Shown here: in pieces, positions 1 to 64,000 of the stretch | How the letters are laid out: every line of letters begins with the position of its first letter | Position numbering within the stretch: position 1 is the first letter of the stretch | Source: Escherichia phage rV5_ev158 | Sequence record: LR694611 | DNA: 64,000 bases | Direction: 5' to 3' (one strand) | Translations under genes and position numbers: made by a program | Notes under the pieces: model-generated | What the model saw: the letters and a program-made list of their open reading frames with translations, nothing else | Told to the model about the DNA's origin: nothing | Database searches by the model: none

Positions 1-836
1 ATGTCTTGGATATCCAAACCCCTGATCCTGTAGAGAACTGCTTGCACACAATTAAGTGTAAAGCTAATGCAGTCCTTAATTATCTCGGTATTCCGGAAGA
101 TCGGTGCGTGGGGGTACTTGGAGGCACAGGTAATTTCAGACTAGATCTTCCCATGCCGGAAAGATATAAAGCCAACCGTAACAATACTCTTCGACCACTG
201 CTGCTTGGAGATGCAAGACAGTATCTCCAAAAGCAGTATAATGCTCAAGTGATCAACGGTATCGAGGCTGACGACTGGTTAGCTATCCAGCAATTTGAAG
301 GTTGGAACCACTACCAAAAAACAGGTAAGTTCAACAAGTTTATTATCTCTATTGATAAGGACCAAAGAACACTACCGGGGCTTGTGTTCGATCCCATGCG
401 AAACGATAAGGGAGATTTTGTAAGGGAAACCCCTATGCTGATCGATAACGGTATGGGGAACATCTTCATGAAGCCTAATGGAGAGGTTGGCGGTTACGGG
501 ATGCTGTTCTTCGGATACCAAATGCTGTGTGGTGACTCTGCTGACAACATCAAGCCGTATCAAGGACTTATCGGTAAGGGTAAGTTCGGGGATGCCTCAG
601 CATTCTACCTACTGTCTCAGTGCAGCACTCCAAAGGAGATGTGGGTGGCTATTATTGATCAGTACAAGAAGTGGTTCCCGAAAGGTGTTGTTAAGTATAC
701 TGACTTCAATGGTATTGATCGTAGAATTTCCGTAGGTCAATGGATGAGTATAATTTTTGACTGTTTGTATATGAAGCGGACATTTAATGACCAGACAAAA
801 CTTGTTAACGTTCTTAGAAATGTTGGAGCAATCTGA
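1..836 (+). CDS. 5'-3' exonuclease / flap endonuclease (FEN family), 5'-truncated by window edge
   Basis: Reading frame is open from position 1 (the listed start at 6 is TTG); GIEADDWLA and H3TH-like LCGDSADNIKPYQGLIGKGKFGDA motifs resemble T5 D15 / T4 RNase H-type nucleases (recalled). Confidence 0.6.
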   Translation, partial: VLDIQTPDPVENCLHTIKCKANAVLNYLGIPEDRCVGVLGGTGNFRLDLPMPERYKANRNNTLRPLLLGDARQYLQKQYNAQVINGIEADDWLAIQQFEGWNHYQKTGKFNKFIISIDKDQRTLPGLVFDPMRNDKGDFVRETPMLIDNGMGNIFMKPNGEVGGYGMLFFGYQMLCGDSADNIKPYQGLIGKGKFGDASAFYLLSQCSTPKEMWVAIIDQYKKWFPKGVVKYTDFNGIDRRISVGQWMSIIFDCLYMKRTFNDQTKLVNVLRNVGAI

Positions 837-1168
837 TGACTAAAAATGCTGTAGATAACGCAATTATGGAAGCTGTTTTTGAGGATGATCACACAACAGG
901 GACACTTAAAACAAAAAATACATTCGTTGTTGCCACAGGTATGTGGCGGTTGTATGAAGATGACACCATTTCATACATCCTGTACACGGATGATTACGCA
1001 GATGACCGTGTATGGTCTGCTGTTTTAAAAGAGGATTGTGAGCTGATTGAGGGCGAGCGGTTATGCATGTTCACCAGTGTGGAAACAGATGTTAAGCTTT
1101 GCTCTCTCGTCTTGTTCAAAGATAAGGCTTATGCTCCTGATGAAGGAGAGGAGGACGAGGAAGCATGA
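836..1168 (+). CDS. hypothetical protein (acidic C-terminus)
   Basis: 110 aa ORF; start overlaps upstream stop (TGATG). Confidence 0.45.
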   Translation: MTKNAVDNAIMEAVFEDDHTTGTLKTKNTFVVATGMWRLYEDDTISYILYTDDYADDRVWSAVLKEDCELIEGERLCMFTSVETDVKLCSLVLFKDKAYAPDEGEEDEEA

Positions 1169-1794
1169 GAGAGCGTCTATTATCCATAGACCAGTCGTTG
1201 ACACACACAGCTTGCGTTGTATGGGACGATGGAAAGCCTGTTCATAAGGTTGTGTTACGAACTCAAAGCTCATCTGCAAAAGAGAAGAAACCAGGGACGG
1301 TTTCTTTTGCAACAGCTGCTGAGCGTATTGACTGGATCTGCAAACAGGTCAGATATTACATCCACACGCACGGCGTTGACACCGTGGTTATGGAAGGGCT
1401 TTCCTTTGGATCACGCGGGGATGCCACACGCGAACTGGCTGGGTTGTTTTACGGTCTTGAAGTTATGCTTTGGGATGCTTTAGCTGATTGTGAAAATGAC
1501 GGCCTGTTTAAGGTTCACACAGTGACACCAACAACTGCCAAAAAGTTTGCTCGTAGTCATCTTCCTGAAGAACTTGCTTTTGAGGAGAAGAAAAAGCTTG
1601 ACAAAAAGACAGGTAAAGAGCATACTGTGAAGAAACCTGTTACGATGGATAAAAAGTTGATGGTTAAGGCCTGCGAAGTATCTGAACCAGGGTTCCTAGA
1701 TGGGATCAATTTGGTACAAGGTAAGGCCGATCTCGCAGATGCTTATTGGATAGGCAGGGCGCATCTGGAGGGGTTATCGCAAAGCGTAAAATAA
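1165..1794 (+). CDS. RuvC-like Holliday junction resolvase
   Basis: N-terminal SIDQSLTHTACVV (catalytic Asp), VVMEGLSFG (Glu) and C-terminal KADLADAYWIGRA (two Asp) in RuvC-like order. Confidence 0.55.
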   Translation: MRERLLSIDQSLTHTACVVWDDGKPVHKVVLRTQSSSAKEKKPGTVSFATAAERIDWICKQVRYYIHTHGVDTVVMEGLSFGSRGDATRELAGLFYGLEVMLWDALADCENDGLFKVHTVTPTTAKKFARSHLPEELAFEEKKKLDKKTGKEHTVKKPVTMDKKLMVKACEVSEPGFLDGINLVQGKADLADAYWIGRAHLEGLSQSVK

Positions 1795-2351
1795 GAAAGA
1801 AAGCTGTCAAAGCCCCCGTTCATAGCGGGTGGCTAAAAGATTCTAAGGACATAGCCAACTTTCGAAAAGAATTGTCAGAGGAGCAGGATGGTCTTGATCC
1901 GATCTTGTGCGAGCCACTTCGTAAGCCTTGTTTAGATCATGATCATCTGACTGGTCGTTGCAGGGGTGTTTTGTCTCAGTGCACTAATACCTTTGAGGGG
2001 TATGTGCTTAAATACTGGATGAAATACTGTAACGAGTATACAGATTGCAGTTTATCAGAGGCGTTGCGCCGGATGGCTGACTATCTGGAGAAAGACTACA
2101 GCGACTTCCCGCTCCACAAAAACTACAGAGATGATATGACAAAGTTCTTGAGGAGATGCTCTAAAGCTACGATTATTGCACGAGCAGAATCAGATCTCAA
2201 TCTTGTCATTAATCCAGAGTGCACCAAGCATGAGGCTATTGAGTCCTACATGCAGGAGTTTATAAAGAAAACTGAGGAGAGAGATTTCTATGGGGATGAA
2301 AAAGGTATTCAATCCTTGCGACTCAGTCCTGATCAGGATGAAATACCGTAA
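1746..2351 (+). CDS. endonuclease VII-like protein (T4 gp49 family)
   Basis: CLDHDHLTGRCRGVLSQCTN matches the recalled T4 endonuclease VII core HLDHDH..G..RGLLC..CN; listed start overlaps upstream gene by 49 nt, so the true start is uncertain. Confidence 0.55.
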   Translation: MDRQGASGGVIAKRKIRKKAVKAPVHSGWLKDSKDIANFRKELSEEQDGLDPILCEPLRKPCLDHDHLTGRCRGVLSQCTNTFEGYVLKYWMKYCNEYTDCSLSEALRRMADYLEKDYSDFPLHKNYRDDMTKFLRRCSKATIIARAESDLNLVINPECTKHEAIESYMQEFIKKTEERDFYGDEKGIQSLRLSPDQDEIP

Positions 2352-2511
2352 CTGGAAAGGTGTTGTTGCAGATCGCTGCGTTACTGAGCCTAATTTATGG
2401 TTTGGCTCTACAGAGTATCATAAAGAAGAGCAGTGGTTGATGCATGCCTTTGATGTAGACAAGGGCGAATATCGTGACTTCGCTTTAAAAGACATTCTTC
2501 AGTTTTACTAA
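2290..2511 (+). CDS. hypothetical protein
   Basis: 73 aa ORF in an alternative frame overlapping the end of the endonuclease VII-like gene; weak support. Confidence 0.3.
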   Translation: MGMKKVFNPCDSVLIRMKYRNWKGVVADRCVTEPNLWFGSTEYHKEEQWLMHAFDVDKGEYRDFALKDILQFY

Positions 2512-2517
2512 GGAATT

Positions 2518-3507
2518 TTGACGATGATGACAAAGTTAACTCTTGAGCAAATTTTAACACTAAAGCAGCAGGGATACACTAATAGACAAATTGCTCGTGA
2601 ATTTTTAGGCCGTGAGTCACGTGAGAGTTGGATCCGACTACAGCTTAAACGTGCACAAGAGAATATGTCAGAGATTGTAGGAGAAGCAACGGAGCGCTTC
2701 CTTGAAGAACACAAAGGAGCTAAAGTTTGGGTGTATGATACAGAAACATCACCAACAAACGGCTGGTTCTTTGGGCACTATAAGACCAACATTCAAACCT
2801 GCGGTATTGAAATTATGCCCTATATGCTAACTTTCGCAGGTAAGTGGTTAGACAGTCCTAGTGTGGTTGACTGCGCTCTTCCCGATTACAAAATGTGGGA
2901 TGAGGATATTCACAATGACCTCGAATTGATTCAGGACTTGTGGTATTATCGGGATAAATGTGATGTCGCAGTAGCCCACAATTCAGGTTTTGACTGTGGG
3001 TGGGCAAACCAACGATTTGCATTTCACGGGTTGCCTCCAACAAGCCCATACAAAGAGGTTGACACCCTTAAAATGATCAAGAAGGCATTCCGTTTGAATG
3101 CAAACACTTTGGAGTATGCATGCAAATACTTCCAACTTGCCCGACAGAAACTGATTGACCACACATTTGAAATGTGGATCAAGTGTGTTCATGGTGATCT
3201 TGAGGCGTTTAAACAGATGCGGGAGTACAATGTTGGTGATATCCTATCTCTGGAAGGCCTGTATTTGCTGGCACGCCCGTTTGCTAAGCAGCACCCCAAC
3301 ATGTCATTGTACTACCAGGATGAGGAGCCAAAAGTTCGTTGCCCACGCTGCGGTGGAGAACACCTTCACGAGGAAGAAGCTTTGGCGTATACTCAACTGA
3401 GTGCATTTAAAACATATCGCTGCGAAGGTTGTGGATCTGTTGTTCGTGACCGTAACAACATCCGTACCAGAGAAGAAATGAAAAACACCCTGATTCAGAT
3501 AATCTAA
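2518..3507 (+). CDS. DnaQ-like 3'-5' exonuclease (DEDDy) with N-terminal HTH and C-terminal zinc ribbon
   Basis: Exo motifs VWVYDTETS (DxE), VAHNSGFDCGW (H-N-x2-F-D) and YNVGDIL (Y-x3-D); N-terminal QGYTNRQIAREF HTH-like; C-terminal CPRCGG...CEGCG; terminator hairpin follows. Confidence 0.55.
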   Translation: MTMMTKLTLEQILTLKQQGYTNRQIAREFLGRESRESWIRLQLKRAQENMSEIVGEATERFLEEHKGAKVWVYDTETSPTNGWFFGHYKTNIQTCGIEIMPYMLTFAGKWLDSPSVVDCALPDYKMWDEDIHNDLELIQDLWYYRDKCDVAVAHNSGFDCGWANQRFAFHGLPPTSPYKEVDTLKMIKKAFRLNANTLEYACKYFQLARQKLIDHTFEMWIKCVHGDLEAFKQMREYNVGDILSLEGLYLLARPFAKQHPNMSLYYQDEEPKVRCPRCGGEHLHEEEALAYTQLSAFKTYRCEGCGSVVRDRNNIRTREEMKNTLIQII

Positions 3508-3516
3508 TCAAGTATA

Positions 3517-3540
3517 GGGAGGCTTGCGCCTCCCTTTTCC
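3517..3540 (+). terminator. Rho-independent terminator
   Basis: GGGAGGCTTGCGCCTCCC hairpin followed by TTTT. Confidence 0.6.
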
Positions 3541-3553
3541 TTTTGGAGGCACT

Positions 3554-4372
3554 TTGAGCAAGAAAGAGTCCAACGACAAATATTACACAAACCCTGAGTA
3601 TGCAGAATATCTTGTTGGTAAAGTAAAAGATAAGTATGGAAATTGTGCATACGTTGAGCCTTCTGCTGGAAGGGGTTCTTTTTCAAAACTATTTTCAGAG
3701 ATACTGTCTTACGATCTAGTACCAGATCCTGAATTTGAAGGACCAACACCGTGCATTCAGGCAAACTTCTTGGAGGTGCATCCCAAGGCAGATGTCTTCA
3801 TAGGTAACCCACCATTTGGCAAGAATTCATCTTTAGCTTGCAAATTCTTTAACCATTGTGCATCATTGCTAGAGCTTGGAGGGGCTATAGCCTTCATCTT
3901 GCCACGGACATTTGAAAAAATATTTTTTGCAAACAAACTGGACATGTCGATGCACCTTGTCTACAGTGAAAGGTGCCCTAAGAACTCGTTTCTACTTAAT
4001 GGCAAACCTTATGACGTGCCGTGTGTTTTCCAAATTTGGGAGAAAAAGGCGTGCAACAGGGATCCTGTAGAGATTGGGGAGAATAAGTTATTTTCTTTTA
4101 GCACTCCAGATGACTACGACTTCTGTGTAAGACGTGTTGGGTATAATGCTGGAAAAGTATTGGGGGAGGATGACCCAAAATCTGAAGAATCAACATATTT
4201 CATAAAATCTTTAGTTGACGGTGTTGACAGAGTGTTTGCTGAATGCTATTCTTCTTTTCAAGAAGAAGCAGGTAAGACTGCCGGAATGAAGAGTATAGGT
4301 AAGAAAGAACTACAATACATTTTGGAGACTAGGTATGATCAAAAGCATAGACTTGACCAAAGAACTTACTGA
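3554..4372 (+). CDS. N6-adenine DNA methyltransferase (gamma-class, TaqI-like motif order)
   Basis: KYYTNPEYAEYLV, then VEPSAGRGSF (AdoMet motif I-like), then FIGNPPFGK (motif IV); start placed at in-frame TTG 3554 after the terminator, GGAGG 4 nt upstream. Confidence 0.6.
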   Translation: MSKKESNDKYYTNPEYAEYLVGKVKDKYGNCAYVEPSAGRGSFSKLFSEILSYDLVPDPEFEGPTPCIQANFLEVHPKADVFIGNPPFGKNSSLACKFFNHCASLLELGGAIAFILPRTFEKIFFANKLDMSMHLVYSERCPKNSFLLNGKPYDVPCVFQIWEKKACNRDPVEIGENKLFSFSTPDDYDFCVRRVGYNAGKVLGEDDPKSEESTYFIKSLVDGVDRVFAECYSSFQEEAGKTAGMKSIGKKELQYILETRYDQKHRLDQRTY

Positions 4373-4415
4373 TGCAAAAGCTTTTGGTGAGACAGCGGTA
4401 CAAAGGGGGCAGGCG

Positions 4416-4793
4416 ATGGGACTGGCACTACCTTTCGTATTAAAAGAGCACTTTACAGATTTTCAACTTATCAAGGGTGATAAGGGAATGCTTATCCTGG
4501 AGCATAAGTTGAGTAAGAAACGCTATAAAGTTGTTTTTAATTCTAAAGCTCCAACAAAACTGGGATTCAGAACTTACAATCTTAACCCATCCTACACTAA
4601 GGGTGTTGGAAGGGTAGAACAACAGCATTTCAGTGCCAGAGCTTCTTTAGCCCCTTTGATGCTAAATTTCTCAGGGGTGGCTTTAGGATACCTTGATAAG
4701 AAAAGAGTTCTTCATGTCCGTTTCACAGACTTTGTAACGCTTCTAGCCAACAACGAGGTTGATGAAAAGGGACGTGTAAAAACAAACTTCTAA
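4416..4793 (+). CDS. hypothetical protein
   Basis: Listed ORF starts at 4335; internal ATG 4416 has AAGGGGG 6 nt upstream. Confidence 0.45.
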   Translation: MGLALPFVLKEHFTDFQLIKGDKGMLILEHKLSKKRYKVVFNSKAPTKLGFRTYNLNPSYTKGVGRVEQQHFSARASLAPLMLNFSGVALGYLDKKRVLHVRFTDFVTLLANNEVDEKGRVKTNF

Positions 4794-4820
4794 TAACGCA
4801 TAGTATGATTGGAGAACGCA

Positions 4821-5012
4821 ATGACACTAAAGTTAACAATTCCAGACAGCTTTTCAGAAGACTTTATCCCAGAAATGATGGGTAAGATGCGATCATTGCT
4901 TGATCAGATCGAGGAAGCTGTTTGGGAAGACGATGCTGTAGTGGCTAACGAGCTGGTAGATAAGTGTAAAAGTATTATTGATGCAGTTGAAGAATACCAC
5001 GGAGGTTTTTGA
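4821..5012 (+). CDS. hypothetical protein
   Basis: ATG 4821 preceded by GGAGA; 63 aa. Confidence 0.4.
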   Translation: MTLKLTIPDSFSEDFIPEMMGKMRSLLDQIEEAVWEDDAVVANELVDKCKSIIDAVEEYHGGF

Positions 5013-5626
5013 TGGATATTATTGTTCTTAACGCCCCACCCAGCAGTGGTAAGGATCACATTGCAGATCTCTTGTTGGAAGCTATTCCTAACTCACACCA
5101 CCGTGAGGTTAAGGAGATGCTCTTCAGTGTGGCAATTAAGGCAGCTGGTGTAACTCCTCAACTCTGGAATGCACTTTATGACCGCCACTACAAAGAAGAG
5201 CCTTGCCCTTTCTTAATGATAGACGGTAAGCATGTTTCTCCGCGAGAATGGATGATCCATTGTAGTGAAAATCTGATTAAACCTATCTTTGGTGAAGATG
5301 CTTTCGGTAAAGCCGCAGTCGCATCTTTGAAGAAAGATTTCCCTAAAGGTAAAGGGGTTGTTGTTTACTCCGATGGTGGATTCAAAGAGGAGCTGGCATG
5401 CCTTAGCGAGTACGCGTACAGCACAGGTGGAGATCTGTTGTTGTTCCGTATTCACCGTGTCGGATATGACTGGGGAAATGATTCCAGAACCTATCTAAGT
5501 CTGGAAAAGAACGGAATAAAAGGAATTGAGTTCGATGTTGTAAACCCTGAAGGTGCACCTTGGGAATGTGCATCGGAGATTGTGTGCAAGTATATTGATG
5601 CTAAAGAGGCCCAAGAAGAATGTTAA
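5009..5626 (+). CDS. deoxynucleoside monophosphate kinase-like (P-loop)
   Basis: N-terminal IIVLNAPPSSGKDHIADLL resembles the T4 gp1 dNMP kinase P-loop (recalled LSGVKRSGKDT). Confidence 0.45.
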   Translation: MMDIIVLNAPPSSGKDHIADLLLEAIPNSHHREVKEMLFSVAIKAAGVTPQLWNALYDRHYKEEPCPFLMIDGKHVSPREWMIHCSENLIKPIFGEDAFGKAAVASLKKDFPKGKGVVVYSDGGFKEELACLSEYAYSTGGDLLLFRIHRVGYDWGNDSRTYLSLEKNGIKGIEFDVVNPEGAPWECASEIVCKYIDAKEAQEEC

Positions 5627-6213
5627 TCGGTATTGATGTAGATTTGACACTGGTAGATTCAGGAACAGCATGGTGGGAGTGGTTGGAGCGTTTATATGGT
5701 CCAGCCAGTAAGACAGTCACTAAACCTTCTAATGGGTTAATGTATTACGATCTGTCAAAGTATTGGCCTGATCGCCCCAAAGAAAACATCATAGGGCCTT
5801 TTGATTTCTGGAGTGACCCGTTCCTCTACGACTTTCTTAAGCCTGAAGATGGGGCTATTGAGGTTATGAAAGATTTGGTGGCTCGTGGTCACAAGCTTGC
5901 ATTTATCTCGGTATGCAAGAAAGGTCACCTTGCATCTAAATCAAGGTTCTTAAAGCGTTGGACTAGTGATTTTATGGATCTGGACGATCACACCCAGGGT
6001 CACGGCTTCTACGCCACGCATTTCAAGGGAAATGTGGCTGTAGATGTTATAATTGACGACAGGCATGAATACCTGAACCAATTCGCTTCACGCCCTGAAG
6101 TTATTAAAATTCTAAAAGATACGCCTTATGAGCAATTTGAGGAGTTAAAGGTCAGTGTTGACTATACCGCTAATAGCTGGTATAAAATAGGAAAGTTTTT
6201 AGAAGGTATTTGA
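5620..6213 (+). CDS. HAD-superfamily 5'-deoxyribonucleotidase-like
   Basis: N-terminal GIDVDLTLVDS fits HAD motif I DxDxT. Confidence 0.45.
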   Translation: MLIGIDVDLTLVDSGTAWWEWLERLYGPASKTVTKPSNGLMYYDLSKYWPDRPKENIIGPFDFWSDPFLYDFLKPEDGAIEVMKDLVARGHKLAFISVCKKGHLASKSRFLKRWTSDFMDLDDHTQGHGFYATHFKGNVAVDVIIDDRHEYLNQFASRPEVIKILKDTPYEQFEELKVSVDYTANSWYKIGKFLEGI

Positions 6214-6214
6214 A

Positions 6215-6415
6215 ATGGGCAGATGTTCTAAAGGTGGCGATCCTGTAGTCAGATACGGTGACTGGCTAGAGGTGTATGATCTGGGAGGTAAGCTGGTGTA
6301 TGCCTCCAGGATCACCCAAGACATGTGCTCCGATATGTTCAACAGATACCTTGCATTTAAGGCCAACATAAACCCAGACGAAATTTCCAAAATTAAAACA
6401 AGGAGAGCTAAATAA
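6215..6415 (+). CDS. hypothetical protein
   Basis: 66 aa ORF. Confidence 0.4.
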   Translation: MGRCSKGGDPVVRYGDWLEVYDLGGKLVYASRITQDMCSDMFNRYLAFKANINPDEISKIKTRRAK

Positions 6416-7398
6416 TGCTAAAACTGTGCACTGCAAAGATCATTGCTGACAGCATTTCCGAGAAAGGTAAGCGCATCACCACTTTTGAGCTAGAGTATCC
6501 TCGAATTATTCACTCAGAGCTTATGACGCACCGAGTGTTCAGCCGAAACGCCATGTCTTCCCGTGCAGTGCCTGTCGGAAAGATGCTGCAACAGATTGTG
6601 GAGAATCCGGCAATGCCAGTTCGCTTCGGTGTAAATAAGCGAGGAATGGAAGATGGTGGGGAACACGATCAAAAGATCCGTGTAGAGTACACTGATATGG
6701 AGCTAACTCCGGAAGAGTTTTGGAAAGAAGCTGCAAAAAACGCCGCTTGGCATGCAGAGAAGTTTGCCCTTGCTGGTTACCATAAGCAAGTATGTAACCG
6801 CTTAGTGGAGCCTTTTCAGCGCATGAAAACAGTTGTAACAAGCACCGAGTGGAATAATTTTTTCCACCTCCGTTGCTGGCACGATGCGGATCCTACGATT
6901 CAGATGTTAGCTAATTGTATGTGGGAGGCTCTTGTGAATAGCACTCCTGAAATCCTTAAACCGGGTCAATGGCACACTCCATATGTAGAGCACGTTTATT
7001 TGGACGGGGAGTTTAACTACGCTGTACGTGACACAGAAGGAAAGCTCTGCATTCTCGATACTAAAGAAGCTCTGGCTATCAGTGCTAGTTGCTGTGCACA
7101 AGTATCTTATCGAAATATTGACAGCACGTTTGAAAAGGCAGACAGTGTGGCTAAAAAATTGATTGGTGGGGATCGTATTCATGCAAGCCCTTACGAGCAC
7201 CAGGCAACACCTATGGATCACGATAACGCAATGGAACGTTTAAACTACTACCTGTCTTCATGTGAAATCACACAAGACATCAGTACTTGGCAGGAAGGTG
7301 TAACCCATCAAGACCGTGATGGTAAATTCTGGTCTGCCAACTTTTGTGGGTGGGTTCAGCACAGACAACTGCTTAATAACCACTTCGTGAAAGGTTAA
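6415..7398 (+). CDS. thyX: flavin-dependent thymidylate synthase ThyX
   Basis: ThyX signature RHR-x7-S-x-R present as THRVFSRNAMSSRAVP. Confidence 0.8.
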   Translation: MLKLCTAKIIADSISEKGKRITTFELEYPRIIHSELMTHRVFSRNAMSSRAVPVGKMLQQIVENPAMPVRFGVNKRGMEDGGEHDQKIRVEYTDMELTPEEFWKEAAKNAAWHAEKFALAGYHKQVCNRLVEPFQRMKTVVTSTEWNNFFHLRCWHDADPTIQMLANCMWEALVNSTPEILKPGQWHTPYVEHVYLDGEFNYAVRDTEGKLCILDTKEALAISASCCAQVSYRNIDSTFEKADSVAKKLIGGDRIHASPYEHQATPMDHDNAMERLNYYLSSCEITQDISTWQEGVTHQDRDGKFWSANFCGWVQHRQLLNNHFVKG

Positions 7399-7427
7399 TC
7401 CTATCACAGCGATAGGTAACTTTTGTG

Positions 7428-7456
7428 TTGACTAATAGTATTAGATAATCTATAAT
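7428..7456 (+). promoter_or_regulatory. sigma70-like promoter TTGACT-17-TATAAT
   Basis: Perfect -35/-10 with 17 bp spacer, after palindrome CTATCACAGCGATAG (7401-7415). Confidence 0.6.
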
Positions 7457-7484
7457 AATGGCTCACTTTGTTGGTGAGCCAGAA

Positions 7485-7958
7485 ATGGAGACAGATATGA
7501 GTAATGTTATGATTCCTAAAAAGACATTTATTTCAGTTACTTTGGATTTCCTATCTACCGTTCCCGGGTTTAACGTTCGCACACGAAACGGTCTCCGAGC
7601 TGCACTCTTTGCCGTAGGGTTTGATTTAAAAAGTATTGATGTTCTTCGTGGAAAAAACGTTCGATGCAAAAATAAGCCAACACATTATCGAAAGGCAGAT
7701 GTATTTGCTGGTGTCATGCGTGCAGACTTTAGATACCCGCAAATGTATAACGGTGTAGATATTTTAGATGTGGATAAAGCACCTGGTGAGGCAATGCTTG
7801 TTCAAGATCTTCCGTATGATATTCCTGTAGAGGATCGTGTTAATGTAAGAAAGTATACAAAACAATCTGAAAAGGCTGAAGATATTCATATTGTTGATGA
7901 ACCTTTCAATTTTGAAGATCTGCATCGCCTGGAAAAATTATTCGGTATTGAAAGCTAA
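7485..7958 (+). CDS. hypothetical protein
   Basis: Listed ORF begins at 7458, directly abutting the -10; in-frame ATG 7485 has GGTGAG upstream and is more plausible. Confidence 0.5.
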   Translation: METDMSNVMIPKKTFISVTLDFLSTVPGFNVRTRNGLRAALFAVGFDLKSIDVLRGKNVRCKNKPTHYRKADVFAGVMRADFRYPQMYNGVDILDVDKAPGEAMLVQDLPYDIPVEDRVNVRKYTKQSEKAEDIHIVDEPFNFEDLHRLEKLFGIES

Positions 7959-7968
7959 GGTGGTGAAG

Positions 7969-8199
7969 ATGAGTCATAACTCCAAGTGGAAGGATCTTGG
8001 TTTTGCAAGTCGGTCAGAGTATGTTGGTTGGCTTTGGTTCAACGGCCTGACAAACGATATTAAAATGTATGATGATGTTTATTATGACGAGTATACAGGC
8101 AAAATTATAAATATCTCTGTAGAAGAGGATACCTTTATCCAGCAAGATACTGATACCTGCCTTGATAAATACGTTGATGAAGTGGAGGAAGCAAATTGA
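7969..8199 (+). CDS. hypothetical protein
   Basis: ATG 7969 preceded by AAGGTGG; 76 aa. Confidence 0.45.
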   Translation: MSHNSKWKDLGFASRSEYVGWLWFNGLTNDIKMYDDVYYDEYTGKIINISVEEDTFIQQDTDTCLDKYVDEVEEAN

Positions 8200-10511
8200 T
8201 CACCAAGGTAATTAAAAGCAACGGATGTGAAGTGGCATTCGATCCAGAACGTTTAAATAAGGCAGCTATTTTCGGTGACGACGGTAACGGCAATTGGTCA
8301 CATATTGCACTGGATGCATACAAACGACTGTATGATGGATGTACAACCAAAGAAGTTAACCAAGCTATCATAGACTCCTGTGTTAGCCGTAAAGACGAAG
8401 CACATTCCCGTATGGCTGGTCGTGTTCTTATTGGTCAGATTTATAAAGAGGCTTTTGGAGGGTTTACAAAGATCCCTTCCTTACCATCATTTTACAACGA
8501 CATGGTTGAGAAAGGGTATTGGGAGGATATGGGATATAGCTTTACCGAGCTAAACACTTTAGACGCTGTTATTGACCACAGTAAAGATCTCGGTTATGGC
8601 TATGCAGTCCTTAAACAGTTTCGCGACAAATACGGGATCAAGGATACTCTTAAAGACACCTTGTTTGAATCTCCCCAGATGATGTTTATGGGGATAGCAA
8701 TGGCTGTCATGAAGAATATGCCGAAAGAACGTCGTATCAACGATGTTGTAAAATTATACACTTATCTGTCCGACTTAAAGATCAATGCCCCGACACCGTA
8801 CTTAAACGGGCTGCGCACAGGTAAGACAGGGTATGCATCTTGTTGTGTAATAAAAGCTGACGATACAGCAAAATCTATTGGTGTGGCACGTGAAGTTGCG
8901 TACACAATGACGGTTAACCAAGCAGGTATCGGCTACTATTTATCATCAAGATCTGCAGGTGATGGTGTTCGCGGTAACACTATTAAACACATGGGTAAGA
9001 TTCCATATTATCGAGGTATTGATGCTGGTGTTAAGGAGAACAGACAACAATCACGTGGCGGTTCTGCAACAGTATCATTCCTTGCACTGGACCCGCAGAT
9101 TGATGAGCTAATCCGTTTGAGAAACCCTATGACTGTTGCTTCAAAAAGAATCAACACCATGGACTACTCCATCGGTATTAATAGGTCGTTTATCAACCGT
9201 GTGGCTAAGAATTTAGATTGGATGCTTGTTTCTTATAAGCACGCTCCTCAACTGCATGAGGGTATCTTCACCATGTCTATGGAGGAGTTCGATGCAGAGG
9301 TTGAGCGTATTGCTAAAGATGACAGTATTCCTAAGACATGGATCCGGGCTAGAGATCTTGCTGTTGAGCTGATCACGCAGCGTACTGAGGTGGGAAGGCT
9401 GTACGTATACTGGACAGATGAGATGAATAGACATACACCTTTTAAAGATGTGATCTATTCAAGCAACCTGTGTGCAGAAATAGCCCTCCCGACAAAAGGC
9501 TATTCAGATATGCGTAATATCTTCAAGTACGATGTTGATGATGGTGAGGTTGCATTGTGCTTCCTGTCATCTCTTGTAGCTGGGAGGGTTACTCCAGAGG
9601 AGTATGAGGATGTTGCATACTATACGGTGCTTATGATTGACAATGTTATGGAAATCATGACATATCCGTATGAAAATATGGAAAGCACAGTTAAAAAACG
9701 CAGATCCATCGGGGTTGGCCTTACCAATGTTGCACATTTTATTGCCAGCCATAAGGTTACTTACGGGTCTCCTGAAAGTAAACAGCTTGTTCACGATCTT
9801 GCAGAACTTCACAGCTACAGCTTGCATAAGGCAAGTTTACGGTTGGCAAAAGAGCGTGGTGTCTGCGAGTGGATGCATAAAACAAAATATCCAGAAGGTT
9901 GGTTACCAATCGACACCTATAACAAAGAGGTCGATAGCGTGGTGAAAGATCCTTCTCTTAAACAGGATTGGGAAGGGTTACGTAAAGAAATCATTGAGAA
10001 TGGTGGGCTACGTAATAGCGTTCTTGAAGCATATATGCCTAATGAAAGCTCTTCGCTGGCAACAAACACCACTAACGGGGTTTATCCTGTCCGTGAGCAC
10101 ATTATCTTTAAAAAGTCGCCACAAGGGCAGGTGCTGTTTATCGTTCCTGACTATGATGGGTTGAAAGAGTATTACACCTCGGCTTGGGACGTTGATACTA
10201 ACGACATGATCGATATGTACGCCGTGATTCAAAAATTCACAGGTCAGGCAATCAGCGCGGATTTATACATAGACTACACCAAGTTGAAAGATGGTAAAAT
10301 TTCAATGAAGGAGCAGTTAGGGTACCTTATCCGTGCCACTAAATTCGGGATGAAGACATGGTATTATTTAAACTCTAGGGTTGGTGCTGGTGACTCCTTG
10401 GCAGAGGAACTTCATGCCAAGAAACAGGCTGAAGATGAAACCAGAAAGAACTATCCTTTGATTGCAGATAGTTCAGTTGAAGATCCGTATTGCGAAAGCT
10501 GTGCACTATAA
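8196..10511 (+). CDS. nrdA: ribonucleoside-diphosphate reductase large subunit (class I)
   Basis: 771 aa; N-terminal ATP-cone-like VIKSNGCEVAFDPERL; active-site NLCAEIALP; terminator follows. Confidence 0.9.
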   Translation: MITKVIKSNGCEVAFDPERLNKAAIFGDDGNGNWSHIALDAYKRLYDGCTTKEVNQAIIDSCVSRKDEAHSRMAGRVLIGQIYKEAFGGFTKIPSLPSFYNDMVEKGYWEDMGYSFTELNTLDAVIDHSKDLGYGYAVLKQFRDKYGIKDTLKDTLFESPQMMFMGIAMAVMKNMPKERRINDVVKLYTYLSDLKINAPTPYLNGLRTGKTGYASCCVIKADDTAKSIGVAREVAYTMTVNQAGIGYYLSSRSAGDGVRGNTIKHMGKIPYYRGIDAGVKENRQQSRGGSATVSFLALDPQIDELIRLRNPMTVASKRINTMDYSIGINRSFINRVAKNLDWMLVSYKHAPQLHEGIFTMSMEEFDAEVERIAKDDSIPKTWIRARDLAVELITQRTEVGRLYVYWTDEMNRHTPFKDVIYSSNLCAEIALPTKGYSDMRNIFKYDVDDGEVALCFLSSLVAGRVTPEEYEDVAYYTVLMIDNVMEIMTYPYENMESTVKKRRSIGVGLTNVAHFIASHKVTYGSPESKQLVHDLAELHSYSLHKASLRLAKERGVCEWMHKTKYPEGWLPIDTYNKEVDSVVKDPSLKQDWEGLRKEIIENGGLRNSVLEAYMPNESSSLATNTTNGVYPVREHIIFKKSPQGQVLFIVPDYDGLKEYYTSAWDVDTNDMIDMYAVIQKFTGQAISADLYIDYTKLKDGKISMKEQLGYLIRATKFGMKTWYYLNSRVGAGDSLAEELHAKKQAEDETRKNYPLIADSSVEDPYCESCAL

Positions 10512-10516
10512 TTTTA

Positions 10517-10538
10517 AAGGGGCTTCGGCCCCATTTTA
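10517..10538 (+). terminator. Rho-independent terminator / intercistronic hairpin
   Basis: AAAGGGGCTTCGGCCCC followed by ATTTT. Confidence 0.5.
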
Positions 10539-10549
10539 GAGGTAGAATA

Positions 10550-11638
10550 ATGGCTGTATTTAATGCTGAGAACACCGCTCATAAAACTGGTGACTATCCG
10601 CTGTTTCTGGGACAGCAAATGGGTATGTACGACTCTATCAACAAAAAATATCCACAACTGTTTGAACTATACAAAAAACAAAAAGAGCAAGATTGGGCAG
10701 AGGATGAAGTGGATTTGTCGCAATCTATTTCAGATTTTGTAACATGCTCAAAGTCAACTTATGACGTGATGGTGCAGACCTTGATGTGGCAATGGGAGGC
10801 TGATAGCGTTGCGGCAAGATCGATCATCTGCCTCTTTTCACCATTCATCACTAATAGTGAGCTTTTCACTCTATTGATGAAACAGTCAGAGATTGAAGTT
10901 CTTCACGCACTAACTTACTCAGAGATTGTTAGACAATGCCTCCCCAATGCCCGTGAGATTATAGAAGAGATTCAGGAAAACCAAAACGTTCTGAGCAGAT
11001 CCGTCGTTATTGTCAAATACATGCAAGAGCTTGAGGTTATTGGTGCAAAATACCGCCTGGATCCTTCTAGTGTTGAAGAAGATATTGTGCGGAAATGCAT
11101 TCTTAGAGCGCTTTTTGCGCTTTTAGCTCTGGAAAGTATTGAGTTTATTGCAAGTTTTGCATGCACTTTCGCAGTAGCTGAACAGGGTATCTTTGTTCAG
11201 GTGGCGCAGCTTGTTCAAAAAATCATGCTTGACGAAATGCTACATTCGAAAGGTGATTTTGCCATCATTGATATCTTGCTTAATGATCCCGCATGGGAGA
11301 AAAGCTTCCTTGAGATAAAGGGGGAGTTAAAAGAGATTCTTGATGAAGTACGAACCAAAGAGTACGGTTGGAGTGACTATATTTTCAGCGAAGGAAGAGC
11401 GATTATAGGTCTTAACTCACCGTTGCTTAAAGAGTGGGTTGACTATAACTGCTCACCGATTTATGATTACTACGACATCGACAAAGACTTTGTGCCGCCA
11501 ACAAAGGACCCGCTACCGTTTATGCAGGTGTGGATGAAACCTTCATTGCAACAGACGGCGAACCAAGAAATGTCGAACACTGACTACCGCGTCAACACAA
11601 CTGTTAACGACGCTGAAGAAGAAATTTGGGAGTTTTAA
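10550..11638 (+). CDS. nrdB: ribonucleoside-diphosphate reductase small subunit
   Basis: ATG 10550 after hairpin with AGAGGTAG upstream; ferritin-like small-subunit features; acidic C-terminal tail EEEIWEF. Confidence 0.8.
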   Translation: MAVFNAENTAHKTGDYPLFLGQQMGMYDSINKKYPQLFELYKKQKEQDWAEDEVDLSQSISDFVTCSKSTYDVMVQTLMWQWEADSVAARSIICLFSPFITNSELFTLLMKQSEIEVLHALTYSEIVRQCLPNAREIIEEIQENQNVLSRSVVIVKYMQELEVIGAKYRLDPSSVEEDIVRKCILRALFALLALESIEFIASFACTFAVAEQGIFVQVAQLVQKIMLDEMLHSKGDFAIIDILLNDPAWEKSFLEIKGELKEILDEVRTKEYGWSDYIFSEGRAIIGLNSPLLKEWVDYNCSPIYDYYDIDKDFVPPTKDPLPFMQVWMKPSLQQTANQEMSNTDYRVNTTVNDAEEEIWEF

Positions 11639-11641
11639 TAT

Positions 11642-11920
11642 ATGAGCTGCGAAAAATCTTTTTTCATCATCATTTACGGTAAGGATAACTGCCCACATTG
11701 TGTCAGAGCAAAAGAATTTGCAATCAGCAAAGGTCTGCCTTTTGTATATAAGACACTTGGCGAGGGCTACACAAAAGAAGAGCTTATTGAGAAGTGTAGT
11801 CCAATCGTCCCCCGAACGTTGCCGCAGATCTTCTTAGAAAGCGATCTTGACAGTATCCATATAGGCGGTGCCGACGATTTCATCTCTTTTGTTAAGAATG
11901 GTTTTGGAGAGAAAAAGTGA
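11642..11920 (+). CDS. glutaredoxin/thioredoxin-like redoxin (NrdC/NrdH-like)
   Basis: CPHC active site in YGKDNCPHCVRAKEF; sits between nrdB and nrdD. Confidence 0.75.
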   Translation: MSCEKSFFIIIYGKDNCPHCVRAKEFAISKGLPFVYKTLGEGYTKEELIEKCSPIVPRTLPQIFLESDLDSIHIGGADDFISFVKNGFGEKK

Positions 11921-14040
11921 AAGTTGTAAAACGGGACGGTAGAGAAGAGTTCTATAACGGAATTAAGGTGATCAAGGCGGCAGAGTCCGCCTTACTTGAG
12001 TCTGGACATACTGAAGAAGAAGCTTACCGGATCGCCTGCGCGGTTAATGAAGTTGTTGCTAACAATCTACCAACCGACCAGTGCACAATCTCTGTAAAAA
12101 ATATCCATATCCTTGTTGAAGATGCTCTTATGGATATGGGTTTAAAATGTGCAGCCAGAGAATACATCCAGTATAGACAGACAAGAGATAATAACAGAGA
12201 GGCAGGTGGAAAACTGCTTGCAGATATTAGTGGCTTCTTGGATCGAACTTGTGATGAATTTACAAAAGAAAACGCAAATAAGCCTACTAATCATGTACAC
12301 ACTCATCGCGACCTGCTTGCAGGTATTCTTAGCAAACACCTTGCATCAACACAGATCCTGCCAGACCGTGTCTCCGAAGAGCACAATAAAGGCTTCATCC
12401 ATGTGCATGATCTTGACTACTTGATCAGTCCGTTAACAAACTGTTGTTTGGTAAATTATCCAGATATGTTGGAAAACGGATTCAACATTGGTAACGCCCA
12501 TGTCAGTAAGCCGAAGTCAATAGGGGTTGCAACAACAATCCTTAGCCAAATTTCTAGTGCGGTAGCTAGTGCTCAATATGGTGGTCAGACTATGAGCCAT
12601 ATTGATCATTATCTGGCACAGTATGCTGAAGCAACCTATGAGAAGAACCTTAAATTTTGCCAGGAACATTGGTTGCCAAATGCTGAGAGTGTTGCAATGC
12701 AAATGACAGATAAAGACGTATTTGACAGCATGCAGACTTTGCTCTATCAAATCAATACGTTAACTTCTGTCAACGGGCAAACTCCATTCATCACATTGAG
12801 TTTAGGACTGGATACCTCGGTCTTTGGTAGAATGATTACCAAAAACTACCTGAAAGTCCACAAAATGGGTCTTGGTGAAGAACGTATTACACCTGTGTTC
12901 CCTAAAGTGCTGTTCTTCCTAGAAGAGGGTGTCAACATGAACCCTGGGGATCCTAACTATGATTTGAAACGATTAGCTCTGGAATGCTGTGCAGAACGTA
13001 TCTACCCTGACTTCGTATCTGTACCACTAAATAGAAAAGTGACAGGCTCGACAGATGGCAAAGTAACTAGCATGGGTTGCAGGAGTTTTCTTAGCAAATA
13101 CAATGACTTGGAAACAGGCGAGGAGAAATACCTTGGCAGATTTAACTTAGGCGTTGTTAGCCTTAACCTGCCAATGATTGCGGCAAAAGCCAAGACGGAA
13201 GGTGTTGATTTCTTTGCAGTTCTTGACGAATACTTGGATCTTGCATACGAGGCTCACCTTGTAAGGGTTAATCGTCTAAAAGGAACAAAGGCAGGGCAGA
13301 ACCCCATCATGTGGTGTGAAGGCGCTCTTGCTCGCCTGGATCCTGAAGAGAGTATTGATAAACTCTTCTATGACGGGTACGCTTCCATCAGTATTGGGTA
13401 TATCGGTGTGTATGAAACCTGTCAGATTTTGGGCAGAGAGGGTGACAAGGCTTTAGCTCTTGGAATCCTTCAGCACATGAGAGATGCTTGTGAGCGATAC
13501 AAGAAGGAAAGTAGACTAGCATTTAGCTTGTACGGCACTCCTTCTGAGAGTCTATGCTATAAAGCTGCAACCTGTCTGGATCGTGAATATCCGGAAGTGT
13601 TGAAGCACGAGCATGAATATCTCACCAACAGTTTCCATCAGCCAGTATGGATAAATAGCTCTCCTTTTGATAAGTGGGAGTATGAGGAAGGTTTTGCTAT
13701 GATCTCCTCTGGTGGCAACATCGGATACGTAGAAACACCTAACCTGAAAAACAACCTGGATGCTTTAGAGGCTCTTGTTGACTTCGGGTATAAACACATT
13801 ATGTATTTTGGTATTAACCAACCTGTGGATAAATGTCTCAAGTGTGGTTTCTCTGGTGAGTTCAGTGCAACAGCTAAAGGCTTTGTATGCCCAGAGTGTG
13901 GAAACCATGAAGAGGGAACGATCAGTGTAATTCGACGTGTGTCTGGATACCTTTCCAGTCCTAACTCCCGTCCTTACAATAAAGGTAAGCAAGCGGAAGT
14001 TATCGAGCGAGTTAAGCACTACGGAAGTTGTGGTTGCTGA
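11917..14040 (+). CDS. nrdD: anaerobic ribonucleoside-triphosphate reductase
   Basis: 707 aa; N-terminal ATP cone; C-terminal zinc ribbon CLKCGF...CPECG and glycyl-radical-like RRVSGYL. Confidence 0.85.
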   Translation: MKVVKRDGREEFYNGIKVIKAAESALLESGHTEEEAYRIACAVNEVVANNLPTDQCTISVKNIHILVEDALMDMGLKCAAREYIQYRQTRDNNREAGGKLLADISGFLDRTCDEFTKENANKPTNHVHTHRDLLAGILSKHLASTQILPDRVSEEHNKGFIHVHDLDYLISPLTNCCLVNYPDMLENGFNIGNAHVSKPKSIGVATTILSQISSAVASAQYGGQTMSHIDHYLAQYAEATYEKNLKFCQEHWLPNAESVAMQMTDKDVFDSMQTLLYQINTLTSVNGQTPFITLSLGLDTSVFGRMITKNYLKVHKMGLGEERITPVFPKVLFFLEEGVNMNPGDPNYDLKRLALECCAERIYPDFVSVPLNRKVTGSTDGKVTSMGCRSFLSKYNDLETGEEKYLGRFNLGVVSLNLPMIAAKAKTEGVDFFAVLDEYLDLAYEAHLVRVNRLKGTKAGQNPIMWCEGALARLDPEESIDKLFYDGYASISIGYIGVYETCQILGREGDKALALGILQHMRDACERYKKESRLAFSLYGTPSESLCYKAATCLDREYPEVLKHEHEYLTNSFHQPVWINSSPFDKWEYEEGFAMISSGGNIGYVETPNLKNNLDALEALVDFGYKHIMYFGINQPVDKCLKCGFSGEFSATAKGFVCPECGNHEEGTISVIRRVSGYLSSPNSRPYNKGKQAEVIERVKHYGSCGC

Positions 14041-14043
14041 TTC

Positions 14044-14073
14044 TTGACAAAAGCCACAAGGATGTGGCATATT
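14044..14073 (+). promoter_or_regulatory. putative sigma70-like promoter
   Basis: TTGACA at 14044-14049; TG-extended CATATT-like -10 about 18 bp downstream. Confidence 0.4.
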
Positions 14074-14103
14074 ATTGACACACAGTGAGCTAGGAGGTGC
14101 AGT

Positions 14104-14220
14104 ATGTCATCAGGTATTTATAAAATTTGCAAGTGCGGCTGTAGTTGTAATCTTCGTTGGTGCAAGGCACTAGACGATTTTATTTGGCATTGCCCTAAAT
14201 GTGATGCGGAGTATCTATGA
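14104..14220 (+). CDS. small Cys-rich (zinc-ribbon-like) protein, 38 aa
   Basis: AGGAGG 6 nt upstream of ATG; CKCGCSC...CPKC; stop overlaps nrdG start (ATGA); below the ORF-track size cutoff. Confidence 0.35.
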   Translation: MSSGIYKICKCGCSCNLRWCKALDDFIWHCPKCDAEYL

Positions 14221-14690
14221 ACATTGCTGGATACACAGAAATATCTTACACCGAAGGACCAGGTATTAGAACTGCCTTGTGGGTATCTGGGTGCCCACAC
14301 GCTTGCCATGGTTGCTTTAATCAGGCATTTTGGTCAAAAGATAAGGGGAGGAAGTTCACTGAAGAAGACTTGCAAAAAATCTTGTCAGATTTAGATAACC
14401 CGTCTGTGTGCGGTATCTCTCTACTGGGTGGAGAACCCTTAGCATACTATAATGAGCCAGATATTATTAGCCTGATGGAGAAAATTAAGGAAAAATTTGG
14501 TGACAAGAAAACTATTCTTGTATATACTGGGTTCACATTTGACCATATCTCTAGTGATGTTCTTAAACTGGCTGATATCATCATTGACGGTAAGTATGTA
14601 AAAGATTTACCAACCAAGAAACCGTTCCGAGGCAGTGATAACCAAAGAATGTTTAAAAAAGTATCAGGCGGTTGGGTTCAGGTAGACTAG
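14217..14690 (+). CDS. nrdG: anaerobic RNR activating protein (radical SAM)
   Basis: CxxxCxxC radical-SAM motif as CPHACHGC; adjacent to nrdD. Confidence 0.8.
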   Translation: MNIAGYTEISYTEGPGIRTALWVSGCPHACHGCFNQAFWSKDKGRKFTEEDLQKILSDLDNPSVCGISLLGGEPLAYYNEPDIISLMEKIKEKFGDKKTILVYTGFTFDHISSDVLKLADIIIDGKYVKDLPTKKPFRGSDNQRMFKKVSGGWVQVD

Positions 14691-14693
14691 TTG

Positions 14694-14723
14694 TTGACAA
14701 AGCTTTGTTGAGTTGGTTATAAT
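14694..14723 (+). promoter_or_regulatory. sigma70-like promoter TTGACA-18-TATAAT
   Basis: TTGACA 14694-14699, TATAAT 14718-14723. Confidence 0.55.
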
Positions 14724-14752
14724 TGCCGTAATGAAAGCAGAGGAGGTGCCAA

Positions 14753-14866
14753 ATGGCTAAAAAAGCCTTGAAGAAGGCGTACAAGAAAGAGATTGCGCTT
14801 GAGCTTAAGAAAAAACACAAGCGTGAAAAGAAACATCATGAAGATGAAGAGGGGGTGCAACAGTGA
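14753..14866 (+). CDS. small basic protein, 37 aa
   Basis: GAGGAGGTG upstream of ATG; lysine-rich; below ORF-track cutoff. Confidence 0.3.
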   Translation: MAKKALKKAYKKEIALELKKKHKREKKHHEDEEGVQQ

Positions 14867-15213
14867 CACAAGAACGTATCGATTTGGCTAATAAGTTTGT
14901 AGATCTCATTTTGCCACGGTTAGTTACTCAACATGCAGATGCTATTTCTACTAATCTTGATGGCTTACGCCTAATGCTGAATCGCACAGATGACCCTCGT
15001 ATTCGGGCTGATTTAGAAGCCTCTGCCAACAAACTGGAAAAGTTCTTGCAAGTAGACACGCAAGAAGCCTTGCACAAGATTATGGTGGAAGGTTTCTCTA
15101 AAGAATTTACCATTAAAGAGCTTAAGGAGCTGATCCACCAAGAAGAGATGAATATCCGAGTTCAGGCTGTTGCAAGCAGCATGGAAGCGGCTATTGAAAA
15201 ACTGTTGCAGTAA
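14863..15213 (+). CDS. hypothetical protein
   Basis: 116 aa ORF, GTG start overlapping upstream stop. Confidence 0.45.
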   Translation: MTQERIDLANKFVDLILPRLVTQHADAISTNLDGLRLMLNRTDDPRIRADLEASANKLEKFLQVDTQEALHKIMVEGFSKEFTIKELKELIHQEEMNIRVQAVASSMEAAIEKLLQ

Positions 15214-15251
15214 AAGTACTTGGCACATCTCAATCTGAAAGGAGTCCCAAC

Positions 15252-16040
15252 ATGGGTCGAGCTAAAGAAACAAAACGCATGCGTGATGAAGCTAGAGAGG
15301 CTCGCAAATCTGATCGCCTGCGTAAGGCTGCTGAGAAATTTGCTGACGAAAGAGAGCACACCGCTCCAGCTCTCCGACCAATGAATAAGAAGCAGCAAAA
15401 GTATCTTGATTATCTAGGGTCACGTAAGATTATTATTGTAAACGGTGTGTTTGGATCCGGTAAGACATTTATGGCATCTGCATATGCAGGTGATCTTCTG
15501 CGTAAGAACGAGATTGATAAGATCATTGTTGCACGTCCTTACGTCCAGACAGGAAAGACTTCAGGATTTAAACCCGGAAATGCAATGCAGAAACTGTGGC
15601 CCTATCTTCGAAGCATGATGGACACGATTTGTCGTCGTGTTGGCAAAGGTGCTTTTGCCGCAATGCTGGGAGACGGTCAGAACAGTCGTATCGAGATTTG
15701 TGAAGTTGAAAGCATTCGTGGTCGTAGTTTCGATGAGCGATGCTTTGTCCTGATTGACGAGGCACAGCAAACTAACCCTGAAGAAATGTTGTCAATTATC
15801 ACAAGGATCTCTGATCAAGCCACCCTTGTAATTATGGGTGATAATAGCCAACGTGACATCCCTGGTAAATCTGGCCTTGCATGGGTGACGGATTTCTTTA
15901 CTCGTCATCCAGATCCTGAGGTTGGAATGATCAGCTTTGATAGTCCAGACGATGTCGTTCGTTCCGGGTTGGGTCGTCAAATCGCACTCAATCTTATTGA
16001 GGATCGTGCAAATCATATTTGGACCCCTGTTTCCGAGTAA
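15252..16040 (+). CDS. phoH: PhoH-like ATPase
   Basis: Walker A GVFGSGKT; ARPYVQTGKTSGFKPG resembles the recalled PhoH block RPAVEAGEKLGFLPG. Confidence 0.75.
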   Translation: MGRAKETKRMRDEAREARKSDRLRKAAEKFADEREHTAPALRPMNKKQQKYLDYLGSRKIIIVNGVFGSGKTFMASAYAGDLLRKNEIDKIIVARPYVQTGKTSGFKPGNAMQKLWPYLRSMMDTICRRVGKGAFAAMLGDGQNSRIEICEVESIRGRSFDERCFVLIDEAQQTNPEEMLSIITRISDQATLVIMGDNSQRDIPGKSGLAWVTDFFTRHPDPEVGMISFDSPDDVVRSGLGRQIALNLIEDRANHIWTPVSE

Positions 16041-16084
16041 TACAGAAGGGTGGTTATTCCACCCTTAAATATCTAAAACAGTTG

Positions 16085-16113
16085 TTGACAAATAGGCAAG
16101 CTTTAGATATTAT
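16085..16113 (+). promoter_or_regulatory. sigma70-like promoter TTGACA-17-TATTAT
   Basis: -35 at 16085-16090, -10 at 16108-16113. Confidence 0.5.
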
Positions 16114-16141
16114 TATCGGACAAAACAAAGAGAAGGACAGT

Positions 16142-16453
16142 ATGGCTACAATACAAGAGAAACTGAATAAAATATACTGCCTATTTGTCTATAACGGTGA
16201 GACAATTTTGGCAAATAAAGGATCCAAGAATGTGTGGACCAAGGACAGCGGTGGTAATATAATCAACTTAGCGTTGCTACGTGAGCGCCGACACAGATTC
16301 TTTATCGAGTCTCGAATTATTGAAAGCAGCACTTGCTACAGAACAGGCGATAAAGTAATTGTTGACAATGATACGTGGTATGTGGTAGATTGGCAATCAT
16401 TGAGTTGTGATGCTTCTGACAATCGTAAGTACTCCATAGTGATTGCTAAATAA
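16142..16453 (+). CDS. hypothetical protein
   Basis: ATG 16142 downstream of promoter with AAGGACAG SD-like sequence; listed ORF start 16019 overlaps phoH. Confidence 0.45.
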   Translation: MATIQEKLNKIYCLFVYNGETILANKGSKNVWTKDSGGNIINLALLRERRHRFFIESRIIESSTCYRTGDKVIVDNDTWYVVDWQSLSCDASDNRKYSIVIAK

Positions 16454-16513
16454 AGGTAAATGTGAATCAGGTTTAAATAAATAGCTTTCAACTTCCAATA
16501 TTAAGGATTTCTC

Positions 16514-17563
16514 ATGAATTTAACACCTCGCAGCACCATGGTACACGGCATGAAAGAGAAACAGAACGGTTTCGAACCTATGAGTAATAAAATGTTTGGT
16601 ATGCCGGGCGGTATCATGGAAACATACAGCTACCCAACACCTGTTGTTGACCACGTTCTTTATATCGACGATTTGGAAGACCTGCAGGATCATATGTCTC
16701 GCCTGCAGACGATCCGTATGGCTCAGCCTGAAGAAAGCATTCGAGTGATCATTAACAGCCCTGGTGGTTGCGTGCACATTGCGATGGCTTATCTGCAGGC
16801 ATTCCGCGAGTCTCAGGCAAGCGTTGTTGCACATGCGGAAGGGATGTGCTGCTCTGCGGGAACAATCTTATGGCTGGGTTGCAAAGAACGTACTGTGGCT
16901 CCGGACACAGAGTTTATGTTCCACTACTATCAAGGTGGCACTTATGGTAACGGTGTGAACATGAATACTCAGGTCAGCTACTGGAAAAAACGTTTTGAAC
17001 GCCTGATCGAAAAATACTACGGTGGGGTGCTGACAGAAGATGAGATCGCATCCATCACAGCTGGTGGCGAAGTGTGGTTGGACGGAGAAGAGCTGGCAGC
17101 ACGCACTGGAGCTATTATTCTGGATGAAGGCAACATACAACGCATCCAGAACGGACAAAAACCGAAAAAGCTTCTGGCAAAAGGTGATGAAGAAGGCGTG
17201 TTAGGTGAAGCAGGTCTTCCGGAGATTCACCAGTGCACATCTTTAGATGAGTTAGTTCATGCTGTTGAATCTGCAAAAGCGGGTGGTTCGAAAGGTGATG
17301 TTCACACTGTGTTCCTGAATCTGCAGATGGAAAGTGGCGAGACCGTCAGAATTGCCCTGAGTGAGATTACTTCAGAAGATCTGCAGCGATTCTCTGTCGT
17401 TGAACTTCAAGACATTCTGTCCCAATTGAAGACAACCCTGAACGGCGGTGAAGAGGTTAAGGTAAAAGATAAGACTCGCAAGCGTCTGGTGGACAATATT
17501 ATTAAAACAGCAAAAGAGCTCAATGAAAAAATCCTGGGTGCAGGAATTGTCGAAGAAGCTTAA
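16514..17563 (+). CDS. ClpP-family serine peptidase-like protein with C-terminal extension
   Basis: INSPGG and GMCCSAG (Ser) blocks, then His and Asp in ClpP order; about 150 aa extra C-terminal region. Confidence 0.6.
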   Translation: MNLTPRSTMVHGMKEKQNGFEPMSNKMFGMPGGIMETYSYPTPVVDHVLYIDDLEDLQDHMSRLQTIRMAQPEESIRVIINSPGGCVHIAMAYLQAFRESQASVVAHAEGMCCSAGTILWLGCKERTVAPDTEFMFHYYQGGTYGNGVNMNTQVSYWKKRFERLIEKYYGGVLTEDEIASITAGGEVWLDGEELAARTGAIILDEGNIQRIQNGQKPKKLLAKGDEEGVLGEAGLPEIHQCTSLDELVHAVESAKAGGSKGDVHTVFLNLQMESGETVRIALSEITSEDLQRFSVVELQDILSQLKTTLNGGEEVKVKDKTRKRLVDNIIKTAKELNEKILGAGIVEEA

Positions 17564-17574
17564 ACATTAATTCT

Positions 17575-17598
17575 AAAGCCCTCTTCGGAGGGCTTTTA
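17575..17598 (+). terminator. Rho-independent terminator
   Basis: AGCCCTCTTCGGAGGGCT hairpin followed by TTTT. Confidence 0.65.
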
Positions 17599-17614
17599 TG
17601 ATCTGGAGATTTGC

Positions 17615-18148
17615 ATGACTTGTGCTAGAAAACCTGATGAACAACGTAACGCCTACGATGAGTATGTGACACCGGAGTGGTGTGCAGAAGGGCTGTATGA
17701 CCTTATTCCGTTCCCAGAAGACTGGACCTACTTAGAGCCTTGCAGGAATAGTGCCTCAGGTGTGTTCTACTCACGTATGCCGTTAGGATCTGCATGGGGA
17801 GAAATCCAAGAAGGTGTTGACTATCTGAATACAGAATACAACCATGTTGACTGTATTATCACCAACCCACCATACAGCCTGGCTCGTGAGTTTGTAGACA
17901 AGGCGTTGAAAGATGCTGACGTAGTTATTATGCTTTTGCGTCTTAATTTTCTGGAAAGCAAAGCCAGATTTGAATGGTGGCTTGATAATGCACCTACTAC
18001 TGTGATCACAATATCTAAGCGTCCATCATTTCAATCAAATGGCAGAACTGACGGGCAAGCATATGCATATTTTGTGTGGGATAAGAAAAACCGTTTAGAC
18101 TTGCCGCCGTTTATGTGGTTGGCACCCCCAGAGGTAGACCTGAAATGA
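17615..18148 (+). CDS. small DNA N6-adenine methyltransferase-like protein
   Basis: 177 aa with IITNPPY catalytic motif; size and motif fit small phage Dam-like methyltransferases. Confidence 0.5.
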   Translation: MTCARKPDEQRNAYDEYVTPEWCAEGLYDLIPFPEDWTYLEPCRNSASGVFYSRMPLGSAWGEIQEGVDYLNTEYNHVDCIITNPPYSLAREFVDKALKDADVVIMLLRLNFLESKARFEWWLDNAPTTVITISKRPSFQSNGRTDGQAYAYFVWDKKNRLDLPPFMWLAPPEVDLK

Positions 18149-18429
18149 AAATGAGTGCTAAGGACAAATTACACCAGTTAGCGCTAAAACGTCCTGTAAC
18201 GCTTCCTGACGAGCTTAACTCCATTTATGATGCGATTGTAGGGGAGATACAAAATAAAGCGTTAGCAGGCTTTCTGGGGTGCGGATTTTCGATAAATCTA
18301 CCCTCGCATCTCTCAGATTACTTCCCGCACATTGTTGGAGATTTAAGGGCAGGAGGTCTGCAGGTAGATGTTGTTGGCATCTCCCCAGAGAAAAATAATA
18401 CGGTTGCCTACTTGACAGTAACCTGGTAG
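18145..18429 (+). CDS. hypothetical protein
   Basis: ATG 18145 with GAGGTAG upstream. Confidence 0.45.
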   Translation: MKMSAKDKLHQLALKRPVTLPDELNSIYDAIVGEIQNKALAGFLGCGFSINLPSHLSDYFPHIVGDLRAGGLQVDVVGISPEKNNTVAYLTVTW

Positions 18430-18465
18430 TTGTGTATTGTTGTTTTCAACAAGAGGGGGTCATTT

Positions 18466-18705
18466 ATGTACAAGTCATTTTCAATCTACTCAAGACAGGC
18501 GAAACACTACACAGAGATCCTGATCACTCAGAAAAAATCTGTGGAAGGTGAGTGGGAATATCACCATAAAATGTTGCGTCCAGACTGGGTTTTTGATAGA
18601 CTTATTGCTATGATCCCTCTCGGAGAAGTATACCCTCTGACAGCCCATCGCGATGCTTGGGATTTAATTGATTACATAGATTCATTTAAGGAGCCTAGAT
18701 TATGA
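18466..18705 (+). CDS. hypothetical protein
   Basis: ATG 18466 with AGGGGGT 5 nt upstream. Confidence 0.45.
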   Translation: MYKSFSIYSRQAKHYTEILITQKKSVEGEWEYHHKMLRPDWVFDRLIAMIPLGEVYPLTAHRDAWDLIDYIDSFKEPRL

Positions 18706-19100
18706 AGATTGAGATTACTAAAGAAGGTAAGAAAGTGTCCGGCAACTATGCAACAGTAATTCGGGATTTAATGTTTGAAGCCACCAAGATCGGTACATCT
18801 AAAGTTGGTCAAACTGTTAGTGTGAAAAGTAATATCGCCACAGGAGAGAAGGTATTCATTGTGGTCAAAGGGCAGGATCCCGTGGAAGGAACAGTGGGCC
18901 GAGGTGGCTACCTATGCATTTCTGAAGAGCCGCGTATGTTAGTGGCTGACGCTACTATGGGTGGGAAACGTGTGTGCGAGGCGGATGAGGTAATGATTAT
19001 CCAACCTGTTGATCCAGATGACCCAGCAACTTGGGTGGTAGGAAATGAAATCTTCTCTTTAGAAGAGTTATCCTTCCCAGCACCGCGCTCTGTTCAGTAA
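18702..19100 (+). CDS. hypothetical protein
   Basis: 132 aa ORF. Confidence 0.45.
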   Translation: MKIEITKEGKKVSGNYATVIRDLMFEATKIGTSKVGQTVSVKSNIATGEKVFIVVKGQDPVEGTVGRGGYLCISEEPRMLVADATMGGKRVCEADEVMIIQPVDPDDPATWVVGNEIFSLEELSFPAPRSVQ

Positions 19101-19137
19101 TAATTTATCTTACCGGGGACGGTAGGTAGGAGGTAGC

Positions 19138-19371
19138 ATGAAAGTTAAATTTCTTACAGATTTAGGGTACCCTTCCTTGGTTGACTGTGTTGGTAAAATT
19201 GTGGAAGCAAAACGGCTATCTGCAAACGAGAATGTTGTCCTGGTTAAAGGGAAGGATTTACTAGCTGCAGGTGCAGAGTCTGGCAGGATCTCTCCTGATT
19301 ATATGTATTACCTATCTTTAAGTAATCTGCCAGAGCGAGGCGGTAAAGGCCTTGAAGTTGTGGAGGAGTGA
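19138..19371 (+). CDS. small acidic protein, MKVK / KGxDLxAAGA paralogue family
   Basis: MKVKFL...VGKIVEA...LVKGKDLLAAGA...GLEVVEE; paralogous to 22796 and 23010 ORFs. Confidence 0.5.
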   Translation: MKVKFLTDLGYPSLVDCVGKIVEAKRLSANENVVLVKGKDLLAAGAESGRISPDYMYYLSLSNLPERGGKGLEVVEE

Positions 19372-19376
19372 CAGGT

Positions 19377-19901
19377 ATGCTTCTGATTAACTGGGAAGAC
19401 CTCTATGGGGACAAAGACCCTGTTGCGTTTGTTGATCGTAGGTGGAGATACACTGAAGAACAACTGGCGGCAAAAAATTTAACTGCAAAACGCAGAAAGA
19501 TCATCCAGTGCAAGTACAAATACGCACAGTTTGCTGCAAAAGTGTCTCCACAAATCGAGAGCTTTGTGCTTAAATTGTATGACGAGTACCTCAAATTCAA
19601 ATTGGATTTTGTGCAGGTGTACCGTGCACAGGTACGACCAGATACCAACATATGTAGATGGAAGGTTGTTTGTGAAGGTAAAGATTTGCCGCTCAGCTTG
19701 ACAATTGAGTGGCGTTATGGGTATCATGAGTGTGGTCTGTATGATATTTGGGATGTCATTGTAGATCCTGCTAAGCATCTGAACACAGAGGAGCTGGAAT
19801 ATATCAATAAGGTTATTCTCGATATGTTTTTCAGCTACACACATGAAAACTCTGAGAAAGAACGGGATAATTTTCTTGACACCCTCAGCGACCATTTGTA
19901 G
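19377..19901 (+). CDS. hypothetical protein
   Basis: ATG 19377 with GGAGGAG upstream. Confidence 0.45.
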   Translation: MLLINWEDLYGDKDPVAFVDRRWRYTEEQLAAKNLTAKRRKIIQCKYKYAQFAAKVSPQIESFVLKLYDEYLKFKLDFVQVYRAQVRPDTNICRWKVVCEGKDLPLSLTIEWRYGYHECGLYDIWDVIVDPAKHLNTEELEYINKVILDMFFSYTHENSEKERDNFLDTLSDHL

Positions 19902-19931
19902 TATACAATTTAACCTACAAAGGGAGGACCA

Positions 19932-20159
19932 ATGAGTATAAATGTTGTGCTAATAGGTTACCTGGTAATGTCCGTTATAACAGCGGTATTCTTGACAGGT
20001 GTATGCATCGTGTCCAGACGAAGGGTGAAGTTTGATGATTTTATCACCATCATCACTGCTGCACCTTTTTGGCCTGTTGTTATCTTCATCGTAATAATGT
20101 GCCTAGTTGATTACTACAAGAATATCAGGAAGGAGAGTAGGGATGGAGACCGCACCTAA
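19932..20159 (+). CDS. small membrane protein (two predicted TM segments)
   Basis: Hydrophobic stretches VVLIGYLVMSVITAVFLTGVCIV and IITAAPFWPVVIFIVIMCLV. Confidence 0.45.
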   Translation: MSINVVLIGYLVMSVITAVFLTGVCIVSRRRVKFDDFITIITAAPFWPVVIFIVIMCLVDYYKNIRKESRDGDRT

Positions 20160-20295
20160 AACTATCTATACTGTTCTTAAAGATATTGCGTTCTACGCAG
20201 ATCTTAGCCAGGCACCTTTATGGGAAAAGAGCATGTATTTAAAATGGTGCGTTAATTTAGGGAGACCTTCCAGTGTTTCAAGCCATGTTTATTGA
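20143..20295 (+). CDS. hypothetical protein
   Basis: ATG 20143 with AAGGAGAG upstream. Confidence 0.35.
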   Translation: METAPKTIYTVLKDIAFYADLSQAPLWEKSMYLKWCVNLGRPSSVSSHVY

Positions 20296-20378
20296 GATGC
20301 TATCTGGGATATTGTTACTGGTAGCCATCTTAGGTGGTGCAGTTCTGATGTATAACTATCTTGAAAAAGGAGACAGCA

Positions 20379-20564
20379 ATGGTAAAAAATAAATCTTTAG
20401 AGCAGGCTGAAAACCTTCTCCACGAGCTGGTAAAGGAGTGGAAAGTTGAATACTCAGATTTTAATGCACGAGAGGGTGAAGATTATTGGCCTACGGAGCG
20501 CTCAGAGGGAGAATGGTATCAAGATTTTATAGAGTGGTTATATCAGACGTGCGATGAGGGGTGA
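20379..20564 (+). CDS. hypothetical protein
   Basis: ATG 20379 with AAGGAG 6 nt upstream. Confidence 0.4.
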   Translation: MVKNKSLEQAENLLHELVKEWKVEYSDFNAREGEDYWPTERSEGEWYQDFIEWLYQTCDEG

Positions 20565-21031
20565 CGATGTTTGTTAAATATGTAAAAACGTGCCTCAACA
20601 GTCTTGGCAGAGAGCATTGGTACACCTTGCTTGAAAAAGGGGAAATTTTAACAAAATCTGGAAAGATAACTTTGATACCTCTTGATAGTAAAGGTAAAGA
20701 CCCGTCACGACTTGTTATAGATGATTACGTTACAGGTGTGACGTTCGAGGTCTCTGTGGAGAGGTTAATACGCAGAGCTGGCGGCCCTTATGACCGAAGA
20801 GAGTATGTTTTCGATTCCGTTACAGAGATGGGGGAGCATCCGTCTTTAATGTTCAGGATGGTAATCAGAGATATGAGGTCATCTATAGATAGGATCGTAA
20901 AGGACATTAAGGAACCTTTTAGAGTAAAAGTTAAGAAGTTTTTCGATTCTAAGATTAACATACTCGCCGTTGCACTAGGTGTAGTTCAACTTCTGTTAAT
21001 TTTGCACTATTTTGAACTACTATTTAAGTAG
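20561..21031 (+). CDS. hypothetical protein with C-terminal TM segment
   Basis: 156 aa; C-terminal ILAVALGVVQLLLILHYF. Confidence 0.45.
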   Translation: MTMFVKYVKTCLNSLGREHWYTLLEKGEILTKSGKITLIPLDSKGKDPSRLVIDDYVTGVTFEVSVERLIRRAGGPYDRREYVFDSVTEMGEHPSLMFRMVIRDMRSSIDRIVKDIKEPFRVKVKKFFDSKINILAVALGVVQLLLILHYFELLFK

Positions 21032-21093
21032 TAGTTGAGATATGGCACAAAGGATGTGCCATAGTGAAATAAACTAAGAAAGAGGTAGAGAGA

Positions 21094-21441
21094 ATGCCAA
21101 AGATTAAAACGTTATTACTGTGGGTGGCTGTTTTAGCTTTTATAGGGTACTGGACTTGGGAAACTGAATTAAAAGATATCGGATATACCAGTCTTGAGAG
21201 CAAGGCGTGCATTGGCATAACCGATGCGTTCAGGCAAAATGCTATGGATCACGAATGTGTTGATGCAGATATAGATGAGAAACTGTCTAAGGACAAAGAT
21301 TTTTACCATGGGCATGCTTTACTTGATAGTGGTGACACTGTAGAGTTCTGGTCGTGGTTTCGTGAAGATGGAACAATAAAAACAGCAGTAAAGATCTCTA
21401 ACAAAGAGTTAATGCTGTTGCAGCAAAAGGAGGCTCAATGA
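21094..21441 (+). CDS. hypothetical membrane-anchored or secreted protein
   Basis: N-terminal hydrophobic LLLWVAVLAFIGYW. Confidence 0.45.
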   Translation: MPKIKTLLLWVAVLAFIGYWTWETELKDIGYTSLESKACIGITDAFRQNAMDHECVDADIDEKLSKDKDFYHGHALLDSGDTVEFWSWFREDGTIKTAVKISNKELMLLQQKEAQ

Positions 21442-21725
21442 TCTGGATATCCTATGCTGATGGCACCATGCTGTATACTGCAGGTACCAGATATGAAGTT
21501 CAGGAGAACGATAAAAAATTTATCGTAAAAACATTTGACAAGGACGACAACCTTTTGCTAGAATTGACTTACAAGGTTGGAGAGGTATCCAATATCCAAT
21601 TGGATTGTGGTTATAAAGATAATCCACTCAAAAAACCTGGAATAGGCAAGGCTTCAGAAGAACGTTTGTCTCGTATTGCAGAAAGCGTTTCTACACAAAA
21701 ATCTAAGAAGGGGACTAGAAAATGA
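21438..21725 (+). CDS. hypothetical protein
   Basis: 95 aa ORF, 4 nt overlap. Confidence 0.45.
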   Translation: MIWISYADGTMLYTAGTRYEVQENDKKFIVKTFDKDDNLLLELTYKVGEVSNIQLDCGYKDNPLKKPGIGKASEERLSRIAESVSTQKSKKGTRK

Positions 21726-21916
21726 AAAACTTACGTTTTAACACTTATTACTACAACACATTGAATGATTTGTACTATATTGTTCGAAGTAAAAGTCCTG
21801 AAACAGTCCTATTCTGCCGTGAACCTTTCAAAGGGGAGGAAGTAGAGTCTGAGATGAATGTTAGCCAAATCACCTCTTTGTTGCTCTCAGGCGCAATGGA
21901 AGAAGCAATATTCTAA
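21722..21916 (+). CDS. hypothetical protein
   Basis: 64 aa ORF. Confidence 0.4.
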   Translation: MKNLRFNTYYYNTLNDLYYIVRSKSPETVLFCREPFKGEEVESEMNVSQITSLLLSGAMEEAIF

Positions 21917-21934
21917 ACCAGGCGGGAGGGTTTT

Positions 21935-22120
21935 ATGAAGCACTATTGCCTGTCTGGTAGAATGGGTGCAGATTGTGATTGGGTTTTCTTAAAACTTGTC
22001 AGCATTCGAGAGTTCATCCCAGAGGAAGAGCAAGAAAGCGAGCTGATGTCATGGATCAACCATTACGGTAACACTTTTCGGCATGTTAAGGTAGAAGAGT
22101 TGCCAAGCGAGGCTGATTGA
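21935..22120 (+). CDS. hypothetical protein
   Basis: 61 aa ORF. Confidence 0.4.
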   Translation: MKHYCLSGRMGADCDWVFLKLVSIREFIPEEEQESELMSWINHYGNTFRHVKVEELPSEAD

Positions 22121-22215
22121 CTATGATTGCATCAATATTAACGTTTATGGGTGGCGTGGCATTCGGATTCATTGTTTGCCTGTTTATAGTGATTATGTCT
22201 ATGCGAGGCTGAATT

Positions 22216-22512
22216 ATGAAACTTTTTGAGTGGTTTAAAAAGTTTAAATATAAAGCTGTAGCCATCGTGCCGTGGTCCATTCAGTGGGTTGATGAAGGTG
22301 GTCTACCGATACCTGGTGACAAAGATACTGGGTACTGGATTATGATGGAGAACGGGTTTGGAAAGCGAAAGTATACGTGCACAAACTCTACTCGATCTGC
22401 ACTTAATAGAGTTCCTGGTTACAAACTTATGGTTGTGTGGAAAATGTCAGGCGTGCCTCCAGCCAATGCTCAATTTCTTACTGACAATCCTACCACGGTA
22501 GAGGAAGATTGA
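22216..22512 (+). CDS. hypothetical protein
   Basis: 98 aa ORF. Confidence 0.45.
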   Translation: MKLFEWFKKFKYKAVAIVPWSIQWVDEGGLPIPGDKDTGYWIMMENGFGKRKYTCTNSTRSALNRVPGYKLMVVWKMSGVPPANAQFLTDNPTTVEED

Positions 22513-22514
22513 TA

Positions 22515-22796
22515 ATGAAAAAGATTAACAGTAGTGAAGTCGAGTTTAAACTTGTCGGAAAAGGCACTTACTGGGAAGTTCGTCAAAAGGTATATTTGTT
22601 CGGTCTTATTCCTTACTGGTCTAAATTCTACTGGGGAGCTAACGAGTGGGGAAGATACGCCACCAAATCAATGGCACTTATTGGTATAGCAGAGTACATT
22701 GCAGCCAGAGATAGGGTTGAAGACACTTATTACTATACTGCGGACGATATTCGTAACAGTGTTTACGTCCCACAACCACCTGATGGAGACCGTTGA
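22515..22796 (+). CDS. hypothetical protein
   Basis: ATG 22515; 93 aa. Confidence 0.45.
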   Translation: MKKINSSEVEFKLVGKGTYWEVRQKVYLFGLIPYWSKFYWGANEWGRYATKSMALIGIAEYIAARDRVEDTYYYTADDIRNSVYVPQPPDGDR

Positions 22797-23020
22797 TGAA
22801 AGTTAAAGTTTTAGATTCAAGCTTCTATATTGGTCAGGAGCCCTTAGTGGGGAAAGTGTTTACTGCTGTCCCTAACGAAGATTACCCCGACCTTTTAAAA
22901 ATAAAAGGGGCAGATCTTATTGCCGCTGGTGCATCTCAGGAATGCTTTGACAGTCAGTGGACCTACAACTTTGCCCTAGGTGAGGATGTAGAGATAGTGG
23001 AGGACAATCATGAAGGTTAA
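22796..23020 (+). CDS. small acidic protein, MKVK / KGxDLxAAGA paralogue family
   Basis: MKVKVLDSSFYIGQEPLVGKVF...IKGADLIAAGA...EIVED. Confidence 0.5.
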   Translation: MKVKVLDSSFYIGQEPLVGKVFTAVPNEDYPDLLKIKGADLIAAGASQECFDSQWTYNFALGEDVEIVEDNHEG

Positions 23021-23264
23021 AATTCTTGATTCTAACGTCTACTTGGGACAATCCTTCCTGAAGGGAAAGGTCGTTCCTGCGGTATACTTTGAAGGGTTGC
23101 CGTGGGATGATCCTGTTCGGCAACATCACAGTTATGTAGGCCACAACGTAGTGTTTATCTTAGGAGCAGACCTGATCACCGCTGGTGCACCTGAATATTA
23201 TTTCGGGGAAGAGTCCTATTATGCCTTTGGGGTAGGGTCAGATGCAGATATTGTAGAGCTGTGA
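23010..23264 (+). CDS. small acidic protein, MKVK / KGxDLxAAGA paralogue family
   Basis: MKVKILDSNVYLGQSFLKGKVV...ILGADLITAGA...DIVEL. Confidence 0.5.
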   Translation: MKVKILDSNVYLGQSFLKGKVVPAVYFEGLPWDDPVRQHHSYVGHNVVFILGADLITAGAPEYYFGEESYYAFGVGSDADIVEL

Positions 23265-23276
23265 TGGGCAACCGTT

Positions 23277-23675
23277 GTGAAAAATAAACTGTTCAAAGTT
23301 ACAATGAAAATTCGCGGAGCTTGGAGCGTAAAGCAAGGGCGTATTCCAGAATTTGAGAAAGACTTCTACGTAGTCTCCACCTCGGAGGAGGCTGCATGCT
23401 GGCAAGCTGGCTATGCCTATGCAAGAACCTGGTACGAAGGATACCAGACTGGGGGCTATGACGGAGAAATTATCAGCAAGGGTGTAGAAGAAATTAATGT
23501 GTTGACAAGTGAAAAAGTTTTTGTTATAGTGCATCCAGATTCCAGAGTGAAGCATTACTGGAATGCCAGAACAAAAACTTGGACACCGTTTGCAGATTCT
23601 GCTACACCACTTTTAAACCAGAAAGCTCTTGACTCTGTCCCGAGCTATGGGGTTGTTGAAGAAAAGCTAAACTGA
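23277..23675 (+). CDS. hypothetical protein (paralogue of 25482-25877)
   Basis: Shares VIVHPDSRVKHYWNARTKTWTP with VMRHPHSNIAYYWDVLNNEWTP in the other ORF. Confidence 0.5.
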   Translation: MKNKLFKVTMKIRGAWSVKQGRIPEFEKDFYVVSTSEEAACWQAGYAYARTWYEGYQTGGYDGEIISKGVEEINVLTSEKVFVIVHPDSRVKHYWNARTKTWTPFADSATPLLNQKALDSVPSYGVVEEKLN

Positions 23676-23692
23676 AACAGTGGGGTACTAAC

Positions 23693-23983
23693 ATGATGGA
23701 TTTAGTTCTGGACACTGATAACACCGGAGCGTTTAAAAAGGGTGGTGTAACAAGCGTTGACCAATCCTTCCCTGCCAAGATTGACTCAAAATGGACCTAC
23801 AAGTTTGATGGAGAGATCTTCGCAAATGATGAGAAGGTTGTAGATGCTGCAGCCATTTTGAACGCTCTAGGGTACGACCCTGTGAATTCTTTGATCAAGG
23901 ATCCTGTTGAGTTTGCAGAGTATGTTCGAAAAATGGCAGATCTTGCTGTGGATATTTTAAAAACTATCGACAACAATCTGTAA
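23693..23983 (+). CDS. hypothetical protein
   Basis: 96 aa ORF. Confidence 0.45.
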   Translation: MMDLVLDTDNTGAFKKGGVTSVDQSFPAKIDSKWTYKFDGEIFANDEKVVDAAAILNALGYDPVNSLIKDPVEFAEYVRKMADLAVDILKTIDNNL

Positions 23984-23989
23984 AAACTG

Positions 23990-24018
23990 TTGACACAACG
24001 CTTCAGATTTAGTATCAT
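23990..24018 (+). promoter_or_regulatory. putative sigma70-like promoter upstream of hpf homologue
   Basis: TTGACA 23990-23995 with TATCAT-like -10 about 17 bp downstream; hairpin GAGGGTTTGGTTCCCTC in the leader. Confidence 0.4.
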
Positions 24019-24065
24019 TGTTTTCAAAGAGGGTTTGGTTCCCTCTTCTTTAAAAGGAACACGTT

Positions 24066-24383
24066 ATGCAAATTGAAATCACTGGCAACGTAGAAATCAC
24101 TGAAGGTATGGTGTCTTTCATTTCCAACAAAATGTCTAAACTGGAGCGTTTGCACCCCTCTGCCAACTATGCACGTGTGAGTGTAAAAGTTGAAAATGAT
24201 CACCAGGAAGTTATGGCGTTCATTTTTGACAATTCTGGAAAAGAAGTTATTGCCAAGGCTAAAGGTAGTGATGCTTACGAGGCAACTGACCGTATGGTAG
24301 ATGTTGCAGCACGTCAGCTGGCTAAATGCGGTGGAAAGAAAGGTAAGGGGAAAGGCAAAGTAAAGATTGACTTTGGAGAATGA
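24066..24383 (+). CDS. hpf: ribosome hibernation promoting factor / RaiA (YfiA) family homologue
   Basis: MQIEITGNVEITEGM... resembles recalled E. coli HPF MQLNITGNNVEITEAL...; conserved VKVE block and C-terminal ARQLAK; Lys/Gly-rich tail. Confidence 0.75.
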   Translation: MQIEITGNVEITEGMVSFISNKMSKLERLHPSANYARVSVKVENDHQEVMAFIFDNSGKEVIAKAKGSDAYEATDRMVDVAARQLAKCGGKKGKGKGKVKIDFGE

Positions 24384-24520
24384 GGTGCTACAACGGGTGT
24401 GATTAAGAAATTAGTCCCAAATGTAGAGATTGCATGCTTTGAAATTATGTTTGCAATCGCAGTTGTAGTTAATGTGTTAGGTTACGGCTATTAATATCAA
24501 ATAATTGAGGAGACCTCTAA

Positions 24521-24790
24521 ATGAAAATTAAATTATTCAAAACTGAGCTGGCAGACAAAAACTGTGGACTGGTTGAAGGCATGATTGTTGAAGCACAACC
24601 AGTGGACTATATGAAGGTGGTTCGTGATGCCCTGGGTGAAGGTTTTGATCTGATGGAGCCAGCTCTGCGAGAAGATGTTATCGAGATGGCTAAAAAGCAC
24701 ACACCTGAAGGTTTGGTGGTGTTTGTTGCACCGGGTAACGGAGAAGAATTGATTGTAACTCCTGATGTGTATGAGATTGTAGAGGAATAA
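24521..24790 (+). CDS. small acidic protein (MKIK start, EIVEE end)
   Basis: 89 aa; compositionally similar to the MKVK family. Confidence 0.45.
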   Translation: MKIKLFKTELADKNCGLVEGMIVEAQPVDYMKVVRDALGEGFDLMEPALREDVIEMAKKHTPEGLVVFVAPGNGEELIVTPDVYEIVEE

Positions 24791-24881
24791 TCCTGCTTGG
24801 ATTAGCATACTTCCTCGATAAGGAAGATTTGTAATTATTTGTGGGAAAGGAATCCCAATCTCTTACCAGAGGTGATACTAT

Positions 24882-25145
24882 ATGATTGTTTATTTTAAAA
24901 CTTCAGGTGGATACCCTGATTCTCAAAGCTTGATCGGAAAAACGTGCACAGCATACTCACCTCTTGATGAGGAGGTAAGCGATATTCTACGAAATATGTA
25001 TCGGATTGACCCCCAAGAAGCCTTTGATCAAAACCTTGTATTTGTCAAGGGCTCAGATATGAAGTCTTTGGGAGCATTCCCTGAAGCAGATGATGATGCC
25101 GTTTATTCGTTCATGACTCCTTTTGAAGCTATGGTTGTTGGGTGA
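24882..25145 (+). CDS. small acidic protein
   Basis: 87 aa. Confidence 0.45.
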   Translation: MIVYFKTSGGYPDSQSLIGKTCTAYSPLDEEVSDILRNMYRIDPQEAFDQNLVFVKGSDMKSLGAFPEADDDAVYSFMTPFEAMVVG

Positions 25146-25149
25146 TAAT

Positions 25150-25482
25150 ATGAAAGTACGCTTTATTGGTGAAACAATTCCTGTGCATCTCCGGTCTCCT
25201 GAGGATTCTGCAGATCTTGCATCTCAAAAGGCGAGAGGTTATGATAAGAAAGTAACCTCAACCGATGTAGTGCTTGAGGCTACCAGTCTACCTGACCCTG
25301 CTGCATTCTTTAATCATTATGGGTACTATTTCAGCAATCTGATGAATATCGGTGAGCTTGTGTTTATTAGTGGTGGAGAGATTGTTAGCAAGCTTGGCGG
25401 CGATCCAGATGTCTTTCATGAAACCTGTCCTTTTGCATTTGTGGTAGGTTCAGATGTGGAAGTTATTGAGGAGGTGCGGTAA
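25150..25482 (+). CDS. small acidic protein (MKVR start, EVIEE end)
   Basis: In-frame ATG 25150 just after upstream stop; listed start 25123 overlaps. Confidence 0.45.
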   Translation: MKVRFIGETIPVHLRSPEDSADLASQKARGYDKKVTSTDVVLEATSLPDPAAFFNHYGYYFSNLMNIGELVFISGGEIVSKLGGDPDVFHETCPFAFVVGSDVEVIEEVR

Positions 25483-25877
25483 TGGTAAGCCTATACCGTG
25501 TTGAGTATAGCTCAGATACTGTATACAACGTAAGAAGCAAAGATCGCAGCGACAGAGTGCAAGAAATGTATGTTCTTGCCGACAGTCCGTTATCTGCAGC
25601 GTTCAAGGCAGGGGCTCTTGCATCTCGTTGGAAATTTGAAGGGGGATCTTTCTATGAAGAAACCCTTGAAGATTCTGTTGTTATTTCTTCTGTAGAGGTT
25701 TCAGACGACTACGAAGGGAAAAAGTTCGTAATGCGGCACCCACACAGCAACATTGCGTACTACTGGGATGTTCTGAACAACGAGTGGACCCCAGATCTTC
25801 AGAAGGCTACTGTGCTAACACCGTTTTTGGCAGATAAGTTCCCACCAGAAGGTAATTTATCCGCACTGTTTCAGTAA
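25482..25877 (+). CDS. hypothetical protein (paralogue of 23277-23675)
   Basis: Shared HP...YYW...WTP block. Confidence 0.5.
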   Translation: MVSLYRVEYSSDTVYNVRSKDRSDRVQEMYVLADSPLSAAFKAGALASRWKFEGGSFYEETLEDSVVISSVEVSDDYEGKKFVMRHPHSNIAYYWDVLNNEWTPDLQKATVLTPFLADKFPPEGNLSALFQ

Positions 25878-25953
25878 TTTTCTTGCACACAGGTGTTGAC
25901 AACGCCAACCCTGTGTGAAATAATACCTTCATCTTAACAAGACAGGAGACCGA

Positions 25954-26214
25954 TTGATGAAGATTAAATTGAAAAACCTTGAAACGGCAGAGATTCAGGA
26001 CGGTGTTGATTTCCGTTCTAAAGATGGTGACATCTTAGATGTAAATATTCCAACCTACGAGCTGATTAAAGGTTTTGGCAACGTTCCGGAAGAGGATATT
26101 ACAGAAATTCTTATGATGTTGATTCTTGACGGAACTGTGTTTGCAGGTGAAGGTGAGAACGCTATTGCAATCCCAGGCCATTTTTATGAAGTAGTTGACG
26201 AAGAGGTGCTGTAA
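25954..26214 (+). CDS. small acidic protein (MKIK start, EVVDEEVL end)
   Basis: TTGACA 25896-25901 upstream; 86 aa. Confidence 0.45.
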   Translation: MMKIKLKNLETAEIQDGVDFRSKDGDILDVNIPTYELIKGFGNVPEEDITEILMMLILDGTVFAGEGENAIAIPGHFYEVVDEEVL

Positions 26215-26565
26215 ATGAAAGTAGAAATTACCGGTTTTGATGTGAATGTGGTTCCGGAAGATATTTTAGCTAAACTTCCAGAAGGTTTTGGTAACGGCGT
26301 TGTGGTGGATGCTGTTCCTCCTACCAAAGACATTCTGCTGCAGTATGGTGTAGCAGAGGAAGATGTCGATAAAGTTCTTACAATGATGGCAATCGATCGT
26401 GTTGTCGTTGTTAAAGGTCTCGATAATTTTGAGAGTGATCCCCTGATTATTCGTGGAGATGACTACAAAATCATCGATAATGAAGGCCAAGAGTTCTATG
26501 AGCCTTGTGCAGAAGATATTCTTAACTTATTACTGGAAGCAGGCACCGAAGAGGAGGACGAATAA
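26215..26565 (+). CDS. small acidic protein
   Basis: 116 aa, strongly acidic C-terminus TEEEDE. Confidence 0.45.
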   Translation: MKVEITGFDVNVVPEDILAKLPEGFGNGVVVDAVPPTKDILLQYGVAEEDVDKVLTMMAIDRVVVVKGLDNFESDPLIIRGDDYKIIDNEGQEFYEPCAEDILNLLLEAGTEEEDE

Positions 26566-26894
26566 TGAAGATTGACCCGTTACTGAAGGCTCGTGCAGAA
26601 AAAGCGTACACCATTAAGTTGACCAACCTGGTTCCTACTTGTCATCCGGATGTAGGTTGGCCCGAAGGTTTGGTGGAGGGAACTGTAACAGCTGCATACC
26701 TTCCTAACATCAAATACCTTATGGAAATCTTGGAGCTGGATGAGGAAACTGCAGAACAGTTCCAGTTGGATATGAAACAAAGTGGGACTCTGGTTATTCA
26801 CGGGTGGTACAATACTAAAGATGCAGAAGACCCTCTGGTAACTTCTAATCTGGCATATGAAATCTTAGGACCTTTGAACCTGGAGAAAGACTAA
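26565..26894 (+). CDS. hypothetical protein
   Basis: 109 aa. Confidence 0.45.
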   Translation: MKIDPLLKARAEKAYTIKLTNLVPTCHPDVGWPEGLVEGTVTAAYLPNIKYLMEILELDEETAEQFQLDMKQSGTLVIHGWYNTKDAEDPLVTSNLAYEILGPLNLEKD

Positions 26895-27181
26895 TGAAAG
26901 ATCTGGTTAAGATTAAGATTAAAGATACCAATGGAGAACTCAGTCATTTTGGAATTAATGATGGTGACGAGCTGATCGCACACCTGCCTACCAAGGAAGT
27001 TGTAAGCAAAGCAGTTGCCGGAGAAGAAGATGCAATGCAGGCTGCAGGTGTGGATGAAAACTATGTAGCCATGTGCATGTGCCGAGATCAGGTTGTTCTG
27101 TATAAAGCGTATCGACCAAACGGAGCCACGGAGTGGCTTGTATTCCGACCCGAAGGATATGAAATCTTAGAGGCACTATGA
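26894..27181 (+). CDS. hypothetical protein
   Basis: 95 aa. Confidence 0.45.
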   Translation: MKDLVKIKIKDTNGELSHFGINDGDELIAHLPTKEVVSKAVAGEEDAMQAAGVDENYVAMCMCRDQVVLYKAYRPNGATEWLVFRPEGYEILEAL

Positions 27182-27270
27182 TAAATCTTGCCAAGGTTGC
27201 AACGGCACTGTTAATTATTTGCTGGTCAGTAACCTTAACACTGTGTCTTGTATTTCAGTAAGGTGCTTAT

Positions 27271-27534
27271 ATGAACATCCTGATGTGGGTTGTAGCAGTG
27301 GCGTTTGTTGCATGTTTTTGCTGCTGGGTTGCGGTGAGGATTTCTGTAGCTACCCTTCGGAAGTTGGGGTTCTCAGAGTGGGATATTAATATCCTTTCTT
27401 TTCGCAATGAAACAATCTCAGCCGCCCTGCTCTGTAAGAAATTCAAGTGGGAACCTTGCGAGGTCATGAACTATCTAAGAACGGGAGATATCCCTGAAAG
27501 ATTTAAAAAAGTTCTTGACGACAAGGATAAATGA
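27271..27534 (+). CDS. small membrane protein
   Basis: N-terminal TM MNILMWVVAVAFVACFCCWVAV. Confidence 0.45.
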   Translation: MNILMWVVAVAFVACFCCWVAVRISVATLRKLGFSEWDINILSFRNETISAALLCKKFKWEPCEVMNYLRTGDIPERFKKVLDDKDK

Positions 27535-27562
27535 TAGTATAGTGACTAACAAGAGGTGAGGA

Positions 27563-27703
27563 ATGACTAATTTTACTGAAGCTTTAATGATGGCCTTGTC
27601 TGTTTTAGCGCTATCGGTGTGTTTTGGGGCGTTATTCACATCTCTGGTTAAAGTTTTACATACAGTATTATTACCCAAGGAGCGCAGTAATGACGAAGAT
27701 TGA
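27563..27703 (+). CDS. small membrane peptide, 46 aa
   Basis: AAGAGGTGAGGA before ATG; hydrophobic core; below ORF-track cutoff. Confidence 0.35.
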   Translation: MTNFTEALMMALSVLALSVCFGALFTSLVKVLHTVLLPKERSNDED

Positions 27704-27941
27704 CTTAAATGCTGGAGACCATGTTGTTGTCAAATGCATCGGAGATTATCTTGGATTCACAATCGGCAATACTTACGAGGCGGTAGTGGCGAAGGTTTAC
27801 CATGATAAAGTCCTCAGTCTTGTATTTGACTGCGATGATGATGGGGATGACCGATACGTCTGTGAGGTGCTGGCACGAGACGATAGTGAAGACCAGAAAT
27901 TCCTGGTTATTGAACTGAACGGTATTTTTGTAGAACGTTAA
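27690..27941 (+). CDS. hypothetical protein
   Basis: ATG 27690 with AAGGAG upstream; listed ORF start 27624 less likely. Confidence 0.45.
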   Translation: MTKIDLNAGDHVVVKCIGDYLGFTIGNTYEAVVAKVYHDKVLSLVFDCDDDGDDRYVCEVLARDDSEDQKFLVIELNGIFVER

Positions 27942-27969
27942 TTTAAAACAACATAAGGAGACTCTTACT

Positions 27970-28275
27970 ATGGCTAAATCTAAAGTTGAACTGTTCACCT
28001 CTCTTCCTTCTGACACTGCAGAGCGTGATCGCCTTCGCAAAACAATCGAAGAACTGGTAGAACTCCAACTTCAGATTAAAGATCTGAAAGATGCCATTAA
28101 GGATATCATTCTCGTTGAGAAGCAGGATCACCTGTATTCTCCTAAATTCATCAAATCTCTGGTGGCTACCGAGTTCGATATTCGCTATGAGGCTGAAAAA
28201 CGTCGCGCTAAAATCGAAGAAGAGGTTGAGCACATGTCTGAGGCAGACATTCTGTTCAAACGCTCTGTAGAATAA
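27970..28275 (+). CDS. hypothetical coiled-coil protein
   Basis: 101 aa, charged heptad-like; followed by terminator. Confidence 0.5.
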   Translation: MAKSKVELFTSLPSDTAERDRLRKTIEELVELQLQIKDLKDAIKDIILVEKQDHLYSPKFIKSLVATEFDIRYEAEKRRAKIEEEVEHMSEADILFKRSVE

Positions 28276-28283
28276 TGACAAAG

Positions 28284-28307
28284 AGGGGGGCTTGGGCCCC
28301 TCTTTTT
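28284..28307 (+). terminator. Rho-independent terminator
   Basis: GAGGGGGGCTTGGGCCCCTC hairpin plus TTTTT. Confidence 0.65.
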
Positions 28308-28330
28308 ACTATCTATGAAGGAGATTTGAG

Positions 28331-28657
28331 ATGGGTATACCGATTACTGTAAAAGAGCTAAATGAACGTGATGCAGGTGGTCTATGGCCTGCACGAAAAA
28401 TCCGCTGCGTCTATATGAAAGAGAATCTTGAACATCTTGATCAACAGATAAAGGTCGGCGATATTTTCGAGGTCTTCTATTCCAATCGGCGCAACTGGGA
28501 AACCATTCAGCCTTCTGGTTTTGTTCTTGCCAAACTTGACACTGGAGAAGTGATTATCCCTGGGTTGGATATTGTCTTCGAAATTATCCAAGAGTGGGAT
28601 CCGGATAAGATTAGATACGAAGAATTATTCGGTAAAGGTATTATCAAACCTGTGTGA
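28331..28657 (+). CDS. hypothetical protein
   Basis: 108 aa. Confidence 0.45.
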   Translation: MGIPITVKELNERDAGGLWPARKIRCVYMKENLEHLDQQIKVGDIFEVFYSNRRNWETIQPSGFVLAKLDTGEVIIPGLDIVFEIIQEWDPDKIRYEELFGKGIIKPV

Positions 28658-28965
28658 GGTGGATTATGTCTACAAAGGCGGCTAAATACTCCTATATGCC
28701 ATCAACCTCTGCAGAGGTAGACTTTAGTTTCGATGTGTTTCCACTGTTTGAGGTGATTCTGGCATACCCAACAATACTATCTACTCCTGAATCACTTGTA
28801 CCTGTTAAGTTGCAGAACGCTATGCATTCTATGCACTACAACAACAAATGTAGGCACAGATGGTGTCAGGACGAGGAAAAAGATTTGGATAGTTTGAGGG
28901 ATTTTGACAGTCACCTTTTGACACCTTTCAGCTACTCCAACCTTGATAAGCCCTCATGGGTATAG
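28654..28965 (+). CDS. hypothetical protein
   Basis: 103 aa. Confidence 0.4.
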   Translation: MRWIMSTKAAKYSYMPSTSAEVDFSFDVFPLFEVILAYPTILSTPESLVPVKLQNAMHSMHYNNKCRHRWCQDEEKDLDSLRDFDSHLLTPFSYSNLDKPSWV

Positions 28966-28989
28966 CAAAATATCAAATTTAAGACACCT

Positions 28990-29016
28990 AGGACGCTCTG
29001 TGGCGTCCTTTTCTTT
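28990..29016 (+). terminator. Rho-independent terminator
   Basis: AGGACGCTCTGTGGCGTCCT hairpin plus TTTCTTT. Confidence 0.65.
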
Positions 29017-29177
29017 ATCTGGTGCACGATTGCATACCTTGGACAGATAATCTCGTTACAGAGCGTTTAAGAGCTTTCTACAAACAAGTCTCTCTTTCGA
29101 GCGTAGCGAGAACGCACGTCCGTTTTGACCCAAATCACCATACGCTCGGATTTTAACCAAACCCTCGCGGCGTTGCT

Positions 29178-29206
29178 GTTGACACATTACCGCTCCCGTG
29201 ATAGTA
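29178..29206 (+). promoter_or_regulatory. sigma70-like promoter TTGACA-17-TAGTAT
   Basis: -35 at 29178-29183, -10 at 29201-29206. Confidence 0.5.
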
Positions 29207-29239
29207 TCCACACACAGTTTGGAGAATATGGAATACACA

Positions 29240-29329
29240 ATGAGAACATTGTCTGAAGTTTTAGTGGTGATCCTGATGATCATTACTTCCATAGCGGCTG
29301 TTGCCGGAATACTCACGGGTGGAACATGA
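29240..29329 (+). CDS. small hydrophobic peptide, 29 aa
   Basis: Downstream of promoter; single TM-like VLVVILMIITSIAAVAGIL; stop overlaps next start (ATGA). Confidence 0.3.
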   Translation: MRTLSEVLVVILMIITSIAAVAGILTGGT

Positions 29330-29538
29330 TCAACACACATGCATCTGAAGAGACATCCGAAGGAGTGACCATATGTCCCTTGGATGAGCCAGTTAAAGAG
29401 GAAAACTTAGATTCTGAGGACTCTTCATCTTCGTCCCAGACAGATCCTGAGGCTGATGACCTGACGTGGGAGGACATCGTAGATATCTGGTTCTCTATTA
29501 TGCCTGAGCACGAAGAGTTCAGAGGTGGTAGACTATGA
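29326..29538 (+). CDS. small highly acidic, Ser-rich protein
   Basis: 70 aa; DSEDSSSSSQTDPEADD. Confidence 0.4.
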   Translation: MINTHASEETSEGVTICPLDEPVKEENLDSEDSSSSSQTDPEADDLTWEDIVDIWFSIMPEHEEFRGGRL

Positions 29539-29659
29539 AGCACCGAGCCCACACAGGTTCCTCATGCTAAAGCATGGCCTGAAGAGGCAAACGTGTATAA
29601 TTCTTGTGCATTGGAACGTATAAAACCCTGTTCACACTCTCATTCCCAGAGGAGATTTT

Positions 29660-29875
29660 ATGAAGATAGAGATATTTGGTGGAGCTGACAACACTCGTGG
29701 CCTGATTTACCTTGAATTCGATGAATCATACCTGCCAGAGGTGTTAAATATAGACTCTGTTGCTGAGGCTTTGGGAGTAAACCCTAAAGAACTCCACTCT
29801 TGTGCTGAGATCGATGGTTGGGAAGAGACCATGAACATTGATTTCAGTGAAGTAGAGGATGAACCGCTAGACTGA
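29660..29875 (+). CDS. small acidic protein (MKIE start)
   Basis: 71 aa; last plus-strand gene before the ORF-free zone. Confidence 0.45.
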   Translation: MKIEIFGGADNTRGLIYLEFDESYLPEVLNIDSVAEALGVNPKELHSCAEIDGWEETMNIDFSEVEDEPLD

Positions 29876-30004
29876 CACACAATCAGCTGCCCGGCTAAAG
29901 TGCTGGAAGCGCACCTATAACACATCTTTCAACTAAATTTCCTACCACCACAATCACTTACCTACCACACATGACTGTTTGCTTGTTTAGTGAGCAGTCA
30001 TGCC

Positions 30005-30033
30005 TTGACATTCTTGCCTATCCTGATAAAATT
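30005..30033 (+). promoter_or_regulatory. sigma70-like promoter TTGACA-16-TAAAAT reading into ORF-free DNA
   Basis: -35 at 30005-30010, -10 at 30027-30032; no ORF of 60 aa or more on either strand for about 2.2 kb downstream. Confidence 0.45.
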
Positions 30034-31382
30034 AAGTTCTTCTCTTTTCTTTTACCGAGTAATTCGGGTTTTCTGTTCTCTTCGGTTTGAAGGGGTATGG
30101 AGATACACCTGAGTGAACAGGGTGAACAACCGAACCATTGGCTATGGCATTAGCATGGCGAAGCGGACGGGTGACGAAAGAGGGGCCGGAGGACACCAGT
30201 CACTGCCATATGATATATGGGTGATAACCTGAAGAGTCTGAATAAGTGTTTAAGTACCAGTCAGAGGAAAAGGTGAATGGTAGCCGAAGGGGGATGGGGG
30301 GTTTCTTGTATCTTTAATTTGTATATTATGTATACACTTGTAAACCAATCTCATCTGAATCTGTTTACCACACAAAGCGGATAGAGACAAATATCACCTA
30401 TTAAACTTGAATTATTTATAGAAAATACCACAACACCACTTAAGTCTTTGATTTTACACACAAATCCTACAGATATTCAACCTCCATATTTAACATACTT
30501 GTAACATATTCCATACTCTACCTGTCTGATCAATTTCCCCAACTACATTCTCATATTTTCCCTGTCTGTACTACCCCTGCCCCGCCGGGAGTCCCGTCAT
30601 ATCTGGCTTTCCAGCAAATATCACACCCACAAATATCATTGCCTGAAGAGGGTTTCATCCCATAATACCTGCCTTACCTGAAGAGCGCTTCATACACCAC
30701 GTAAATTTTTTAATTGACCTCCCCCTGCCCCGCCGGAGAGGTTGGCTTTTCCCACACAGACCTGAAGAGTCAGCCAGAAATATCTGAACAGGCCCAATTC
30801 TACCACGATTTTGACCTGACCTACAGGGAGGCCCGAAGGGTCTAGCTTTCAGCTAGAGTCCTTGCAGGACCTACAGGAGCGCTGCCAGGCGGACGGAATG
30901 GGAATACTTCTCATTCTTATAACAATTCTCAAATATCGAGACAGTGAGAGAAATTAATAGGCCAGGCCGTTCACACAGTGGCACAACATTTGCAACCTAT
31001 TTTGGGTGGATGAATGAGAATACCTATCATTGTGAGAACTGTTATCATTACGGGCAATTTAACATAATACCCATTATGCGCACCACCGGCGATACATACA
31101 GGGATTGATAACATGGGTTACTGTTTACGCACATAACAATTATATTTCTTACTATTTGTGTGGGATATAGTTAGCAGCCGATAGATTAGATATTAACCTG
31201 CAGACTTCTGACCGTCCAGACGTCTAAACGCCCACACACCAAGGATTATACATACACTCCTGAATGTAAACAGGGCCGCAAAAATGCTACCATACAAGCT
31301 TGTAAATTTTTCATGCAGCACTTGACAAAGAGGAGAAAAACTTGTCTGACATAATGTGACCTAACTGACACAACATGACACT

Positions 31383-31471
31383 TTTACACACCTATTAGTT
31401 TACACACTGGATTGTTTACATTCCTGATTGTTCACATGCTAACCATTTACATGATTGACTGTTTACACACC
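31383..31471. repeat. iteron-like array, six copies of (T/A)GTT(T/C)ACA spaced 14-16 bp
   Basis: TTTTACACACC, AGTTTACACAC, TGTTTACATTC, TGTTCACATGC, CATTTACATGA, TGTTTACACACC; further TGTTTAC copies near 31121, 31265 (inverted), 31871, 31924, 31973. Confidence 0.6.
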
Positions 31472-31479
31472 GATAATCA

Positions 31480-31773
31480 GCCATGCCATTCGTTTGCATG
31501 AAAACAATTAACAAGATAACAATCGACAAGTTAATAATCTTTCGCTGGCTATGCCAGGTGACTAGGTCACCCCTTCGGGCGTTCCTATGACATAATATAA
31601 AAGCAGGGCAACTATTAGCAGATCTATAGTTGCCTTGCTTGTTATGTCATGATTAACTAAATACAAGGCAACTATGATCTGATTAATAGTTTGCAGACAA
31701 ACTATCACGGGGGTGATGGTTACTGCTTTTATATTATGTCGCGACTCCGTCGCGCCATGCCATTCGTTTGCAT
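31480..31773. repeat. 20 bp perfect direct repeats flanking a palindrome-rich 274 bp module
   Basis: GCCATGCCATTCGTTTGCAT at 31480-31499 and 31754-31773; between them a ~66 bp imperfect palindrome (31586-31652, centre AGATCT), GCAACTAT/ATAGTTGC inverted repeats and hairpin CGCGACTCCGTCGCG. Confidence 0.6.
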
Positions 31774-32380
31774 AGTTGCCTTATTGTTACGAATAAAACA
31801 ATTGCATTGTTAATGATTTCTTATCTTTCTCTTAGTCATCTAATGATTCCAGTCAGTATAGTAATGTACAGTAAACATTAGACGACTAAAGATTTCTCTG
31901 TTTATGATAACTCATCTTGATAATTTCGGACTGTTTACGAAAAATGTTGACACCTGAGCTGATTTATGTTATGCAGTTTACACGAATAATTATTTTATGC
32001 AGGTATTGACTATTCCGTTATTCTGTGGTTGGAATAAATACTTTGCAGGCTATAGAATGGCGTGCGTACGTGAATTCTGAGATCTGGCGGCTATAGTTAT
32101 ACTCGATTTTTCGCGTAGAACACGCTTTCGATGCTGTGTAAGTGTATGACTTATAAAGATTTTTAGTTGTTGACAAGATATTGGAGATGTGCATCAGGTT
32201 AAAATTTGTGCAATAGCGGCATTACGTGCACTTTTGGGAGAGAAAACGGGTAAAAATGGACTTGCTACCACACAATGAAAAATTATGCAATAGTTATTTT
32301 CCATGTATATTTGTACAGTATGTGGGATTGATGGCTAGTCAATTATTCCACTTGCCAGGTAGGGCCGTTTATGGTAGGAG

Positions 32381-32404
32381 AAGAGCAGACAAAAAGAAAG
32401 GGGC
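32381..32404 (-). terminator. Rho-independent terminator for the minus-strand block
   Basis: AGGGGCCTAAGCCCCT hairpin; on the minus strand it is followed by a T-run (plus-strand AAAAAGAAA upstream). Confidence 0.6.
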
Positions 32405-32433
32405 CTAAGCCCCTTGATAATTCAGTTAAAAAA

Positions 32434-32853
32434 TTATAATGATTCGTATATTTCAAAAATCCGATTTGCCAGGTCGTTACGGTAGCGGAATTTTTCCTCA
32501 CGTTTGATCATAAGATCTTTATAGCCGTACTCTTTAAGCACTTCATTAACTTTATGGCGGCATACTTTCATATTATCCTGCGCGTCACCAATAAATCTGT
32601 TGCTATGGTGCATGGCTTTAATTTCTTCTTCCAGGACCAGGGCAACTATGCGGACCGGATCAAGCTGATAGGCGGTAACATCCATGCGGCATTGTAAACG
32701 GCTTTTTACGTCTGCCACCGGATATACTGCAACCTCTTCCCCGTCAACATTGATAATAATTAGTTTACCATCGATTTCGAATCCTTTCGCCGCCGGACCG
32801 TGACAAAAAGCGTTATCAAAGCTATATGCCGGATTATTAGATTTAATGTTCAT
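32434..32853 (-). CDS. hypothetical protein
   Basis: 139 aa; last gene of the minus-strand block. Confidence 0.5.
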   Translation of the reverse strand: MNIKSNNPAYSFDNAFCHGPAAKGFEIDGKLIIINVDGEEVAVYPVADVKSRLQCRMDVTAYQLDPVRIVALVLEEEIKAMHHSNRFIGDAQDNMKVCRHKVNEVLKEYGYKDLMIKREEKFRYRNDLANRIFEIYESL

Positions 32854-32997
32854 GGTGTTTTTACCTCTTAGTTAATTTTCTTACAACTTCCCTTCAAAAA
32901 AGAATATAGCAAAACTGCCGATCCCTGTCAACCAGGGATAGCATAATTTTTATGTGATCAAGGGGCTTTATTGCCCCTGACCATGTAACTTGTTGTA

Positions 32998-33261
32998 TTA
33001 TTTGTTGCTCATCCAGTTTTCCCAAGCTGCCTGATAATCTGCCTCACTACGGCGGATCTCTTCTTGCTCTTCAAGGCGGATCTCTTCTTCCAGGTACCCC
33101 AAGATGTCAGCCTTTTTAGTCTGGCGTAGCATCCAGTCATCTTTTTTGCGAGTGAAGATCTTATAAGCTTTCTCGCAAACCTCTTTTTTGCTACCTTTCT
33201 GGACTTCAAGAACACGATAAGCCATATATTGAACTAATTTGAGCTGATCAAGACGTTTCAT
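32998..33261 (-). CDS. hypothetical protein
   Basis: 87 aa, charged. Confidence 0.45.
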   Translation of the reverse strand: MKRLDQLKLVQYMAYRVLEVQKGSKKEVCEKAYKIFTRKKDDWMLRQTKKADILGYLEEEIRLEEQEEIRRSEADYQAAWENWMSNK

Positions 33262-33321
33262 GATGTTTACCTCTTTGTGCGGTTCTGATTAGTGGGCCTT
33301 TTGGCCCGTGTCATTATCTTA

Positions 33322-33594
33322 TTACTTATGGCGGCAGAATTCAAGCGTTTTTAATTGATAATCTTCCTCAGCCTGGAGTACAACCGCCTCGATCATTTCG
33401 TTGGCATTGTTGAAGCCATACCCTTTAGCGAACTCGTCCGCACCACCTTCGTGATCATGTTCTGCGTTCATCGCTTCCACAAAATGGAATTCCAAATTGT
33501 TGAGGTAGGGGCTTGATGTGCCGTCTTCTTTTTCGATGAGATCCCAAATAGCATTAAAACGTGATTCGACTTCTTGATTAATCCAGCTTGACAT
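33322..33594 (-). CDS. hypothetical protein
   Basis: 90 aa; AGAGGAAAA upstream of ATG; TTGACA promoter-like sequence in the upstream intergenic region. Confidence 0.45.
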   Translation of the reverse strand: MSSWINQEVESRFNAIWDLIEKEDGTSSPYLNNLEFHFVEAMNAEHDHEGGADEFAKGYGFNNANEMIEAVVLQAEEDYQLKTLEFCRHK

Positions 33595-33812
33595 AGTGTT
33601 TTCCTCTCTTCTGGTTGTTGTGTGGGCACCTTTGCCCCTTCAAGATAAATGTTACCCCACCCCCTGGCAGATGTCAACGGTTTTTATAGTTCTTATATGA
33701 CAGGCAGGCCTGGTGATTGTCTCCCCCTGTTCCCAAGTGCCGCCCGTTTAATAAGAATAGCAAAAGGGGCCGAACAAGTCAACCCCAAAATCAGTACCAA
33801 AACACTTTTTAT

Positions 33813-34124
33813 TTATACGGTCCGGTCATTGGCCTTTGTCCAGGACCTGGCGATCCGTTTCCCAGTCACCTGGAACGGAGACTGCATTGTGTGTAATGAA
33901 TCCAGCGTAAGGGAGGACCGTTTACGGCGTATCTTCAGGATCGCCAATGTATTGTCCATCTCACGGCCAGGTCCTGGGCGGTATGGTGTGCCTCCAGCGT
34001 TAAGGTTGATGATCTCATGTATTGAGATCCGGCGTTGTTTTGCTTCCGCATCTTTGAAGATAGCCAGTGGAGGCGCTATGCGTTGCCGATACCAATCTAA
34101 AACGGTTGGCGTAATAGCGATCAT
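33813..34124 (-). CDS. hypothetical protein
   Basis: 103 aa; AGGGGGT 5 nt upstream of ATG; start overlaps upstream stop (ATGA). Confidence 0.45.
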   Translation of the reverse strand: MIAITPTVLDWYRQRIAPPLAIFKDAEAKQRRISIHEIINLNAGGTPYRPGPGREMDNTLAILKIRRKRSSLTLDSLHTMQSPFQVTGKRIARSWTKANDRTV

Positions 34125-34312
34125 ATTTTACCCCCTATGTAGTCCGGTCGGTTTTTCTCTGTCATGCGTTTTAGCAATTCTTGAATAATCCCTATTGCGG
34201 TTAATGTCTCATCTTCACGCTTTGAGTCAACATACCCGGGATCGTTTATAACTTTTGTCTGATTATGATATCTCAATACCGCCAACACTTTTACAGCTTC
34301 ATCAGTGGTCAT
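34121..34312 (-). CDS. hypothetical protein
   Basis: 63 aa. Confidence 0.4.
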   Translation of the reverse strand: MTTDEAVKVLAVLRYHNQTKVINDPGYVDSKREDETLTAIGIIQELLKRMTEKNRPDYIGGKI

Positions 34313-34457
34313 TATCGCACCTAAAACAATGAGTTAATATATAACACCAGATCGCTGACCACTAGAACAACACTGATCAGCACATACCTAACCATAAGGG
34401 TAAAGAGCGCCAATATTGACACCACAATCCCCAAGGTGGTGATTATCTTTTTCATGG

Positions 34458-34742
34458 TTAACGGTTCACGTAAGCTTTACCGTTTACCGTCATCGGCAAA
34501 TCTTCCAGGTCTGGATCTTCCTTAAGGTCACGAGCAAGCTCACCGCACCGGATACCCTCGAATCCGTAGTACTCTGTTGTACCGTCATTAAAAGTTTTAG
34601 TGGCAAGGCATAAGCGATAAGTAACCCCGATTCGATTGACGGCATGAATATCCGTTAGATTAACCTCTTTTGCCAGCTCATTAGCCATTGCAGGCGCATT
34701 AAGTCCAACAACCAGGGTAACCGCTGCGATCATCTTTTTCAT
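34458..34742 (-). CDS. secreted small protein (signal peptide)
   Basis: N-terminal MKKMIAAVTLVVGLNAPAMA signal-peptide-like; AAGAGGA upstream. Confidence 0.5.
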   Translation of the reverse strand: MKKMIAAVTLVVGLNAPAMANELAKEVNLTDIHAVNRIGVTYRLCLATKTFNDGTTEYYGFEGIRCGELARDLKEDPDLEDLPMTVNGKAYVNR

Positions 34743-34833
34743 TGTGTCTATCCTCTTTCTGCTACGTTTAAGGCGGCGGTAACCGCCTGTTTATGCTTTG
34801 TTGGTTAATTTTCAGGTATCTGTATAAATTAAA

Positions 34834-35049
34834 CTATGCTGTACGCTCAACTATAACAACGGTTTGGGGGATCTCCCCTTCCACCACTAGTAAGGCCTTT
34901 TTCTGCGTGATAGATATCTTTACCCGTTGCAGCGTGGCGGTGAAGTCTTTCATTTCGTCACGCGGTGTTTTAGTGCAGTACCAGATCTCAGGCTTGCCGA
35001 TCTGTAAGTTGCGTAAAAATTCTGTTTTGCCTGTTTTGTTAGTGATCAT
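34834..35049 (-). CDS. hypothetical protein
   Basis: 71 aa. Confidence 0.4.
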   Translation of the reverse strand: MITNKTGKTEFLRNLQIGKPEIWYCTKTPRDEMKDFTATLQRVKISITQKKALLVVEGEIPQTVVIVERTA

Positions 35050-35233
35050 TTGTCAACCTCACCCGATACCGTTGGAAGACAAGATCACATTAGCCATGGT
35101 TGCAATCAGGCCAATACCCAGGGCAATAACCGGGATCACAGCATCAATTAATTTTTGTTTCATGGTGTTTATTCTCTTCTGTTAGTAACCTTATTCATAG
35201 GGCCGCTGCCACGGCCCCAGGGTAAGGCGGCTA

Positions 35234-35479
35234 TTAGTGTTTCATTCCAACCATAGCGGCGCGGATCGCCGTAGTGCTGTACTTGAAGCCGTCCGGGGTC
35301 TTATCTTGTCCGGTTAGCTCCAGAAAAAGCATCATATCCCGCGCCGCATCATTACGATTAGCATTAGCGTTAATAAAGCCTTGGGCCAACCGGTACAATG
35401 ACTCATCGTTATTAATCCAAAGGCTTACATTCCAATGAGTTTTGTTTTTGTAACCGTTATAACCTTTATTGCTTTTCAT
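35234..35479 (-). CDS. hypothetical protein
   Basis: 81 aa. Confidence 0.45.
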   Translation of the reverse strand: MKSNKGYNGYKNKTHWNVSLWINNDESLYRLAQGFINANANRNDAARDMMLFLELTGQDKTPDGFKYSTTAIRAAMVGMKH

Positions 35480-35570
35480 GGTGTTTACCTCTTCTTTGTT
35501 CCGGGTGGCGGATCATTCTACCACCTTATGTATTATGCTTTGTTAGATGGTTGTTTGTTGTCAAACTATT

Positions 35571-35792
35571 TTAACGATAATCATCGTACGCTTTATTAAC
35601 CTGGCGAATATAACATTCAAAAGCTAGATCAATAGATTCATATTCACGGATATACTCACCATAGGAAACCACATACATTTCTATAGCTTCCTCATATGCG
35701 AGGAGAATAGAATCTAAGCCTACGATCTCGGTCTTTGCAATAATAGCCATGATTTTTATCCTCTTTGTGGTTGGTGGGGCTTGTTGCTCCAT
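35571..35792 (-). CDS. hypothetical protein
   Basis: 73 aa. Confidence 0.4.
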   Translation of the reverse strand: MEQQAPPTTKRIKIMAIIAKTEIVGLDSILLAYEEAIEMYVVSYGEYIREYESIDLAFECYIRQVNKAYDDYR

Positions 35793-35825
35793 TTTATTTA
35801 TATATTACAGTTTTATATGGTCATG

Positions 35826-36059
35826 TCAACTATTTTCAAAAAATTTTTCTGCTGTGATATTCTTTCCGGTAGGGTTCGCTACTTTCAAAATTCTATCATG
35901 CACCGGACGCCCGAAAGAATAAGATCCGTATACAGTAAACCAATAATCACCGTCAGGCTGTACTATTACCGCCGCATAGGGTACGCCTTTTTCGTTTTTG
36001 CTGACAAAATAGATCACATTGCCATTAATAGCCTCAGTGCGTTTAATTTGTTCCATCAT
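35826..36059 (-). CDS. hypothetical protein
   Basis: 77 aa. Confidence 0.45.
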   Translation of the reverse strand: MMEQIKRTEAINGNVIYFVSKNEKGVPYAAVIVQPDGDYWFTVYGSYSFGRPVHDRILKVANPTGKNITAEKFFENS

Positions 36060-36114
36060 GATGATTTACCTCTCTTTATTTTCATAATTGGGGGCCTTTT
36101 CGGCCCCGCCAGGT

Positions 36115-36399
36115 TTATTTATTGATAGCGTGCAGCGGGAAAGCTACGCCAGGTTGATAAATAACCTTTACAACCTCATCAGGACAAAAGAAGTTGCAGA
36201 ACTCACCGCAATAGGCCTCATCCTCTTTCAACTCTTCATCAACATACTCAAAAAAGTAGTCGATGCTTGGATAATCCTGGCCGGGATTATAGTCAACCAT
36301 CGTTAATAATAACTCTTGATCATTCCGTAGGATGTGCATACCCGCTTTTAAGTATTTTGCTTCCATTTCTACTACATCGCCAGCGGTAACAATAGCCAT
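36115..36399 (-). CDS. hypothetical protein
   Basis: 94 aa. Confidence 0.45.
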   Translation of the reverse strand: MAIVTAGDVVEMEAKYLKAGMHILRNDQELLLTMVDYNPGQDYPSIDYFFEYVDEELKEDEAYCGEFCNFFCPDEVVKVIYQPGVAFPLHAINK

Positions 36400-36526
36400 G
36401 ATTTTAACTCCTATCTATCTGGTCAACGATTGGGGGCCTCCCCCTCGACAACTCTTATTATCCATATTGTCGGGAATGATGCAAGTACTTCTTTAAAAAT
36501 TTTTTAAGCGCCCCGTATGCCGTTGT

Positions 36527-36567
36527 AACGCCAAAATAATAAAGGCCATGCAACCGCATGGCCTTTA
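36527..36567 (-). terminator. Rho-independent terminator
   Basis: 8 bp stem GGCCATGC/GCATGGCC; minus-strand transcript would have a T-rich tail after the hairpin. Confidence 0.55.
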
Positions 36568-36601
36568 TGTGATTATATTGCTGCAGGCCCTGCTAGGGGC
36601 C

Positions 36602-36952
36602 TTATTTTGCATTCTTGCCTGTATTGCCGCCACGGTACCAGCGTTTGCGGTGAAAATGGTAATAATCACCCTCGGCATTAAACATCAGATGATTTTCAAT
36701 AACCAGCTTACGAAGGTGGGCCGGATCTTGTTCCATTCTTGCCAGATTCCGGCGGCTGTTACGTAAGCGTATAAATTCCATATTCAGGCCGTTGATTGCA
36801 GCATGGATGTTAAAGTAACCACCTTTGAGACGTTCACGCATGGCGTTAAGCTCAACACAATATACAGATTTCTCACAAATCAAGGTATTAGCTAGGGCGC
36901 GGACCTGGGCAAGGGGGTTAAGCTCATTAAAGTAATATAGTTTGACTTTCAT
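36602..36952 (-). CDS. hypothetical protein
   Basis: 116 aa. Confidence 0.45.
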   Translation of the reverse strand: MKVKLYYFNELNPLAQVRALANTLICEKSVYCVELNAMRERLKGGYFNIHAAINGLNMEFIRLRNSRRNLARMEQDPAHLRKLVIENHLMFNAEGDYYHFHRKRWYRGGNTGKNAK

Positions 36953-36969
36953 AAAATCGCCTGCTGAAA

Positions 36970-37269
36970 TTAGTTTGAGAAAACATCGTTCACAATAGCG
37001 ATCACAATGCCGCCCACCTTGTCACGGTCAACAATGCACAAATCACCATAGATCATGTGGTAGTCTGGATGATCTTTCACAGAATAGTCAATAAGTGTTT
37101 TCTTGTCATCCAGCTTCGTAACTTCCATTCTCATAACGATATGAGAATCATCAAAGGCATTATTCCGAAAAGTCATAGCCTGACCGCCAGGGCACCCGGT
37201 GATCTCCACTTCCACACCATCTACGATCTGACCATCAAAGAAATAAAGATTATTAGCCTGGATAAACAT
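36970..37269 (-). CDS. hypothetical protein
   Basis: ATG 37269 with AAGGAG 8 nt upstream (listed GTG start 37278). Confidence 0.45.
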   Translation of the reverse strand: MFIQANNLYFFDGQIVDGVEVEITGCPGGQAMTFRNNAFDDSHIVMRMEVTKLDDKKTLIDYSVKDHPDYHMIYGDLCIVDRDKVGGIVIAIVNDVFSN

Positions 37270-37315
37270 GTCTATCACTCCTTGTTAACTGCGTGGTATT
37301 TTAACAGGGTTTAAA

Positions 37316-37359
37316 TTTACTTTATTGATGGCCCTGGAGTCAAGGCCATCTAAAAATAA
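37316..37359 (-). promoter_or_regulatory. conserved 44 bp promoter/operator-like element, copy 1
   Basis: TTTACTTTATTGATGGCCCTGGAGTCAAGGCCATCTAAAAATAA; on minus strand TTGACT -35 lies in the loop of palindrome GATGGCC...GGCCATC; about 47 nt upstream of the next minus-strand gene. Confidence 0.5.
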
Positions 37360-37362
37360 ATT

Positions 37363-37563
37363 TTACAGGCCTACAATCTCTTTGATTCGTTTAACCGCTG
37401 CCTCAGCGCCTTGGGGGTAAAAATTATGGTAACCAATCACGCGAGTGATACTAATCGCCGTTTGATGATCTTCATAGTCGCCCTTGAAGATTTCTTGACC
37501 GTCAATCAGCACGGCAATTTTTTCTTCTTTTTTGAAGTTAATAACGCGGATATTGTTGCTCAT
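37363..37563 (-). CDS. hypothetical protein
   Basis: 66 aa. Confidence 0.4.
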   Translation of the reverse strand: MSNNIRVINFKKEEKIAVLIDGQEIFKGDYEDHQTAISITRVIGYHNFYPQGAEAAVKRIKEIVGL

Positions 37564-37702
37564 TTTGTTTCTCCTTTCTGGTTTTTGTGGTGGTGGGGAT
37601 TAGCTCCCCGTTGATTGTTATTATCCACATTCCGGACCGGATTGCAACACCACGGAAGAAAAATTTTTTAAAAAGATAGGCCCCCATGATCGGGGGCCGT
37701 TC

Positions 37703-37822
37703 CTAGTTACTTACAGCGATAAAGTACATCCCTACGCCTAGCAATATTTCAAGGGCGATAATCTCAAGCCATACCATAACGCGGCGCACCTTATCGGTGC
37801 ATGGCTTATCCTTGGTTGTCAT
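37703..37822 (-). CDS. small membrane peptide, 39 aa
   Basis: GGAGGAAAGGGGGAG upstream of ATG; hydrophobic C-terminus; below ORF-track cutoff. Confidence 0.35.
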   Translation of the reverse strand: MTTKDKPCTDKVRRVMVWLEIIALEILLGVGMYFIAVSN

Positions 37823-37991
37823 CGTCTCCCCCTTTCCTCCGGGTAGTAGTGACGCGATCTACAATGGCCCCCAGGAGTCCTATCACGACACACACCACAA
37901 GAAAAATTATCTCCGCTGTTGTTCGATCCATTGTTATAAAATTCCTCAAGATCAGGCCTGAAAATAAAGCGTTCGTTATTGAATCCGTCAC
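37806..37991 (-). CDS. small membrane peptide
   Basis: Listed GTG start 37991; internal ATG 37931 would give a 41 aa TM peptide; translationally coupled to the 37703-37822 ORF. Confidence 0.3.
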   Translation of the reverse strand: MTDSITNALFSGLILRNFITMDRTTAEIIFLVVCVVIGLLGAIVDRVTTTRRKGGDDDNQG

Positions 37992-38041
37992 GCCAGGCGG
38001 CTGGCTTCAAATCTTCACTAAAGGGATTAATTAACGTGGCA

Positions 38042-38413
38042 TTATTTAAACGGTTGGCCCACATATTTTCTATTCCTCTCAAATAGGCGATCCGCCTCAG
38101 TTAAACATATCTCATGGGCTTGATCTCTGGTTTTAGCCTCATCAAAAACCTGTTGTGCCAGGCTGCAGCGTAGGGAGACTGGAAGATCACTATAATAGGC
38201 GTTGACAAACGTTTGAGCGTCGTACAGGTCTGAAAATACTTTACCCTTTCTATTATTCCCCTTGTCAACAATTGCAAGGATAACCAATACAATAGTTGCA
38301 ACCACCCCCAGGAAAATAGATATAATAAACCATAAAAAGGCGGATCTGCCCATCTTGCCAGCGATCCAGGCGTTAAACAAGGAAACCAATACAGCCAAAA
38401 TAATAAATTCCAT
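38042..38413 (-). CDS. membrane protein (two predicted TM segments)
   Basis: MEFIILAVLVSLFNAWIAG and FLWFIISIFLGVVATIVLVILAIV; listed start 38446. Confidence 0.45.
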   Translation of the reverse strand: MEFIILAVLVSLFNAWIAGKMGRSAFLWFIISIFLGVVATIVLVILAIVDKGNNRKGKVFSDLYDAQTFVNAYYSDLPVSLRCSLAQQVFDEAKTRDQAHEICLTEADRLFERNRKYVGQPFK

Positions 38414-38477
38414 TCTATGTACCTCTTTTGCAGTTCTGTTTAACAATAAGGCGGCAAATATGCCGCCTGTTACCTGA

Positions 38478-38858
38478 TTAAAAATTATCGCCGTAAATCT
38501 TTCCGCTTTCTGCCCATACCACCACGCGGGGCATACTATCCCACACGTCTTGTTTTAGATTGAGCGCGTGCAATTCTTCGGTGGTGCCCATACCAGGCAC
38601 GGGCTGATTGTATACTGCAAAACGACCACCTGCATAATCGTAGGCCAGAGTTAAATCACACTGGATCATCTTTTTGATCATGGCGTTGAGCATAGCGTTA
38701 GCCGCATACTGGTCACGTTTTAAAGGCAACTCTTTGATTAGTTTGCGATAGTTTTCAATGTGATCGCACACTGTTTCACGTGGAAGATCTTTCATGTCCT
38801 CGCGAAAGGTAACCAGGTTAAACATAACGGTGTCAATAGCTTTAGTAGTGTTTTTCAT
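38478..38858 (-). CDS. hypothetical protein
   Basis: 126 aa; upstream TTGCAA/TATATT promoter-like sequence and leader hairpin GGGGCAAGACGTTTGCCCC. Confidence 0.5.
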   Translation of the reverse strand: MKNTTKAIDTVMFNLVTFREDMKDLPRETVCDHIENYRKLIKELPLKRDQYAANAMLNAMIKKMIQCDLTLAYDYAGGRFAVYNQPVPGMGTTEELHALNLKQDVWDSMPRVVVWAESGKIYGDNF

Positions 38859-38947
38859 AATGTTTACCTCTTTGTTTTGTGTGGGGGCAAACGTCTTGCC
38901 CCTTGAGTTTTAATATAGCAGGTTTTTAGGTTATTGCAACACTTTAT

Positions 38948-39571
38948 TTATGAAAAAGTCATCTCGCCATATTCATCCACATCAAACCGCCAATCATTGG
39001 CCTCGATAAGGCCGATCAGGTTTTCGGTGGTGAATTGTTCAAGATAGGCTTGCTCCAGGTCTACGTAAACCTTGCGGGATAACTCCCGTACCGTCTCGGT
39101 GATCAGCTCTTCCAGCTCTTCAACTTTATCCTCTTGCTTGGTGGTCAGGTCTAGCCAATTGGTATCGATGCACCCGCCTATTGTGTTTTCGTGATGATAA
39201 TGGCTAAACGGGATACGTTCAACGCTGGCTGACAGTTCGCCATCATGCATTGTGCCGAACAAGTGTCTAATTAAGCGGAATTTTGTAAGCGCTTTAACCT
39301 TACGCAAGAATTTTTCTAAGTTTACATTTTCAGCACTAATTGATGCGCCGTCGCCTTGACACCAAAAGCCGGACCAATGTACTTCGGTATCTTCAAGGCC
39401 GTACTCTGGAAAAACATATTCTTTATAGTATTCAATTACACTTTCTGCGAAAAAATCCTCTCCGCTGTGTTCTTCTCTTTCGCGGACCATTTCAATAGCC
39501 TTTTCTTTTTGTTCGTCGGTCAGCACGTCGAAAGATAAATTGCAACCTGTGGTAATGTTAACGGTGGTCAT
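38948..39571 (-). CDS. hypothetical protein
   Basis: 207 aa; preceded by promoter and leader hairpin. Confidence 0.5.
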   Translation of the reverse strand: MTTVNITTGCNLSFDVLTDEQKEKAIEMVREREEHSGEDFFAESVIEYYKEYVFPEYGLEDTEVHWSGFWCQGDGASISAENVNLEKFLRKVKALTKFRLIRHLFGTMHDGELSASVERIPFSHYHHENTIGGCIDTNWLDLTTKQEDKVEELEELITETVRELSRKVYVDLEQAYLEQFTTENLIGLIEANDWRFDVDEYGEMTFS

Positions 39572-39628
39572 GATATTTTCTCCTGTTTTCTTTGTTAGTG
39601 GCGGGAAGTTTTCCCGCCTGTGTTTTTA

Positions 39629-39656
39629 ATTATACTTATTGAGATTTACTTGTCAA
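39629..39656 (-). promoter_or_regulatory. sigma70-like promoter TTGACA-16-TATAAT with leader hairpin
   Basis: Minus-strand -35 at 39651-39656, -10 at 39629-34; leader hairpin GGCGGGAAAACTTCCCGCC (39600-39618) before the RBS. Confidence 0.55.
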
Positions 39657-39906
39657 CACTATTTTTTAAATTATTGTGGCGCAAAATGTTTAAAATCTCC
39701 TCAACGTCATCAACACGGCGGCAATTTTTAAACGCTACCAATTGCCCCATGATTTTAATCACTGGGCGGCCTTGCCAGTGCCCCTGGAGAAAGCGCGCCT
39801 TGACTTTATCGGTGGAACTATCACGCCACCAAATGGCCTTGTTGTTGCAGTAGTAAAAATTATTCAGGACAACATCAACTTTATCAAAATTTTTTAATTT
39901 ACGCAT
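39646..39906 (-). CDS. hypothetical protein
   Basis: 86 aa. Confidence 0.45.
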   Translation of the reverse strand: MRKLKNFDKVDVVLNNFYYCNNKAIWWRDSSTDKVKARFLQGHWQGRPVIKIMGQLVAFKNCRRVDDVEEILNILRHNNLKNSVDK

Positions 39907-40110
39907 GGCGTTTACTCCTTTCTCTCTTTGATGTGGTTAGTATAGCTAACCTGTTTAAGATGTCAAGCTTTAAATAAAATCACTGTCAATGATATTTTTA
40001 ACGCCATAAAACGGCCCTAAGCGATGTTTTCAGGTTAAAGGGGGGCGATTGCATAGGTGGGGCCTTTTTGGCGCTTACAGGGCCAACCAGGGGCGCTATT
40101 CGTAGGATAG

Positions 40111-40139
40111 AAATAAAAAGCCCCGCACAATGGCGGGGC
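40111..40139 (-). terminator. Rho-independent terminator
   Basis: GCCCCGC...GCGGGGC hairpin; minus-strand T-run after it. Confidence 0.6.
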
Positions 40140-40147
40140 GTTGGTTG

Positions 40148-40369
40148 TTATTTGTCTTTATGGCGGTATCGTTCTGCCTGTCGTTCACGTTCCAAAAGTA
40201 GGCCAGGCAATTTACGATCATAATGATTTCGCCAGATCTTTCCAAATCTTTTTGGCTTATTCAGTTTATTGTTACGCTGGCGTCGTTCCGGCAGCTCTTC
40301 GGAATCATGAGATCGCTTTACAATCTTCTCAAAATTAATCTTCATATATTCCCCCCTTGCTAACTTCAA
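40148..40369 (-). CDS. hypothetical basic protein
   Basis: Arg/Lys-rich; alternative ATG start at 40345. Confidence 0.4.
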   Translation of the reverse strand: MKLARGEYMKINFEKIVKRSHDSEELPERRQRNNKLNKPKRFGKIWRNHYDRKLPGLLLERERQAERYRHKDK

Positions 40370-40706
40370 TATTGGCCTGAATAGCCCGGATACGCCGTTT
40401 TATAACCTCCTGATCCTTGCAATCATATCCCCAAAAGTCTACGATTTTTGCGCCTCCAGCCTTTAGGCGGTATAGTGTTTCTTGCATCTTGTAGGCCGGG
40501 ATCGGTCGCGGTGTTACCTGGTCGCCCTTCTCATTCTTGTACTTGATAATGTAGTCTTCATTGTCGTTGAATATCCAAAATGGGTATTCTGTGAGCGCGT
40601 TGCTCTCTTTTTCGTTTTTAGATTGGATCTTGTTTACAATTAAAGCCGTAGCAATAGCGCCAATAATAAAACTTGCCCCACTGATCATGTTACTTTCTCC
40701 TTTCAT
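40335..40706 (-). CDS. hypothetical protein with N-terminal TM segment
   Basis: ISGASFIIGAIATALIV. Confidence 0.45.
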   Translation of the reverse strand: MKGESNMISGASFIIGAIATALIVNKIQSKNEKESNALTEYPFWIFNDNEDYIIKYKNEKGDQVTPRPIPAYKMQETLYRLKAGGAKIVDFWGYDCKDQEVIKRRIRAIQANIEVSKGGIYED

Positions 40707-40764
40707 TGTATTGATAAACTATCTTTATAGATGGCCCTGCTACCAGGACCACCGAAAAAACAGT

Positions 40765-41010
40765 TTATTTGACGATACCGACAAAACAGATCCCGCCTTC
40801 CCCTATATAGGCAATATCGGTAATTTTATAATTTGTCAAGATCCGCGTGTTCAGCTCATTAATAAAATCTGTCATCGCGTTGGTGTAGTTGTCTTCCGTG
40901 TCTAAGGCATAATCCCAGGTGTAAACCTTTTTACGTCCGAAGCCTTTTACCATGATACGGGCGCTTTTGGTGTTGGTAGGGGCATAATATTTGGTGATTA
41001 GTGCTGCCAT
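40765..41010 (-). CDS. hypothetical protein
   Basis: 81 aa; preceded by conserved 44 bp element copy 2. Confidence 0.45.
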   Translation of the reverse strand: MAALITKYYAPTNTKSARIMVKGFGRKKVYTWDYALDTEDNYTNAMTDFINELNTRILTNYKITDIAYIGEGGICFVGIVK

Positions 41011-41053
41011 GGTTTTAACTCCTATGCATTAGTTCAGTGTTAACAGTATAAAG

Positions 41054-41097
41054 TTTACTTTATTGATGGCCCTGGAGTCAAGGCCATCTAAAAATAA
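41054..41097 (-). promoter_or_regulatory. conserved 44 bp promoter/operator-like element, copy 2
   Basis: Near-identical to copy 1; about 44 nt upstream of gene start 41010. Confidence 0.5.
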
Positions 41098-41099
41098 TC

Positions 41100-41441
41100 T
41101 TACTCGTTTTCTTCCAGCTCCGCAAGCTCTTCTTTTGCTTCTTCTAACTCTGTCTGTAATTCCTGGTATTCTTCATCGTCCTCAATATCCAGGCTGTCGA
41201 TGTAGTCGCTAAATCCGCAGCGGTAAGCGATAGGATCTAGCTCCTTGAGGATACGCGACGGAAGAAAAGAAATGTTTCCGATCATGATTTCGCCGTAGAT
41301 CTCGTCTAACCATTCATCATAGTTTTCGTCGTACTTGTCCTCGTCGATTTCAAAGGTATCGATCTTGTTCTCAAGGTCTGCGATCTGTTTTTTCAGTGCG
41401 GCAACCTGAATAGCTTTTTCTGCGGCGGTCATAGTAGTCAT
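41100..41441 (-). CDS. highly acidic coiled-coil protein
   Basis: 113 aa, Asp/Glu-rich. Confidence 0.5.
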   Translation of the reverse strand: MTTMTAAEKAIQVAALKKQIADLENKIDTFEIDEDKYDENYDEWLDEIYGEIMIGNISFLPSRILKELDPIAYRCGFSDYIDSLDIEDDEEYQELQTELEEAKEELAELEENE

Positions 41442-41492
41442 GGTGTTTTCTCCTTTTGTGTGTTCTGGGAAGTTTTCCCGTTTACGGGTTTA

Positions 41493-41520
41493 AGTATACC
41501 GATCTAAGTTAGCTTGTCAA
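41493..41520 (-). promoter_or_regulatory. sigma70-like promoter TTGACA-16-TATACT with leader hairpins
   Basis: Leader contains GGGAAGTTTTCCC / CCCGTTTACGGG hairpins (41467-41488). Confidence 0.5.
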
Positions 41521-41640
41521 TTAAAAATTTAAGAAAAATTTTGCAAAACTGTTAGCGCTACTCATTAACATTTGCGCCAGGATGTAACCGACAACGCAGA
41601 CGATAATAGTTACCTTTGTGTATTGGCGTGTAGTGCCCAT
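41521..41640 (-). CDS. small membrane peptide, 39 aa
   Basis: AAGGGGG upstream of ATG; TM-like VTIIVCVVGYILAQMLM; lies just downstream of element copy 3. Confidence 0.3.
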   Translation of the reverse strand: MGTTRQYTKVTIIVCVVGYILAQMLMSSANSFAKFFLNF

Positions 41641-41674
41641 CTTAAAGCCCCCTTTTTCGCTTAACTGAGATTAG

Positions 41675-41718
41675 TTTACTTTATCGATGGCCCTGGAGTC
41701 AAGGCCATCTAAAAATAA
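41675..41718 (-). promoter_or_regulatory. conserved 44 bp promoter/operator-like element, copy 3
   Basis: Same sequence with one substitution (ATCGATGG). Confidence 0.5.
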
Positions 41719-41720
41719 AC

Positions 41721-42125
41721 TCAATAAGTTTTTAGTACTTTCCCGTCCAACCTGTCTAGCTGGATCTCAATGGCTGCAGAAAACCTATTATAAACCACGT
41801 CGCCCATGGAATCCAACCAGTCTATGACGTTATACACTTGCTCTTTGTTCTTGCAGGTCCGGATCCGTTTCATGATGTAAGCCGGATCAATATTGGTACT
41901 CTCGTTGGTGTTCCCCTGTACCTGGTTTGCCGTATTAGCCACATCTTTAATGGCCTTTACCACCACCTGGAAGGGCTTTAAGGTGCCTTTTGCGTTCATC
42001 TCACGCGCTTTTGCGGCGCGGTTGTTATAGGTTACACAACGGCGGCAAATGTTCACTAAGTGCATGTCAATAATTTTTTCATCGTTTGCCAGTTCGTTCA
42101 TGATGCGGCGTACGTTCTTATTCAT
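41721..42125 (-). CDS. hypothetical protein
   Basis: 134 aa. Confidence 0.5.
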   Translation of the reverse strand: MNKNVRRIMNELANDEKIIDMHLVNICRRCVTYNNRAAKAREMNAKGTLKPFQVVVKAIKDVANTANQVQGNTNESTNIDPAYIMKRIRTCKNKEQVYNVIDWLDSMGDVVYNRFSAAIEIQLDRLDGKVLKTY

Positions 42126-42173
42126 GATCTTTTTCCTTTGTGCTGGCGGGAAACATTCCCGCCTTTTGTGTCT

Positions 42174-42201
42174 AGTTTACTTAAATTTTGCAGCGTGTCA
42201 A
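42174..42201 (-). promoter_or_regulatory. sigma70-like promoter TTGACA-16-TAAACT with leader hairpin
   Basis: Leader hairpin GGCGGGAAACATTCCCGCC (42145-42163). Confidence 0.5.
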
Positions 42202-42207
42202 TGATTT

Positions 42208-42606
42208 TTATTCGTGGGCGCATGTCACAATGTGCTTTTTATAGCCCAGGTGGTCAGCAAGTGCCGACAAAAACTCTTCTTCGTAGATCCAGCCGTCGGC
42301 AGTGATCCCCATAGCATTTAATGCACTCTCAAGTGCTGCGTTAGCTTTATCGTAACCGTGACCGCTCGCCTTGCCGCCAGTATAACCGTACTTATTGTTC
42401 TTGTTGTCGTGAATCCAAAACACGCAGTAGTGAGTGTTACCACTGGCGGCGGCATAATACCGGATCTCAGCTACTTCGTGCAAATTATTGTCATCATCCA
42501 GGCCCACCAGATTATAAGCCTTGTAAAATCCACGATCACGGCGGCAGTTCTTGACATCAGAAAAAGAAAAGTCCGCATTATCAAAATTAAAGGTAGTGGT
42601 TTTCAT
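42208..42606 (-). CDS. hypothetical protein
   Basis: 132 aa. Confidence 0.5.
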   Translation of the reverse strand: MKTTTFNFDNADFSFSDVKNCRRDRGFYKAYNLVGLDDDNNLHEVAEIRYYAAASGNTHYCVFWIHDNKNNKYGYTGGKASGHGYDKANAALESALNAMGITADGWIYEEEFLSALADHLGYKKHIVTCAHE

Positions 42607-42669
42607 GATTTTATCCTCTTAGTGTCTTTTGCGATTTCAGTGTATTTTGTGTCAGACCATATGTCAACA

Positions 42670-42867
42670 TTATTTTTTATTAAACCAGTGGTTGATCTGA
42701 CCTTTTGTCAGGGCGCAACGGTTAAGCTGTTGCAGGGTATAGCTATGACCGCGACGAAATTTATAAAGGCCTTGCCCGTTGTTGATGGTTACATCCACCC
42801 GGCAAATCACTTGATTGGTGACCACCTGGCGAGTGTTGCGACGTACTTTAATTCCGTAGGCGTTCAT
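42670..42867 (-). CDS. hypothetical basic protein
   Basis: 65 aa. Confidence 0.4.
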   Translation of the reverse strand: MNAYGIKVRRNTRQVVTNQVICRVDVTINNGQGLYKFRRGHSYTLQQLNRCALTKGQINHWFNKK

Positions 42868-42962
42868 GATTTTTTATCCTCTCTGTTAATTGGTGTGGTG
42901 TTGTTCACCTTGCGAGGATAAGAATAACAAGAACTGTCCGAGCTGTCAACCATTAGTTAAAA

Positions 42963-43130
42963 TTATTTTTTTGGGTAGAATTCTCCAGCCGCCGCCCCTG
43001 CCAGGTTAACCATCATTTTTTCGTACTCTTCTTTATGTTCCAACGCTCCCGCCATAGCCTTTTCAACCAGGGCGATAGCCTCAGCGTCATTAATAGCTAC
43101 ATTTTCCAGGGGGATCATATTACCTTCCAT
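42963..43130 (-). CDS. small protein, 55 aa
   Basis: AGAGGAGGT 7 nt upstream of ATG 43130; below ORF-track cutoff. Confidence 0.4.
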   Translation of the reverse strand: MEGNMIPLENVAINDAEAIALVEKAMAGALEHKEEYEKMMVNLAGAAAGEFYPKK

Positions 43131-43673
43131 TTTTGTACCTCCTCTTCAATTGTTACCTATCCTATAGCATAGGCCCACCAGGTTTGCAAGCCTTCATTCT
43201 CTCCTACCTGGTCAGTTAGGCCCTGCCAGGCTGGCCCCGCCAGGTTGCAGCGGTCAGCGCATCAGGTTAGAATTTTTTTTTTTGAAAAGTGTTGACAGCG
43301 GCCCCGCCAGGTGGCAAAATATACCTATCGAAAGGACGGCAGGCACCGGTGACGGGGGAGACAACCACCGGGGATGGGCGCTGCATGAAATGAGAACGAT
43401 TATCATTATCGTCTAAAAATTTATGCAAAAACTTCTTGCTTTCTTTGTCCTGTGTGTTACTATAATAACAAGCCGGGGCAGTAGGGGCCGGGAGACAATC
43501 ACCGGGCCTGCCCGTTATTCTGCAAACGAGAATGATTATCATTCAAAATTCTAAATGAGAACTCCTCGCATTTAATAAATTTAATTAGCACGCTAATTAC
43601 CCTACGTAACAATTTCCTATAAAATAGTATCCACTAAAATATTCCCATATAGAAATTTTAAAAATCCATTTCT

Positions 43674-43836
43674 GAAAACGAAAAATCGATTTCGTCCCCA
43701 AAAATTTCAGGTCGAGAGCCGGAACGATTTCCGGAAAATCCGATTCAGAAAACGAAAAACAGATCGAGTACTGAGAAATTTATCGAGAAAAATTTTCAGA
43801 AAATTCAATCTTTGAAACGAAAAACAGATCGAGTAC
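43674..43836. repeat. direct repeats GAAAACGAAAAACAGATCGAGTAC (two near-exact copies plus one degenerate)
   Basis: Copies start near 43674 (degenerate), 43747 and 43813; period about 66-73 bp; no convincing ORF. Confidence 0.55.
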
Positions 43837-44147
43837 TTGGAAAGCTGCGCCACAACTTCAAGGTAGTGGTTGGATTATTACTATAAAAGGTCAAGGGTAA
43901 GTGGGGGAAGTTCTAGTAGAAGGGTGTGAGCATGTGCGGGAAATCTGTAATGGTGGTCTGGAATATGGTGCAGACGATAGGATGAGTGGTTCATCTCGTC
44001 GTGCCTGCTCTGAAAAATCCATTTTAGTTTTCGATCCATTTTCTGATTTTCTAAGGATTTTAAAATATCCTGGTAGGTAAAATATCAAAAGGAGGAAATC
44101 CATTTTAGAAATCCTCCTGATCTCTGGCAACCTGATAACTTAAAATA

Positions 44148-44480
44148 TCAGGCTCCCAGTGTGTTCTTTCCTTTATACAACCGTAAGGGTATAGTTTTTG
44201 TAACAGTCCATCTCCCCAGCCCTTCCCAGTTCCAGTTGTAGGCATGGTACCCGGTTACGCATGCACTGCTGGAGTGATCATAGGCATAAGAGAACGCTAT
44301 ACGCACCAAATGAAACCAGTCTTTCCACGGTTGTGGTCCGTAAGCTTTTCTCCAACACCGACACAAGCTAAATGTCTCAAGAATAGGCAGGATAACAAAT
44401 CCATACACCGCCACCAGAATAGCCAACGCAATGATTGTCAGGAATACATACCCTGCAGTTGAAACGATGATCTCTGTCAT
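44148..44480 (-). CDS. membrane protein
   Basis: N-terminal TM VFLTIIALAILVAVYGFVILPIL. Confidence 0.5.
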   Translation of the reverse strand: MTEIIVSTAGYVFLTIIALAILVAVYGFVILPILETFSLCRCWRKAYGPQPWKDWFHLVRIAFSYAYDHSSSACVTGYHAYNWNWEGLGRWTVTKTIPLRLYKGKNTLGA

Positions 44481-44680
44481 TTGTCGTCCCCTTTCTTATG
44501 GATATAGATGTGAGAGCCTGCCTGTATATAAATTTCTCGACCATCTTCTGCAAAGATATGAAATACACGATCACCTTCATACTCGATACGTGATATCTTC
44601 ATAATGGTCTTTCCACCTGGGATGCGGATCTCGTCCCCCACAGCGATGTTCCATGCAGATTTAAGCTTAAACATCTGCAC
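44477..44680 (-). CDS. hypothetical protein
   Basis: 67 aa. Confidence 0.4.
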   Translation of the reverse strand: MQMFKLKSAWNIAVGDEIRIPGGKTIMKISRIEYEGDRVFHIFAEDGREIYIQAGSHIYIHKKGDDK

Positions 44681-44912
44681 CCTCCTTTGGGAGCTCTAAC
44701 TCTGGCATAGCCATATACGCCACAACAGGGTTGTAATCAAAGTAGAAATGACCGTTAATTATCCCAGTTTTGTGCACATGGTCACCAGATCCTGCAAGAA
44801 CAATCTCGCAAGCTCCGAAATCAACCTTGCCATTCTCATCTGCCATGGCTACAATATACTTTCCTAGAGGCATGTTTTCAACGCCGTCTACAAATGTCCA
44901 CCCTTTGTTCAT
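44667..44912 (-). CDS. hypothetical protein
   Basis: 81 aa. Confidence 0.45.
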   Translation of the reverse strand: MNKGWTFVDGVENMPLGKYIVAMADENGKVDFGACEIVLAGSGDHVHKTGIINGHFYFDYNPVVAYMAMPELELPKEGADV

Positions 44913-44932
44913 ACTTTATCTCCTGCACTTTC

Positions 44933-45268
44933 TTAAGGTAACCAGTAAACAATCTCGCCTTTCAGCTTCATGTCATTTCCAACATAAATTTGCCAGCCAT
45001 CCATCGTTTTGGCAACTGCAGGCCCAAAGTCATCCGCACCCCTTACCTCTTTCCAGGTCCCGTAGTCAGGTTGCCAGATATAAAATCCACCTTCTTTGTC
45101 CCATGCTCCATACACCACGTTTGACAGGTTTCCCATTGCAACAATAGTGGGCCGTGGGAATAATGCATCTACAGATGCGCCACAATATCGGGTATCTTTT
45201 AAATTGCACTCCCAAAAGATGTCTGCCAGTGTGGCGGCGATAGCTTTACGTCTTTCTAATGTTACCAT
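44933..45268 (-). CDS. hypothetical protein
   Basis: 111 aa. Confidence 0.5.
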   Translation of the reverse strand: MVTLERRKAIAATLADIFWECNLKDTRYCGASVDALFPRPTIVAMGNLSNVVYGAWDKEGGFYIWQPDYGTWKEVRGADDFGPAVAKTMDGWQIYVGNDMKLKGEIVYWLP

Positions 45269-45275
45269 ATCATAC

Positions 45276-45467
45276 TCACTTGTTGTTAATAAGTTCTAAA
45301 ACTTTCTGTCTTACTTTGTCAAGATCTGTTGATTCAAAAACTGTACGATATCCCCAACTTTGCCCATATGAGTGATTGCAATCCCCGTAGCACCATTGCT
45401 CAATTTGATAGTATTCAAGGAACGGGTGCTGTCTAACTATGATACCATCCCGGTTAAAAATTACCAT
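45276..45467 (-). CDS. hypothetical protein
   Basis: 63 aa. Confidence 0.4.
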   Translation of the reverse strand: MVIFNRDGIIVRQHPFLEYYQIEQWCYGDCNHSYGQSWGYRTVFESTDLDKVRQKVLELINNK

Positions 45468-45530
45468 AATACATCGCTCTCTGTTAGTTTATGCGTATAT
45501 TATACACTGCAGTTTTCAGATGTCAACCTC

Positions 45531-45782
45531 TTACAGATTGCTCCAGTACAATCGGCATTTACATTTTGGGCAATGAGGTTCTTTTATGTAATAACCATCA
45601 GTCTTTGGAACACTTTTTGGTGCAGTTTTAAGATTGTACCTGGTAAAACATCTGAAGCAGGTTACCTCTCCCACCTGTTGATCGTTGATCCACTCACCAG
45701 AGTAAAGCTCTTTCTTGTTTCTCATAATTCTCTCCCAAATCCTCTGCAATCTTATACCAAAATCTCCAGCCAGAAAGCACAC
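45531..45782 (-). CDS. hypothetical Cys-rich protein
   Basis: CFRCF...CPKCKC zinc-ribbon-like. Confidence 0.4.
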   Translation of the reverse strand: MCFLAGDFGIRLQRIWERIMRNKKELYSGEWINDQQVGEVTCFRCFTRYNLKTAPKSVPKTDGYYIKEPHCPKCKCRLYWSNL

Positions 45783-45976
45783 GGGAACACTTTGAGGATT
45801 GAATCTTTACTTGGCTCGGAAGTTCTTTTTCCGTATGGTAGGTAGAAATACCCTCCTGCAGATTCGAATATAGCTCCTTCGGTTGTATCTACCACAGCAA
45901 GAATTAAGATTTTAGTCTCCACAGTGCTCTCCTCTCTTAGTTGTCGTGGAAACTATATCACCTCAGAAGATGGTCG

Positions 45977-46516
45977 TCAACACTTTTTGTACTCCACCAC
46001 GACAATATCTATGTCGAAAGTGGCAAGTTTAATAACGTCCTCTACGTGTTCCCACTTCAAACCGCCTATGCCGCACCCGATCTTAGGGATGTAGAATGGT
46101 AAAGTCGATCCGCTAAATACTTCATTGACTAGCTCAAAGCCTTTCAGGATTGAGAAATACTCAGCATTAGGTCCTGGGTAGAACTGGGTATATAGATTGA
46201 TTCCGTAGACAATACCTATCGGAGATAAGTGCTCCCATCGGGAGAACGCACCCAGTTTACTTAGGCAACCGTATCTAGTCTCTTTGTCGGCTGACAGTGC
46301 TTGAGGAAACTCACGGGCAATCTGTTTTGCTATACCCTTGCCCATTGTGTGGAAGCAGTTACAACCGTGGATCAGGTGACCAGCACCGCTCTTAAAAAGG
46401 GAGATTAAATCTCCCTCTACAGTATCAATAATCACGGTAGGCCAGCTCCTCTTCCGCAATTTCAAAAAACTCAGTCCAGCACTGTGGCATATTGGAGTTA
46501 CCGAAGTGGCTTTCAT
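45977..46516 (-). CDS. macrodomain protein (DarG-like ADP-ribose hydrolase fold)
   Basis: HLIHGCNCFHTMGKGIAKQIAREFP and YIPKIGCGIGGLKWEHVEDV resemble recalled DarG macrodomain blocks VNTVGVMGKGIALQFKQAFP and MPALGCGNGGLPWEDV; alternative GTG start at 46435. Confidence 0.65.
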   Translation of the reverse strand: MKATSVTPICHSAGLSFLKLRKRSWPTVIIDTVEGDLISLFKSGAGHLIHGCNCFHTMGKGIAKQIAREFPQALSADKETRYGCLSKLGAFSRWEHLSPIGIVYGINLYTQFYPGPNAEYFSILKGFELVNEVFSGSTLPFYIPKIGCGIGGLKWEHVEDVIKLATFDIDIVVVEYKKC

Positions 46517-46850
46517 AGTAAAGGTTCTTACCGCTAGGAAGGTAGAAATCTGTTACCTCATAAAATCCACAATCGTCGCACTCACCTTCTTCAAACTTGG
46601 CCTTAACCTTAATACCGAGGAAGGTGAAAAGTTTATGGACATCTTCAGTTTCGAACTCCCAGGGAATGTTGTTTTCCGCATCGGTGTAGAACTGGATCAG
46701 CAGACCATTGTCCAGTTTACCAAAATACTCTGTGAAGTAACTTCCTTCCCAGAAATCTTTATGACAAATAATATCCATGCGTTTGCCCATAATAATGGTG
46801 TGAGCGTTTTGGGCATCGTCACGAATCAGTTTTGGCATTTCATAGATCAT
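46425..46850 (-). CDS. hypothetical protein
   Basis: 141 aa. Confidence 0.45.
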   Translation of the reverse strand: MIYEMPKLIRDDAQNAHTIIMGKRMDIICHKDFWEGSYFTEYFGKLDNGLLIQFYTDAENNIPWEFETEDVHKLFTFLGIKVKAKFEEGECDDCGFYEVTDFYLPSGKNLYYESHFGNSNMPQCWTEFFEIAEEELAYRDY

Positions 46851-46918
46851 CTTAGTTCTCCGGGTTCAACAGGTGGTGGTGCTACAGGAAGATCATAAAA
46901 CATGGCTATCACAGTCTC

Positions 46919-47116
46919 TTACACAGGAATTGCTTCAAACAGGCCGTTATCTATACCGTCCTTCAGATAGAGATTATATTCTATGTCGGTATCTGTATAA
47001 AGGGCAGCATCCAGCATTCTATCTGTGAGTCCATCCATTGGGTGGAGAAACCACCACCCACGCCAGTCAAAGTAACAGCCTGGTGCATCTTCTCTTACAC
47101 GGATTCGATAAATCAT
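46919..47116 (-). CDS. hypothetical protein
   Basis: 65 aa. Confidence 0.4.
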   Translation of the reverse strand: MIYRIRVREDAPGCYFDWRGWWFLHPMDGLTDRMLDAALYTDTDIEYNLYLKDGIDNGLFEAIPV

Positions 47117-47212
47117 GGGCAGTGGCCTCCTGTTAGTTATACATCCCAGTTTTCTTCGTTCATCACGTCCTCCCGTTCTATGAAGTTATAATTGCACACC
47201 TTTCCACCTGTG

Positions 47213-47629
47213 TCAACAGAAAACTTCAACAAACTCTTCCACAGTTTTAATGTCGTGGGAAAAAGGTTTACGGCTATAACGGGCAATAGCACTATCAACC
47301 ACCACCCGGTACTCCAAATCTTCAGAATATTTCATGAAGCATTGCAGCGTCTCTGGGCAGATAGCTAAATAGCTCCACCACCCTTCTTCAGATTGGTAGT
47401 CGAATCCCATACTCTCCAACCATGAAGCATATACGCCTGCACCCTCAAGCCAGTGAGTATTTTCATCCAGAAACTTGTTAATAGACATGTGAGCTTCTAA
47501 GCATTTATCCAGCTCTTTTCCGTTAACCAGCCACGCACTGACCGTGGCGCATCCAAAGTCTACAGATTGAGTTGACAGGTTGTATTGGTCATAGTTCTCA
47601 GGTTTAACAATGATATCTTCTAATGTCAT
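47213..47629 (-). CDS. hypothetical protein
   Basis: 138 aa. Confidence 0.5.
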   Translation of the reverse strand: MTLEDIIVKPENYDQYNLSTQSVDFGCATVSAWLVNGKELDKCLEAHMSINKFLDENTHWLEGAGVYASWLESMGFDYQSEEGWWSYLAICPETLQCFMKYSEDLEYRVVVDSAIARYSRKPFSHDIKTVEEFVEVFC

Positions 47630-47642
47630 TTTCAGATCTCCT

Positions 47643-47675
47643 TATACAAAAATGCCCCACCCTTTCGGGCAGGGC
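47643..47675 (-). terminator. Rho-independent terminator (repeated element, copy 1)
   Basis: GCCCCACCCTTTCGGGCAGGGC hairpin; minus-strand T-run follows; same element at 58468-58495. Confidence 0.55.
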
Positions 47676-47690
47676 TATGTTAACTAGGTG

Positions 47691-48314
47691 CTAAAAGTAT
47701 TCGTAGAGGTATCCATCGGGGGCTGGAATTTTTTCATGAATGTAGTAATCAACACATATTCCGGTTTCTCTTCTACAAGAATTGTGGGATACCCATTCTT
47801 TAAGAACGTTTCCATTCATGTCCAGCCTTCTTACATTTTTACACCGTCTACCGCTGGTGCTTCTATGCAACAGAATATCCTCCGTCTGCTTGTCTTTATT
47901 TTCTCCCCAGGTAGTTAAACGGATATTATCAAAAGAGTACCCTTTGAAATCATCTATCCTGTCACAAGAAGGCTTTTTCCTTTTGTCGTATCCGCTGGCT
48001 ACCCACTGATCATACAACTCTTTGTAACCGTTCAGGTATAGCCACTCCTTAAACTCTTTTTTGGTGTAAGTCGGAGGAGGGTGGCCTCTTTGCTTGCTGT
48101 TGCACTTTTGAGCCTTGTACAGCACGCGTATTACACCTTTTTCTGAAGAGTCGTGGGAAAATTGGTCAGCCTCCTTGCTGGCCTTCTTGCAACACTCTTT
48201 GCACTTATTAAGATGACCGTCAGACATCTTTGGGTGTTTGTAGAACTCGGAGAGGTTTTTCACCTCTCCGCACTTTATGCACCTCTTACAATGCGTGGAT
48301 TCTGCTTTTGCCAT
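47691..48314 (-). CDS. Cys-rich zinc-finger protein
   Basis: N-terminal HCKRCIKCGEV...NKCKECC cluster; function not recognised. Confidence 0.5.
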   Translation of the reverse strand: MAKAESTHCKRCIKCGEVKNLSEFYKHPKMSDGHLNKCKECCKKASKEADQFSHDSSEKGVIRVLYKAQKCNSKQRGHPPPTYTKKEFKEWLYLNGYKELYDQWVASGYDKRKKPSCDRIDDFKGYSFDNIRLTTWGENKDKQTEDILLHRSTSGRRCKNVRRLDMNGNVLKEWVSHNSCRRETGICVDYYIHEKIPAPDGYLYEYF

Positions 48315-49557
48315 ATTGCAAACCTACCGGAGCGAAAGGTATGTCATCACAGAAGTCATACTGCGCCGGATTCTGACCCATCGGGTCATCTTCCTCATCA
48401 TTTACAGGAGGAGCGTCTACAGTGTTTTGCTGTGGAGCTGCTTCCTGTTTGGCAGCCTGAGGTTCTTGATGGTCAGTTGACCCAGCACCGTTCTTGATCC
48501 AATCGTACAACGGCTCAGCCAGATTAGTCAAGACATCTTTTGCTTCTGCAGTAATTGCCGCTGCAAAATCATCAACTTTCGTTTTCTTGTCAATACGGCG
48601 ACAAGCGTTCAACACCGCATTACCGACACTGGCACCTACTTCATCTTCAGTTCGGTTGGTGGCTTGAGCATACTCTTTCTTAAGCTCAATGGTGACTACG
48701 TGCAGTGTTTTAGCCACACCTAGTGGGTCGTCTACCTTAAACCCGCGATCCAGGATGATTTGCAACGCATTGATGCTATGTCCCGTCTCCACACCAATAG
48801 GGTCGTAAGAGGATTTACGCTTGCCACCAGAGCCTTGAGTGCCGTTCTCTGCCTTAGGTGGATAGGCTTTGAAACCGCTGATAATGTTTCCGGTGTCTTT
48901 GTCAACAATGGCTGCAACACGACCACCTACCACCAGGTCTTTAAGCTGCTCATCAGTAACAACCATGGCACCTTCGCCAATCTTGTGGTCATTAACAGTA
49001 ACCACGTTGCCAACAATCTGAGTCACATCGCCATAGATGCGTAAAACGTCCTGATTGGCATTCTGCTGAGGTTTCTGCTTCTGGCCTTGTGATTGTGCAC
49101 CTTGTTGCTGTTTTTGCTGCTGAGTCGCTGCTGGAGCCTCTCCTGCACCCAGCTTGACCATCTTAGCCAGTGAGCCTTTGTAATAGGTCTTACCGTTATG
49201 CTCGTTTGCCTTCAAAGGGATATTTACGATCCATCCCGGCGTTACGGTTTCCCACTTGTCATCAATTTTAACAGAGACAGAGTCTTGATGACCAGGTTTA
49301 AGCAGCTTATCACCCATACTGATCCAAACTTCTTCACCACCTTGAAGCAGGTTATCAGAGGAATCCAGTTCAGAAATCAGTAAAGAGATGGTGTGGCTGG
49401 ATTCAATTTTCTTACCTTGCCACACAGTGGTTTTAATACCTGTTGTAGGATCAGCACCTTTGATAGGTTTGATGCTGACACGTTTAATCATGCCGTGAGC
49501 CAGTAAAACAGTTTCACGCGGATTCATCGGGTTAGCGAATTGTTGAATAACGCTCAT
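48286..49557 (-). CDS. putative ssDNA-binding protein (SSB-like; tentative)
   Basis: 423 aa; Gln-rich low-complexity linker and acidic C-terminal region containing DDIPF, the canonical SSB tail motif, though not at the extreme C-terminus. Confidence 0.35.
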   Translation of the reverse strand: MSVIQQFANPMNPRETVLLAHGMIKRVSIKPIKGADPTTGIKTTVWQGKKIESSHTISLLISELDSSDNLLQGGEEVWISMGDKLLKPGHQDSVSVKIDDKWETVTPGWIVNIPLKANEHNGKTYYKGSLAKMVKLGAGEAPAATQQQKQQQGAQSQGQKQKPQQNANQDVLRIYGDVTQIVGNVVTVNDHKIGEGAMVVTDEQLKDLVVGGRVAAIVDKDTGNIISGFKAYPPKAENGTQGSGGKRKSSYDPIGVETGHSINALQIILDRGFKVDDPLGVAKTLHVVTIELKKEYAQATNRTEDEVGASVGNAVLNACRRIDKKTKVDDFAAAITAEAKDVLTNLAEPLYDWIKNGAGSTDHQEPQAAKQEAAPQQNTVDAPPVNDEEDDPMGQNPAQYDFCDDIPFAPVGLQYGKSRIHAL

Positions 49558-49922
49558 TATTTGTCTCCTTGTTCTTCGTTAGTGTTCGCCGTGTGTGCAA
49601 ACCCTGCCTGAATTAATTTGTCCTGAACTTGAGCCAACAGGCCCATTGCAAAACTTGTGGTCCCAGAGAGAGCCATCAGCATATCTCGTTGTTGAGCTAC
49701 CCAACCTAAGGCATAGTCCAAACGACGATATTTTTCTTCTTCGCGCAGAGCCTGAAATAATTGTTCAGCCTCCGGTTGTTGTGTGAGCTCCTGAAGTCTT
49801 CCCATGAAAGAAGAAAGCACTAGCAAAAGAGACACTTGATCTTTACTTAACCCTAAGAAAAATTCTTGAGGTTGTTCTTGCTCGTTCATCGCAACCGACG
49901 CTTGATCGTTCATTTGTTCCAT
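49557..49922 (-). CDS. hypothetical protein
   Basis: 121 aa. Confidence 0.45.
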   Translation of the reverse strand: MEQMNDQASVAMNEQEQPQEFFLGLSKDQVSLLLVLSSFMGRLQELTQQPEAEQLFQALREEEKYRRLDYALGWVAQQRDMLMALSGTTSFAMGLLAQVQDKLIQAGFAHTANTNEEQGDK

Positions 49923-50005
49923 TATGGAATCTCCGATTTTATTTGAACAACATAGAAGGAGACACTATTTTAGCATCCCCTTCTGTAAATTACAATAGGT
50001 ATTTG

Positions 50006-50251
50006 TTAGCCAATCACTTCAAAAGTTCCCCAATTCCCGTCCAGCAGGCAGGTGATCGGATCCCCATCGTCGTCAAAGATTTCAAAGTTTTCAGCATCCA
50101 GGATGTGGCCCTCGAACACAATACTTTCGTCGCCACCACCAGAAATAACAGCGTATTCCTTACCTTGAGTCAAGTTTTGACACCCTTTGCCACCAAAACC
50201 TACTTCCACACAACGTACTTTCTGTCCTGCGCGAGCAACTACTTCAGCCAT
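50006..50251 (-). CDS. hypothetical protein
   Basis: 81 aa. Confidence 0.45.
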   Translation of the reverse strand: MAEVVARAGQKVRCVEVGFGGKGCQNLTQGKEYAVISGGGDESIVFEGHILDAENFEIFDDDGDPITCLLDGNWGTFEVIG

Positions 50252-50268
50252 CTTAAGGTCTCCTGATA

Positions 50269-50589
50269 TTAATCGTCAAGTTCAAAATAGATTTTAACAG
50301 CTTCATCAAAGATTGGGATCCCGATGTTGTTGATAAGCTGCCAAACTACCATATCTTTACCTGGGTCTGGGAGAATGTCAACCTTCCTCCATGCGCTGTA
50401 TATCCAGTTTGGACCACCTTCTGCACTAACTGGCAGATTTTCACCAGCCTCCTGCAGATACTTATACAGCAAAAGATATTCTGGATACTCTAGAACACTG
50501 TCCTCTGTAGTATATAGCAGTTCACGGTATACTTTTAAGAACCCTGCTGGGGTAATGTTTTCAGTCTTCATTTGCCGCTTCTCCTGCAT
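50269..50589 (-). CDS. hypothetical protein
   Basis: 106 aa. Confidence 0.45.
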   Translation of the reverse strand: MQEKRQMKTENITPAGFLKVYRELLYTTEDSVLEYPEYLLLYKYLQEAGENLPVSAEGGPNWIYSAWRKVDILPDPGKDMVVWQLINNIGIPIFDEAVKIYFELDD

Positions 50590-50950
50590 TCATCAGGTCT
50601 GCCATGGCGTCACCCACGAAGAGAACAACCACATCGTTGACAGCGTCAGCATCATCTTTGTTGACGTTGCTGAATTTAGGACACACAGCGATGATCATAT
50701 AGACACCGTTACCAACCTGGACTGTCCGTGTGGTGCACATCATGGCGGTATTTGTGCCTTCTTTGAAGGCGAAGCCTTGAAGACGCTCCTCTAAAGTGTT
50801 ACCGGTAGATTTCAGAAGCGCCAGCTCGTCCAAGGCATAGATGATATCTCCGGAAGTTAGTGTTGCCTTGCCATCAGACACCATAATCACTCCATCAGCA
50901 CCGTCAAGCTTAGAGGCTTCAAAGATATCAATATCCCAAATATTTTTCAT
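50561..50950 (-). CDS. hypothetical protein
   Basis: 129 aa. Confidence 0.45.
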   Translation of the reverse strand: MKNIWDIDIFEASKLDGADGVIMVSDGKATLTSGDIIYALDELALLKSTGNTLEERLQGFAFKEGTNTAMMCTTRTVQVGNGVYMIIAVCPKFSNVNKDDADAVNDVVVLFVGDAMADLMNAGEAANED

Positions 50951-51282
50951 TACGCTTCCTCGTCGTCTAAGTAATCATCAAGAGAGGTGAAGATTTCACC
51001 GAAGTATTCTAAGATTTCTAGCTCACGTGTGGTGCAGCAAACATAATCGCCTTGGTCGTCCTTAATAGTGGCCTCTTTACCCAGAACATCTACTTCAAAT
51101 TCATCGTTCAGCAGGACGGCCCCTGTGTAAACTTTGTCAGCTGTGCAGTCCCGAAAAGCAGAGTCCTTTTCCAGATAGTCTGGCTTAACCTTGGCTTTAA
51201 TTCGTTGATATTGTTTGGTCATTGCTGTGGTCCCCTTTCGTTTTGATAGGGCCATTATATTAGGCCCCATCACTGTTGTCAA
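50950..51282 (-). CDS. hypothetical protein (paralogue of 51286-51540)
   Basis: KPDYLEKDSAFRDCTADKVY vs KPECVANDRAFKDCTVGAIY; alternative ATG start at 51222. Confidence 0.45.
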   Translation of the reverse strand: MTTVMGPNIMALSKRKGTTAMTKQYQRIKAKVKPDYLEKDSAFRDCTADKVYTGAVLLNDEFEVDVLGKEATIKDDQGDYVCCTTRELEILEYFGEIFTSLDDYLDDEEA

Positions 51283-51285
51283 GTA

Positions 51286-51540
51286 TTAATGTTCAGGTTT
51301 TACAAAAACTACTTCATTAACAGTGCACCAGACAGAGTCTCCTTCGTCATCTTTAAAGGTAAGGCACTGTGCTGAGTTTTCCAGCTCATCAATCTCTTCT
51401 TGTGATAAAGGGGCCCCTTCTTCCAGAAGGGCTTTTACCAGAGGGTTCTCACAAAACTCTGCTTCATAAATTGCACCGACTGTGCAGTCTTTAAAAGCTC
51501 GGTCATTTGCAACGCATTCTGGCTTCAAAGTAATTTTCAT
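51286..51540 (-). CDS. hypothetical protein (paralogue of 50950-51282)
   Basis: 84 aa. Confidence 0.45.
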   Translation of the reverse strand: MKITLKPECVANDRAFKDCTVGAIYEAEFCENPLVKALLEEGAPLSQEEIDELENSAQCLTFKDDEGDSVWCTVNEVVFVKPEH

Positions 51541-51617
51541 CTTGGCAGTCTCCTTAGTTATTTAAAAAATCAACGCTTTGTTTGTGTGAAGCATCTTATA
51601 TCTAATCTGACTTCTTG

Positions 51618-52016
51618 TCAATGGCTATTTTCAATCAGCCACACAGGGTCTAGGTAGATTTGTTGACGTCTTGCCCAATGACAAACTTCATTATACATCT
51701 GAATCTCTTTGTCTGTCAATTCACGAATAGGCTCATCTATACCCTCATTTTTGTGGTAATCCCATTCTGCGTCTATCTCCCACAGCCATGACTTGTTGTC
51801 ACCACGCTTACGCACACAGAAGTCACCAGGGCGGCCTGCCAATGCATTTAAGAACTCGTTCTCCGCTCGCTCCTGGAGAATACTAAGGAGCAAAACGTTG
51901 GAACATGACCGTAAAATATGCTTCAGCTCGCAGTCATCGATCTCAACTTCGATACGTTGTTTGACTGTGTGAGTACCTTTTACTAACATTCTACCTCCTC
52001 TAAACAAACTCTGCAA
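51618..52016 (-). CDS. hypothetical protein
   Basis: 132 aa; contains the recurrent GGCAGGCC..GGTGA motif in coding sequence. Confidence 0.45.
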   Translation of the reverse strand: MQSLFRGGRMLVKGTHTVKQRIEVEIDDCELKHILRSCSNVLLLSILQERAENEFLNALAGRPGDFCVRKRGDNKSWLWEIDAEWDYHKNEGIDEPIRELTDKEIQMYNEVCHWARRQQIYLDPVWLIENSH

Positions 52017-52194
52017 GGGTTGTGTTGTTCACTGCACCACAGTAAATGGAGTATCCCAGCCCATTAGGGTGCAGAAACCACGGCGTGCCGAAATTATCTT
52101 TCACGTAGACATCGCCGTTGCTTGTAAAGGGCCAATATTCTTCACCAAGGGTGAAATACCTACTCATACCCTCAGCCAGATACTTTACTTTCAT
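52000..52194 (-). CDS. small protein, paralogous trio member
   Basis: DNFGTPWFLHPNGLGYSIY block. Confidence 0.4.
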   Translation of the reverse strand: MKVKYLAEGMSRYFTLGEEYWPFTSNGDVYVKDNFGTPWFLHPNGLGYSIYCGAVNNTTLAEFV

Positions 52195-52418
52195 AGGTCC
52201 TCTTCAACAGCTACAAACTTGGCAAGCAGGGTGGTTCCGTAGATATGATACTCACCGTTTGCCAGATGGGAGATAAACCAGGCAATCCCTTCCTCGTCTT
52301 TAATCATCTTGTTTGCACGAGCTTTATCGTAATAAACCTCGTAGGTCTTTCCTTCTTTAAAGAATGACAGGTCTGTCATCTTTTCTTCTACAAAGGTAGC
52401 TTTAACCAAAGTCGTCAT
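52191..52418 (-). CDS. small protein, paralogous trio member
   Basis: DEEGIAWFISHLANGEYHIYG block. Confidence 0.4.
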   Translation of the reverse strand: MTTLVKATFVEEKMTDLSFFKEGKTYEVYYDKARANKMIKDEEGIAWFISHLANGEYHIYGTTLLAKFVAVEEDL

Positions 52419-52822
52419 TGATCAGTCTCCTTCTTGTTAAGTCTGAATACTGCAATAATAGCATTCCCAAGGTGCAGTGTCAAATCATTTCCAAGATACC
52501 ACAGCATTCCACGGTCATCTTTGATGAAAGGGTAGCAATTTGGTGCCTTCTCTTTAATGAAAGGGTGACAATCTGGTGCCTTCCAGACATTGTACACTTT
52601 CCCAACCTGAAAGAAATCAGGCCCTGTTGGGATTTTAGTGCCTGGCCACACTTGAGATACCTGAACACACTCCACCTGCATAATAACAGGGATAGTCATG
52701 GATGTAAATGTTTTTGTTGGTTCTACTACCATAAAAGTCTCCTCTTTGCTCAACAACACTTCCATGTGTTGATAGTTTACATTAGTGACAATCACCCCAA
52801 TTACGACCACACAGGTATTCAC
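52415..52822 (-). CDS. small protein, paralogous trio member, with internal 11 aa tandem duplication
   Basis: APDCHPFIKEK/APNCYPFIKDD from a 33 bp tandem repeat at 52519-52582; DDRGMLWYLGNDLTLHLGN block. Confidence 0.45.
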   Translation of the reverse strand: MNTCVVVIGVIVTNVNYQHMEVLLSKEETFMVVEPTKTFTSMTIPVIMQVECVQVSQVWPGTKIPTGPDFFQVGKVYNVWKAPDCHPFIKEKAPNCYPFIKDDRGMLWYLGNDLTLHLGNAIIAVFRLNKKETDQ

Positions 52823-55559
52823 CTGTGATCTGGAACGGGACGCCCATCATTTTAGAAGCTTGCCAGAAGCAATGCACCACCATTTCACCCACAGGGCTCC
52901 AGATAAGTTCAAGCTTTCCGTCATCGTTCAGGATAGGATCGTACACCGTGTTTCCGTCTCTGTCAACCACTTCGTTTCCGTCCTCATCCTTGCGTGCCTT
53001 TTTGTACTTATGACCGTCGAACACATGAAGTTTGGCCTCCTGCTCTGCCTTAAATGCTTCCAGTTCTTCGATTGTGTCGAAGGTGTACACAGTCTTATAC
53101 TTCGGTGTGTCAGGGACTTGAAGCTGATATTCGTCATGGTAATAGATAATACGACGAACACCTTCATCGTACCACCCACGCTTCACCATTTGATGGTGCA
53201 TGAGTATCCCAACTAAGTCACACAACGATGCGCCGCCATTTTGTTGGTATGCATTAAGTAAAGAGTGTTTAGATCGGGTCCAGATAGCATGACCATCAAA
53301 AGAGTAGATAAACTTCTTACCCGTTGCTTCCCAGAATTTCTCCAGATCTTCTTTACGCCCCTTAAGACCAGGGTTGGCATCCCAGAGTGCATCGATTACC
53401 CTTTGTCCCAACTCTGGAGAGATGTCCAGCATATCTGCAACTTTATCTTTTTGTGCCCCATACATAACCCCATACGTGATAGGTTTACCGTCGTTACGAG
53501 ACACCTCTCTACCTGCTACTTTTGTATATGCCTCAGCATTGTTTTGGTGTGCGTCCCCGTTACTTACAACATCGTAATACAGGCCGTTGTCGAACTCAAA
53601 GGCACCCCAAGCCCCGATAAGCTGCTCTAAGTTGGACCCGTCAATACCGATCTCAAAGTATCCTGGAGGAACACCCCACAGACTACGCATCTCTTTACCC
53701 ATAACCACTTTAGGAGATGGTTTAGGCATGTTTGCACAAATACTGTGTTTCTGTCGGGAAGTGTTTGTTAATCCAGAACTTTTAGCAGGAAGCTTATGGT
53801 CAATCTTCAAACGTGGGTGATTAAGAAGACCAGTATCAACCTTATCCTCCTTGATTGGATCAAGGACCGATCTGCGGTTTCGCAATGATAACCACAAGAC
53901 GATATCTTTAGCCATCTCTCCGTTCAATTTTTCAAGATTCGGGCATAGGTGTCCAAACGTATCTTTCAGTTGCGGAGAAGTAATAAGTGCCCTAGCTTTT
54001 CTACGTATTTTCCCGAATACTTCCTTTTTAATCCTTTCGGAGTTAGGAAAGCTTCGGAACTTGTGCACGGTTGTCTGGAACTTAGCATCAGTTTTGTTCC
54101 AGAAGTTGATAATTAGGTCACAATACTCTGACTCTAAAAGCTCGTCCATATATGCATACACTCGTGCATCAACATCTGCATCAGGTAGAGCTTTCTTCTT
54201 GCTGTCTTTAGTTACATCCTTAGTTCTCCACATTGTCGGAAGCCAACCAGCACTGATCAGGTATCGCTTAATATCGTCCTGATTACTGATTTTCATAGGT
54301 ATCTTGCAGTCAGGCATTCGCTTCTGCTGTAGATCACTTATTGCCTGATCCATTAGCTCTTTAGGTAAAGGTTGTGGTGTGGAGGTGCCCTTGATATAGC
54401 CCCTCAAGAAATCCGCCATCTTATCAGGGTCTTTACAGCCCATCTCTTCACACCATTTTATCCCCATCTTACTGACATCTCCTGTGGAGGTAAATGCTCG
54501 CTTAGGAGGAGCTTTGAATTCTAAAGCACTCATGTCCACAGGGTAGCCAAGCTTGTCTTTTAACCATTTCCAACCATTATTGGAGATTGTCCCATCCTGG
54601 TTAAACGGCTTTTCAGGGAACTTAGGCCGCTGAGACATTGATAACTCTTTTAAAGGAAGTTGTGGTTCAACACGATCAGCGATCTCTTTCATCCACGCAT
54701 CGCAGCGGTCACGTAAAGCAATAGCCCCATCTATGTCGAAATACACACCCTGTCGAGCCTGCAGCTCCATCAGGAAATGCTGCAGCATGCCTCGGCGTAA
54801 TGCATTCTTCCAGGTAATCTTCTTGAATCCTTTAGGCTTCTCTTTGGCAGGGTCATACATAAAGTTCTGCATGTCAGATTTGCCGTAGAATACACCTTTT
54901 GATTCCGCTACCAACTCTTTCCAGAGCAACTCCTGGATGATAACGTCCTCGAACACACGATCCACATATTTCCACAGCGGAAGATCGCGCCAGTCATCAA
55001 TTTGAACTTTCTGGTTACCAAGGGCGTAGCCCCATGCCATAAGGCCGTGAGGACCAACAGGTTGCATTTTCTTAGTAACCGGGTTGAATACAGCGTCCGG
55101 ACAACCTTTTGGTAAAGGGCGATCAGGCCACAAGATTCGGCTCATAGCCAACGTATCAAACAGGTTAACCTGGTGGTCGTTGATAGTCCCCATGCATTTA
55201 GGATCACGGAACATATCAAAATGAATACCGGATAATCTTTCCATTAGCATAAAGTCATAACTGTAGCAGTTATGGCAGTTCAAAGCTGTTGGTGACCAGT
55301 CAGAATTGCCTGTAAGCCAACCTTCCAACTCCGAAAAATCTGCTATGCGAACTTCAAAATCTTTATAAAGAGTTTTCTTTGCCAGAATGAAGTTCTTAGC
55401 CTTTTCTATATCCTCCTCGGAGTAGTGTGTGCGGTCATTTAGAGGAAGGAACAGCATAAAACGGTTCTTATTCAGCTCTTTAAACAGACCGCAGTGATAA
55501 TAAAGATCTGGGTCTTCCAGCAAACCGGATGACTCAAAATCGAAAGACCACATACTCAT
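52782..55559 (-). CDS. family A DNA polymerase with 3'-5' exonuclease domain
   Basis: 925 aa; N-terminal FDFESSG (exo I DxE); PolA-like motif B KPITYGVMYGAQ and motif C YYHDEYQ. Confidence 0.8.
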   Translation of the reverse strand: MSMWSFDFESSGLLEDPDLYYHCGLFKELNKNRFMLFLPLNDRTHYSEEDIEKAKNFILAKKTLYKDFEVRIADFSELEGWLTGNSDWSPTALNCHNCYSYDFMLMERLSGIHFDMFRDPKCMGTINDHQVNLFDTLAMSRILWPDRPLPKGCPDAVFNPVTKKMQPVGPHGLMAWGYALGNQKVQIDDWRDLPLWKYVDRVFEDVIIQELLWKELVAESKGVFYGKSDMQNFMYDPAKEKPKGFKKITWKNALRRGMLQHFLMELQARQGVYFDIDGAIALRDRCDAWMKEIADRVEPQLPLKELSMSQRPKFPEKPFNQDGTISNNGWKWLKDKLGYPVDMSALEFKAPPKRAFTSTGDVSKMGIKWCEEMGCKDPDKMADFLRGYIKGTSTPQPLPKELMDQAISDLQQKRMPDCKIPMKISNQDDIKRYLISAGWLPTMWRTKDVTKDSKKKALPDADVDARVYAYMDELLESEYCDLIINFWNKTDAKFQTTVHKFRSFPNSERIKKEVFGKIRRKARALITSPQLKDTFGHLCPNLEKLNGEMAKDIVLWLSLRNRRSVLDPIKEDKVDTGLLNHPRLKIDHKLPAKSSGLTNTSRQKHSICANMPKPSPKVVMGKEMRSLWGVPPGYFEIGIDGSNLEQLIGAWGAFEFDNGLYYDVVSNGDAHQNNAEAYTKVAGREVSRNDGKPITYGVMYGAQKDKVADMLDISPELGQRVIDALWDANPGLKGRKEDLEKFWEATGKKFIYSFDGHAIWTRSKHSLLNAYQQNGGASLCDLVGILMHHQMVKRGWYDEGVRRIIYYHDEYQLQVPDTPKYKTVYTFDTIEELEAFKAEQEAKLHVFDGHKYKKARKDEDGNEVVDRDGNTVYDPILNDDGKLELIWSPVGEMVVHCFWQASKMMGVPFQITGEYLCGRNWGDCH

Positions 55560-55617
55560 ATACAGTTCTCCTTAAAGGGGAGGCGGTTGTACTACCCCTC
55601 CCACTCTTTGTTAAACA

Positions 55618-57696
55618 TTAAAAAGGCGTTTCATCATCCTCAAAACCAGGGACCGGGTCAGAGGATGGATCATCGTACTGGAGGTCTTCCTGCGTGTCAA
55701 CAGGCTTAACAGTAGGAGTTACAACCTTATCAGCCACAACCTTGCCCATAGGTGTTTCTACAACTGCATGCTCCTGATCCTCAAACATAGCCTGAGGTCT
55801 CCAAACAACCTCCCCACCTTCTCCGTCTGTAAACATTTGCATTTCTTTGTCCCAGTACCAATTACTGGCATCATGGAACTTACCTGTGTGCGGGTCCATA
55901 ACCAAAGTGTCAGCAATACCTAGAGTTTTTGCTGGACGGTTTTTAAGACCTACCAGACGGACACGTCCACGAGAACGATCCACCATTTCTTCGGCCTCGA
56001 CACCTATGACTACCCAACTCAACTGTTCAAGCCCCGCCGATCCTCGCAAATTCTCTTTTCGCACAGGATACCAGAAAGGTAACGGGTTACCATCCTTGTC
56101 CTTAGGAGGCACAATCTCTGTACGTTTGAGGTGAGCGATCACCAAGATAAACACGTTAAACTGCTTACAAAACGCAGCCAGCTGAGTCATAGCCATGTCC
56201 AGTTCTTTTCGCTCATCCTTAACATTAAGCCCTGAAATTACCATGGACAGGTGATCCAGCACAATATAACGGCAATGGTACAGGCAAACCATTTGCTTAA
56301 GCTTGGTAATCAACTCGTCCACCGGAATAGATCCGAAATGTTTGAACACTTTGATTTTTCCAGCTTTTGCCCATGATTGGTGAATCTCTGCGTGTTCTTG
56401 ATCAGTTAAAAACTGGCTAGGATCTTCAACAAACTCTTTAACATCAAACCCTAACTGGTTTGCATACAAGGAGTTAATTGCTTCCTCTGGGTCCTCCTCA
56501 AGATGGATCATACATAGACGATCATCCTCTTCATAGTCATCAGCCTTCGGGCATGTCGGGTCCATTAGGTATCTTGCAATACAATGTTCCAGTTTTTTAG
56601 CTACAGTTGTTTTACCGCCCCCTGATGGCCCTGTAAGCATTACGAGTGTCCCTTTGTGCAAGCCTTTTAGCATTTTTTGCAGTTTTGGGAACTCTGCGCT
56701 GATATCTACCCCGTTGGAAGTCTTTTTCCGCAAAGACTCGATAGAGAAGTCTTCTAAATCCGACACAGCATCAGGCACATATTTAACAGGGTGCCGGAAC
56801 ATGTTGACAATATCTTCCAGCTTTTTAGCCTTCAGCATGTCACGGATATCTTTTACCCCGTCAGGGTCATTTACTTCACCAGGGTATTCTACGTGGTAAA
56901 CGTTATCAGCCATCAAAAATGCTGCGATATTGTGCGTGGCCTCAACACCTTTAATGACGTGTTTTTGCTTCTCTACCTCGTTAGCTGCATCGTTATCCAT
57001 TGCCAGCACAACTGTTCCATAGCTACGGATAAACTTCTCATTGTTTGCAAAAGTATCTACTGCGTTTGCACATCCACAGTTAATTCCAACAAAAGGCAGG
57101 CAGGGTTTTCCTGCCAGATCACCACCGTTGATAACTGCGTCGATCCCGTCCTGGACCTCTTTAGCCCACTGCTTCACCTTTGCCGGGGCTTTAGCGTTGG
57201 TGAGAATCCCTTTTACTTGTATCTGATATGCAGCCTGCCATGCTGCAATAACATCACCTTCTCCCTCACAAACGTTAATCTGCTTACGGTTGTTGGAAGA
57301 TGCACACAGCTTTTGACCAAACATCTGGGAGTTGGCCTTTACGATGCCAACAACGGAGAAGTGGCCCCTTTGTTCTTTAGGAATAGTCCAGTCACGCTTT
57401 TTGAAACCGGACAGATTTCCGTAGCGGTCGTAATATGGGAAATATGTTGCAGTGACTGTCACACCGTCTTCTTGTGACAATGCTGATCGCACACCAAAAT
57501 ATTGTGCAGCCATCAGACCGATATTTTGTTGTGGGACAGGGACAATTTTAGTATTTTCTAAAACAGTCTCTACAGTTTCAACTTCTTTTTCATCACGATA
57601 GTCTCGTTTCACACTTCCCCCACTTTTATACTTAGTTGCTTTCGGGTTTGGCTCACCGAAACGGTTGTATGCAGATGCCATAAATTTACTTCCCAT
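55618..57696 (-). CDS. primase-helicase (TOPRIM primase plus DnaB/gp4-like helicase)
   Basis: 692 aa; TOPRIM-like VVLAMDNDAAN; Walker A LTGPSGGGKTT; Walker B-like IVLDHLSMV. Confidence 0.75.
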   Translation of the reverse strand: MGSKFMASAYNRFGEPNPKATKYKSGGSVKRDYRDEKEVETVETVLENTKIVPVPQQNIGLMAAQYFGVRSALSQEDGVTVTATYFPYYDRYGNLSGFKKRDWTIPKEQRGHFSVVGIVKANSQMFGQKLCASSNNRKQINVCEGEGDVIAAWQAAYQIQVKGILTNAKAPAKVKQWAKEVQDGIDAVINGGDLAGKPCLPFVGINCGCANAVDTFANNEKFIRSYGTVVLAMDNDAANEVEKQKHVIKGVEATHNIAAFLMADNVYHVEYPGEVNDPDGVKDIRDMLKAKKLEDIVNMFRHPVKYVPDAVSDLEDFSIESLRKKTSNGVDISAEFPKLQKMLKGLHKGTLVMLTGPSGGGKTTVAKKLEHCIARYLMDPTCPKADDYEEDDRLCMIHLEEDPEEAINSLYANQLGFDVKEFVEDPSQFLTDQEHAEIHQSWAKAGKIKVFKHFGSIPVDELITKLKQMVCLYHCRYIVLDHLSMVISGLNVKDERKELDMAMTQLAAFCKQFNVFILVIAHLKRTEIVPPKDKDGNPLPFWYPVRKENLRGSAGLEQLSWVVIGVEAEEMVDRSRGRVRLVGLKNRPAKTLGIADTLVMDPHTGKFHDASNWYWDKEMQMFTDGEGGEVVWRPQAMFEDQEHAVVETPMGKVVADKVVTPTVKPVDTQEDLQYDDPSSDPVPGFEDDETPF

Positions 57697-58480
57697 TAAT
57701 TCTGCTCCTTACTACAGGCTCGTTTGCTAGGAATACGGCTTTTGCCCAGCCACGTGGTGTGAGGCTTCGGATCATCTTCGTTCTTGCACTCTTTCCACCC
57801 AGCTTGGCGTGTTGCATGGAATACCCGCTAACCGCGTCAACTATTTGCGGGACAGGTTTTGTGGCCGGGATTATAAATCCATTACCTATCCAGCCGCAAG
57901 TTATTTTTGGATAGGCATCACGTGGAGCTATAAATTCAGGAAACCAGGGGTTTACATCATCCTCCGGTAAATACCCGCCATAGTCAGAAGGGTGAAAACG
58001 GTAATCAGGTTTGCGCCACAGTGTGGACATAACACCCACAGGATTCTCTACATGCCACGGGCAATCGTAAATCTCTCCCAACTCTTCTGCAACCCGAGCA
58101 TCCTTTACAGCATTAATCTGGATCAGCGGGTCCTTAGCCAGCTTCTTCTTAAAGTGTGCAGCACCTGACACCGCTAAGTGGGTGCACGGAGGAAATGCAA
58201 GAACAAAGTCCGGAGCTGGGTACATGCAGAAAGTTTCCTGAGGGAACCATGGATCAATCCAATAATCTACATAGTGAATATTTGGATGATCGGTGATCAC
58301 CTCTGCATAACTGCCGTGGTCAGCACCTTCTGCGTTAAAGCACAGGCACAGATATCCAGCTTTTGCCCAGTCAATGACTGCACCGCCAGATCCGTCAAAT
58401 AGACTCCACACAACACCTTTGTGGTAGTGTTCTTTATAGATAAATTTCAATTTGCTGTCTCCTAATGCAAAAAGCCCCAC
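57686..58480 (-). CDS. C5-cytosine methyltransferase-like protein (short)
   Basis: LFDGSGG (motif I FxGxG), AFPPC (motif IV PC) and HVENPVG (motif VI ENV) in C5-MTase order; only 264 aa. Confidence 0.45.
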   Translation of the reverse strand: MGLFALGDSKLKFIYKEHYHKGVVWSLFDGSGGAVIDWAKAGYLCLCFNAEGADHGSYAEVITDHPNIHYVDYWIDPWFPQETFCMYPAPDFVLAFPPCTHLAVSGAAHFKKKLAKDPLIQINAVKDARVAEELGEIYDCPWHVENPVGVMSTLWRKPDYRFHPSDYGGYLPEDDVNPWFPEFIAPRDAYPKITCGWIGNGFIIPATKPVPQIVDAVSGYSMQHAKLGGKSARTKMIRSLTPRGWAKAVFLANEPVVRSRINGK

Positions 58481-58495
58481 CCTTTCGGGCAGGGC
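58468..58495 (-). terminator. Rho-independent terminator (repeated element, copy 2)
   Basis: Identical GCCCCACCCTTTCGGGCAGGGC hairpin. Confidence 0.55.
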
Positions 58496-58501
58496 CTAGT
58501 G

Positions 58502-58984
58502 TTAAACCCGGATACCTATTGTATACTCGGTGGATACCAATGTCAAATCTAAATTTAAAATTTCTTGCATCTCATAGTATGCATCCAGGGTGAGATACAT
58601 TTCCCCATCCTTTTCTACATACTTGTCCAAGTGCTTGAGGCATTTCGGATAACTATCAAGGGCAGCCTTTAGGCACTCAAACTCTGTGCTGTTGATGAGT
58701 CCTTCCATCTTGGCTACCCGTTCTGGGGTAACGATAGCACTGTAGTGAGATTTAGCTTCCTGGATGCAATGGGTCCAAGCATCAACTTTCTCTTCGAAAA
58801 GTCCGAAGAACTTCTTTTTGGTGAGCTTCAGATTCTTTAAGTGCTTAAGCACTCGGTTACCGATCACAGCCACATCACGAAACTTAAGGATCACTTTGTC
58901 GATATCCTCGCGGCCTATTTTCACAAAGCAAGCCTCACACATTTCAGGAGCTGCGTAACCTACTTTCCACATAAAATCTGACAT
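58502..58984 (-). CDS. hypothetical protein
   Basis: 160 aa. Confidence 0.5.
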   Translation of the reverse strand: MSDFMWKVGYAAPEMCEACFVKIGREDIDKVILKFRDVAVIGNRVLKHLKNLKLTKKKFFGLFEEKVDAWTHCIQEAKSHYSAIVTPERVAKMEGLINSTEFECLKAALDSYPKCLKHLDKYVEKDGEMYLTLDAYYEMQEILNLDLTLVSTEYTIGIRV

Positions 58985-58996
58985 AACACTATCCCC

Positions 58997-59395
58997 TTAT
59001 TCTTCCTGAAAAGCAACGATATCATATGAACTTGCAGACGATCCTGGTGAAGAATGACTCCAGTCTAGGTCATCAGAGTAGTCAGCGTACTGTGCACCAC
59101 TACGTAGTTTATATTTTACCCACTTACCTGGTGCAGGGTTTTCACCACCTTCCCATACTTCCCAGCCTTCTGGCAGGCCGTCCTGGGGATAGTCATCCAC
59201 CTCACTAATAATCTTAGGGTTTGGCACCAAGATCCCTGCAGGCTCTTCCTTCCGGATAAGTGTCCACACAACGTAGGTGTCTGAGCAGGCGCATGATAGC
59301 AAAGTATATCCACTATTCAGAACTTCTGCAAGCTCTTTTTCAGCATCTTCCAATTTGGTTAAGTGGTATTGGATAACCTTCACACCTGTAATCAT
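58997..59395 (-). CDS. hypothetical protein
   Basis: 132 aa. Confidence 0.5.
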   Translation of the reverse strand: MITGVKVIQYHLTKLEDAEKELAEVLNSGYTLLSCACSDTYVVWTLIRKEEPAGILVPNPKIISEVDDYPQDGLPEGWEVWEGGENPAPGKWVKYKLRSGAQYADYSDDLDWSHSSPGSSASSYDIVAFQEE

Positions 59396-59739
59396 CAGAA
59401 ACCTCCCACTTCTTCAGCAAATGCAGCTGCTGTCGTCGCTGCATCCAGATAGGACTCTAGTTCACGGGCTGCACGTTTGTAAATTGAGTGTCGCAAATCG
59501 TTTGGCAGTTGGTGGAAGTCCACCTCTTCACCGTTGTGGTAAACATGCACATCGGTAATTTGTCTAAATCCGTAATAGTCAACATCAGAATCACGGCACT
59601 CTGGGTCTGGCAACTGGACAACTGCCTGAGCTTCCACAGTGAACATATCGTCAAGTTCGAAATCGATTTCAAAAGTGTATGGTTTATAACATTTCATCAT
59701 TTGATTGTACTCTTTATTGATCAGACTTATCTTTCGCAA
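59395..59739 (-). CDS. hypothetical protein
   Basis: 114 aa. Confidence 0.45.
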   Translation of the reverse strand: MRKISLINKEYNQMMKCYKPYTFEIDFELDDMFTVEAQAVVQLPDPECRDSDVDYYGFRQITDVHVYHNGEEVDFHQLPNDLRHSIYKRAARELESYLDAATTAAAFAEEVGGF

Positions 59740-61039
59740 TTAAGGTCGGGGCAAGTTTGTAATAACGGAAGCCACCACCACCTTGCCAGTTTACAGACTT
59801 AGAAATACCACCTTGATCTTCACCATCGATCACTTTTTCCAAGCGCGGAATAATATGGGTATGACAATGATCACCTAGCTCGATTGAGATCCAACGTCTT
59901 TTCATCTTGTGAGCTACAGCAGCAGTAGTTCCCGAACCACCGAATGAATCCAATACCAAATAGCCTTCTCGCGTACACATTTCGAAAATTCGCTTCAAAA
60001 GCGCTTCTGGTTTTTTCCCATTTTTGAAACTAACGCCGCCTTCATTTGCTATTCCATTCCAACTAATGTCTGTCCAAACATCAGTTATTAGTTCCGCAGG
60101 TTGCATATCACCGTCAATTTCCAAAAGCCTGTTGGAGTAAAAGACCATTTGCCTACCATTTACGATATAAAATCCTTCAACATCTTCATTTGGATGTACA
60201 TAAACCTTATCCCTATCTTTCTTTGACTTCTCGATAGTTTCTTTTCTCTTTATTTTAGCACCACCGCCGATTGCAACAGATTGAAATACACGTTCTGCAT
60301 TATCAATTGCGAATTGTGCTAATTCATCATCGAATGTATCAGGCAGTTTTTTCTTGGCCTCTTTTGCATCTTTATAGCCATTGGCCTTTGCAAACGCATC
60401 GGCAATACCGCACCACGTCCAATTTTTATAATGGTCATCCGGGTTTAATAGGTATTTGTTATATCCTGTATCGTACCCTTTAGGTATATAGATTTTGTTA
60501 AGCGGTTTCTGGGTGCGATCTTTTGCATATACAAGCAAAAAGTTTGCTGTGGAGAAAACTGTGGCTCCTGTTGCCTTAAATCCCGAAGGGGAATTTGTGG
60601 TCATCGATATGGTATTTAACTGATTTGCACGACCAAAAATCTCGTCCATCAAAACTTTTAAATACGCCATTTCGCAATCATCTAAGTGAACGAATATTAC
60701 CCCATCATCACTTAGAAGATTACGAATTATTTCTAACCTATCCCTCATTAAGCCCAGCCAAATGGAATGCTCCAGGCTATCATCGTAGTGCTCAAAAGCC
60801 CTCCCGGTATTGAATGGCGGGTCTATGTAAACACACTTCACTTTGCCTGCATACTCTTGCTCTAGCGCCTTCAATGCTAATAAGTTATCTCCAAAAATCA
60901 GTTTATTATCAAAAATATCGTTTTCGGTCACTTTCTGGCTGCGGTAAGACTTGCTAGAATCTTCTAATAAAATGTGCGGCTCTAACTTTTTGCGCTCGTT
61001 TTTACCTATCCAGGTAAGTTCTAATTTGGTTTTGCTCAT
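59714..61039 (-). CDS. DNA methyltransferase (N6-adenine or N4-cytosine, beta-class motif order)
   Basis: VYIDPPFNTG (motif IV) near N-terminus and LVLDSFGGSGTT (motif I) near C-terminus; AAGGAGAG upstream. Confidence 0.7.
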   Translation of the reverse strand: MSKTKLELTWIGKNERKKLEPHILLEDSSKSYRSQKVTENDIFDNKLIFGDNLLALKALEQEYAGKVKCVYIDPPFNTGRAFEHYDDSLEHSIWLGLMRDRLEIIRNLLSDDGVIFVHLDDCEMAYLKVLMDEIFGRANQLNTISMTTNSPSGFKATGATVFSTANFLLVYAKDRTQKPLNKIYIPKGYDTGYNKYLLNPDDHYKNWTWCGIADAFAKANGYKDAKEAKKKLPDTFDDELAQFAIDNAERVFQSVAIGGGAKIKRKETIEKSKKDRDKVYVHPNEDVEGFYIVNGRQMVFYSNRLLEIDGDMQPAELITDVWTDISWNGIANEGGVSFKNGKKPEALLKRIFEMCTREGYLVLDSFGGSGTTAAVAHKMKRRWISIELGDHCHTHIIPRLEKVIDGEDQGGISKSVNWQGGGGFRYYKLAPTLIAKDKSDQ

Positions 61040-61100
61040 CGTTTGGTGCTCTCCTTAGTTTTTTGTGGGGAGGAGGCCTCCCCTTTATACTCACATCTTA

Positions 61101-61442
61101 CTACTCAAGGTCTTCAGAGTCAAGCTCAAAAAGAATCAAACTGTGCATGCCTGCAGATAGATTAACACACCCTGCAACAATAAGGGTCTGATAGTAAGGT
61201 TCAGCACCCTCGATGTCTTCGTTAAAATCCACAACAAGGTAGTCACCTTTGTTAAAGGTGTATTTGTCCGATGTAAACGCAAAACCTGCCCAGTCCCCTA
61301 CTGCAGGGTCTTTATCAGTCACCTTTGTTAACAGTAGATCTTTTTCACGGGATCTTTTAGTAAAATCGTGAATCACAACATCCTTCTCTTCAGGAGTTGG
61401 ATTGCCACACACGTAGTTAACTATATTTCTCCACAAACTCAT
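61101..61442 (-). CDS. hypothetical protein
   Basis: 113 aa. Confidence 0.45.
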   Translation of the reverse strand: MSLWRNIVNYVCGNPTPEEKDVVIHDFTKRSREKDLLLTKVTDKDPAVGDWAGFAFTSDKYTFNKGDYLVVDFNEDIEGAEPYYQTLIVAGCVNLSAGMHSLILFELDSEDLE

Positions 61443-62809
61443 ACGTCCCCCTCTTCGGCTCTGGTTTCAAAATCTTTCCTGACAATTTTGTCTAAGTCAG
61501 GGAATGTTGTATTGTAAAACTCTACGACTCGCGGGTCAACAATAATGTCAACTTCTCTTAGTGGACGCAACAAGTTTATCCCTTGTATTGTCTTAACTCT
61601 ACTCAGAGCGACATACGTCATCCCAGGAGAGAAAGCTCCGTTCTTTCCAAGGTCTAGGTTGTAACAATCTAGCGTAAGTCCTTGACTTTTATGAGATGTT
61701 ACGGCGTACCCAGATTTCAGAGGAAGTTGCTTGTATGATCCAATCACTACCCTCTCTATAAACTTCTCCATCTTCCTTTCTGCAATGTTGTATCTCTGAG
61801 ATGGCTTATACTCGTTATTTTCCCACAACCTCTGCTCTATGTCAACCTGTGTTCCATCTTCAAGCTCTACCACCACCGCCTTGTTCTTAAATTTAACAAT
61901 TGTGGCACGTGTTCCGTTAACATAATAAGGTACTTTGTGCGTCGGGTCAACATCGTTGGCGGTTATCATAACTTTCATGCCAATTTTCAACTTCATCTCC
62001 TGCTCAACTGGCAGGGTGGAGGGAAACTTACCCTTCATTTCACCAGTGTATACCTTCTCTGGGCCATTGATGGCATCATAGAACCTTCTGTTCACTTCCT
62101 CTGCTTGTTTGTTGGTGGCGCAAATTGTGAGAGCGTCTGTTGGTACACCGCCTTTGTAACAGCGAGCATTAAGTTCTGCTACAACCTCTTTTATGCGACG
62201 ACCCTCACGAACACAGTTGAGCATTGTGGCAAATCGAATAGACTCCTGTCGGAACTGGTCTATTAGGGCTATGTTGTGAAGGTCCAGCTCTTTCCAAGAT
62301 TCGGTATAGCAACATAGGTCTGTGTGGTAGAAGTTGAAGTAGGCCTCCTTCTCCATAGAAGAGACAACAGGAGGTGCCTGGTAAAAATCGCCAAACAATA
62401 TGACCTGTATGCCTCCGAAAGGTTTGTCATTTTTTCGAAGGAAGCGGAGTTTCCTATCCATCTCTATAAACTTATCAGCACGGATCATAGAGATTTCATC
62501 GATAATTAGGATGGTAAATGCCTTGCTTTTCAAAGGCTTTGCTGTTTTTGCCCTTATTGCAGTCCAGTCAGACTCCATGCTCACACCTGCTGCAAGATCG
62601 AAGGTTCGGTGTGCTGTTGCTCCATTAACGTTTAAAGCGGCTACCCCTGTCGGGGCAACCGTTATGCAAGAGTCTCCATACATTGACTGGATCATGTTGA
62701 TGAGGTACGTCTTCCCACAACCTGCGGGTCCTGAAACGAAGACATTCTCCCCACTCATGATTGCAACAAGGGCAGCATCTGTGCCTACATCATACTGCCC
62801 TTTTTCCAT
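61439..62809 (-). CDS. SF1B helicase (Dda/RecD/Pif1-like)
   Basis: Walker A VSGPAGCGKTY, Walker B ILIIDEISMI, C-terminal VTSHKSQGLT. Confidence 0.75.
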   Translation of the reverse strand: MEKGQYDVGTDAALVAIMSGENVFVSGPAGCGKTYLINMIQSMYGDSCITVAPTGVAALNVNGATAHRTFDLAAGVSMESDWTAIRAKTAKPLKSKAFTILIIDEISMIRADKFIEMDRKLRFLRKNDKPFGGIQVILFGDFYQAPPVVSSMEKEAYFNFYHTDLCCYTESWKELDLHNIALIDQFRQESIRFATMLNCVREGRRIKEVVAELNARCYKGGVPTDALTICATNKQAEEVNRRFYDAINGPEKVYTGEMKGKFPSTLPVEQEMKLKIGMKVMITANDVDPTHKVPYYVNGTRATIVKFKNKAVVVELEDGTQVDIEQRLWENNEYKPSQRYNIAERKMEKFIERVVIGSYKQLPLKSGYAVTSHKSQGLTLDCYNLDLGKNGAFSPGMTYVALSRVKTIQGINLLRPLREVDIIVDPRVVEFYNTTFPDLDKIVRKDFETRAEEGDV

Positions 62810-64000
62810 TACGCCTCCTCGTAAAGAATGTCGATAGTGTTACCGTCTCGGTCAACCACGTATTCAATCGGGTCTCCGTCCTTGCGTGCTTCCGGAGCTA
62901 CCACAATCTCATAGCGGCATGCACGGCACTTAGCGCTATTGTGTTGGTATGGCACACTAACCACATCTGCAGGGTCAACCATGACAGTCATTACAGTGCC
63001 GTAGCTCTTTGCATACTCCTTGCTGGCGCAGTGTAAGCCATAGGAGCACGCAGCTTCAGGATCATCCTCTACAAAGTCACGAGGCATGGATACAAAAGCA
63101 CCCTGGTATTGTGGAACTTTACCACTGTGACAATCCACCCACTTGCTGCCGTTAAACTGAACCCCTTTGTAGCAAATGATTCGACCATCTTCTGCAATCT
63201 GGATATCGTTGGCCTGCATAAAATCGTAGAGCATGTTTACAGATTTTGCAGAAGGATTGCGTAGCAGGCGAACGAGGAATTTCACATAGCGGTCATCCAG
63301 TGTTCCGTCTGCATAGTCTTTCTCAATTTTCTTTGCAATGGTGGATCGCATCTCTACACCGTAGTAGTAGAGCTTACCATCTTTCATGATCAGGTTGTCT
63401 GCAAGTGTGGTGAACTCATTCTTGCGTTCCAGCCAGACAAGGATTTCACCAATTGCCTCATCATATTCCTGAACAGAGATATGGTCGAAGACTTTCTGGT
63501 AAACTTCCTCACTTTCGCTGCGGCGAATTTCAAAAATGCCTTCGTTGCAGGTGATCTGGAGGAGTTCCCCACAAATAACTACTAAAGGCTCGATGCTTCG
63601 AGTCTGTTGCTGAGACACACTGCTCACCACCTCCAGCACCGGGTCTTTGACTTCTACTAAAGGTTCTTCTGACTTGATTGCCACCCCAGTGAACCCCACA
63701 CCGTGAACAACACACAGTGGGTATACCACGCCCCAACGTTTAACGGAACCTTCGCCTAAGTCTAAGATCATGGCGTACTTACCATTATCTTCCAGCCCAT
63801 ATCGAAATAGACGGGCCTCTTCACGGGTTTCAAAATCCTCACGGGTGTAGCAGACGCTGTCACGGTCAGGATCGAACAACTCTGGGGCACCAACTGCCAG
63901 TGTCCAGGTTGTGTCGCCTTTCTCAATGGCACATGTGAAACCCTTCTTCTCAAGTTCTGCACGGCGGTCGCGTGCTTCTTTACGAGTTTTGAAGTGTTCG
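62809..64000 (-). CDS. hypothetical protein, 5'-truncated by window edge
   Basis: Listed start 63879 is TTG; the frame stays open to position 64000, so the gene begins beyond the window. Confidence 0.5.
   Translation of the reverse strand, partial: EHFKTRKEARDRRAELEKKGFTCAIEKGDTTWTLAVGAPELFDPDRDSVCYTREDFETREEARLFRYGLEDNGKYAMILDLGEGSVKRWGVVYPLCVVHGVGFTGVAIKSEEPLVEVKDPVLEVVSSVSQQQTRSIEPLVVICGELLQITCNEGIFEIRRSESEEVYQKVFDHISVQEYDEAIGEILVWLERKNEFTTLADNLIMKDGKLYYYGVEMRSTIAKKIEKDYADGTLDDRYVKFLVRLLRNPSAKSVNMLYDFMQANDIQIAEDGRIICYKGVQFNGSKWVDCHSGKVPQYQGAFVSMPRDFVEDDPEAACSYGLHCASKEYAKSYGTVMTVMVDPADVVSVPYQHNSAKCRACRYEIVVAPEARKDGDPIEYVVDRDGNTIDILYEEA

What the first reader, a model, noticed from the sequence alone, without database searches (positions are those of the whole stretch)
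43674..43836. Direct repeats of GAAAACGAAAAACAGATCGAGTAC with about 45 bp unique spacers
There are two near-exact 24-26 bp copies (starting near 43747 and 43813) and one degenerate copy (near 43674), at a 66-73 bp period. They are flanked by recurring AAATCCATTT motifs and an AGGAGGA...TCCTCCT inverted repeat near 44090. The layout superficially resembles a mini-array but is more likely an iteron or operator array.
Basis: seen in the sequence. Interest (0 to 1): 0.5.

Follow-up and report, generated by a model that had tools for sequence, protein, structure and literature searches.

The report
Essential repeat module in rV5-like phages
The repeats are real and are three copies of a conserved protein-binding-type DNA unit, in a gene-free stretch that published transposon data show the phage cannot do without; it is probably part of the still unmapped replication origin of rV5-like phages, not a CRISPR-like array.

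Summary
The window is an rV5-like phage (Vequintavirus). The repeats exist as described, but the "spacers" are not unique. The locus is a tandem triplication of a 57-nt unit (43648-43704, 43722-43778, 43787-43843; spacing 74 and 65 bp).

The units lie in a 1-kb gene-free gap, 43131-44147. Its internal order is conserved across Vequintavirinae genera, although the flanking genes are not:
- two + strand sigma70-type promoters pointing against the surrounding genes;
- GC-rich hairpins;
- Fur-box-like palindromes;
- three direct units with core AATACGATCnnGAAAAYGAAAAACCGATCGAG;
- a variable stretch;
- a second short-motif array.

A profile built only from other genera finds exactly these three units as the top hits in the 64-kb window. 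There is no conserved ORF, no RNA-fold signal and no compensated stem. The least stable 100 bp of the window sits just upstream of the units.

Published transposon data for the 99.4%-identical phage Bas54 show almost no insertions from the promoters to unit 3, while neighbouring genes tolerate them.

Best reading: iteron-like binding sites in an essential cis-acting module, probably a transcription-activated origin (confidence 0.4). The palindrome array also occurs in the T5 injection-stop region.

The parts
43292..43320 (+). Promoter P1, TTGACA-17-CAAAAT with TG before the -10. It points away from the neighbouring minus-strand genes.
   Evidence: Consensus scan, 10 of 12 matches. A + strand promoter sits at the same relative place in CR8, Mydovirus, Kashira and ukendt.
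43335..43385 (+). GC-rich promoter-proximal element 1, containing GGAGACAACCACC at 43357-43369.
   Evidence: The motif occurs 3 times in the window against 0.13 expected. Two tandem units of about 135 bp carry it (families D3 and D6).
43388..43408 (.). Palindrome PAL1, AAATGAGAACGATTATCATTA. Its 7-1-7 core TGAGAAC-G-ATTATCA resembles a Fur box.
   Evidence: The match to the Fur consensus comes from my own knowledge of that consensus and was not tested.
43436..43466 (+). Promoter-like P2: TTGCTT, then TACTAT (16-nt spacer) or TATAAT (19-nt spacer). It falls below the scan threshold in this window.
   Evidence: Read from the sequence. The orthologous position in CR8 and Mydovirus is TTGCAA-17-TATATT.
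43470..43520 (+). GC-rich hairpin element 2, with GGAGACAATCACC at 43491-43503. A third copy lies at 33697-33725 on the minus strand.
   Evidence: Folding of 43465-43580 gives z = -2.08. Conserved into distant genera.
43524..43573 (.). Palindromes PAL2 (43524-43544) and PAL3 (43553-43573), 29 bp apart.
   Evidence: (D3). Two to four copies at 29-bp spacing occur in other genera and in T5-like phages.
43570..43669 (.). AT-rich segment (23% G+C), the least stable 100 bp of the whole 64-kb window.
   Evidence: Nearest-neighbour stability profile. It largely coincides with 'bas54_0101' (window 43597-43701), whose 11 TA sites all lack insertions.
43648..43704 (+). Unit 1, the degenerate copy. It contains AAATCCATTTCTGAAAACGAAAAATCGATTTCG. 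A GGTCGAGAGCC lies displaced at 43710-43720.
   Evidence: 63% identity in register. The profile from other genera hits 43661-43690, E 0.04, third best hit in the window.
43722..43778 (+). Unit 2, the reference copy, with core AAATCCGATTCAGAAAACGAAAAACAGATCGAGTAC.
   Evidence: Profile hit at 43730-43771, E 1.9e-4, the best in the window.
43787..43843 (+). Unit 3, with core AAATTCAATCTTTGAAACGAAAAACAGATCGAGTAC.
   Evidence: Profile hit at 43796-43836, E 2e-3, second best in the window.
43844..44009 (.). Fast-evolving filler with 1-2 nt indels. No ORF is conserved here.
   Evidence: Divergence 0.185 against 0.048 for the units. Alignment and ORF comparison.
44010..44120 (.). Right-hand motif array: ATCCATTTT three times, GGATTTTAAAATATCC, AAAATATCA, and the inverted repeat AGGAGGAAATCC...GAAATCCTCCT at 44090-44118.
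   Evidence: An analogous AAATCYGATYT / CAAATATCA array sits at the same place in other genera. It is among the least stable segments of the window.

Best explanation
The repeats are the best-conserved cores of three direct DNA units of about 40-57 bp. I read them as binding sites for a DNA-binding protein specific to Vequintavirinae, that is, iteron-like sites. They sit inside an autonomous, gene-free, essential cis-acting module.

The most likely function of the module is the phage's replication origin. Two early host-type promoters fire against the flow of the neighbouring genes. Transcription passes through an array of palindromic sites into the most easily melted DNA of the region. The three bound units next to it organise opening or replisome loading.

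Shown:
- the anatomy of the module;
- its conservation across genera;
- the absence of coding and RNA-structure signals;
- intolerance to insertions in a near-identical phage (published data).

Inferred:
- that a protein binds the units;
- that the promoters are active;
- that the essential function is replication initiation.
For: 1. The units are real and unique. The 24-mer occurs only here, and GATCGAGWMC occurs only in units 2 and 3 within the 64 kb.

2. The units are homologous across genera. Three direct units of period 63-78 bp, with core AATACGATCnnGAAAAYGAAAAACCGATCGAG(A/T)(A/C)C, occur at the same place in Certrevirus (CR8, phiTE, F5M1E), a Klebsiella Mydovirus and Serratia phage Kashira. 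A profile built from those 15 units alone gives the three window units as its top three hits on either strand of the window.

3. The flanking genes are not shared between genera, but the gap architecture is.

4. The sequence behaves like a DNA site, not an RNA or a protein.
- The 3' GATCGAG is invariant, while the 5' CGATC arm decays without compensating changes.
- Folding z-scores are +0.15 on the + strand and -0.42 on the - strand.
- No ORF is conserved in 13 Vequintavirus genomes, and annotators disagree.
- The conserved-looking minus-strand ORF shows no third-position bias: 14/11/11 variable sites by codon position.

5. The units are under purifying selection. Their divergence is 0.048, against 0.185 for the adjacent filler.

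6. The layout resembles an origin. The + strand promoters are conserved in position. The least stable 100 bp of the window (43570-43669) lies between them and the units. In the other genera the local stability minima also fall inside the gap.

7. The replisome is of the T7 type, with a primase-helicase and a PolA-type polymerase. No origin is known for rV5; skew analysis failed to find one (PMC3606486).

8. The segment is essential. In Bas54 (MaxBurger), 99.4% identical here, Himar1 insertion data show:
- 0 of 11 TA sites hit in 'bas54_0101' (window 43597-43701);
- 1 of 3 hit in 'bas54_0100' (43707-43853);
- 5 of 15 hit in 'bas54_0102' (43264-43542);
- mean read counts of 0, 5 and 12.7, against 150-600 in neighbours;
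- the real genes on both sides tolerate insertions (18 of 21, 12 of 14, 13 of 13, 25 of 25).
Source: bioRxiv 10.1101/2025.11.20.689424, Extended Data Table 8.
Against: - There is no direct evidence of replication initiation, of any bound protein, or of transcripts.
- A unit of about 40 bp at a 63-78 bp period is unlike classical 17-22 bp iterons. Helical phasing between the units is not conserved.
- The AT-rich 100-bp block upstream of the units is specific to the genus, not a constant of the module.
- The promoter-hairpin-palindrome part of the module also occurs in T5-like phages, inside the untranslated 'Repeat Region 3'. T5 origins were mapped elsewhere, near the middle of the genome (10.1101/866236). 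That part, at least, need not be an origin.
- A second non-coding region (30.4-32.0 kb) carries the same palindromes. It is also insertion-free in Bas54 and is an equally good origin candidate.
- There is no GATC clustering and no DnaA box in the gap.
- Origins of T4 and T7 are individually dispensable, so essentiality does not point specifically to an origin.
Confidence: 0.4

Rival explanations
1. The module is a regulatory nucleoprotein site, not an origin. The three units are operator-like sites for a phage regulator. Together with the palindromes, which a host factor such as Fur might bind, they control or are controlled by the two antisense early promoters. This could time the early-to-middle switch or sequester a host protein.
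For: - The palindromes are classic dimer-type operators with degenerate, uncompensated half-sites.
- The same promoter-hairpin-palindrome cassette sits upstream of an ordinary early gene at 33.7 kb, in a second non-coding region, and in T5-like phages at a place that is not their origin.
- In phAPEC8-like and T5-like phages, different lineage-specific direct repeats follow the palindromes.
Against: - The neighbouring genes that such a site would regulate differ between genera. They are dispensable in Bas54, yet the site is not.
- The units lie 200-400 bp downstream of the promoters, not over them.
- Asymmetric direct repeats at a fixed copy number of three are less typical of operators.
Confidence: 0.25
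2. The + strand promoters make an essential non-coding RNA of about 0.5-0.8 kb. The three units are repeated functional modules of that RNA, for example binding sites that soak up a host protein.
For: - Two positionally conserved promoters have no ORF downstream.
- All units have the same orientation as these promoters.
- The 570 bp from P1 to unit 3 are as conserved as coding DNA and are intolerant to insertions.
- There is a precedent for repeated phage RNAs in phiTE pseudo-ToxI (PMC3475682).
Against: - There is no folding signal on either strand.
- No covariation supports the only candidate stem.
- No Rfam family matches, even at a permissive threshold.
- No convincing terminator is present.
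- Linkers between units vary in length and sequence between genera.
- The phiTE pseudo-ToxI locus is at a different place in that genome.
Confidence: 0.15
3. The units are the recognition site (pac) at which the small terminase starts headful packaging.
For: - It would be an essential cis-acting site with a few asymmetric direct repeats and bendable A-tracts, as in lambda cosB or SPP1 pac. That comparison is my own knowledge.
- Vequintavirus is reported to package by the headful route (PMC13211470).
Against: - The locus lies among early genes, far from the late-gene block of rV5 (rV5 map and transcription units, PMC3606486). No terminase gene was located here. Known pac sites are in or next to the small terminase gene (my own knowledge).
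- Tandem early promoters and palindrome arrays have no role in known pac sites.
- Deposited genome starts fall near this locus in only about 2 of 60 listed records, which is the chance level.
Confidence: 0.08
4. The region encodes small proteins, as annotated in some records (bas54_0100, 0101, 0102). The repeats would then be internal repeats of a coding sequence.
For: - ORFs of 34, 48 and 91 codons exist on the minus strand.
- The Bas54 study scored them as essential or as a strong fitness defect.
Against: - None of these ORFs is kept in all 13 Vequintavirus genomes. Frames are broken by 1-nt indels, and starts and lengths vary.
- Other genera have no matching ORFs over the units.
- The one ORF that recurs shows no codon-position bias.
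- Annotators disagree from record to record.
Confidence: 0.04
5. The repeats are a CRISPR-like mini-array, a type III antitoxin mimic, or a neutral leftover of a duplication.
For: Regular spacing of a 24-nt repeat.
Against: - The spacers are homologous to one another.
- The copy number is fixed at three in all relatives examined.
- The units are not contiguous and are not structured.
- The units are under purifying selection and are conserved across genera.
Confidence: 0.02

Closest known systems
Iteron-type replication origins (lambda ori, P1 oriR, pSC101, SPP1 oriL/oriR)
   Same: Several direct repeats in one orientation, unique in the genome, next to an easily melted AT-rich segment, and essential in cis.
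   Different: The units are about 40 bp at a 63-78 bp period, instead of 17-22 bp at about 22 bp. No initiator gene has been identified. No DnaA boxes are present. Binding and origin activity are untested.
Transcription-activated phage origins (T7 primary origin with two tandem promoters plus an AT-rich stretch; T4 oriF and oriG)
   Same: Tandem promoters aimed into an AT-rich segment. The replisome is of the T7 type, with a primase-helicase and a PolA-type polymerase.
   Different: The promoters are of the host sigma70 type. Palindrome arrays and three sequence-specific units are added. T7 and T4 origins are individually dispensable, whereas this locus is not. The comparison rests on my knowledge of T7 and T4, not on a test.
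[quoted passage not shown]
   Same: It is a non-coding region of 1.2-1.7 kb that is better conserved than the neighbouring genes. It contains the same AAATGAGAAYnATTMTCATTT array at a 29-bp period after a GC hairpin, followed by a run of lineage-specific direct repeats that share AATCCGA.
   Different: The finding's own unit (...GAAAAACnGATCGAG...) is absent from the T5-like loci. The paired DnaA boxes of T5 are absent here. Vequintavirus packages by the headful route; a circularly permuted genome (my inference from headful packaging) has no fixed entering end, which makes an injection-stop role unlikely.
phiTE pseudo-ToxI repeats (PMC3475682)
   Same: A repeated non-coding sequence in a phage of the same subfamily.
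   Different: It lies at another locus (106.7 kb in phiTE, against about 39.6 kb for this module). It consists of contiguous 36-nt repeats whose number changes under selection, and it acts as a folded RNA.

Membership tests
CRISPR array | Near-identical repeats separated by unique spacers of similar length | tested here: not met
   The inter-repeat DNA is itself repeated: 57-nt units align in register at 63-77% identity. One of the three copies is degenerate.
CRISPR array | Variable repeat number between relatives; cas genes or a leader nearby | tested here: not met
   All 13 Vequintavirus genomes and the five genomes from other Vequintavirinae lineages have three units. The neighbours are small proteins of unknown function.
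Iteron-type origin of replication | Multiple direct repeats in one orientation, unique to the locus | tested here: met
   Unit length and spacing are atypical.
Iteron-type origin of replication | Adjacent AT-rich unwinding element | tested here: met
   43570-43669 is the least stable 100 bp in 64 kb. In other genera the stability minima fall inside the gap but not at the same sub-position.
Iteron-type origin of replication | Required in cis for propagation | tested here: met
   This rests on published transposon data for the 99.4%-identical Bas54, not on my own test: 0 of 11, 1 of 3 and 5 of 15 TA sites hit, against about 90% in the flanking genes. Counts per TA site for this locus were not retrievable.
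Iteron-type origin of replication | Bound by a cognate initiator; supports initiation of DNA synthesis | not testable with these tools
   No initiator candidate was identified. This needs binding assays and replication mapping.
Transcription-activated origin (T7 / T4 type) | Promoter(s) directed into an AT-rich segment | tested here: met
   By consensus and by position only: P1, orthologous promoters, AT-rich block. P2 in this window is below the scan threshold.
Transcription-activated origin (T7 / T4 type) | The transcript primes or opens the origin | not testable with these tools
   No transcript data are available for this phage group.
T5 iss region (Repeat Region 3) | Array of palindromes and direct repeats after a GC hairpin, in a long untranslated region | tested here: met
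   This holds for the module, not for the finding's units. The CR8 array matches T5-like phages by BLAST (78% identity, E 8e-8).
T5 iss region (Repeat Region 3) | Paired DnaA boxes in inverted repeats | tested here: not met
   No TTWTNCACA occurs in 43100-44200. The count for the whole window is at chance level.
T5 iss region (Repeat Region 3) | Location in a long terminal repeat of a genome injected in two steps | tested here: not met
   Vequintavirus is reported to use headful packaging. The locus is internal in every record seen.
Type III antitoxin-like RNA repeats (ToxI / pseudo-ToxI) | Contiguous tandem repeats of 34-40 nt that fold into pseudoknots | tested here: not met
   The period is 63-78 bp with non-repeated linkers. 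Folding z-scores are near zero. The known phiTE locus lies elsewhere.
Fur box (for the neighbouring palindromes only) | 7-1-7 inverted repeat TGATAAT-n-ATTATCA | tested here: inconclusive
   The commonest form, TGAGAATGATTATCA, differs from that consensus at 1 of 14 specified positions. The consensus is from memory. No Fur matrix or binding test was available, and short BLAST searches against E. coli were uninformative.

The most novel reading that the evidence does not exclude
The module is a previously unrecognised, essential nucleoprotein hub shared in variant forms by unrelated virulent enterobacterial phages (rV5-like, phAPEC8-like, T5-like). Each version has a common cassette of early promoter, hairpin and a Fur-like palindrome array read by a host factor, coupled to lineage-specific direct repeats read by a phage protein. 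In rV5-like phages the hub would be the origin. If so, the long-debated T5 'injection stop' region contains a module whose job is something other than stopping injection, possibly linking phage development to host iron status.
Probability: 0.15. Interest if true: 0.8.

Novelty: new member of a known kind. Interest (0 to 1): 0.55.

Why it matters
rV5-like phages are broad-host-range candidates for therapy, and their origin of replication and early control circuits are unknown.

This work identifies a compact non-coding module, conserved across the subfamily, that published transposon data show to be indispensable. It also shows that three 'essential or important genes of unknown function' in the Bas54 map are probably not genes at all.

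The work gives precise motifs to mutate and to use as bait. Anyone engineering these genomes needs to know not to disturb this locus.

The shared palindrome array gives a new comparative handle on the T5 injection-stop region, which has resisted genetic analysis for decades.

Tried and rejected
- Rfam search of the whole window at gathering thresholds, and of the gap at a permissive E-value: nothing credible.
- tRNA search of the window and of six related loci: none found. The tRNA features listed for the Klebsiella record over this locus could not be reproduced.
- Two scans of IMG/VR with short patterns (GAAAAACNGATCGAG, and GATCGAG-gap-GATCGAG): only scattered single hits that look like chance. 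They were uninformative and a poor use of the cap.
- The search for related loci with the neighbouring 110-aa protein gave only two loci.
- The phiTE pseudo-ToxI lead was rejected, because that locus is elsewhere in the genome.
- A tRNA-remnant idea, prompted by the roughly 70-nt period, has no support.
- Dam / SeqA idea: GATC is not enriched in the gap, with 4 sites per kb against a window mean of 5.25. Neither phage methyltransferase could be assigned to the Dam family by Pfam.
- DnaA boxes: none in the gap.
- BLAST of the palindromes and of the repeat region against E. coli genomes found no meaningful match.
- The consensus fold of the hairpin element across genera was inconclusive, because the alignment was not structure-aware.
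- Per-TA-site insertion counts for this locus are not in the stored part of the supplement.
- The resemblance of the minus strand of the units (GATCTGTTTTTCG) to the oriC 13-mers (GATCTnTTnTTTT) comes from memory only. I did not use it as evidence.

Full report
**What the window is**

The region 43100-44200 is 100% identical to Escherichia phage rV5_ev168 (Vequintavirus). It is 86-99% identical to many other rV5-like phages: 248 phage records match, and 112 of them cover at least 80% of the query. The finding lies in a gap of about 1 kb, 43131-44147, inside a long block of small minus-strand genes. Depositors annotate between zero and seven different small ORFs in this gap, on either strand.

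**Checking the observation**

- The 24-mer GAAAACGAAAAACAGATCGAGTAC is exact at 43748 and has two mismatches at 43813. It occurs nowhere else in 64 kb, and in no shuffle.
- A degenerate copy lies near 43674.
- The repeat finder shows that the similarity is not limited to 24 nt. Three 57-nt units (43648-43704, 43722-43778, 43787-43843) align in register at 63% and 77% identity, with spacing of 74 and 65 bp. The "unique spacers" are therefore not unique. This is a diverged tandem triplication.
- AAATCCATTT occurs exactly three times in the window, always in this gap.
- The AGGAGGA...TCCTCCT inverted repeat is at 44090-44118.
- Tandem Repeats Finder does not pick up the long period.

**The surroundings within the genus**

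I aligned 13 Vequintavirus genomes and counted divergence by segment. The gap is a mosaic:

| Segment | Divergence from the window |
|---|---|
| Promoter-to-palindrome part, 43290-43575 | 0.03-0.04 |
| Three units | 0.048 |
| Right-hand array, 44010-44120 | 0.059 |
| Neighbouring coding sequences | 0.04-0.11 |
| Stretch between units and right array, 43844-44009 | 0.185, with 1-2 nt indels |

The conserved parts are as conserved as the neighbouring coding sequences.

No ORF on either strand is kept in all 13 genomes.

Upstream of the units lie two tandem cassettes of about 135 bp. Each has:
- a + strand promoter. P1 is TTGACA-17-CAAAAT. P2 is weaker by consensus.
- a GC-rich element carrying GGAGACAAYCACC, which occurs three times in the window against 0.13 expected;
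- a palindrome, AAATGAGAAYGATTATCATT.

The promoters point against the neighbouring genes. A third copy of the hairpin element follows an early promoter at 33.7 kb.

**Across genera**

Distant relatives match the query by BLAST only over the hairpin and palindrome part. Reading those loci shows that the whole order of parts is kept in Certrevirus (CR8, phiTE, F5M1E), a Klebsiella Mydovirus and Serratia phage Kashira:
- two + strand promoters;
- the hairpin;
- two to four palindromes at 29-bp spacing;
- three direct units at 63-78 bp spacing;
- a variable stretch;
- an array of AAATCYGATYT and CAAATATCA motifs.

The units share the core AATACGATCnnGAAAAYGAAAAACCGATCGAG(A/T)(A/C)C.

As an independent test, I built a profile from the 15 units of the other genera only. 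Searched against both strands of the whole window, its three best hits are 43730-43771 (E 1.9e-4), 43796-43836 (E 2e-3) and 43661-43690 (E 0.04), all on the + strand. The next hit is at E 0.1.

The genes flanking the gap in those genera have no counterpart in this window. The module is therefore conserved independently of its neighbours. The phAPEC8-like phage ukendt keeps the promoter, hairpin and four palindromes, but follows them with different AT-rich repeats.

**DNA site, RNA or protein?**

- The GATCGAG end of the unit never varies. The partly complementary CGATC arm decays in several copies with no compensating change.
- Folding of 43640-43860 is no better than shuffled sequence on either strand, with z = +0.15 and -0.42.
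- No Rfam family matches.
- One minus-strand ORF recurs across genera, beginning MIIIL inside a palindrome. Its variable sites are spread 14/11/11 over the three codon positions, and its length and end are variable.

I conclude that the units act as DNA and most simply as protein-binding sites. They are asymmetric and directly repeated, which fits iteron-type sites better than dimer operators. The neighbouring palindromes do look like dimer operators.

**Physical properties and context**

- The least stable 100 bp of the entire window is 43570-43669 (23% G+C), between the palindromes and unit 1. The right-hand array is also among the least stable segments.
- In the other genera the stability minima also fall inside the gap, though not at the same sub-position.
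- The phage has a T7-type primase-helicase, a PolA-type polymerase and a Dda-like helicase 4-20 kb away.
- GATC is not enriched in the gap, and there are no DnaA boxes.
- The original rV5 paper looked for an origin by skew analysis and found only transcription-linked changes. Its promoter list has nothing in this gap.

**Experimental evidence from the literature**

A transposon-insertion study of Bas54 (phage MaxBurger, MZ501093.1) is available as bioRxiv 10.1101/2025.11.20.689424. Bas54 is 99.4% identical to the window here. Three annotated ORFs cover most of the promoter-to-unit-3 segment. I mapped their coordinates to the window, and the gene-level insertion data come.

| Bas54 ORF | Window coordinates | What it covers | TA sites hit | Call in the study |
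|---|---|---|---|---|
| bas54_0102 | 43264-43542 | Promoters, hairpins, first two palindromes | 5 of 15 | Strong fitness defect |
| bas54_0101 | 43597-43701 | AT-rich block and unit 1 | 0 of 11 | Essential |
| bas54_0100 | 43707-43853 | Units 2 and 3 | 1 of 3 | Not classified |

- Mean read counts in the competition assay are 12.7, 0 and 5.0 for these three ORFs. The neighbours give 150-600.
- The real genes on either side tolerate insertions: bas54_0099 has 18 of 21 sites hit, 0103 has 12 of 14, 0104 has 13 of 13 and 0105 has 25 of 25.
- Because those downstream genes are dispensable, polar effects cannot explain the gap.
- Because the three ORFs are not conserved as ORFs, the requirement is best read as a requirement for the DNA, or its transcript, in cis.
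- The authors also note an insertion-free intergenic region of about 2 kb between bas54_0134 and 0135. From its description I take it to be the window's 30.4-32.0 kb non-coding region, which carries a second cluster of the same palindromes. I did not map its coordinates.
- Per-site counts for our locus are not in the stored part of the supplement.

**Link to T5**

A BLAST search with the CR8 module found T5-like phages over the palindrome array (78% identity over about 80 bp, E 8e-8). In two Tequintavirus genomes the match lies in a long untranslated region that contains:
- a GC hairpin followed by the palindrome;
- two DnaA boxes;
- six or more copies of the AAATGAGAAT... element at a period of about 29 bp;
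- a terminator-like hairpin;
- six or more direct repeats, GTGCRAATCCGACA.

This is the "Repeat Region 3" that Davison describes as holding the T5 injection stop signal. He describes it as more rigorously conserved than many coding regions and of unresolved mechanism. T5 origins map elsewhere.

The finding's own unit is absent from the T5-like loci. The promoter-hairpin-palindrome cassette is therefore shared by three unrelated groups of virulent enterobacterial phages, and each group follows it with its own direct repeats. This pattern suggests a host protein for the shared part and a phage protein for the specific part. Vequintavirus is reported to use headful packaging; since that usually gives circularly permuted ends (my inference), a fixed injection-stop role is unlikely here.

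**Interpretation**

The well-supported core is that the repeats are three copies of a conserved, DNA-level, probably protein-bound unit within an essential, autonomous, non-coding module. I put this at about 0.75.

For the function of the module I favour a transcription-activated replication origin (0.4), for these reasons:
- essential cis-acting DNA;
- direct repeats unique in the genome;
- tandem promoters aimed at the most meltable DNA;
- a T7-type replisome;
- no known origin in this phage group.

Against it:
- the atypical unit size and spacing;
- the non-origin location of the related T5 cassette;
- the existence of a second candidate region.

The rivals are a regulatory or host-factor-binding site (0.25), an essential non-coding RNA (0.15), a pac site (0.08), small protein genes (0.04), and CRISPR-like, antitoxin-like or neutral repeats (0.02).

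**Novelty**

I found no description of the units or of the module in the rV5 paper, the phiTE paper or the Bas54 study, which treats the segment as three genes of unknown function. As a kind of thing, cis-acting direct repeats in a phage control or origin region, it is familiar. As a sequence family and architecture it is new, and it now has experimental backing for importance.

Noticed in passing
window 43388-43408, 43524-43573, 30899-31047; L019 1534-1652; L261 1060-1590; L262 1440-2090: Arrays of a 21-bp palindrome, AAATGAGAAYnATTMTCATTT, with 7-1-7 core TGAGAAT-n-ATTCTCA. The commonest form is one base away from the Fur-box 7-1-7 consensus as I recall it. The arrays have a 29-bp period and are shared by rV5-like, phAPEC8-like and T5-like phages. 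In T5-like phages they lie in the untranslated injection-stop region. The window has 14 matches against 2.7 expected. Host Fur binding is a guess and was not tested.
   Followed up: partly
window 30400-32000: A second large non-coding region, near where the + and - strand gene blocks meet. It contains four of the same palindromes, repeated CCTGAAGAG, CAAATATCA and TGTTTACA motifs, and long inverted repeats. It is probably the insertion-free intergenic region of about 2 kb reported for Bas54. It is an alternative origin candidate.
   Followed up: partly
window 43357-43369, 43491-43503, 33712-33724 (minus strand): A promoter-proximal GC-rich hairpin with an almost invariant GAGACAAnCACC. It is present in three copies here and is conserved into other subfamilies. 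It always lies just downstream of a sigma70-type promoter. Its function is unknown, and a consensus fold across genera was inconclusive.
   Followed up: partly
window 43158-43320: Apparent divergent promoter pair. TTGCAA-17-TATAGG on the minus strand (read by eye) would serve the gene at 42963-43130. P1 lies on the + strand. The two are separated by a T11 run and by GGCCCCGCCAGGT repeats whose copy number varies between relatives.
   Followed up: no
window 37314-37362, 40717-40765, 41052-41100, 41673-41721: A 49-nt repeat family in the early region. It looks like a hairpin-plus-promoter cassette (GGCC TTGACTCCAG GGCC on the minus strand) reused between small early genes.
   Followed up: no
plasmid record CP057073.1 (L260): A complete 137.6-kb rV5-like genome, 99.1% identical over 43560-44140, is deposited as a circular 'plasmid' (pRHB39-C03_2) of an E. 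coli isolate from cattle faeces. This could reflect a carrier state or contamination. NCBI's annotation calls no genes in the gap.
   Followed up: partly
L016 (Klebsiella phage vB_Kpn_K23PH08C2, OY757067.1 4031-7113): The record annotates a dense run of tRNA genes and HNH pseudogenes over this locus. ARAGORN finds no tRNA there, and the sequence is the same promoter-palindrome-three-unit module. The record's feature coordinates look displaced.
   Followed up: partly
window 44076-44085 and 44056-44071, + strand: GGTAAAATA and TTTAAAATATCC resemble the late-promoter motif TGGTAAAATA proposed for rV5 (PMC3606486, Table S4). Here they lie on the + strand inside the right-hand array, where no + strand gene follows.
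   Followed up: no
window 57686-58480 and 59714-61039 (minus strand): Two DNA methyltransferase genes sit next to the primase-helicase gene. One has an N6_N4_Mtase domain and the other has no Pfam match. Their specificity is unknown. This matters because every full unit keeps a GATC.
   Followed up: partly

What the first reader, a model, noticed from the sequence alone, without database searches (positions are those of the whole stretch)
45977..46516. DarG-like macrodomain protein, a candidate ADP-ribosylation-reversing anti-defence factor
The blocks HLIHGCNCFHTMGKGIAKQIAREFP and YIPKIGCGIGGLKWEHVEDV match the two conserved stretches of the DarG-type macrodomain as I recall them. DarT toxins ADP-ribosylate DNA and act in phage defence, so a free-standing phage macrodomain could remove that or another ADP-ribose mark. 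The true start may be GTG at 46435 rather than the listed ATG.
Basis: partly seen in the sequence, partly recalled or inferred. Interest (0 to 1): 0.75.

Follow-up and report, generated by a model that had tools for sequence, protein, structure and literature searches.

The report
Phage macrodomain that counters DarT defence

Summary
The window is Escherichia phage rV5_ev168 (Vequintavirus). The gene is real, on the minus strand at 45977-46435.

It is the full-length homolog of T4 Tk.4 (39% identity, E 6e-41; PHROG 335, E 5e-59). A 2025 preprint showed tk.4 (renamed adfM) is needed by T4 only on hosts carrying DarTG2. The likely function is therefore removal of DarT2's ADP-ribose from thymidine in phage DNA.

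Two qualifications apply:
- It is not a DarG. It scores 47 bits against the 250-bit DarG cutoff and has no DarT-binding domain. DarG's catalytic Lys80 is replaced by an invariant Gln84, as in the active dT-ADPr hydrolase SCO6735.
- It belongs to a different lineage from the DarG-like AdfM of PhiKZ (20% identity).

The rV5-type protein itself is untested. Its Bas54 counterpart, assigned by synteny, is dispensable on E. coli K-12. Verdict: new member of a known kind, modest interest.

The parts
45977..46435 (-). CDS of the 152-aa free-standing macrodomain protein (Tk.4/AdfM homolog); the stop codon TGA at 45977-45979 is included
   Evidence: ORF. Annotated CDS VVA60567.1 in LR694610.1. Pfam Macro. 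PHROG 335 E 5e-59. AF2 pLDDT 97. 39% identity to T4 Tk.4.
46433..46450 (-). Translation start: Shine-Dalgarno AGGAG (46450-46446), a 10-nt spacer, then GTG start codon (46435-46433). The start overlaps the stop of the upstream gene by 11 nt (GTGATTATTGA), which suggests translational coupling.
   Evidence: Sequence read. N-termini of homologs. Same 11-nt overlap in Bas48/49/50 and Bas54 annotations.
46328..46378 (-). Residues 20-36, HLIHGCNCFHTMGKGIA: first ADP-ribose-binding loop. H23, G24, N26, G34 and A36 are invariant or nearly so. N26 (AAC, 46360-46358) aligns with DarG N22.
   Evidence: Conservation counts. HMM alignments to DarG, TARG1 and BT1257. The role of DarG N22 is described in PMC13309987.
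46169..46198 (-). Residues 80-89, NLYTQFYPGP: family signature N-x-Y-T-Q. Q84 (CAG, 46186-46184) is invariant in 65/65 sequences. It occupies the position of the catalytic Lys of DarG (K80) and TARG1 (K84), and of the essential Gln85 of SCO6735.
   Evidence: PMC9411070.
46061..46087 (-). Residues 117-125, PKIGCGIGG: glycine-rich diphosphate-binding loop (P117 and G120 invariant; I119, G122 and G125 at 90% or more)
46425..46850 (-). Upstream gene (141 aa, PHROG 8157, unknown function) whose stop overlaps the macrodomain start. Context only; there is no evidence that it is a functional partner.
47654..47675 (-). Terminator-like hairpin (9 pairs, 7 G-C, followed by a T-run). It is the nearest upstream terminator-like site and may mark the start of the transcription unit containing genes 47629-47213, 47116-46919, 46850-46425 and the macrodomain gene. 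Consensus match only.

Best explanation
The gene encodes the Vequintavirus member of the T4 Tk.4 / AdfM family. This is a single-domain macrodomain made by the phage during infection.

When a host DarTG2 system releases DarT2, that toxin ADP-ribosylates thymidines in single-stranded phage DNA and blocks replication. The phage macrodomain binds the ADP-ribose through its two conserved loops (H23-G24-x-N26 and I119-G-x-G-x-G125). It then hydrolyses the ribose-thymine bond, restores unmodified DNA and releases ADP-ribose.

Catalysis is probably lysine-independent. The invariant Gln84 would position the substrate or a water molecule, as proposed for SCO6735 Gln85, rather than acting like DarG's Lys80.

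What is shown here: the gene, its start, the fold, the class, family membership and the active-site residues. What is shown elsewhere: anti-DarTG2 activity of the T4 homolog, and dT-ADPr hydrolysis by a Gln-type macrodomain (SCO6735) and by a phage Lys-type macrodomain (PhiKZ AdfM). What is inferred: that this particular protein hydrolyses dT-ADPr and protects rV5-like phages from DarTG2.
For: - Family. PHROG 335 E 5e-59. 39% identity, E 6e-41, end to end with T4 Tk.4, sharing the HGCNCFHTMG, NLYTQ and IGxGIG motifs. Acinetobacter phage 133 'tk.4' is among the top BFVD fold hits.
- Function of the homolog. T4 tk.4 was the single hit in a transposon screen on a DarTG2 host, and a clean knockout became DarTG2-sensitive (10.1101/2025.11.20.689424).
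- Chemistry. Q84 is invariant in 65/65 family members and aligns with DarG K80, TARG1 K84 and the BT1257 Gln. SCO6735 Gln85 is essential, and that enzyme removes DarT-made dT-ADPr and rescues cells from DarT (PMC9411070).
- Accessory character. The Bas54 counterpart assigned by synteny, bas54_0092, tolerated insertions at 31/31 TA sites on E. coli K-12, which lacks DarTG.
- Spread. A homolog is found in 2,772 phage records across many genera.
Against: - No experiment exists on this protein or any Vequintavirus ortholog against DarTG2. Two searches found none, and the only papers holding both 'DarTG2' and 'Vequintavirinae' report no such test.
- Enzymatic activity has not been shown for any member of the Tk.4 lineage. 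The T4 evidence is genetic and comes from a preprint.
- Identity to T4 Tk.4 is only 39%.
- DarG's catalytic Lys is absent.
- The 5-6-residue longer 'mobile loop' that characterises the SCO6735/BT1257 subclass is also absent, so the SCO6735 mechanism may not transfer.
- The DNA-positioning lysines of SCO6735 (K34, K89) are not conserved in the family. Position 33 is mostly Ala and position 88 is Gly.
- The Bas54 ortholog assignment rests on synteny and gene lengths, not on a sequence alignment I made.
Confidence: 0.7

Rival explanations
1. The protein neutralises DarT2 mainly by binding the toxin or its product (stoichiometric inhibition), not by catalytic hydrolysis. In this reading Gln84 marks a binder rather than an enzyme.
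For: Catalytically dead SCO6735 Q85A, DarG K80A and TARG1 K84A still inhibit DarT in vitro, and SCO6735 does so most strongly (PMC9411070). AdfA and AdfB are non-enzymatic anti-DarT factors. DarG's catalytic Lys is missing.
Against: Wild-type SCO6735, with Gln at this position, is a faster dT-ADPr hydrolase than DarG. The substrate-binding residues N26 and Q84 and the G-rich loop are invariant across very different phages that would meet different DarT variants. That pattern fits conservation of a small-molecule site better than conservation of a protein interface. The protein has no domain resembling DarG's DarT-binding domain (the match covers only the first 141 positions of the 338-position DarG model).
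Confidence: 0.1
2. It erases a different ADP-ribose mark, instead of or as well as DarT2's. Candidates are Glu/Asp-linked protein ADP-ribosylation (as TARG1 does) and RNA or DNA-end ADP-ribosylation by other host ADP-ribosyltransferase defences. This would make it a broader-spectrum eraser.
For: TARG1 and SCO6735 act on both DNA and protein substrates. The family is about equally distant from DarG, TARG1, BT1257 and Poa1p (54-69 bits; pairwise E 1e-7 to 1e-14). It occurs in 2,772 phage records infecting many host genera.
Against: In T4, tk.4 was found specifically with DarTG2 and is otherwise dispensable. SCO6735 prefers DNA to protein and does not touch dG-ADPr. I ran no test of other substrates.
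Confidence: 0.12
3. It is a metabolic ADP-ribose-1''-phosphate phosphatase (Poa1p-like), as the legacy 'phosphatase' and 'A1pp' annotations imply. It would process a by-product of RNA 2'-phosphate removal or of NAD breakdown.
Against: The annotation is a domain-name inheritance, not an assay. Poa1p scores lowest among the ALC1-like class against the family profile (54.6 bits). The only functional data on the family point to DarTG2. No RNA-repair or Tpt1-like partner was seen among ten neighbouring genes scanned against Pfam.
Confidence: 0.05
4. It is a captured DarG antitoxin in the strict sense, meaning an orphan copy of a bacterial DarG2.
For: The best single PDB sequence hit is the Mtb DarG macrodomain. 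The PADLOC and NCBIfam DarG models are the only defence or antitoxin models hit.
Against: It scores 47 bits against the 250-bit cutoff. The catalytic Lys80 is replaced. It is 23-28% identical to DarG, BT1257 and TARG1 alike. By contrast PhiKZ gp104 is clearly of DarG lineage, with 37% identity and E 9e-28 to Mtb DarG.
Confidence: 0.03

Closest known systems
T4 Tk.4 = AdfM (anti-DarT factor Macrodomain; HIDEN-SEQ preprint, bioRxiv 10.1101/2025.11.20.689424)
   Same: Same family (PHROG 335). 39% identity over the full length, E 6e-41. Similar size (152 vs 155 aa) and single-domain architecture. Same motifs: HGCNCFHTMG, NLYTQ (Gln at the catalytic position) and P-x-IG-x-GIG. Both sit among small genes in non-structural gene regions and are dispensable on K-12.
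   Different: Different phage family (Vequintavirinae vs Straboviridae) and different neighbours. In T4 the gene lies between vs and tk.3; here it lies among unknown genes downstream of a T7-like DNA polymerase. The anti-DarTG2 phenotype has been shown only for T4.
Chimallivirus AdfM (PhiKZ gp104; Cell Rep 2026, PMC13309987)
   Same: Free-standing phage macrodomain of the same structural class, shown to remove DarT2-made ADP-ribose from DNA. It is expected to have the same biological role.
   Different: Separate lineage. It is 20% identical to this protein (E 1e-4) but 37% identical to Mtb DarG (E 9e-28). It keeps the DarG-type catalytic Lys (PTK motif, K78) where this protein has Gln84. It is imported into the phage nucleus. 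The same name, AdfM, has been given to two non-orthologous proteins.
DarG2 antitoxin macrodomain (M. tuberculosis 5M3I, T. aquaticus 5M3E)
   Different: No C-terminal DarT-binding domain and no adjacent darT. 47 bits against a 250-bit equivalog cutoff. Gln84 in place of the catalytic Lys80.
SCO6735 (5E3B) / BT1257 (2FG1, 2AFC) subclass of ALC1-like macrodomains
   Different: The family lacks the 5-6-residue longer 'mobile loop' that defines that subclass. SCO6735 K34 and K89 are not conserved. Only about 24% identity. Those proteins are cellular, not viral.
Human TARG1/OARD1 and yeast Poa1p
   Different: TARG1 uses a Lys84/Asp125 dyad that is absent here. Poa1p is an ADP-ribose-1''-phosphate phosphatase, and no evidence links this phage family to that reaction.

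Membership tests
Macrodomain superfamily (Pfam PF01661) | Sequence match above the Pfam gathering threshold | tested here: met
   28 bits against a cutoff of 22, E 2.2e-6.
Macrodomain superfamily (Pfam PF01661) | Three-layer alpha/beta/alpha macro fold | tested here: met
ALC1-like (TARG1/DarG) macrodomain class | Closest structural and sequence neighbours are TARG1, DarG, SCO6735/BT1257 and Poa1p rather than MacroD, PARG or viral Mac1 types | tested here: met
T4 Tk.4 / AdfM family (PHROG 335) | Full-length sequence homology to T4 Tk.4, including the family motifs | tested here: met
   PHROG 335 E 5e-59. BLASTP 39% identity, E 6e-41, residues 1-150 against 1-152. N26, N80 and Q84 are invariant, and H23, Y82 and T83 nearly so, in 65 homologs.
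T4 Tk.4 / AdfM family (PHROG 335) | Confers resistance to DarTG2 and is dispensable otherwise | not testable with these tools
   Shown only for T4. The Bas54 gene assigned by synteny, bas54_0092, is non-essential on K-12, which is consistent but not a test.
DarG antitoxin (NCBIfam NF048014 equivalog; DarTG2 system) | Score above the equivalog cutoff, with a two-domain architecture (macrodomain plus DarT-binding domain) | tested here: not met
   47 bits against a cutoff of 250. The match covers only model positions 3-141 of 338, and the protein is 152 aa.
DarG antitoxin (NCBIfam NF048014 equivalog; DarTG2 system) | Catalytic lysine (TaqDarG K80) in the P-T-K motif | tested here: not met
   Gln84 aligns with K80 in HMM alignments to both DarG structures. 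It is invariant in the family.
DarG antitoxin (NCBIfam NF048014 equivalog; DarTG2 system) | Encoded next to a darT toxin gene | tested here: not met
   The flanking genes are small phage ORFs with no DarT or ART domain.
SCO6735/BT1257 subclass | Gln at the position of the catalytic Lys (SCO6735 Q85) | tested here: met
   NLYTQ aligns with BT1257 NMIGQ. The equivalence of Q85 to DarG K80 is stated in PMC9411070.
SCO6735/BT1257 subclass | Mobile loop about five residues longer than in DarG/TARG1 | tested here: not met
   BT1257 carries a 6-residue insertion relative to the phage family directly after the Gln. The phage loop has the same length as in DarG and TARG1.
Poa1p-like ADP-ribose-1''-phosphate phosphatase | Appr-1''-p phosphatase activity and active-site residues | not tested

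The most novel reading that the evidence does not exclude
The Tk.4/rV5 lineage may not be a captured DarG antitoxin at all. It could be a separate, phage-borne Gln-type branch of the ALC1-like macrodomains, recruited independently of the Lys-type AdfM of chimalliviruses. It would work by a lysine-independent mechanism, without the long mobile loop of SCO6735, and might erase ADP-ribose marks beyond DarT2-modified thymidine, such as RNA or protein marks laid down by other ADP-ribosyltransferase defences. That would make it a broad-spectrum counter-defence eraser carried by thousands of phages.
Probability: 0.25. Interest if true: 0.5.

Novelty: new member of a known kind. Interest (0 to 1): 0.3.

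Why it matters
It extends the recently described macrodomain anti-DarT factor (AdfM/Tk.4) from T-even phages to the rV5-like Vequintavirinae, a group of broad-host-range E. coli phages. It predicts that these phages are intrinsically resistant to DarTG2.

It also brings out two points that the papers I read (in part, by term search) do not appear to state. First, two non-orthologous phage macrodomains now share the name AdfM. Second, the widespread Tk.4 type (2,772 phage records) has an invariant Gln where DarG and TARG1 have the catalytic Lys, so its chemistry is probably closer to that of SCO6735.

Beyond that the result is confirmatory. The gene was already annotated as a macro-domain protein, and the concept has already been demonstrated.

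Tried and rejected
- The longer ATG-46516 start. Rejected because it has no Shine-Dalgarno sequence, the extension lies inside the upstream gene, and no homolog or annotation uses it.
- Filing the protein as a DarG. Rejected on the score cutoff, the domain architecture, the catalytic Lys and the missing darT neighbour.
- Filing it in the SCO6735/BT1257 subclass. Rejected because the defining long mobile loop is absent.
- Equating it with PhiKZ AdfM. Rejected at 20% identity; gp104 is of DarG lineage.
- Looking for informative neighbours. Pfam scans of 13 flanking proteins gave only Phage_zn_bind_2 and a DUF, and no ART, NADAR or RNA-repair partner.
- Literature searches for DarTG2 tests on Vequintavirinae found none.
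- I looked for model coordinates to measure active-site geometry, but they are not exposed to scripts.
- Not done: a whole-genome search for a NADAR (AdfN) or a phage ADP-ribosyltransferase in rV5_ev168. PMC11825919 reports NADARs only in Bas60-62 among the BASEL Vequintavirinae, which suggests by inference that the close relatives of this phage, Bas48-50, lack one.

Full report
**Identity of the window and the gene.** Megablast of window 45000-47500 gives a 100% match to Escherichia phage rV5_ev168 (LR694610.1, Vequintavirus). A further 114 records cover at least 80% of the query, and nearly all matches are 90-99% identical. Window coordinate equals record coordinate minus 74125.

The deposited record annotates the CDS as 45977..46435 (VVA60567.1, 'T4-like protein ... 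with Macro domain, Poa1p_like family').

Four things support the GTG start:
- an AGGAG Shine-Dalgarno sequence at 46450-46446, 10 nt upstream;
- the 11-nt overlap GTGATTATTGA with the stop of the upstream gene 46425-46850;
- the N-termini of 65 homologs, which begin at the equivalent 'MII';
- the same gene layout in Bas48, Bas49, Bas50 and Bas54.

The product is 152 aa.

**Is it a macrodomain?** Yes.
- Pfam Macro scores 28 bits against a gathering cutoff of 22 (E 2.2e-6).
- The sequence alone finds the M. tuberculosis DarG macrodomain 5M3I (E 8.5e-7), Poa1p, BT1257, SCO6735 and TARG1 in the PDB.
- A profile of 65 homologs raises these to E 6e-18 through 1e-11.
- AlphaFold2 with that alignment gives pLDDT 97 and pTM 0.91.

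The protein therefore belongs to the ALC1-like (TARG1/DarG) class. It is about equally distant from each characterised member: 23-28% identity, with pairwise E-values of 1e-7 to 1e-12 for this protein and down to 7e-14 for T4 Tk.4.

**What family is it?** PHROG 335 matches at E 5e-59. tblastn finds a homolog in 2,772 phage records: T-even phages, Felixounavirus, Ackermannviridae, Pseudomonas, Vibrio and Acinetobacter phages and others. In T-even genomes the match falls on gene tk.4.

Against T4 Tk.4 (NC_000866, 60922-61389), the rV5 protein is 39% identical from residue 1 to 150 (E 6e-41). The two share the motifs HGCNCFHTMG, NLYTQ-x-PGPN-x-EY and P-x-IG-x-GIG. BFVD fold search also returns 'tk.4 [Acinetobacter phage 133]' and many phage 'macro domain-containing' proteins at the top.

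**What is known about that family?** A November 2025 preprint (HIDEN-SEQ, bioRxiv 10.1101/2025.11.20.689424) reports three things. First, tk.4 was the single significant hit when a T4 transposon library was grown on a DarTG2-expressing host. Second, a clean tk.4 knockout became DarTG2-sensitive. Third, the protein resembles Mtb DarG. The authors renamed it adfM and proposed enzymatic removal of ADP-ribose from DNA.

Earlier work had shown that T4 lacking AdfA and AdfN remains DarTG2-resistant, which implied a further factor (PMC11825919).

Separately, a 2026 Cell Reports paper (PMC13309987) named the PhiKZ gp104 macrodomain AdfM. It showed in vitro removal of DarT2-made ADP-ribose from DNA, and multi-log restriction of deletion mutants by DarTG2.

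**Refinements from this analysis.**

*It is not a DarG.* The NCBIfam DarG equivalog model scores 47 bits against a 250-bit cutoff and matches only its N-terminal 141 of 338 positions. There is no DarT-binding domain. Scans of 13 of the flanking genes found no DarT or ART domain.

*The active site differs.* In HMM alignments to both DarG structures and to TARG1, the family's N-x-Y-T-Q motif aligns with N-F-P-T-K (DarG) and Y-L-I-T-K (TARG1). Gln84 therefore occupies the position of the catalytic Lys (TaqDarG K80, TARG1 K84). It aligns with the Gln of BT1257. Counting the T. aquaticus chain numbering with its 10-residue offset confirms N26 = N22 and Q84 = K80. Gln84, Asn26, Asn80, Gly24, Gly34, Ala36, Pro117 and Gly120 are invariant in 65 homologs.

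The SCO6735 study (PMC9411070) shows that a Gln at this position (Q85) is essential. It also shows that the enzyme removes DarT-made dT-ADPr faster than DarG and rescues cells from DarT, and it proposes a water-initiated mechanism. However, the phage family lacks the 5-6-residue longer mobile loop that defines the SCO6735/BT1257 subclass, and it lacks conservation of SCO6735 K34 and K89. It is best described as its own Gln-type branch.

*The two phage 'AdfM' proteins are not orthologs.* PhiKZ gp104 is 37% identical to Mtb DarG (E 9e-28) and keeps the P-T-K lysine. It is only 20% identical to the rV5 protein (E 1e-4) and barely detectable against T4 Tk.4 (E 0.005). Phages appear to have recruited ALC1-like macrodomains at least twice.

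**Context.** The gene sits in a long minus-strand block that runs from rIIB, helicase, primase-helicase and a T7-like DNA polymerase down through dozens of small unknown genes. Its start overlaps the stop of an unknown 141-aa gene (PHROG 8157). A strong terminator-like hairpin at 47675-47654, followed by sigma-70-like sites, may delimit the transcription unit, but these are consensus matches only.

In the HIDEN-SEQ supplement, Vequintavirus Bas54 has an identically arranged pair of genes: a 426-nt gene overlapping a 459-nt gene by 11 nt, flanked by genes of 198, 417, 624 and 1272 nt. The 459-nt gene, bas54_0092, took insertions at 31 of 31 TA sites and is classed non-essential on E. coli K-12. 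This fits an accessory counter-defence gene. The ortholog assignment is by synteny. The Bas54 library was not challenged with DarTG2.

**Mechanism proposed, and how sure.** The most likely mechanism (about 0.7) is as follows. The protein is made during infection. It binds ADP-ribosyl-thymidine on single-stranded phage DNA through the H23/N26 loop and the 119-125 glycine-rich loop. It then hydrolyses the N-glycosidic link without a catalytic lysine, with Gln84 positioning the substrate or water. This lets replication proceed on DarTG2 hosts.

The gene, fold, class, family and residues are shown here. The phenotype of T4 Tk.4 and the activities of SCO6735 and PhiKZ AdfM are shown elsewhere. That this protein has the activity, and that rV5-like phages depend on it, is inferred.

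The rivals are:
- stoichiometric DarT2 inhibition (0.10);
- another or a broader ADP-ribose substrate (0.12);
- Poa1p-type phosphatase, as the legacy annotation suggests (0.05);
- a true captured DarG (0.03; fails the membership tests).

**Verdict.** The gene was already annotated as a macro-domain protein, and the family's anti-DarTG2 role is already reported. This is a new member of a known kind and of modest interest. The Gln-for-Lys active site and the non-orthology of the two 'AdfM' lineages are the only points with some novelty.

Noticed in passing
window 29877-32433: About 2.5 kb with no annotated CDS, lying where the plus-strand gene block (1-29876) and the minus-strand block (32434-64000) converge. 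No tRNA and no Rfam match. Repeats cluster around 31480-31790: a perfect 18-nt inverted repeat GACATAATATAAAAGCAG, a GGCAACTAT hairpin, and a perfect 20-nt direct repeat GCCATGCCATTCGTTTGCAT. The HIDEN-SEQ preprint reports that a ~2 kb intergenic region between oppositely transcribed blocks in Bas54 tolerates no transposon insertions; this is probably the same region. It could be an origin or a regulatory RNA locus.
   Followed up: partly
window 48286-49557 (minus strand): A 423-aa protein with no Pfam hit. Its Bas54 counterpart by synteny (bas54_0087, 1272 nt) is classed essential, with 8 of 57 TA sites hit. An essential Vequintavirus gene of unknown function lies four genes upstream of the macrodomain gene.
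   Followed up: partly
literature / L003:22518-23006 vs L002:4923-5390: The name AdfM has been given independently to two non-orthologous phage macrodomains. One is T4 Tk.4, which is Gln-type and belongs to the same lineage as this gene. The other is PhiKZ gp104, which is Lys-type and of DarG lineage. The two are barely detectable against each other (E 0.005).
   Followed up: yes
window 45531-45782 (minus strand; annotated CDS 45531-45725): Two genes downstream of the macrodomain gene is a small protein with a strong Phage_zn_bind_2 domain (PF23903, E 1.6e-22; PHROG 4864). Its function is unknown.
   Followed up: no
window 45499-45526 (minus strand): A perfect 12/12 sigma-70 consensus, TTGACA-16 nt-TATAAT, lies in the gap between genes 45531-45725 and 45276-45467. 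It is a likely strong host-RNA-polymerase promoter inside the small-gene block.
   Followed up: no
BFVD hit A0A481YV05 (Marseillevirus LCMAC103): The best viral fold match (TM 0.94, 38% identity) is a 302-aa giant-virus protein labelled 'SNF2 subfamily protein'. A Tk.4-like macrodomain therefore also occurs in a eukaryotic giant virus, which recalls the ALC1 macro-plus-SNF2 association.
   Followed up: no
window 45000-47500 relatives: Sixteen GenBank records named 'Campylobacter phage' (for example C12, MG065635.1, host Campylobacter jejuni) match this E. coli rV5-like region; C12 is about 98% identical. This suggests mislabelled hosts or contamination in those deposits.
   Followed up: no
window 3555-4373, 17616-18149 and 59839-61164: The window encodes two N6-adenine DNA methyltransferases and an orphan 'Type III R-M methylation subunit'. 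These are plausible anti-restriction functions in the same phage that carries the anti-DarT macrodomain.
   Followed up: no

Follow-up and report, generated by a model that had tools for sequence, protein, structure and literature searches.

A compact Dcm-like protein of Escherichia phage rV5, very probably a DNA cytosine-C5 methyltransferase lacking a canonical target-recognition domain

Described cytosine methyltransferases and the rV5 protein

The nearest described counterpart of the gene analysed here is the 711-bp Dcm gene of phage K42/KarlJaspers. The K42 version is near-identical to the enzyme of KarlJaspers (Bas06, Drexlerviridae), and the host strain of the K42 work, which we take to be dcm+, presumably carries cmoA. 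The K42 Dcm increased 5mC on the msDNA of retron Ec86, as measured by LC-MS, and triggered the retron; its C82A/E128A/K175A/K176A mutant produced neither the rise in 5mC nor the trigger (bioRxiv 10.1101/2023.08.16.553469). The Ec86 study is in print, as cited in PMC12673091 (Wang et al., Cell Rep 2024, 43:114857). The CCWGG site was adopted in the K42 work from the host Dcm, and the sole test of it was a mutation of the CC in a single msDNA stem (bioRxiv 10.1101/2023.08.16.553469).

Canonical enzymes such as M.HhaI, M.HaeIII and E. coli Dcm (PF00145) are 320–480 aa long, with a target-recognition domain (TRD) of roughly 90 residues or larger and clear motifs IX and X. DNMT3 enzymes keep a TRD loop of roughly 50 residues together with motifs IX and X, and work as oligomers with DNMT3L; DNMT3A uses SAM as its cofactor. 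A further type is CmoX (8yf3), a phage protein of 372 aa with a TRD, a motif X arginine (Arg350), cmoA and ligase partners and Cx-SAM as cofactor, in which the SPPC motif defines the carboxymethyltransferases (PMC12783734).

We have analysed a window of 64,000 nucleotides (record LR694611), which belongs to Escherichia phage rV5 and is 100% identical to LR694610. Along its whole length the protein of interest is 53% identical to the KarlJaspers Dcm-like methyltransferase (235 aligned residues, E 4e-86), and the K42 residues C82/E128/K175 map onto C99/E145/K192 of rV5 (in the numbering of a 264-aa version of the protein). Like the K42/KarlJaspers enzyme, it is compact (254 vs. 236 aa), has the PPC, ENP and lysine residues and is devoid of a TRD. 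The phages belong to different families, K42/KarlJaspers being a siphovirus and rV5 a myovirus. In the rV5 protein I193 takes the place of K42 K176 and the N-terminus is 10–17 residues longer, and the overlap with a primase-helicase gene is a feature of rV5. Because of its fold, its motifs and this 5mC-forming homologue, we conclude that the product of the rV5 gene is very probably an AdoMet-dependent DNA cytosine-C5 methyltransferase and belongs to PHROG 757, the family of compact “Dcm-like” phage enzymes. The preliminary description had proposed a minimal methyltransferase, and this idea is supported by the Rossmann fold, by the Cys of the PC motif and by a homologue that makes 5mC on DNA in vivo through the equivalent Cys, Glu and Lys.

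The gene, its start codon and its neighbours

The open reading frame previously delimited at 57686–58480 is real and lies on the minus strand, but its start is likelier to be the TTG at 58450 than the GTG at 58480, giving a coding sequence at 57686..58450 (minus strand; stop TAA at 57688–57686). A length of 254 aa, rather than the 264 aa given before, is most likely, since the GTG falls within the 3′ arm of a terminator-like hairpin, the TTG is preceded by an AGGAGA Shine-Dalgarno sequence (58463–58458) with a 7-nt spacer, and the starts of homologues agree. Phage MaxBurger has the same TTG annotated as its start codon (bas54_0074, 765 nt), and the 254-aa cluster representative (P0001) and a 79%-identical relative (P0002) also begin there. 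Residues 1–10 of the 264-aa version were modelled with a pLDDT of only about 45 and have no counterpart in homologues. The 30 nt that separate both starts (58451..58480, minus strand) are probably an untranslated leader carrying the AGGAGA site. The hairpin itself (58472..58497, minus strand) resembles an intrinsic terminator, with an 11-bp stem, a GAAA loop and a U5 tail (dG −24.8 kcal/mol, z −2.5), and separates the methyltransferase gene from the upstream ORF (58502..58984); an Rfam scan around it gave no match.

Downstream on the same strand lies a primase-helicase gene (55618..57696), identified by Pfam matches to DnaB_C/AAA_25 and by its annotation in relatives. Both genes share 11 nt (ATGGGAAGTAA, 57686..57696, minus strand), in which the methyltransferase stop meets the primase-helicase start, an arrangement that is found in the ORF list and is also annotated in MaxBurger. 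The overlap had been noticed before with its orientation reversed: it is the 3′ end of the methyltransferase gene that runs over the beginning of the primase-helicase. The ATG of the latter, at 57696, has an AAGGAG Shine-Dalgarno sequence 8 nt upstream, within the methyltransferase gene. From this layout the methyltransferase would be produced together with the replication genes, and its translation is probably coupled to that of the primase-helicase. The gene is located within the DNA replication module and adjoins a DNA methyltransferase of the N6/N4 type (PF01555), annotated as an adenine methyltransferase in relatives. Across the compact Dcm-like family, members recurrently adjoin helicases or are fused to them.

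Family, fold and catalytic residues

The protein matches phrog_757 with an E-value of 7.3e-87 (residues 10–261 against positions 3–226 of the 247 in the profile), and in related genomes the same gene is annotated as “Dcm-like C5 cytosine methyltransferase” or “DNA cytosine methyltransferase”. It is a known kind of enzyme, already annotated, and an ordinary member of a very large family that is found in about 1,500 phage genomes; clustering at 50% identity divides it into 999 groups, almost all of them of 210–260 aa. The protein had been called unusually short. This is true in comparison with canonical C5 enzymes (about 320–480 aa) but does not hold among its family members, whose median is 232 aa and whose compact range of 210–260 aa without a TRD includes 254 aa. 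The general domain collections are blind to it: Pfam and NCBIfam scans returned no model at E ≤ 10 for the rV5 protein, PF00145 did not match it and was found weakly in 4 of 72 relatives (best E 0.0067), and a PADLOC scan of the protein gave no usable match. Sequence searches of the PDB retrieved only weak matches to C5-methyltransferases (DNMT3B, HaeIII, DNMT2), spanning motifs I–IV.

Both features that the preliminary description had singled out as decisive, a Rossmann-like AdoMet-binding fold and a catalytic Cys in a PC motif, are present. The predicted model has a class I Rossmann AdoMet fold, and both structure searches were topped by DNA C5-methyltransferases. Its nearest structural relatives are the catalytic domains of DNMT3A/DNMT3B (6u8p, 5yx2, 6f57), which share with it a very small recognition region; however, identity to them is only 13–16% and the rV5 protein is about 30–50 residues shorter. 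Motifs I, IV and VI, reported in this order before, were confirmed as LFDGSGG, FPPC and ENPVG, in register with DNMT3A and CmoX by hhalign. Motif I (58382..58402, minus strand) is the family-conserved, glycine-rich AdoMet-binding loop after strand beta1, and aligns with LSLFDG of DNMT3A/3B and ISTFAGGGG of CmoX. Motif IV (FPPCT, TTT CCT CCG TGC ACC, 58181..58195, minus strand) has P and C invariant or nearly so, and contains the predicted catalytic Cys, C99 (C89 in the 254-aa numbering), equivalent to C82 of K42. In motif VI (ENPVG, of the ENV type; GAG AAT CCT GTG GGT, 58034..58048, minus strand) E-N-P is invariant and the Glu is equivalent to E128 of K42; in C5-methyltransferases the Glu of the ENV-type motif contacts the flipped cytosine. 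A motif VIII-like block, RDAYPKITC, leads into strand beta7 (57896..57922, minus strand) and is conserved in the family as RDAYPK(K/I)TC. It has a Lys where QxRxR has an Arg, K192 being the putative counterpart of K42 K175 and of the motif VIII Arg of DNMT3A, an equivalence that comes from a low-confidence hhalign alignment (KkTcLWtGnGF paired with DNMT3A RARYFWGNLPG) and from the superposition in the K42 paper.

By analogy with the chemistry of the family, the target cytosine would swing out of the DNA duplex and be attacked at C6 by Cys99 of the PPC, with Glu145 of the ENP and Lys192 holding the flipped base. AdoMet, held by the LFDGSGG loop and by the D/N that ends strand beta2, would donate its methyl group to C5, after which the Cys would be eliminated. 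The rV5 protein consists almost solely of the catalytic Rossmann domain.

The catalytic residues are invariant in the compact family. On another view, the protein of rV5 has little or no catalytic activity and has some other role, such as DNA binding or acting as a decoy. This view could draw on the missing TRD and on I193, found in rV5-like phages at the position of K42 K176, so that one Lys of the KK pair is missing. However, in the wider family K192 itself is nearly invariant and the residue that follows it varies, the remaining catalytic and AdoMet-binding residues are all intact, and the protein is 98–99% conserved over more than 100 rV5-like genomes. We regard inactivity as very unlikely. 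A tRNA cytosine-C5 methyltransferase in the style of DNMT2 would share the fold of the DNA enzymes, but DNMT2 scores below a dozen of these, the homologue modifies DNA, and the gene belongs to the DNA replication module, where a DNA adenine methyltransferase is its neighbour, so that an RNA substrate appears highly improbable.

It is extremely unlikely that the protein is a CmoX-like DNA cytosine C5-carboxymethyltransferase, which would use carboxy-SAM supplied by CmoA of the E. coli host to make 5-carboxymethylcytosine, instead of or besides 5mC. LC-MS identified 5mC as the product of the homologue, in a host expected to carry cmoA, and rV5 has FPPC and not SPPC. Neither a cmoA nor a ligase partner turned up in any Escherichia phage; tblastn retrieved 85 records, none of them rV5-like. 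An Arg at the motif X position also occurs in DNMT3A (LLGRSW, confirmed in the sequence), an enzyme that uses SAM, and no significant register for motif X was obtained in rV5. The preliminary description had also considered an enzyme modifying pyrimidines at the nucleotide level, for example converting dCMP to 5-methyl-dCMP, and such an activity would suit a small protein in which no DNA target-recognition domain can be recognised. The dCMP/dUMP C5-modifying enzymes described so far share the fold of thymidylate synthase. The rV5 model instead has the class I Rossmann fold of methyltransferases and is matched best by DNA C5-methyltransferases, with no ThyA-fold matches among the top structure hits, and its homologue methylates polymeric msDNA. 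The fact that XbaI cuts rV5 DNA is in addition weak evidence against wholesale base replacement. A free-nucleotide substrate finds no support and is extremely unlikely.

Target recognition and the meaning of a minimal enzyme

That no target-recognition region had been found before agrees with our analysis, in which no canonical TRD could be assigned. About 37 residues separate the motif VIII-like block from the C-terminal block, vs. roughly 90 or more in canonical TRDs. This stand-in, residues 200–236 (57773..57883, minus strand), is first variable and then basic (...KLGGKSARTKM), and forms two short helices in the secondary structure of the model; KLGGKSxRTK is strongly conserved in close relatives and lost in distant ones. 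It is followed by the hallmark of the family, IRSLTPRGWAKAV, with the start of the last helix (57734..57772, minus strand), in which R, P and G are invariant. The block, IRSLTPRGFAxAV, resembles motif IX of HaeIII (RRLTVRECARV), and can be read as motif IX (RxLTxRE), as motif X (GNxVP) or as the “TL” loop of a TRD, no register being significant. Alignments by hhalign of the family against CmoX, the CmoX-family profile, DNMT3A and HhaI gave differing C-terminal registers, none significant, as did C-terminal sub-profiles against DNMT3A, HhaI and CmoX, and a 32-column C-terminal profile against the whole PDB yielded yet another, also non-significant. A search of the longer family members for DNA-binding domains fused to them gave a single HNH insertion. 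The contacts with DNA are probably made by a family-specific insertion (residues about 165–186), the basic 37-residue segment and the conserved IRSLTPRGFA block.

In the literature, CCWGG is a working assumption as the target of compact Dcm-like enzymes; we found there no mapped methylation motif for this family and no report of methylation of rV5 DNA. The rV5 genome paper, in which the DNA is cut by XbaI, does not mention methylation. Within the window the observed/expected ratio of CCWGG is 0.88, neither avoided nor enriched, and the sequence of the window therefore gives no clue to the target; the counts of CCWGG and other short palindromes were uninformative in this respect. Since CCWGG was borrowed from the host Dcm, selectivity could be quite different. 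Although we consider it rather unlikely, the enzyme may prefer a motif that is very short or loosely defined, or DNA that is single-stranded, forms a hairpin or lies at a replication fork, possibly acting as a DNMT3-like dimer. If true, this would be a natural minimal C5 methyltransferase showing how little protein suffices to choose a cytosine.

For rV5, the annotation of a Dcm-like cytosine methyltransferase beside a PF01555 methyltransferase is correct and routine. The compact family, a natural minimal C5 methyltransferase with a DNMT3-like fold, escapes Pfam and NCBIfam, so that its members are often labelled “hypothetical protein”. As to its role, the enzyme would methylate newly made phage DNA and in this way blunt host restriction, and the cost of carrying Dcm-like enzymes would be detection by defences of the retron Ec86 type. 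Homologues of both rV5 methyltransferases trigger retron defences, a point of relevance to the host range of rV5-like phages used in therapy or biocontrol.

A compact methyltransferase and its family

The minus-strand ORF 57686..58480 is present in the ORF list, as had been claimed, and the methyltransferase gene is real, belonging to a family that is known, already annotated and experimentally anchored. The preliminary description presented its product as an unusually short C5-methyltransferase-like protein with motifs I, IV and VI in order, and these are indeed found as LFDGSGG, FPPCT and ENPVG, with the codons checked in the DNA. Scans of the protein with Pfam, NCBIfam and PADLOC returned nothing; PHROG 757 ("DNA methyltransferase") matched it from end to end (E 7e-87), and several GenBank records label the rV5-type gene "Dcm-like C5 cytosine methyltransferase" or "DNA cytosine methyltransferase". 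By tblastn the family is present in 1,501 phage records (rV5-like myoviruses, Drexlerviridae, Phi1/RB49-like phages, Klebsiella siphoviruses, and Vibrio and Arthrobacter phages), and a HMMER scan of 1.84 billion representatives gave 999 clusters at E <= 0.001. With a median of 232 aa across the family, small size is the rule there and nothing peculiar to rV5.

In a 72-sequence alignment reaching down to ca. 30% identity, the conserved positions are the motif IV PC and the Gly that follows this motif (G96, 254-aa numbering), the motif VI ENP, an acid or amide side chain where strand beta2 ends, the Lys of "K-x-T-C" ahead of strand beta7 and, in a C-terminal block (IRSxTPRGFAxAV), the R, P and G. 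An AlphaFold2 model built from 34 homologues is confident (pLDDT 87.5, pTM 0.87) and consists of one Rossmann-type domain. When the family profile is compared with DNMT3A (sequence checked against 5yx2) and CmoX (identical to 8yf3), motifs I, IV and VI fall in register (E 2e-4 to 9e-4, single comparison); the two features whose absence would speak against a methyltransferase, the Rossmann fold and the PC cysteine, are thus in place.

Start codon, overlap and locus

The start at GTG 58480 (264 aa) very probably has to be moved. This codon falls within the 3' arm of an 11-bp hairpin with a GAAA loop, followed by U5 (58497->58472), which resembles a terminator for the ORF upstream, and the first ten residues of the longer protein are predicted to be disordered. 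Thirty nt past it lies TTG 58450 (254 aa), with an AGGAGA ribosome-binding site 7 nt before; the annotation of phage MaxBurger uses the equivalent start (765 nt, 254 aa), and two family sequences, the cluster representative P0001 (254 aa) and P0002 (79% identity), begin at the same position. Upstream, a near-consensus sigma-70 promoter, TTGACA-17-TACAAT (11/12; 58518-58546, minus strand), lies within the 3' end of ORF 58502..58984, followed at once by the strong terminator-like hairpin (58472-58497, minus strand) and then by the methyltransferase ribosome-binding site. A promoter immediately ahead of a terminator is an odd order; it may mark a leader or an attenuator, or have arisen by chance, as matches of this type numbered 4, vs 2.3 expected.

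The overlap with the primase-helicase gene (55618..57696, minus strand) had been read in the wrong direction. Since the two genes share the minus strand, the methyltransferase takes part with its stop, not its start, and this stop overlaps the primase-helicase start codon (ATGGGAAGTAA, 57696-57686). The AAGGAG site of the primase-helicase gene is located within the methyltransferase gene, and the arrangement is one of ordinary translational coupling.

The gene sits in a minus-strand replication module in the order RecD-like helicase, small ORF, PF01555 N6/N4 DNA methyltransferase (59714..61039, minus strand; 441 aa, N6_N4_Mtase E 2e-40, DPPF motif), three small ORFs, our gene, primase-helicase and family A DNA polymerase. 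A mechanical 114-aa TTG ORF (59395-59739, minus strand) shares 26 nt with the end of the adenine methyltransferase gene; its MaxBurger counterpart is annotated as 100 aa with a start further downstream, and the longer form is therefore probably an ORF-calling artefact. The surrounding 6.5 kb match Escherichia phage rV5_ev168 (LR694610) at 100% identity, and many Vequintavirus genomes at 98%. Sixteen GenBank "Campylobacter phage" records (MG065635, MG065647, MG065690 and others; host Campylobacter jejuni) have ca. 98% identity to this region, and look like rV5-type coliphages, mislabelled or contaminants. The compact domain also adjoins helicase genes in rV5, SZH-1, Gluttony and KarlJaspers, and two large proteins of uncultured phages, A0A6J5SE15 (1397 aa) and A0A6J5NPY6 (1126 aa), carry it joined to a helicase-like region, which hints at a functional link with replication.

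Activity and alternative readings

Escapers of retron Ec86 isolated from phage K42 (95.4% identity to KarlJaspers/Bas06) were all mutated in a 711-bp "Dcm-like C5 cytosine methyltransferase" gene, whose expression caused growth arrest only with the retron present; by LC-MS, msDNA 5mC was high with the wild-type gene and not with a C82A/E128A/K175A/K176A mutant, residues that the authors had picked out from the superposition of an AlphaFold model onto DNMT3A (preprint 10.1101/2023.08.16.553469; later Cell Rep 2024 43:114857, reference list of PMC12673091). KarlJaspers bas06_0055 and the rV5 protein share 53% identity over 235 residues (E 4e-86). K42 C82, E128 and K175 correspond to rV5 C99, E145 and K192 (264-aa numbering, constant offset 17), whereas the position of K176 is Ile in rV5 and variable across the wider family. 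With the PHROG 757 match and the Rossmann-type model, this 5mC-forming homologue bears out the idea of a minimal methyltransferase.

The other suggestion, a nucleotide-level pyrimidine-modifying enzyme, is not supported: the fold speaks against it, as does the homologue's activity on polymeric DNA. Little speaks for an RNA enzyme like DNMT2, or for the copy being inactive. A CmoX-type carboxymethyltransferase merited a test, since CmoX ranked second among the structural hits and invariant basic residues of the family lie near a possible motif X. We nevertheless consider it very improbable, as 5mC was what the homologue produced, the motif reads FPPC and not SPPC, tblastn of the phage collection found cmoA in no Escherichia phage, and DNMT3A, which uses SAM, likewise has an Arg in motif X. 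The same search, with E. coli CmoA as query, gave 85 phage records with cmoA-like genes: 48 from Erwinia jumbo phages, the others from Pseudomonas, Synechococcus and Staphylococcus phages. DNA modification based on Cx-SAM may thus be more widespread than the one cyanophage example investigated to date would suggest. Homology and structure indicate that the rV5 protein is a DNA C5 methyltransferase that depends on SAM and would use the standard covalent Cys mechanism.

A methyltransferase without the canonical recognition domain

The preliminary description could identify no target-recognition region, and we agree. Between strand beta7 and the C-terminal block with its final helix there are only ca. 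37 residues (200-236), compared with ca. 90 or more in canonical C5 enzymes and ca. 95, including motif IX, in DNMT3A, so the canonical target-recognition domain (TRD) is absent. The block, read as IRSLTPRGFAxAV, has a spacing (R0, L2, T3, R5, A8) like that of motif IX of M.HaeIII (RRLTVRECARV), hhalign pairs it with the TRD "TL" loop (CmoX PTLTASG, DNMT3A RTITTRS) or alternatively with motif X (CmoX VGRMVPP), and a sub-profile pairs the preceding KLGGKS with DNMT3A LLGRSW, none of these significantly; a 32-column profile had no match in the whole PDB. Three parts of the protein would hold the DNA, namely a family-specific insertion (ca. 165-186), the basic segment 200-236 and the C-terminal block, and the enzyme may act as a dimer, as in DNMT3.

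For the target sequence the K42 study presumed that of host Dcm, CCWGG, and its test mutated only the CC of one msDNA-stem CCTGG, in host MG1655 (10.1101/2023.08.16.553469). In the window, CCWGG has an observed/expected ratio of 0.88, and motif statistics give no clue to the target. MG1655 is presumably dcm+. The enzyme would be produced together with the replisome genes, and may shield progeny DNA from restriction.

The N6-adenine methyltransferase of the Vequintavirinae phage Bas51 methylates GATC and triggers retrons Asa1 and Squ1 (PMC12548924). If it and the rV5 PF01555 enzyme are orthologous, rV5 has two methyltransferases with relatives of both acting as retron triggers. The remaining interest lies in how a naturally TRD-less, DNMT3-like C5 methyltransferase selects its target, and in the fact that standard domain libraries miss the family.
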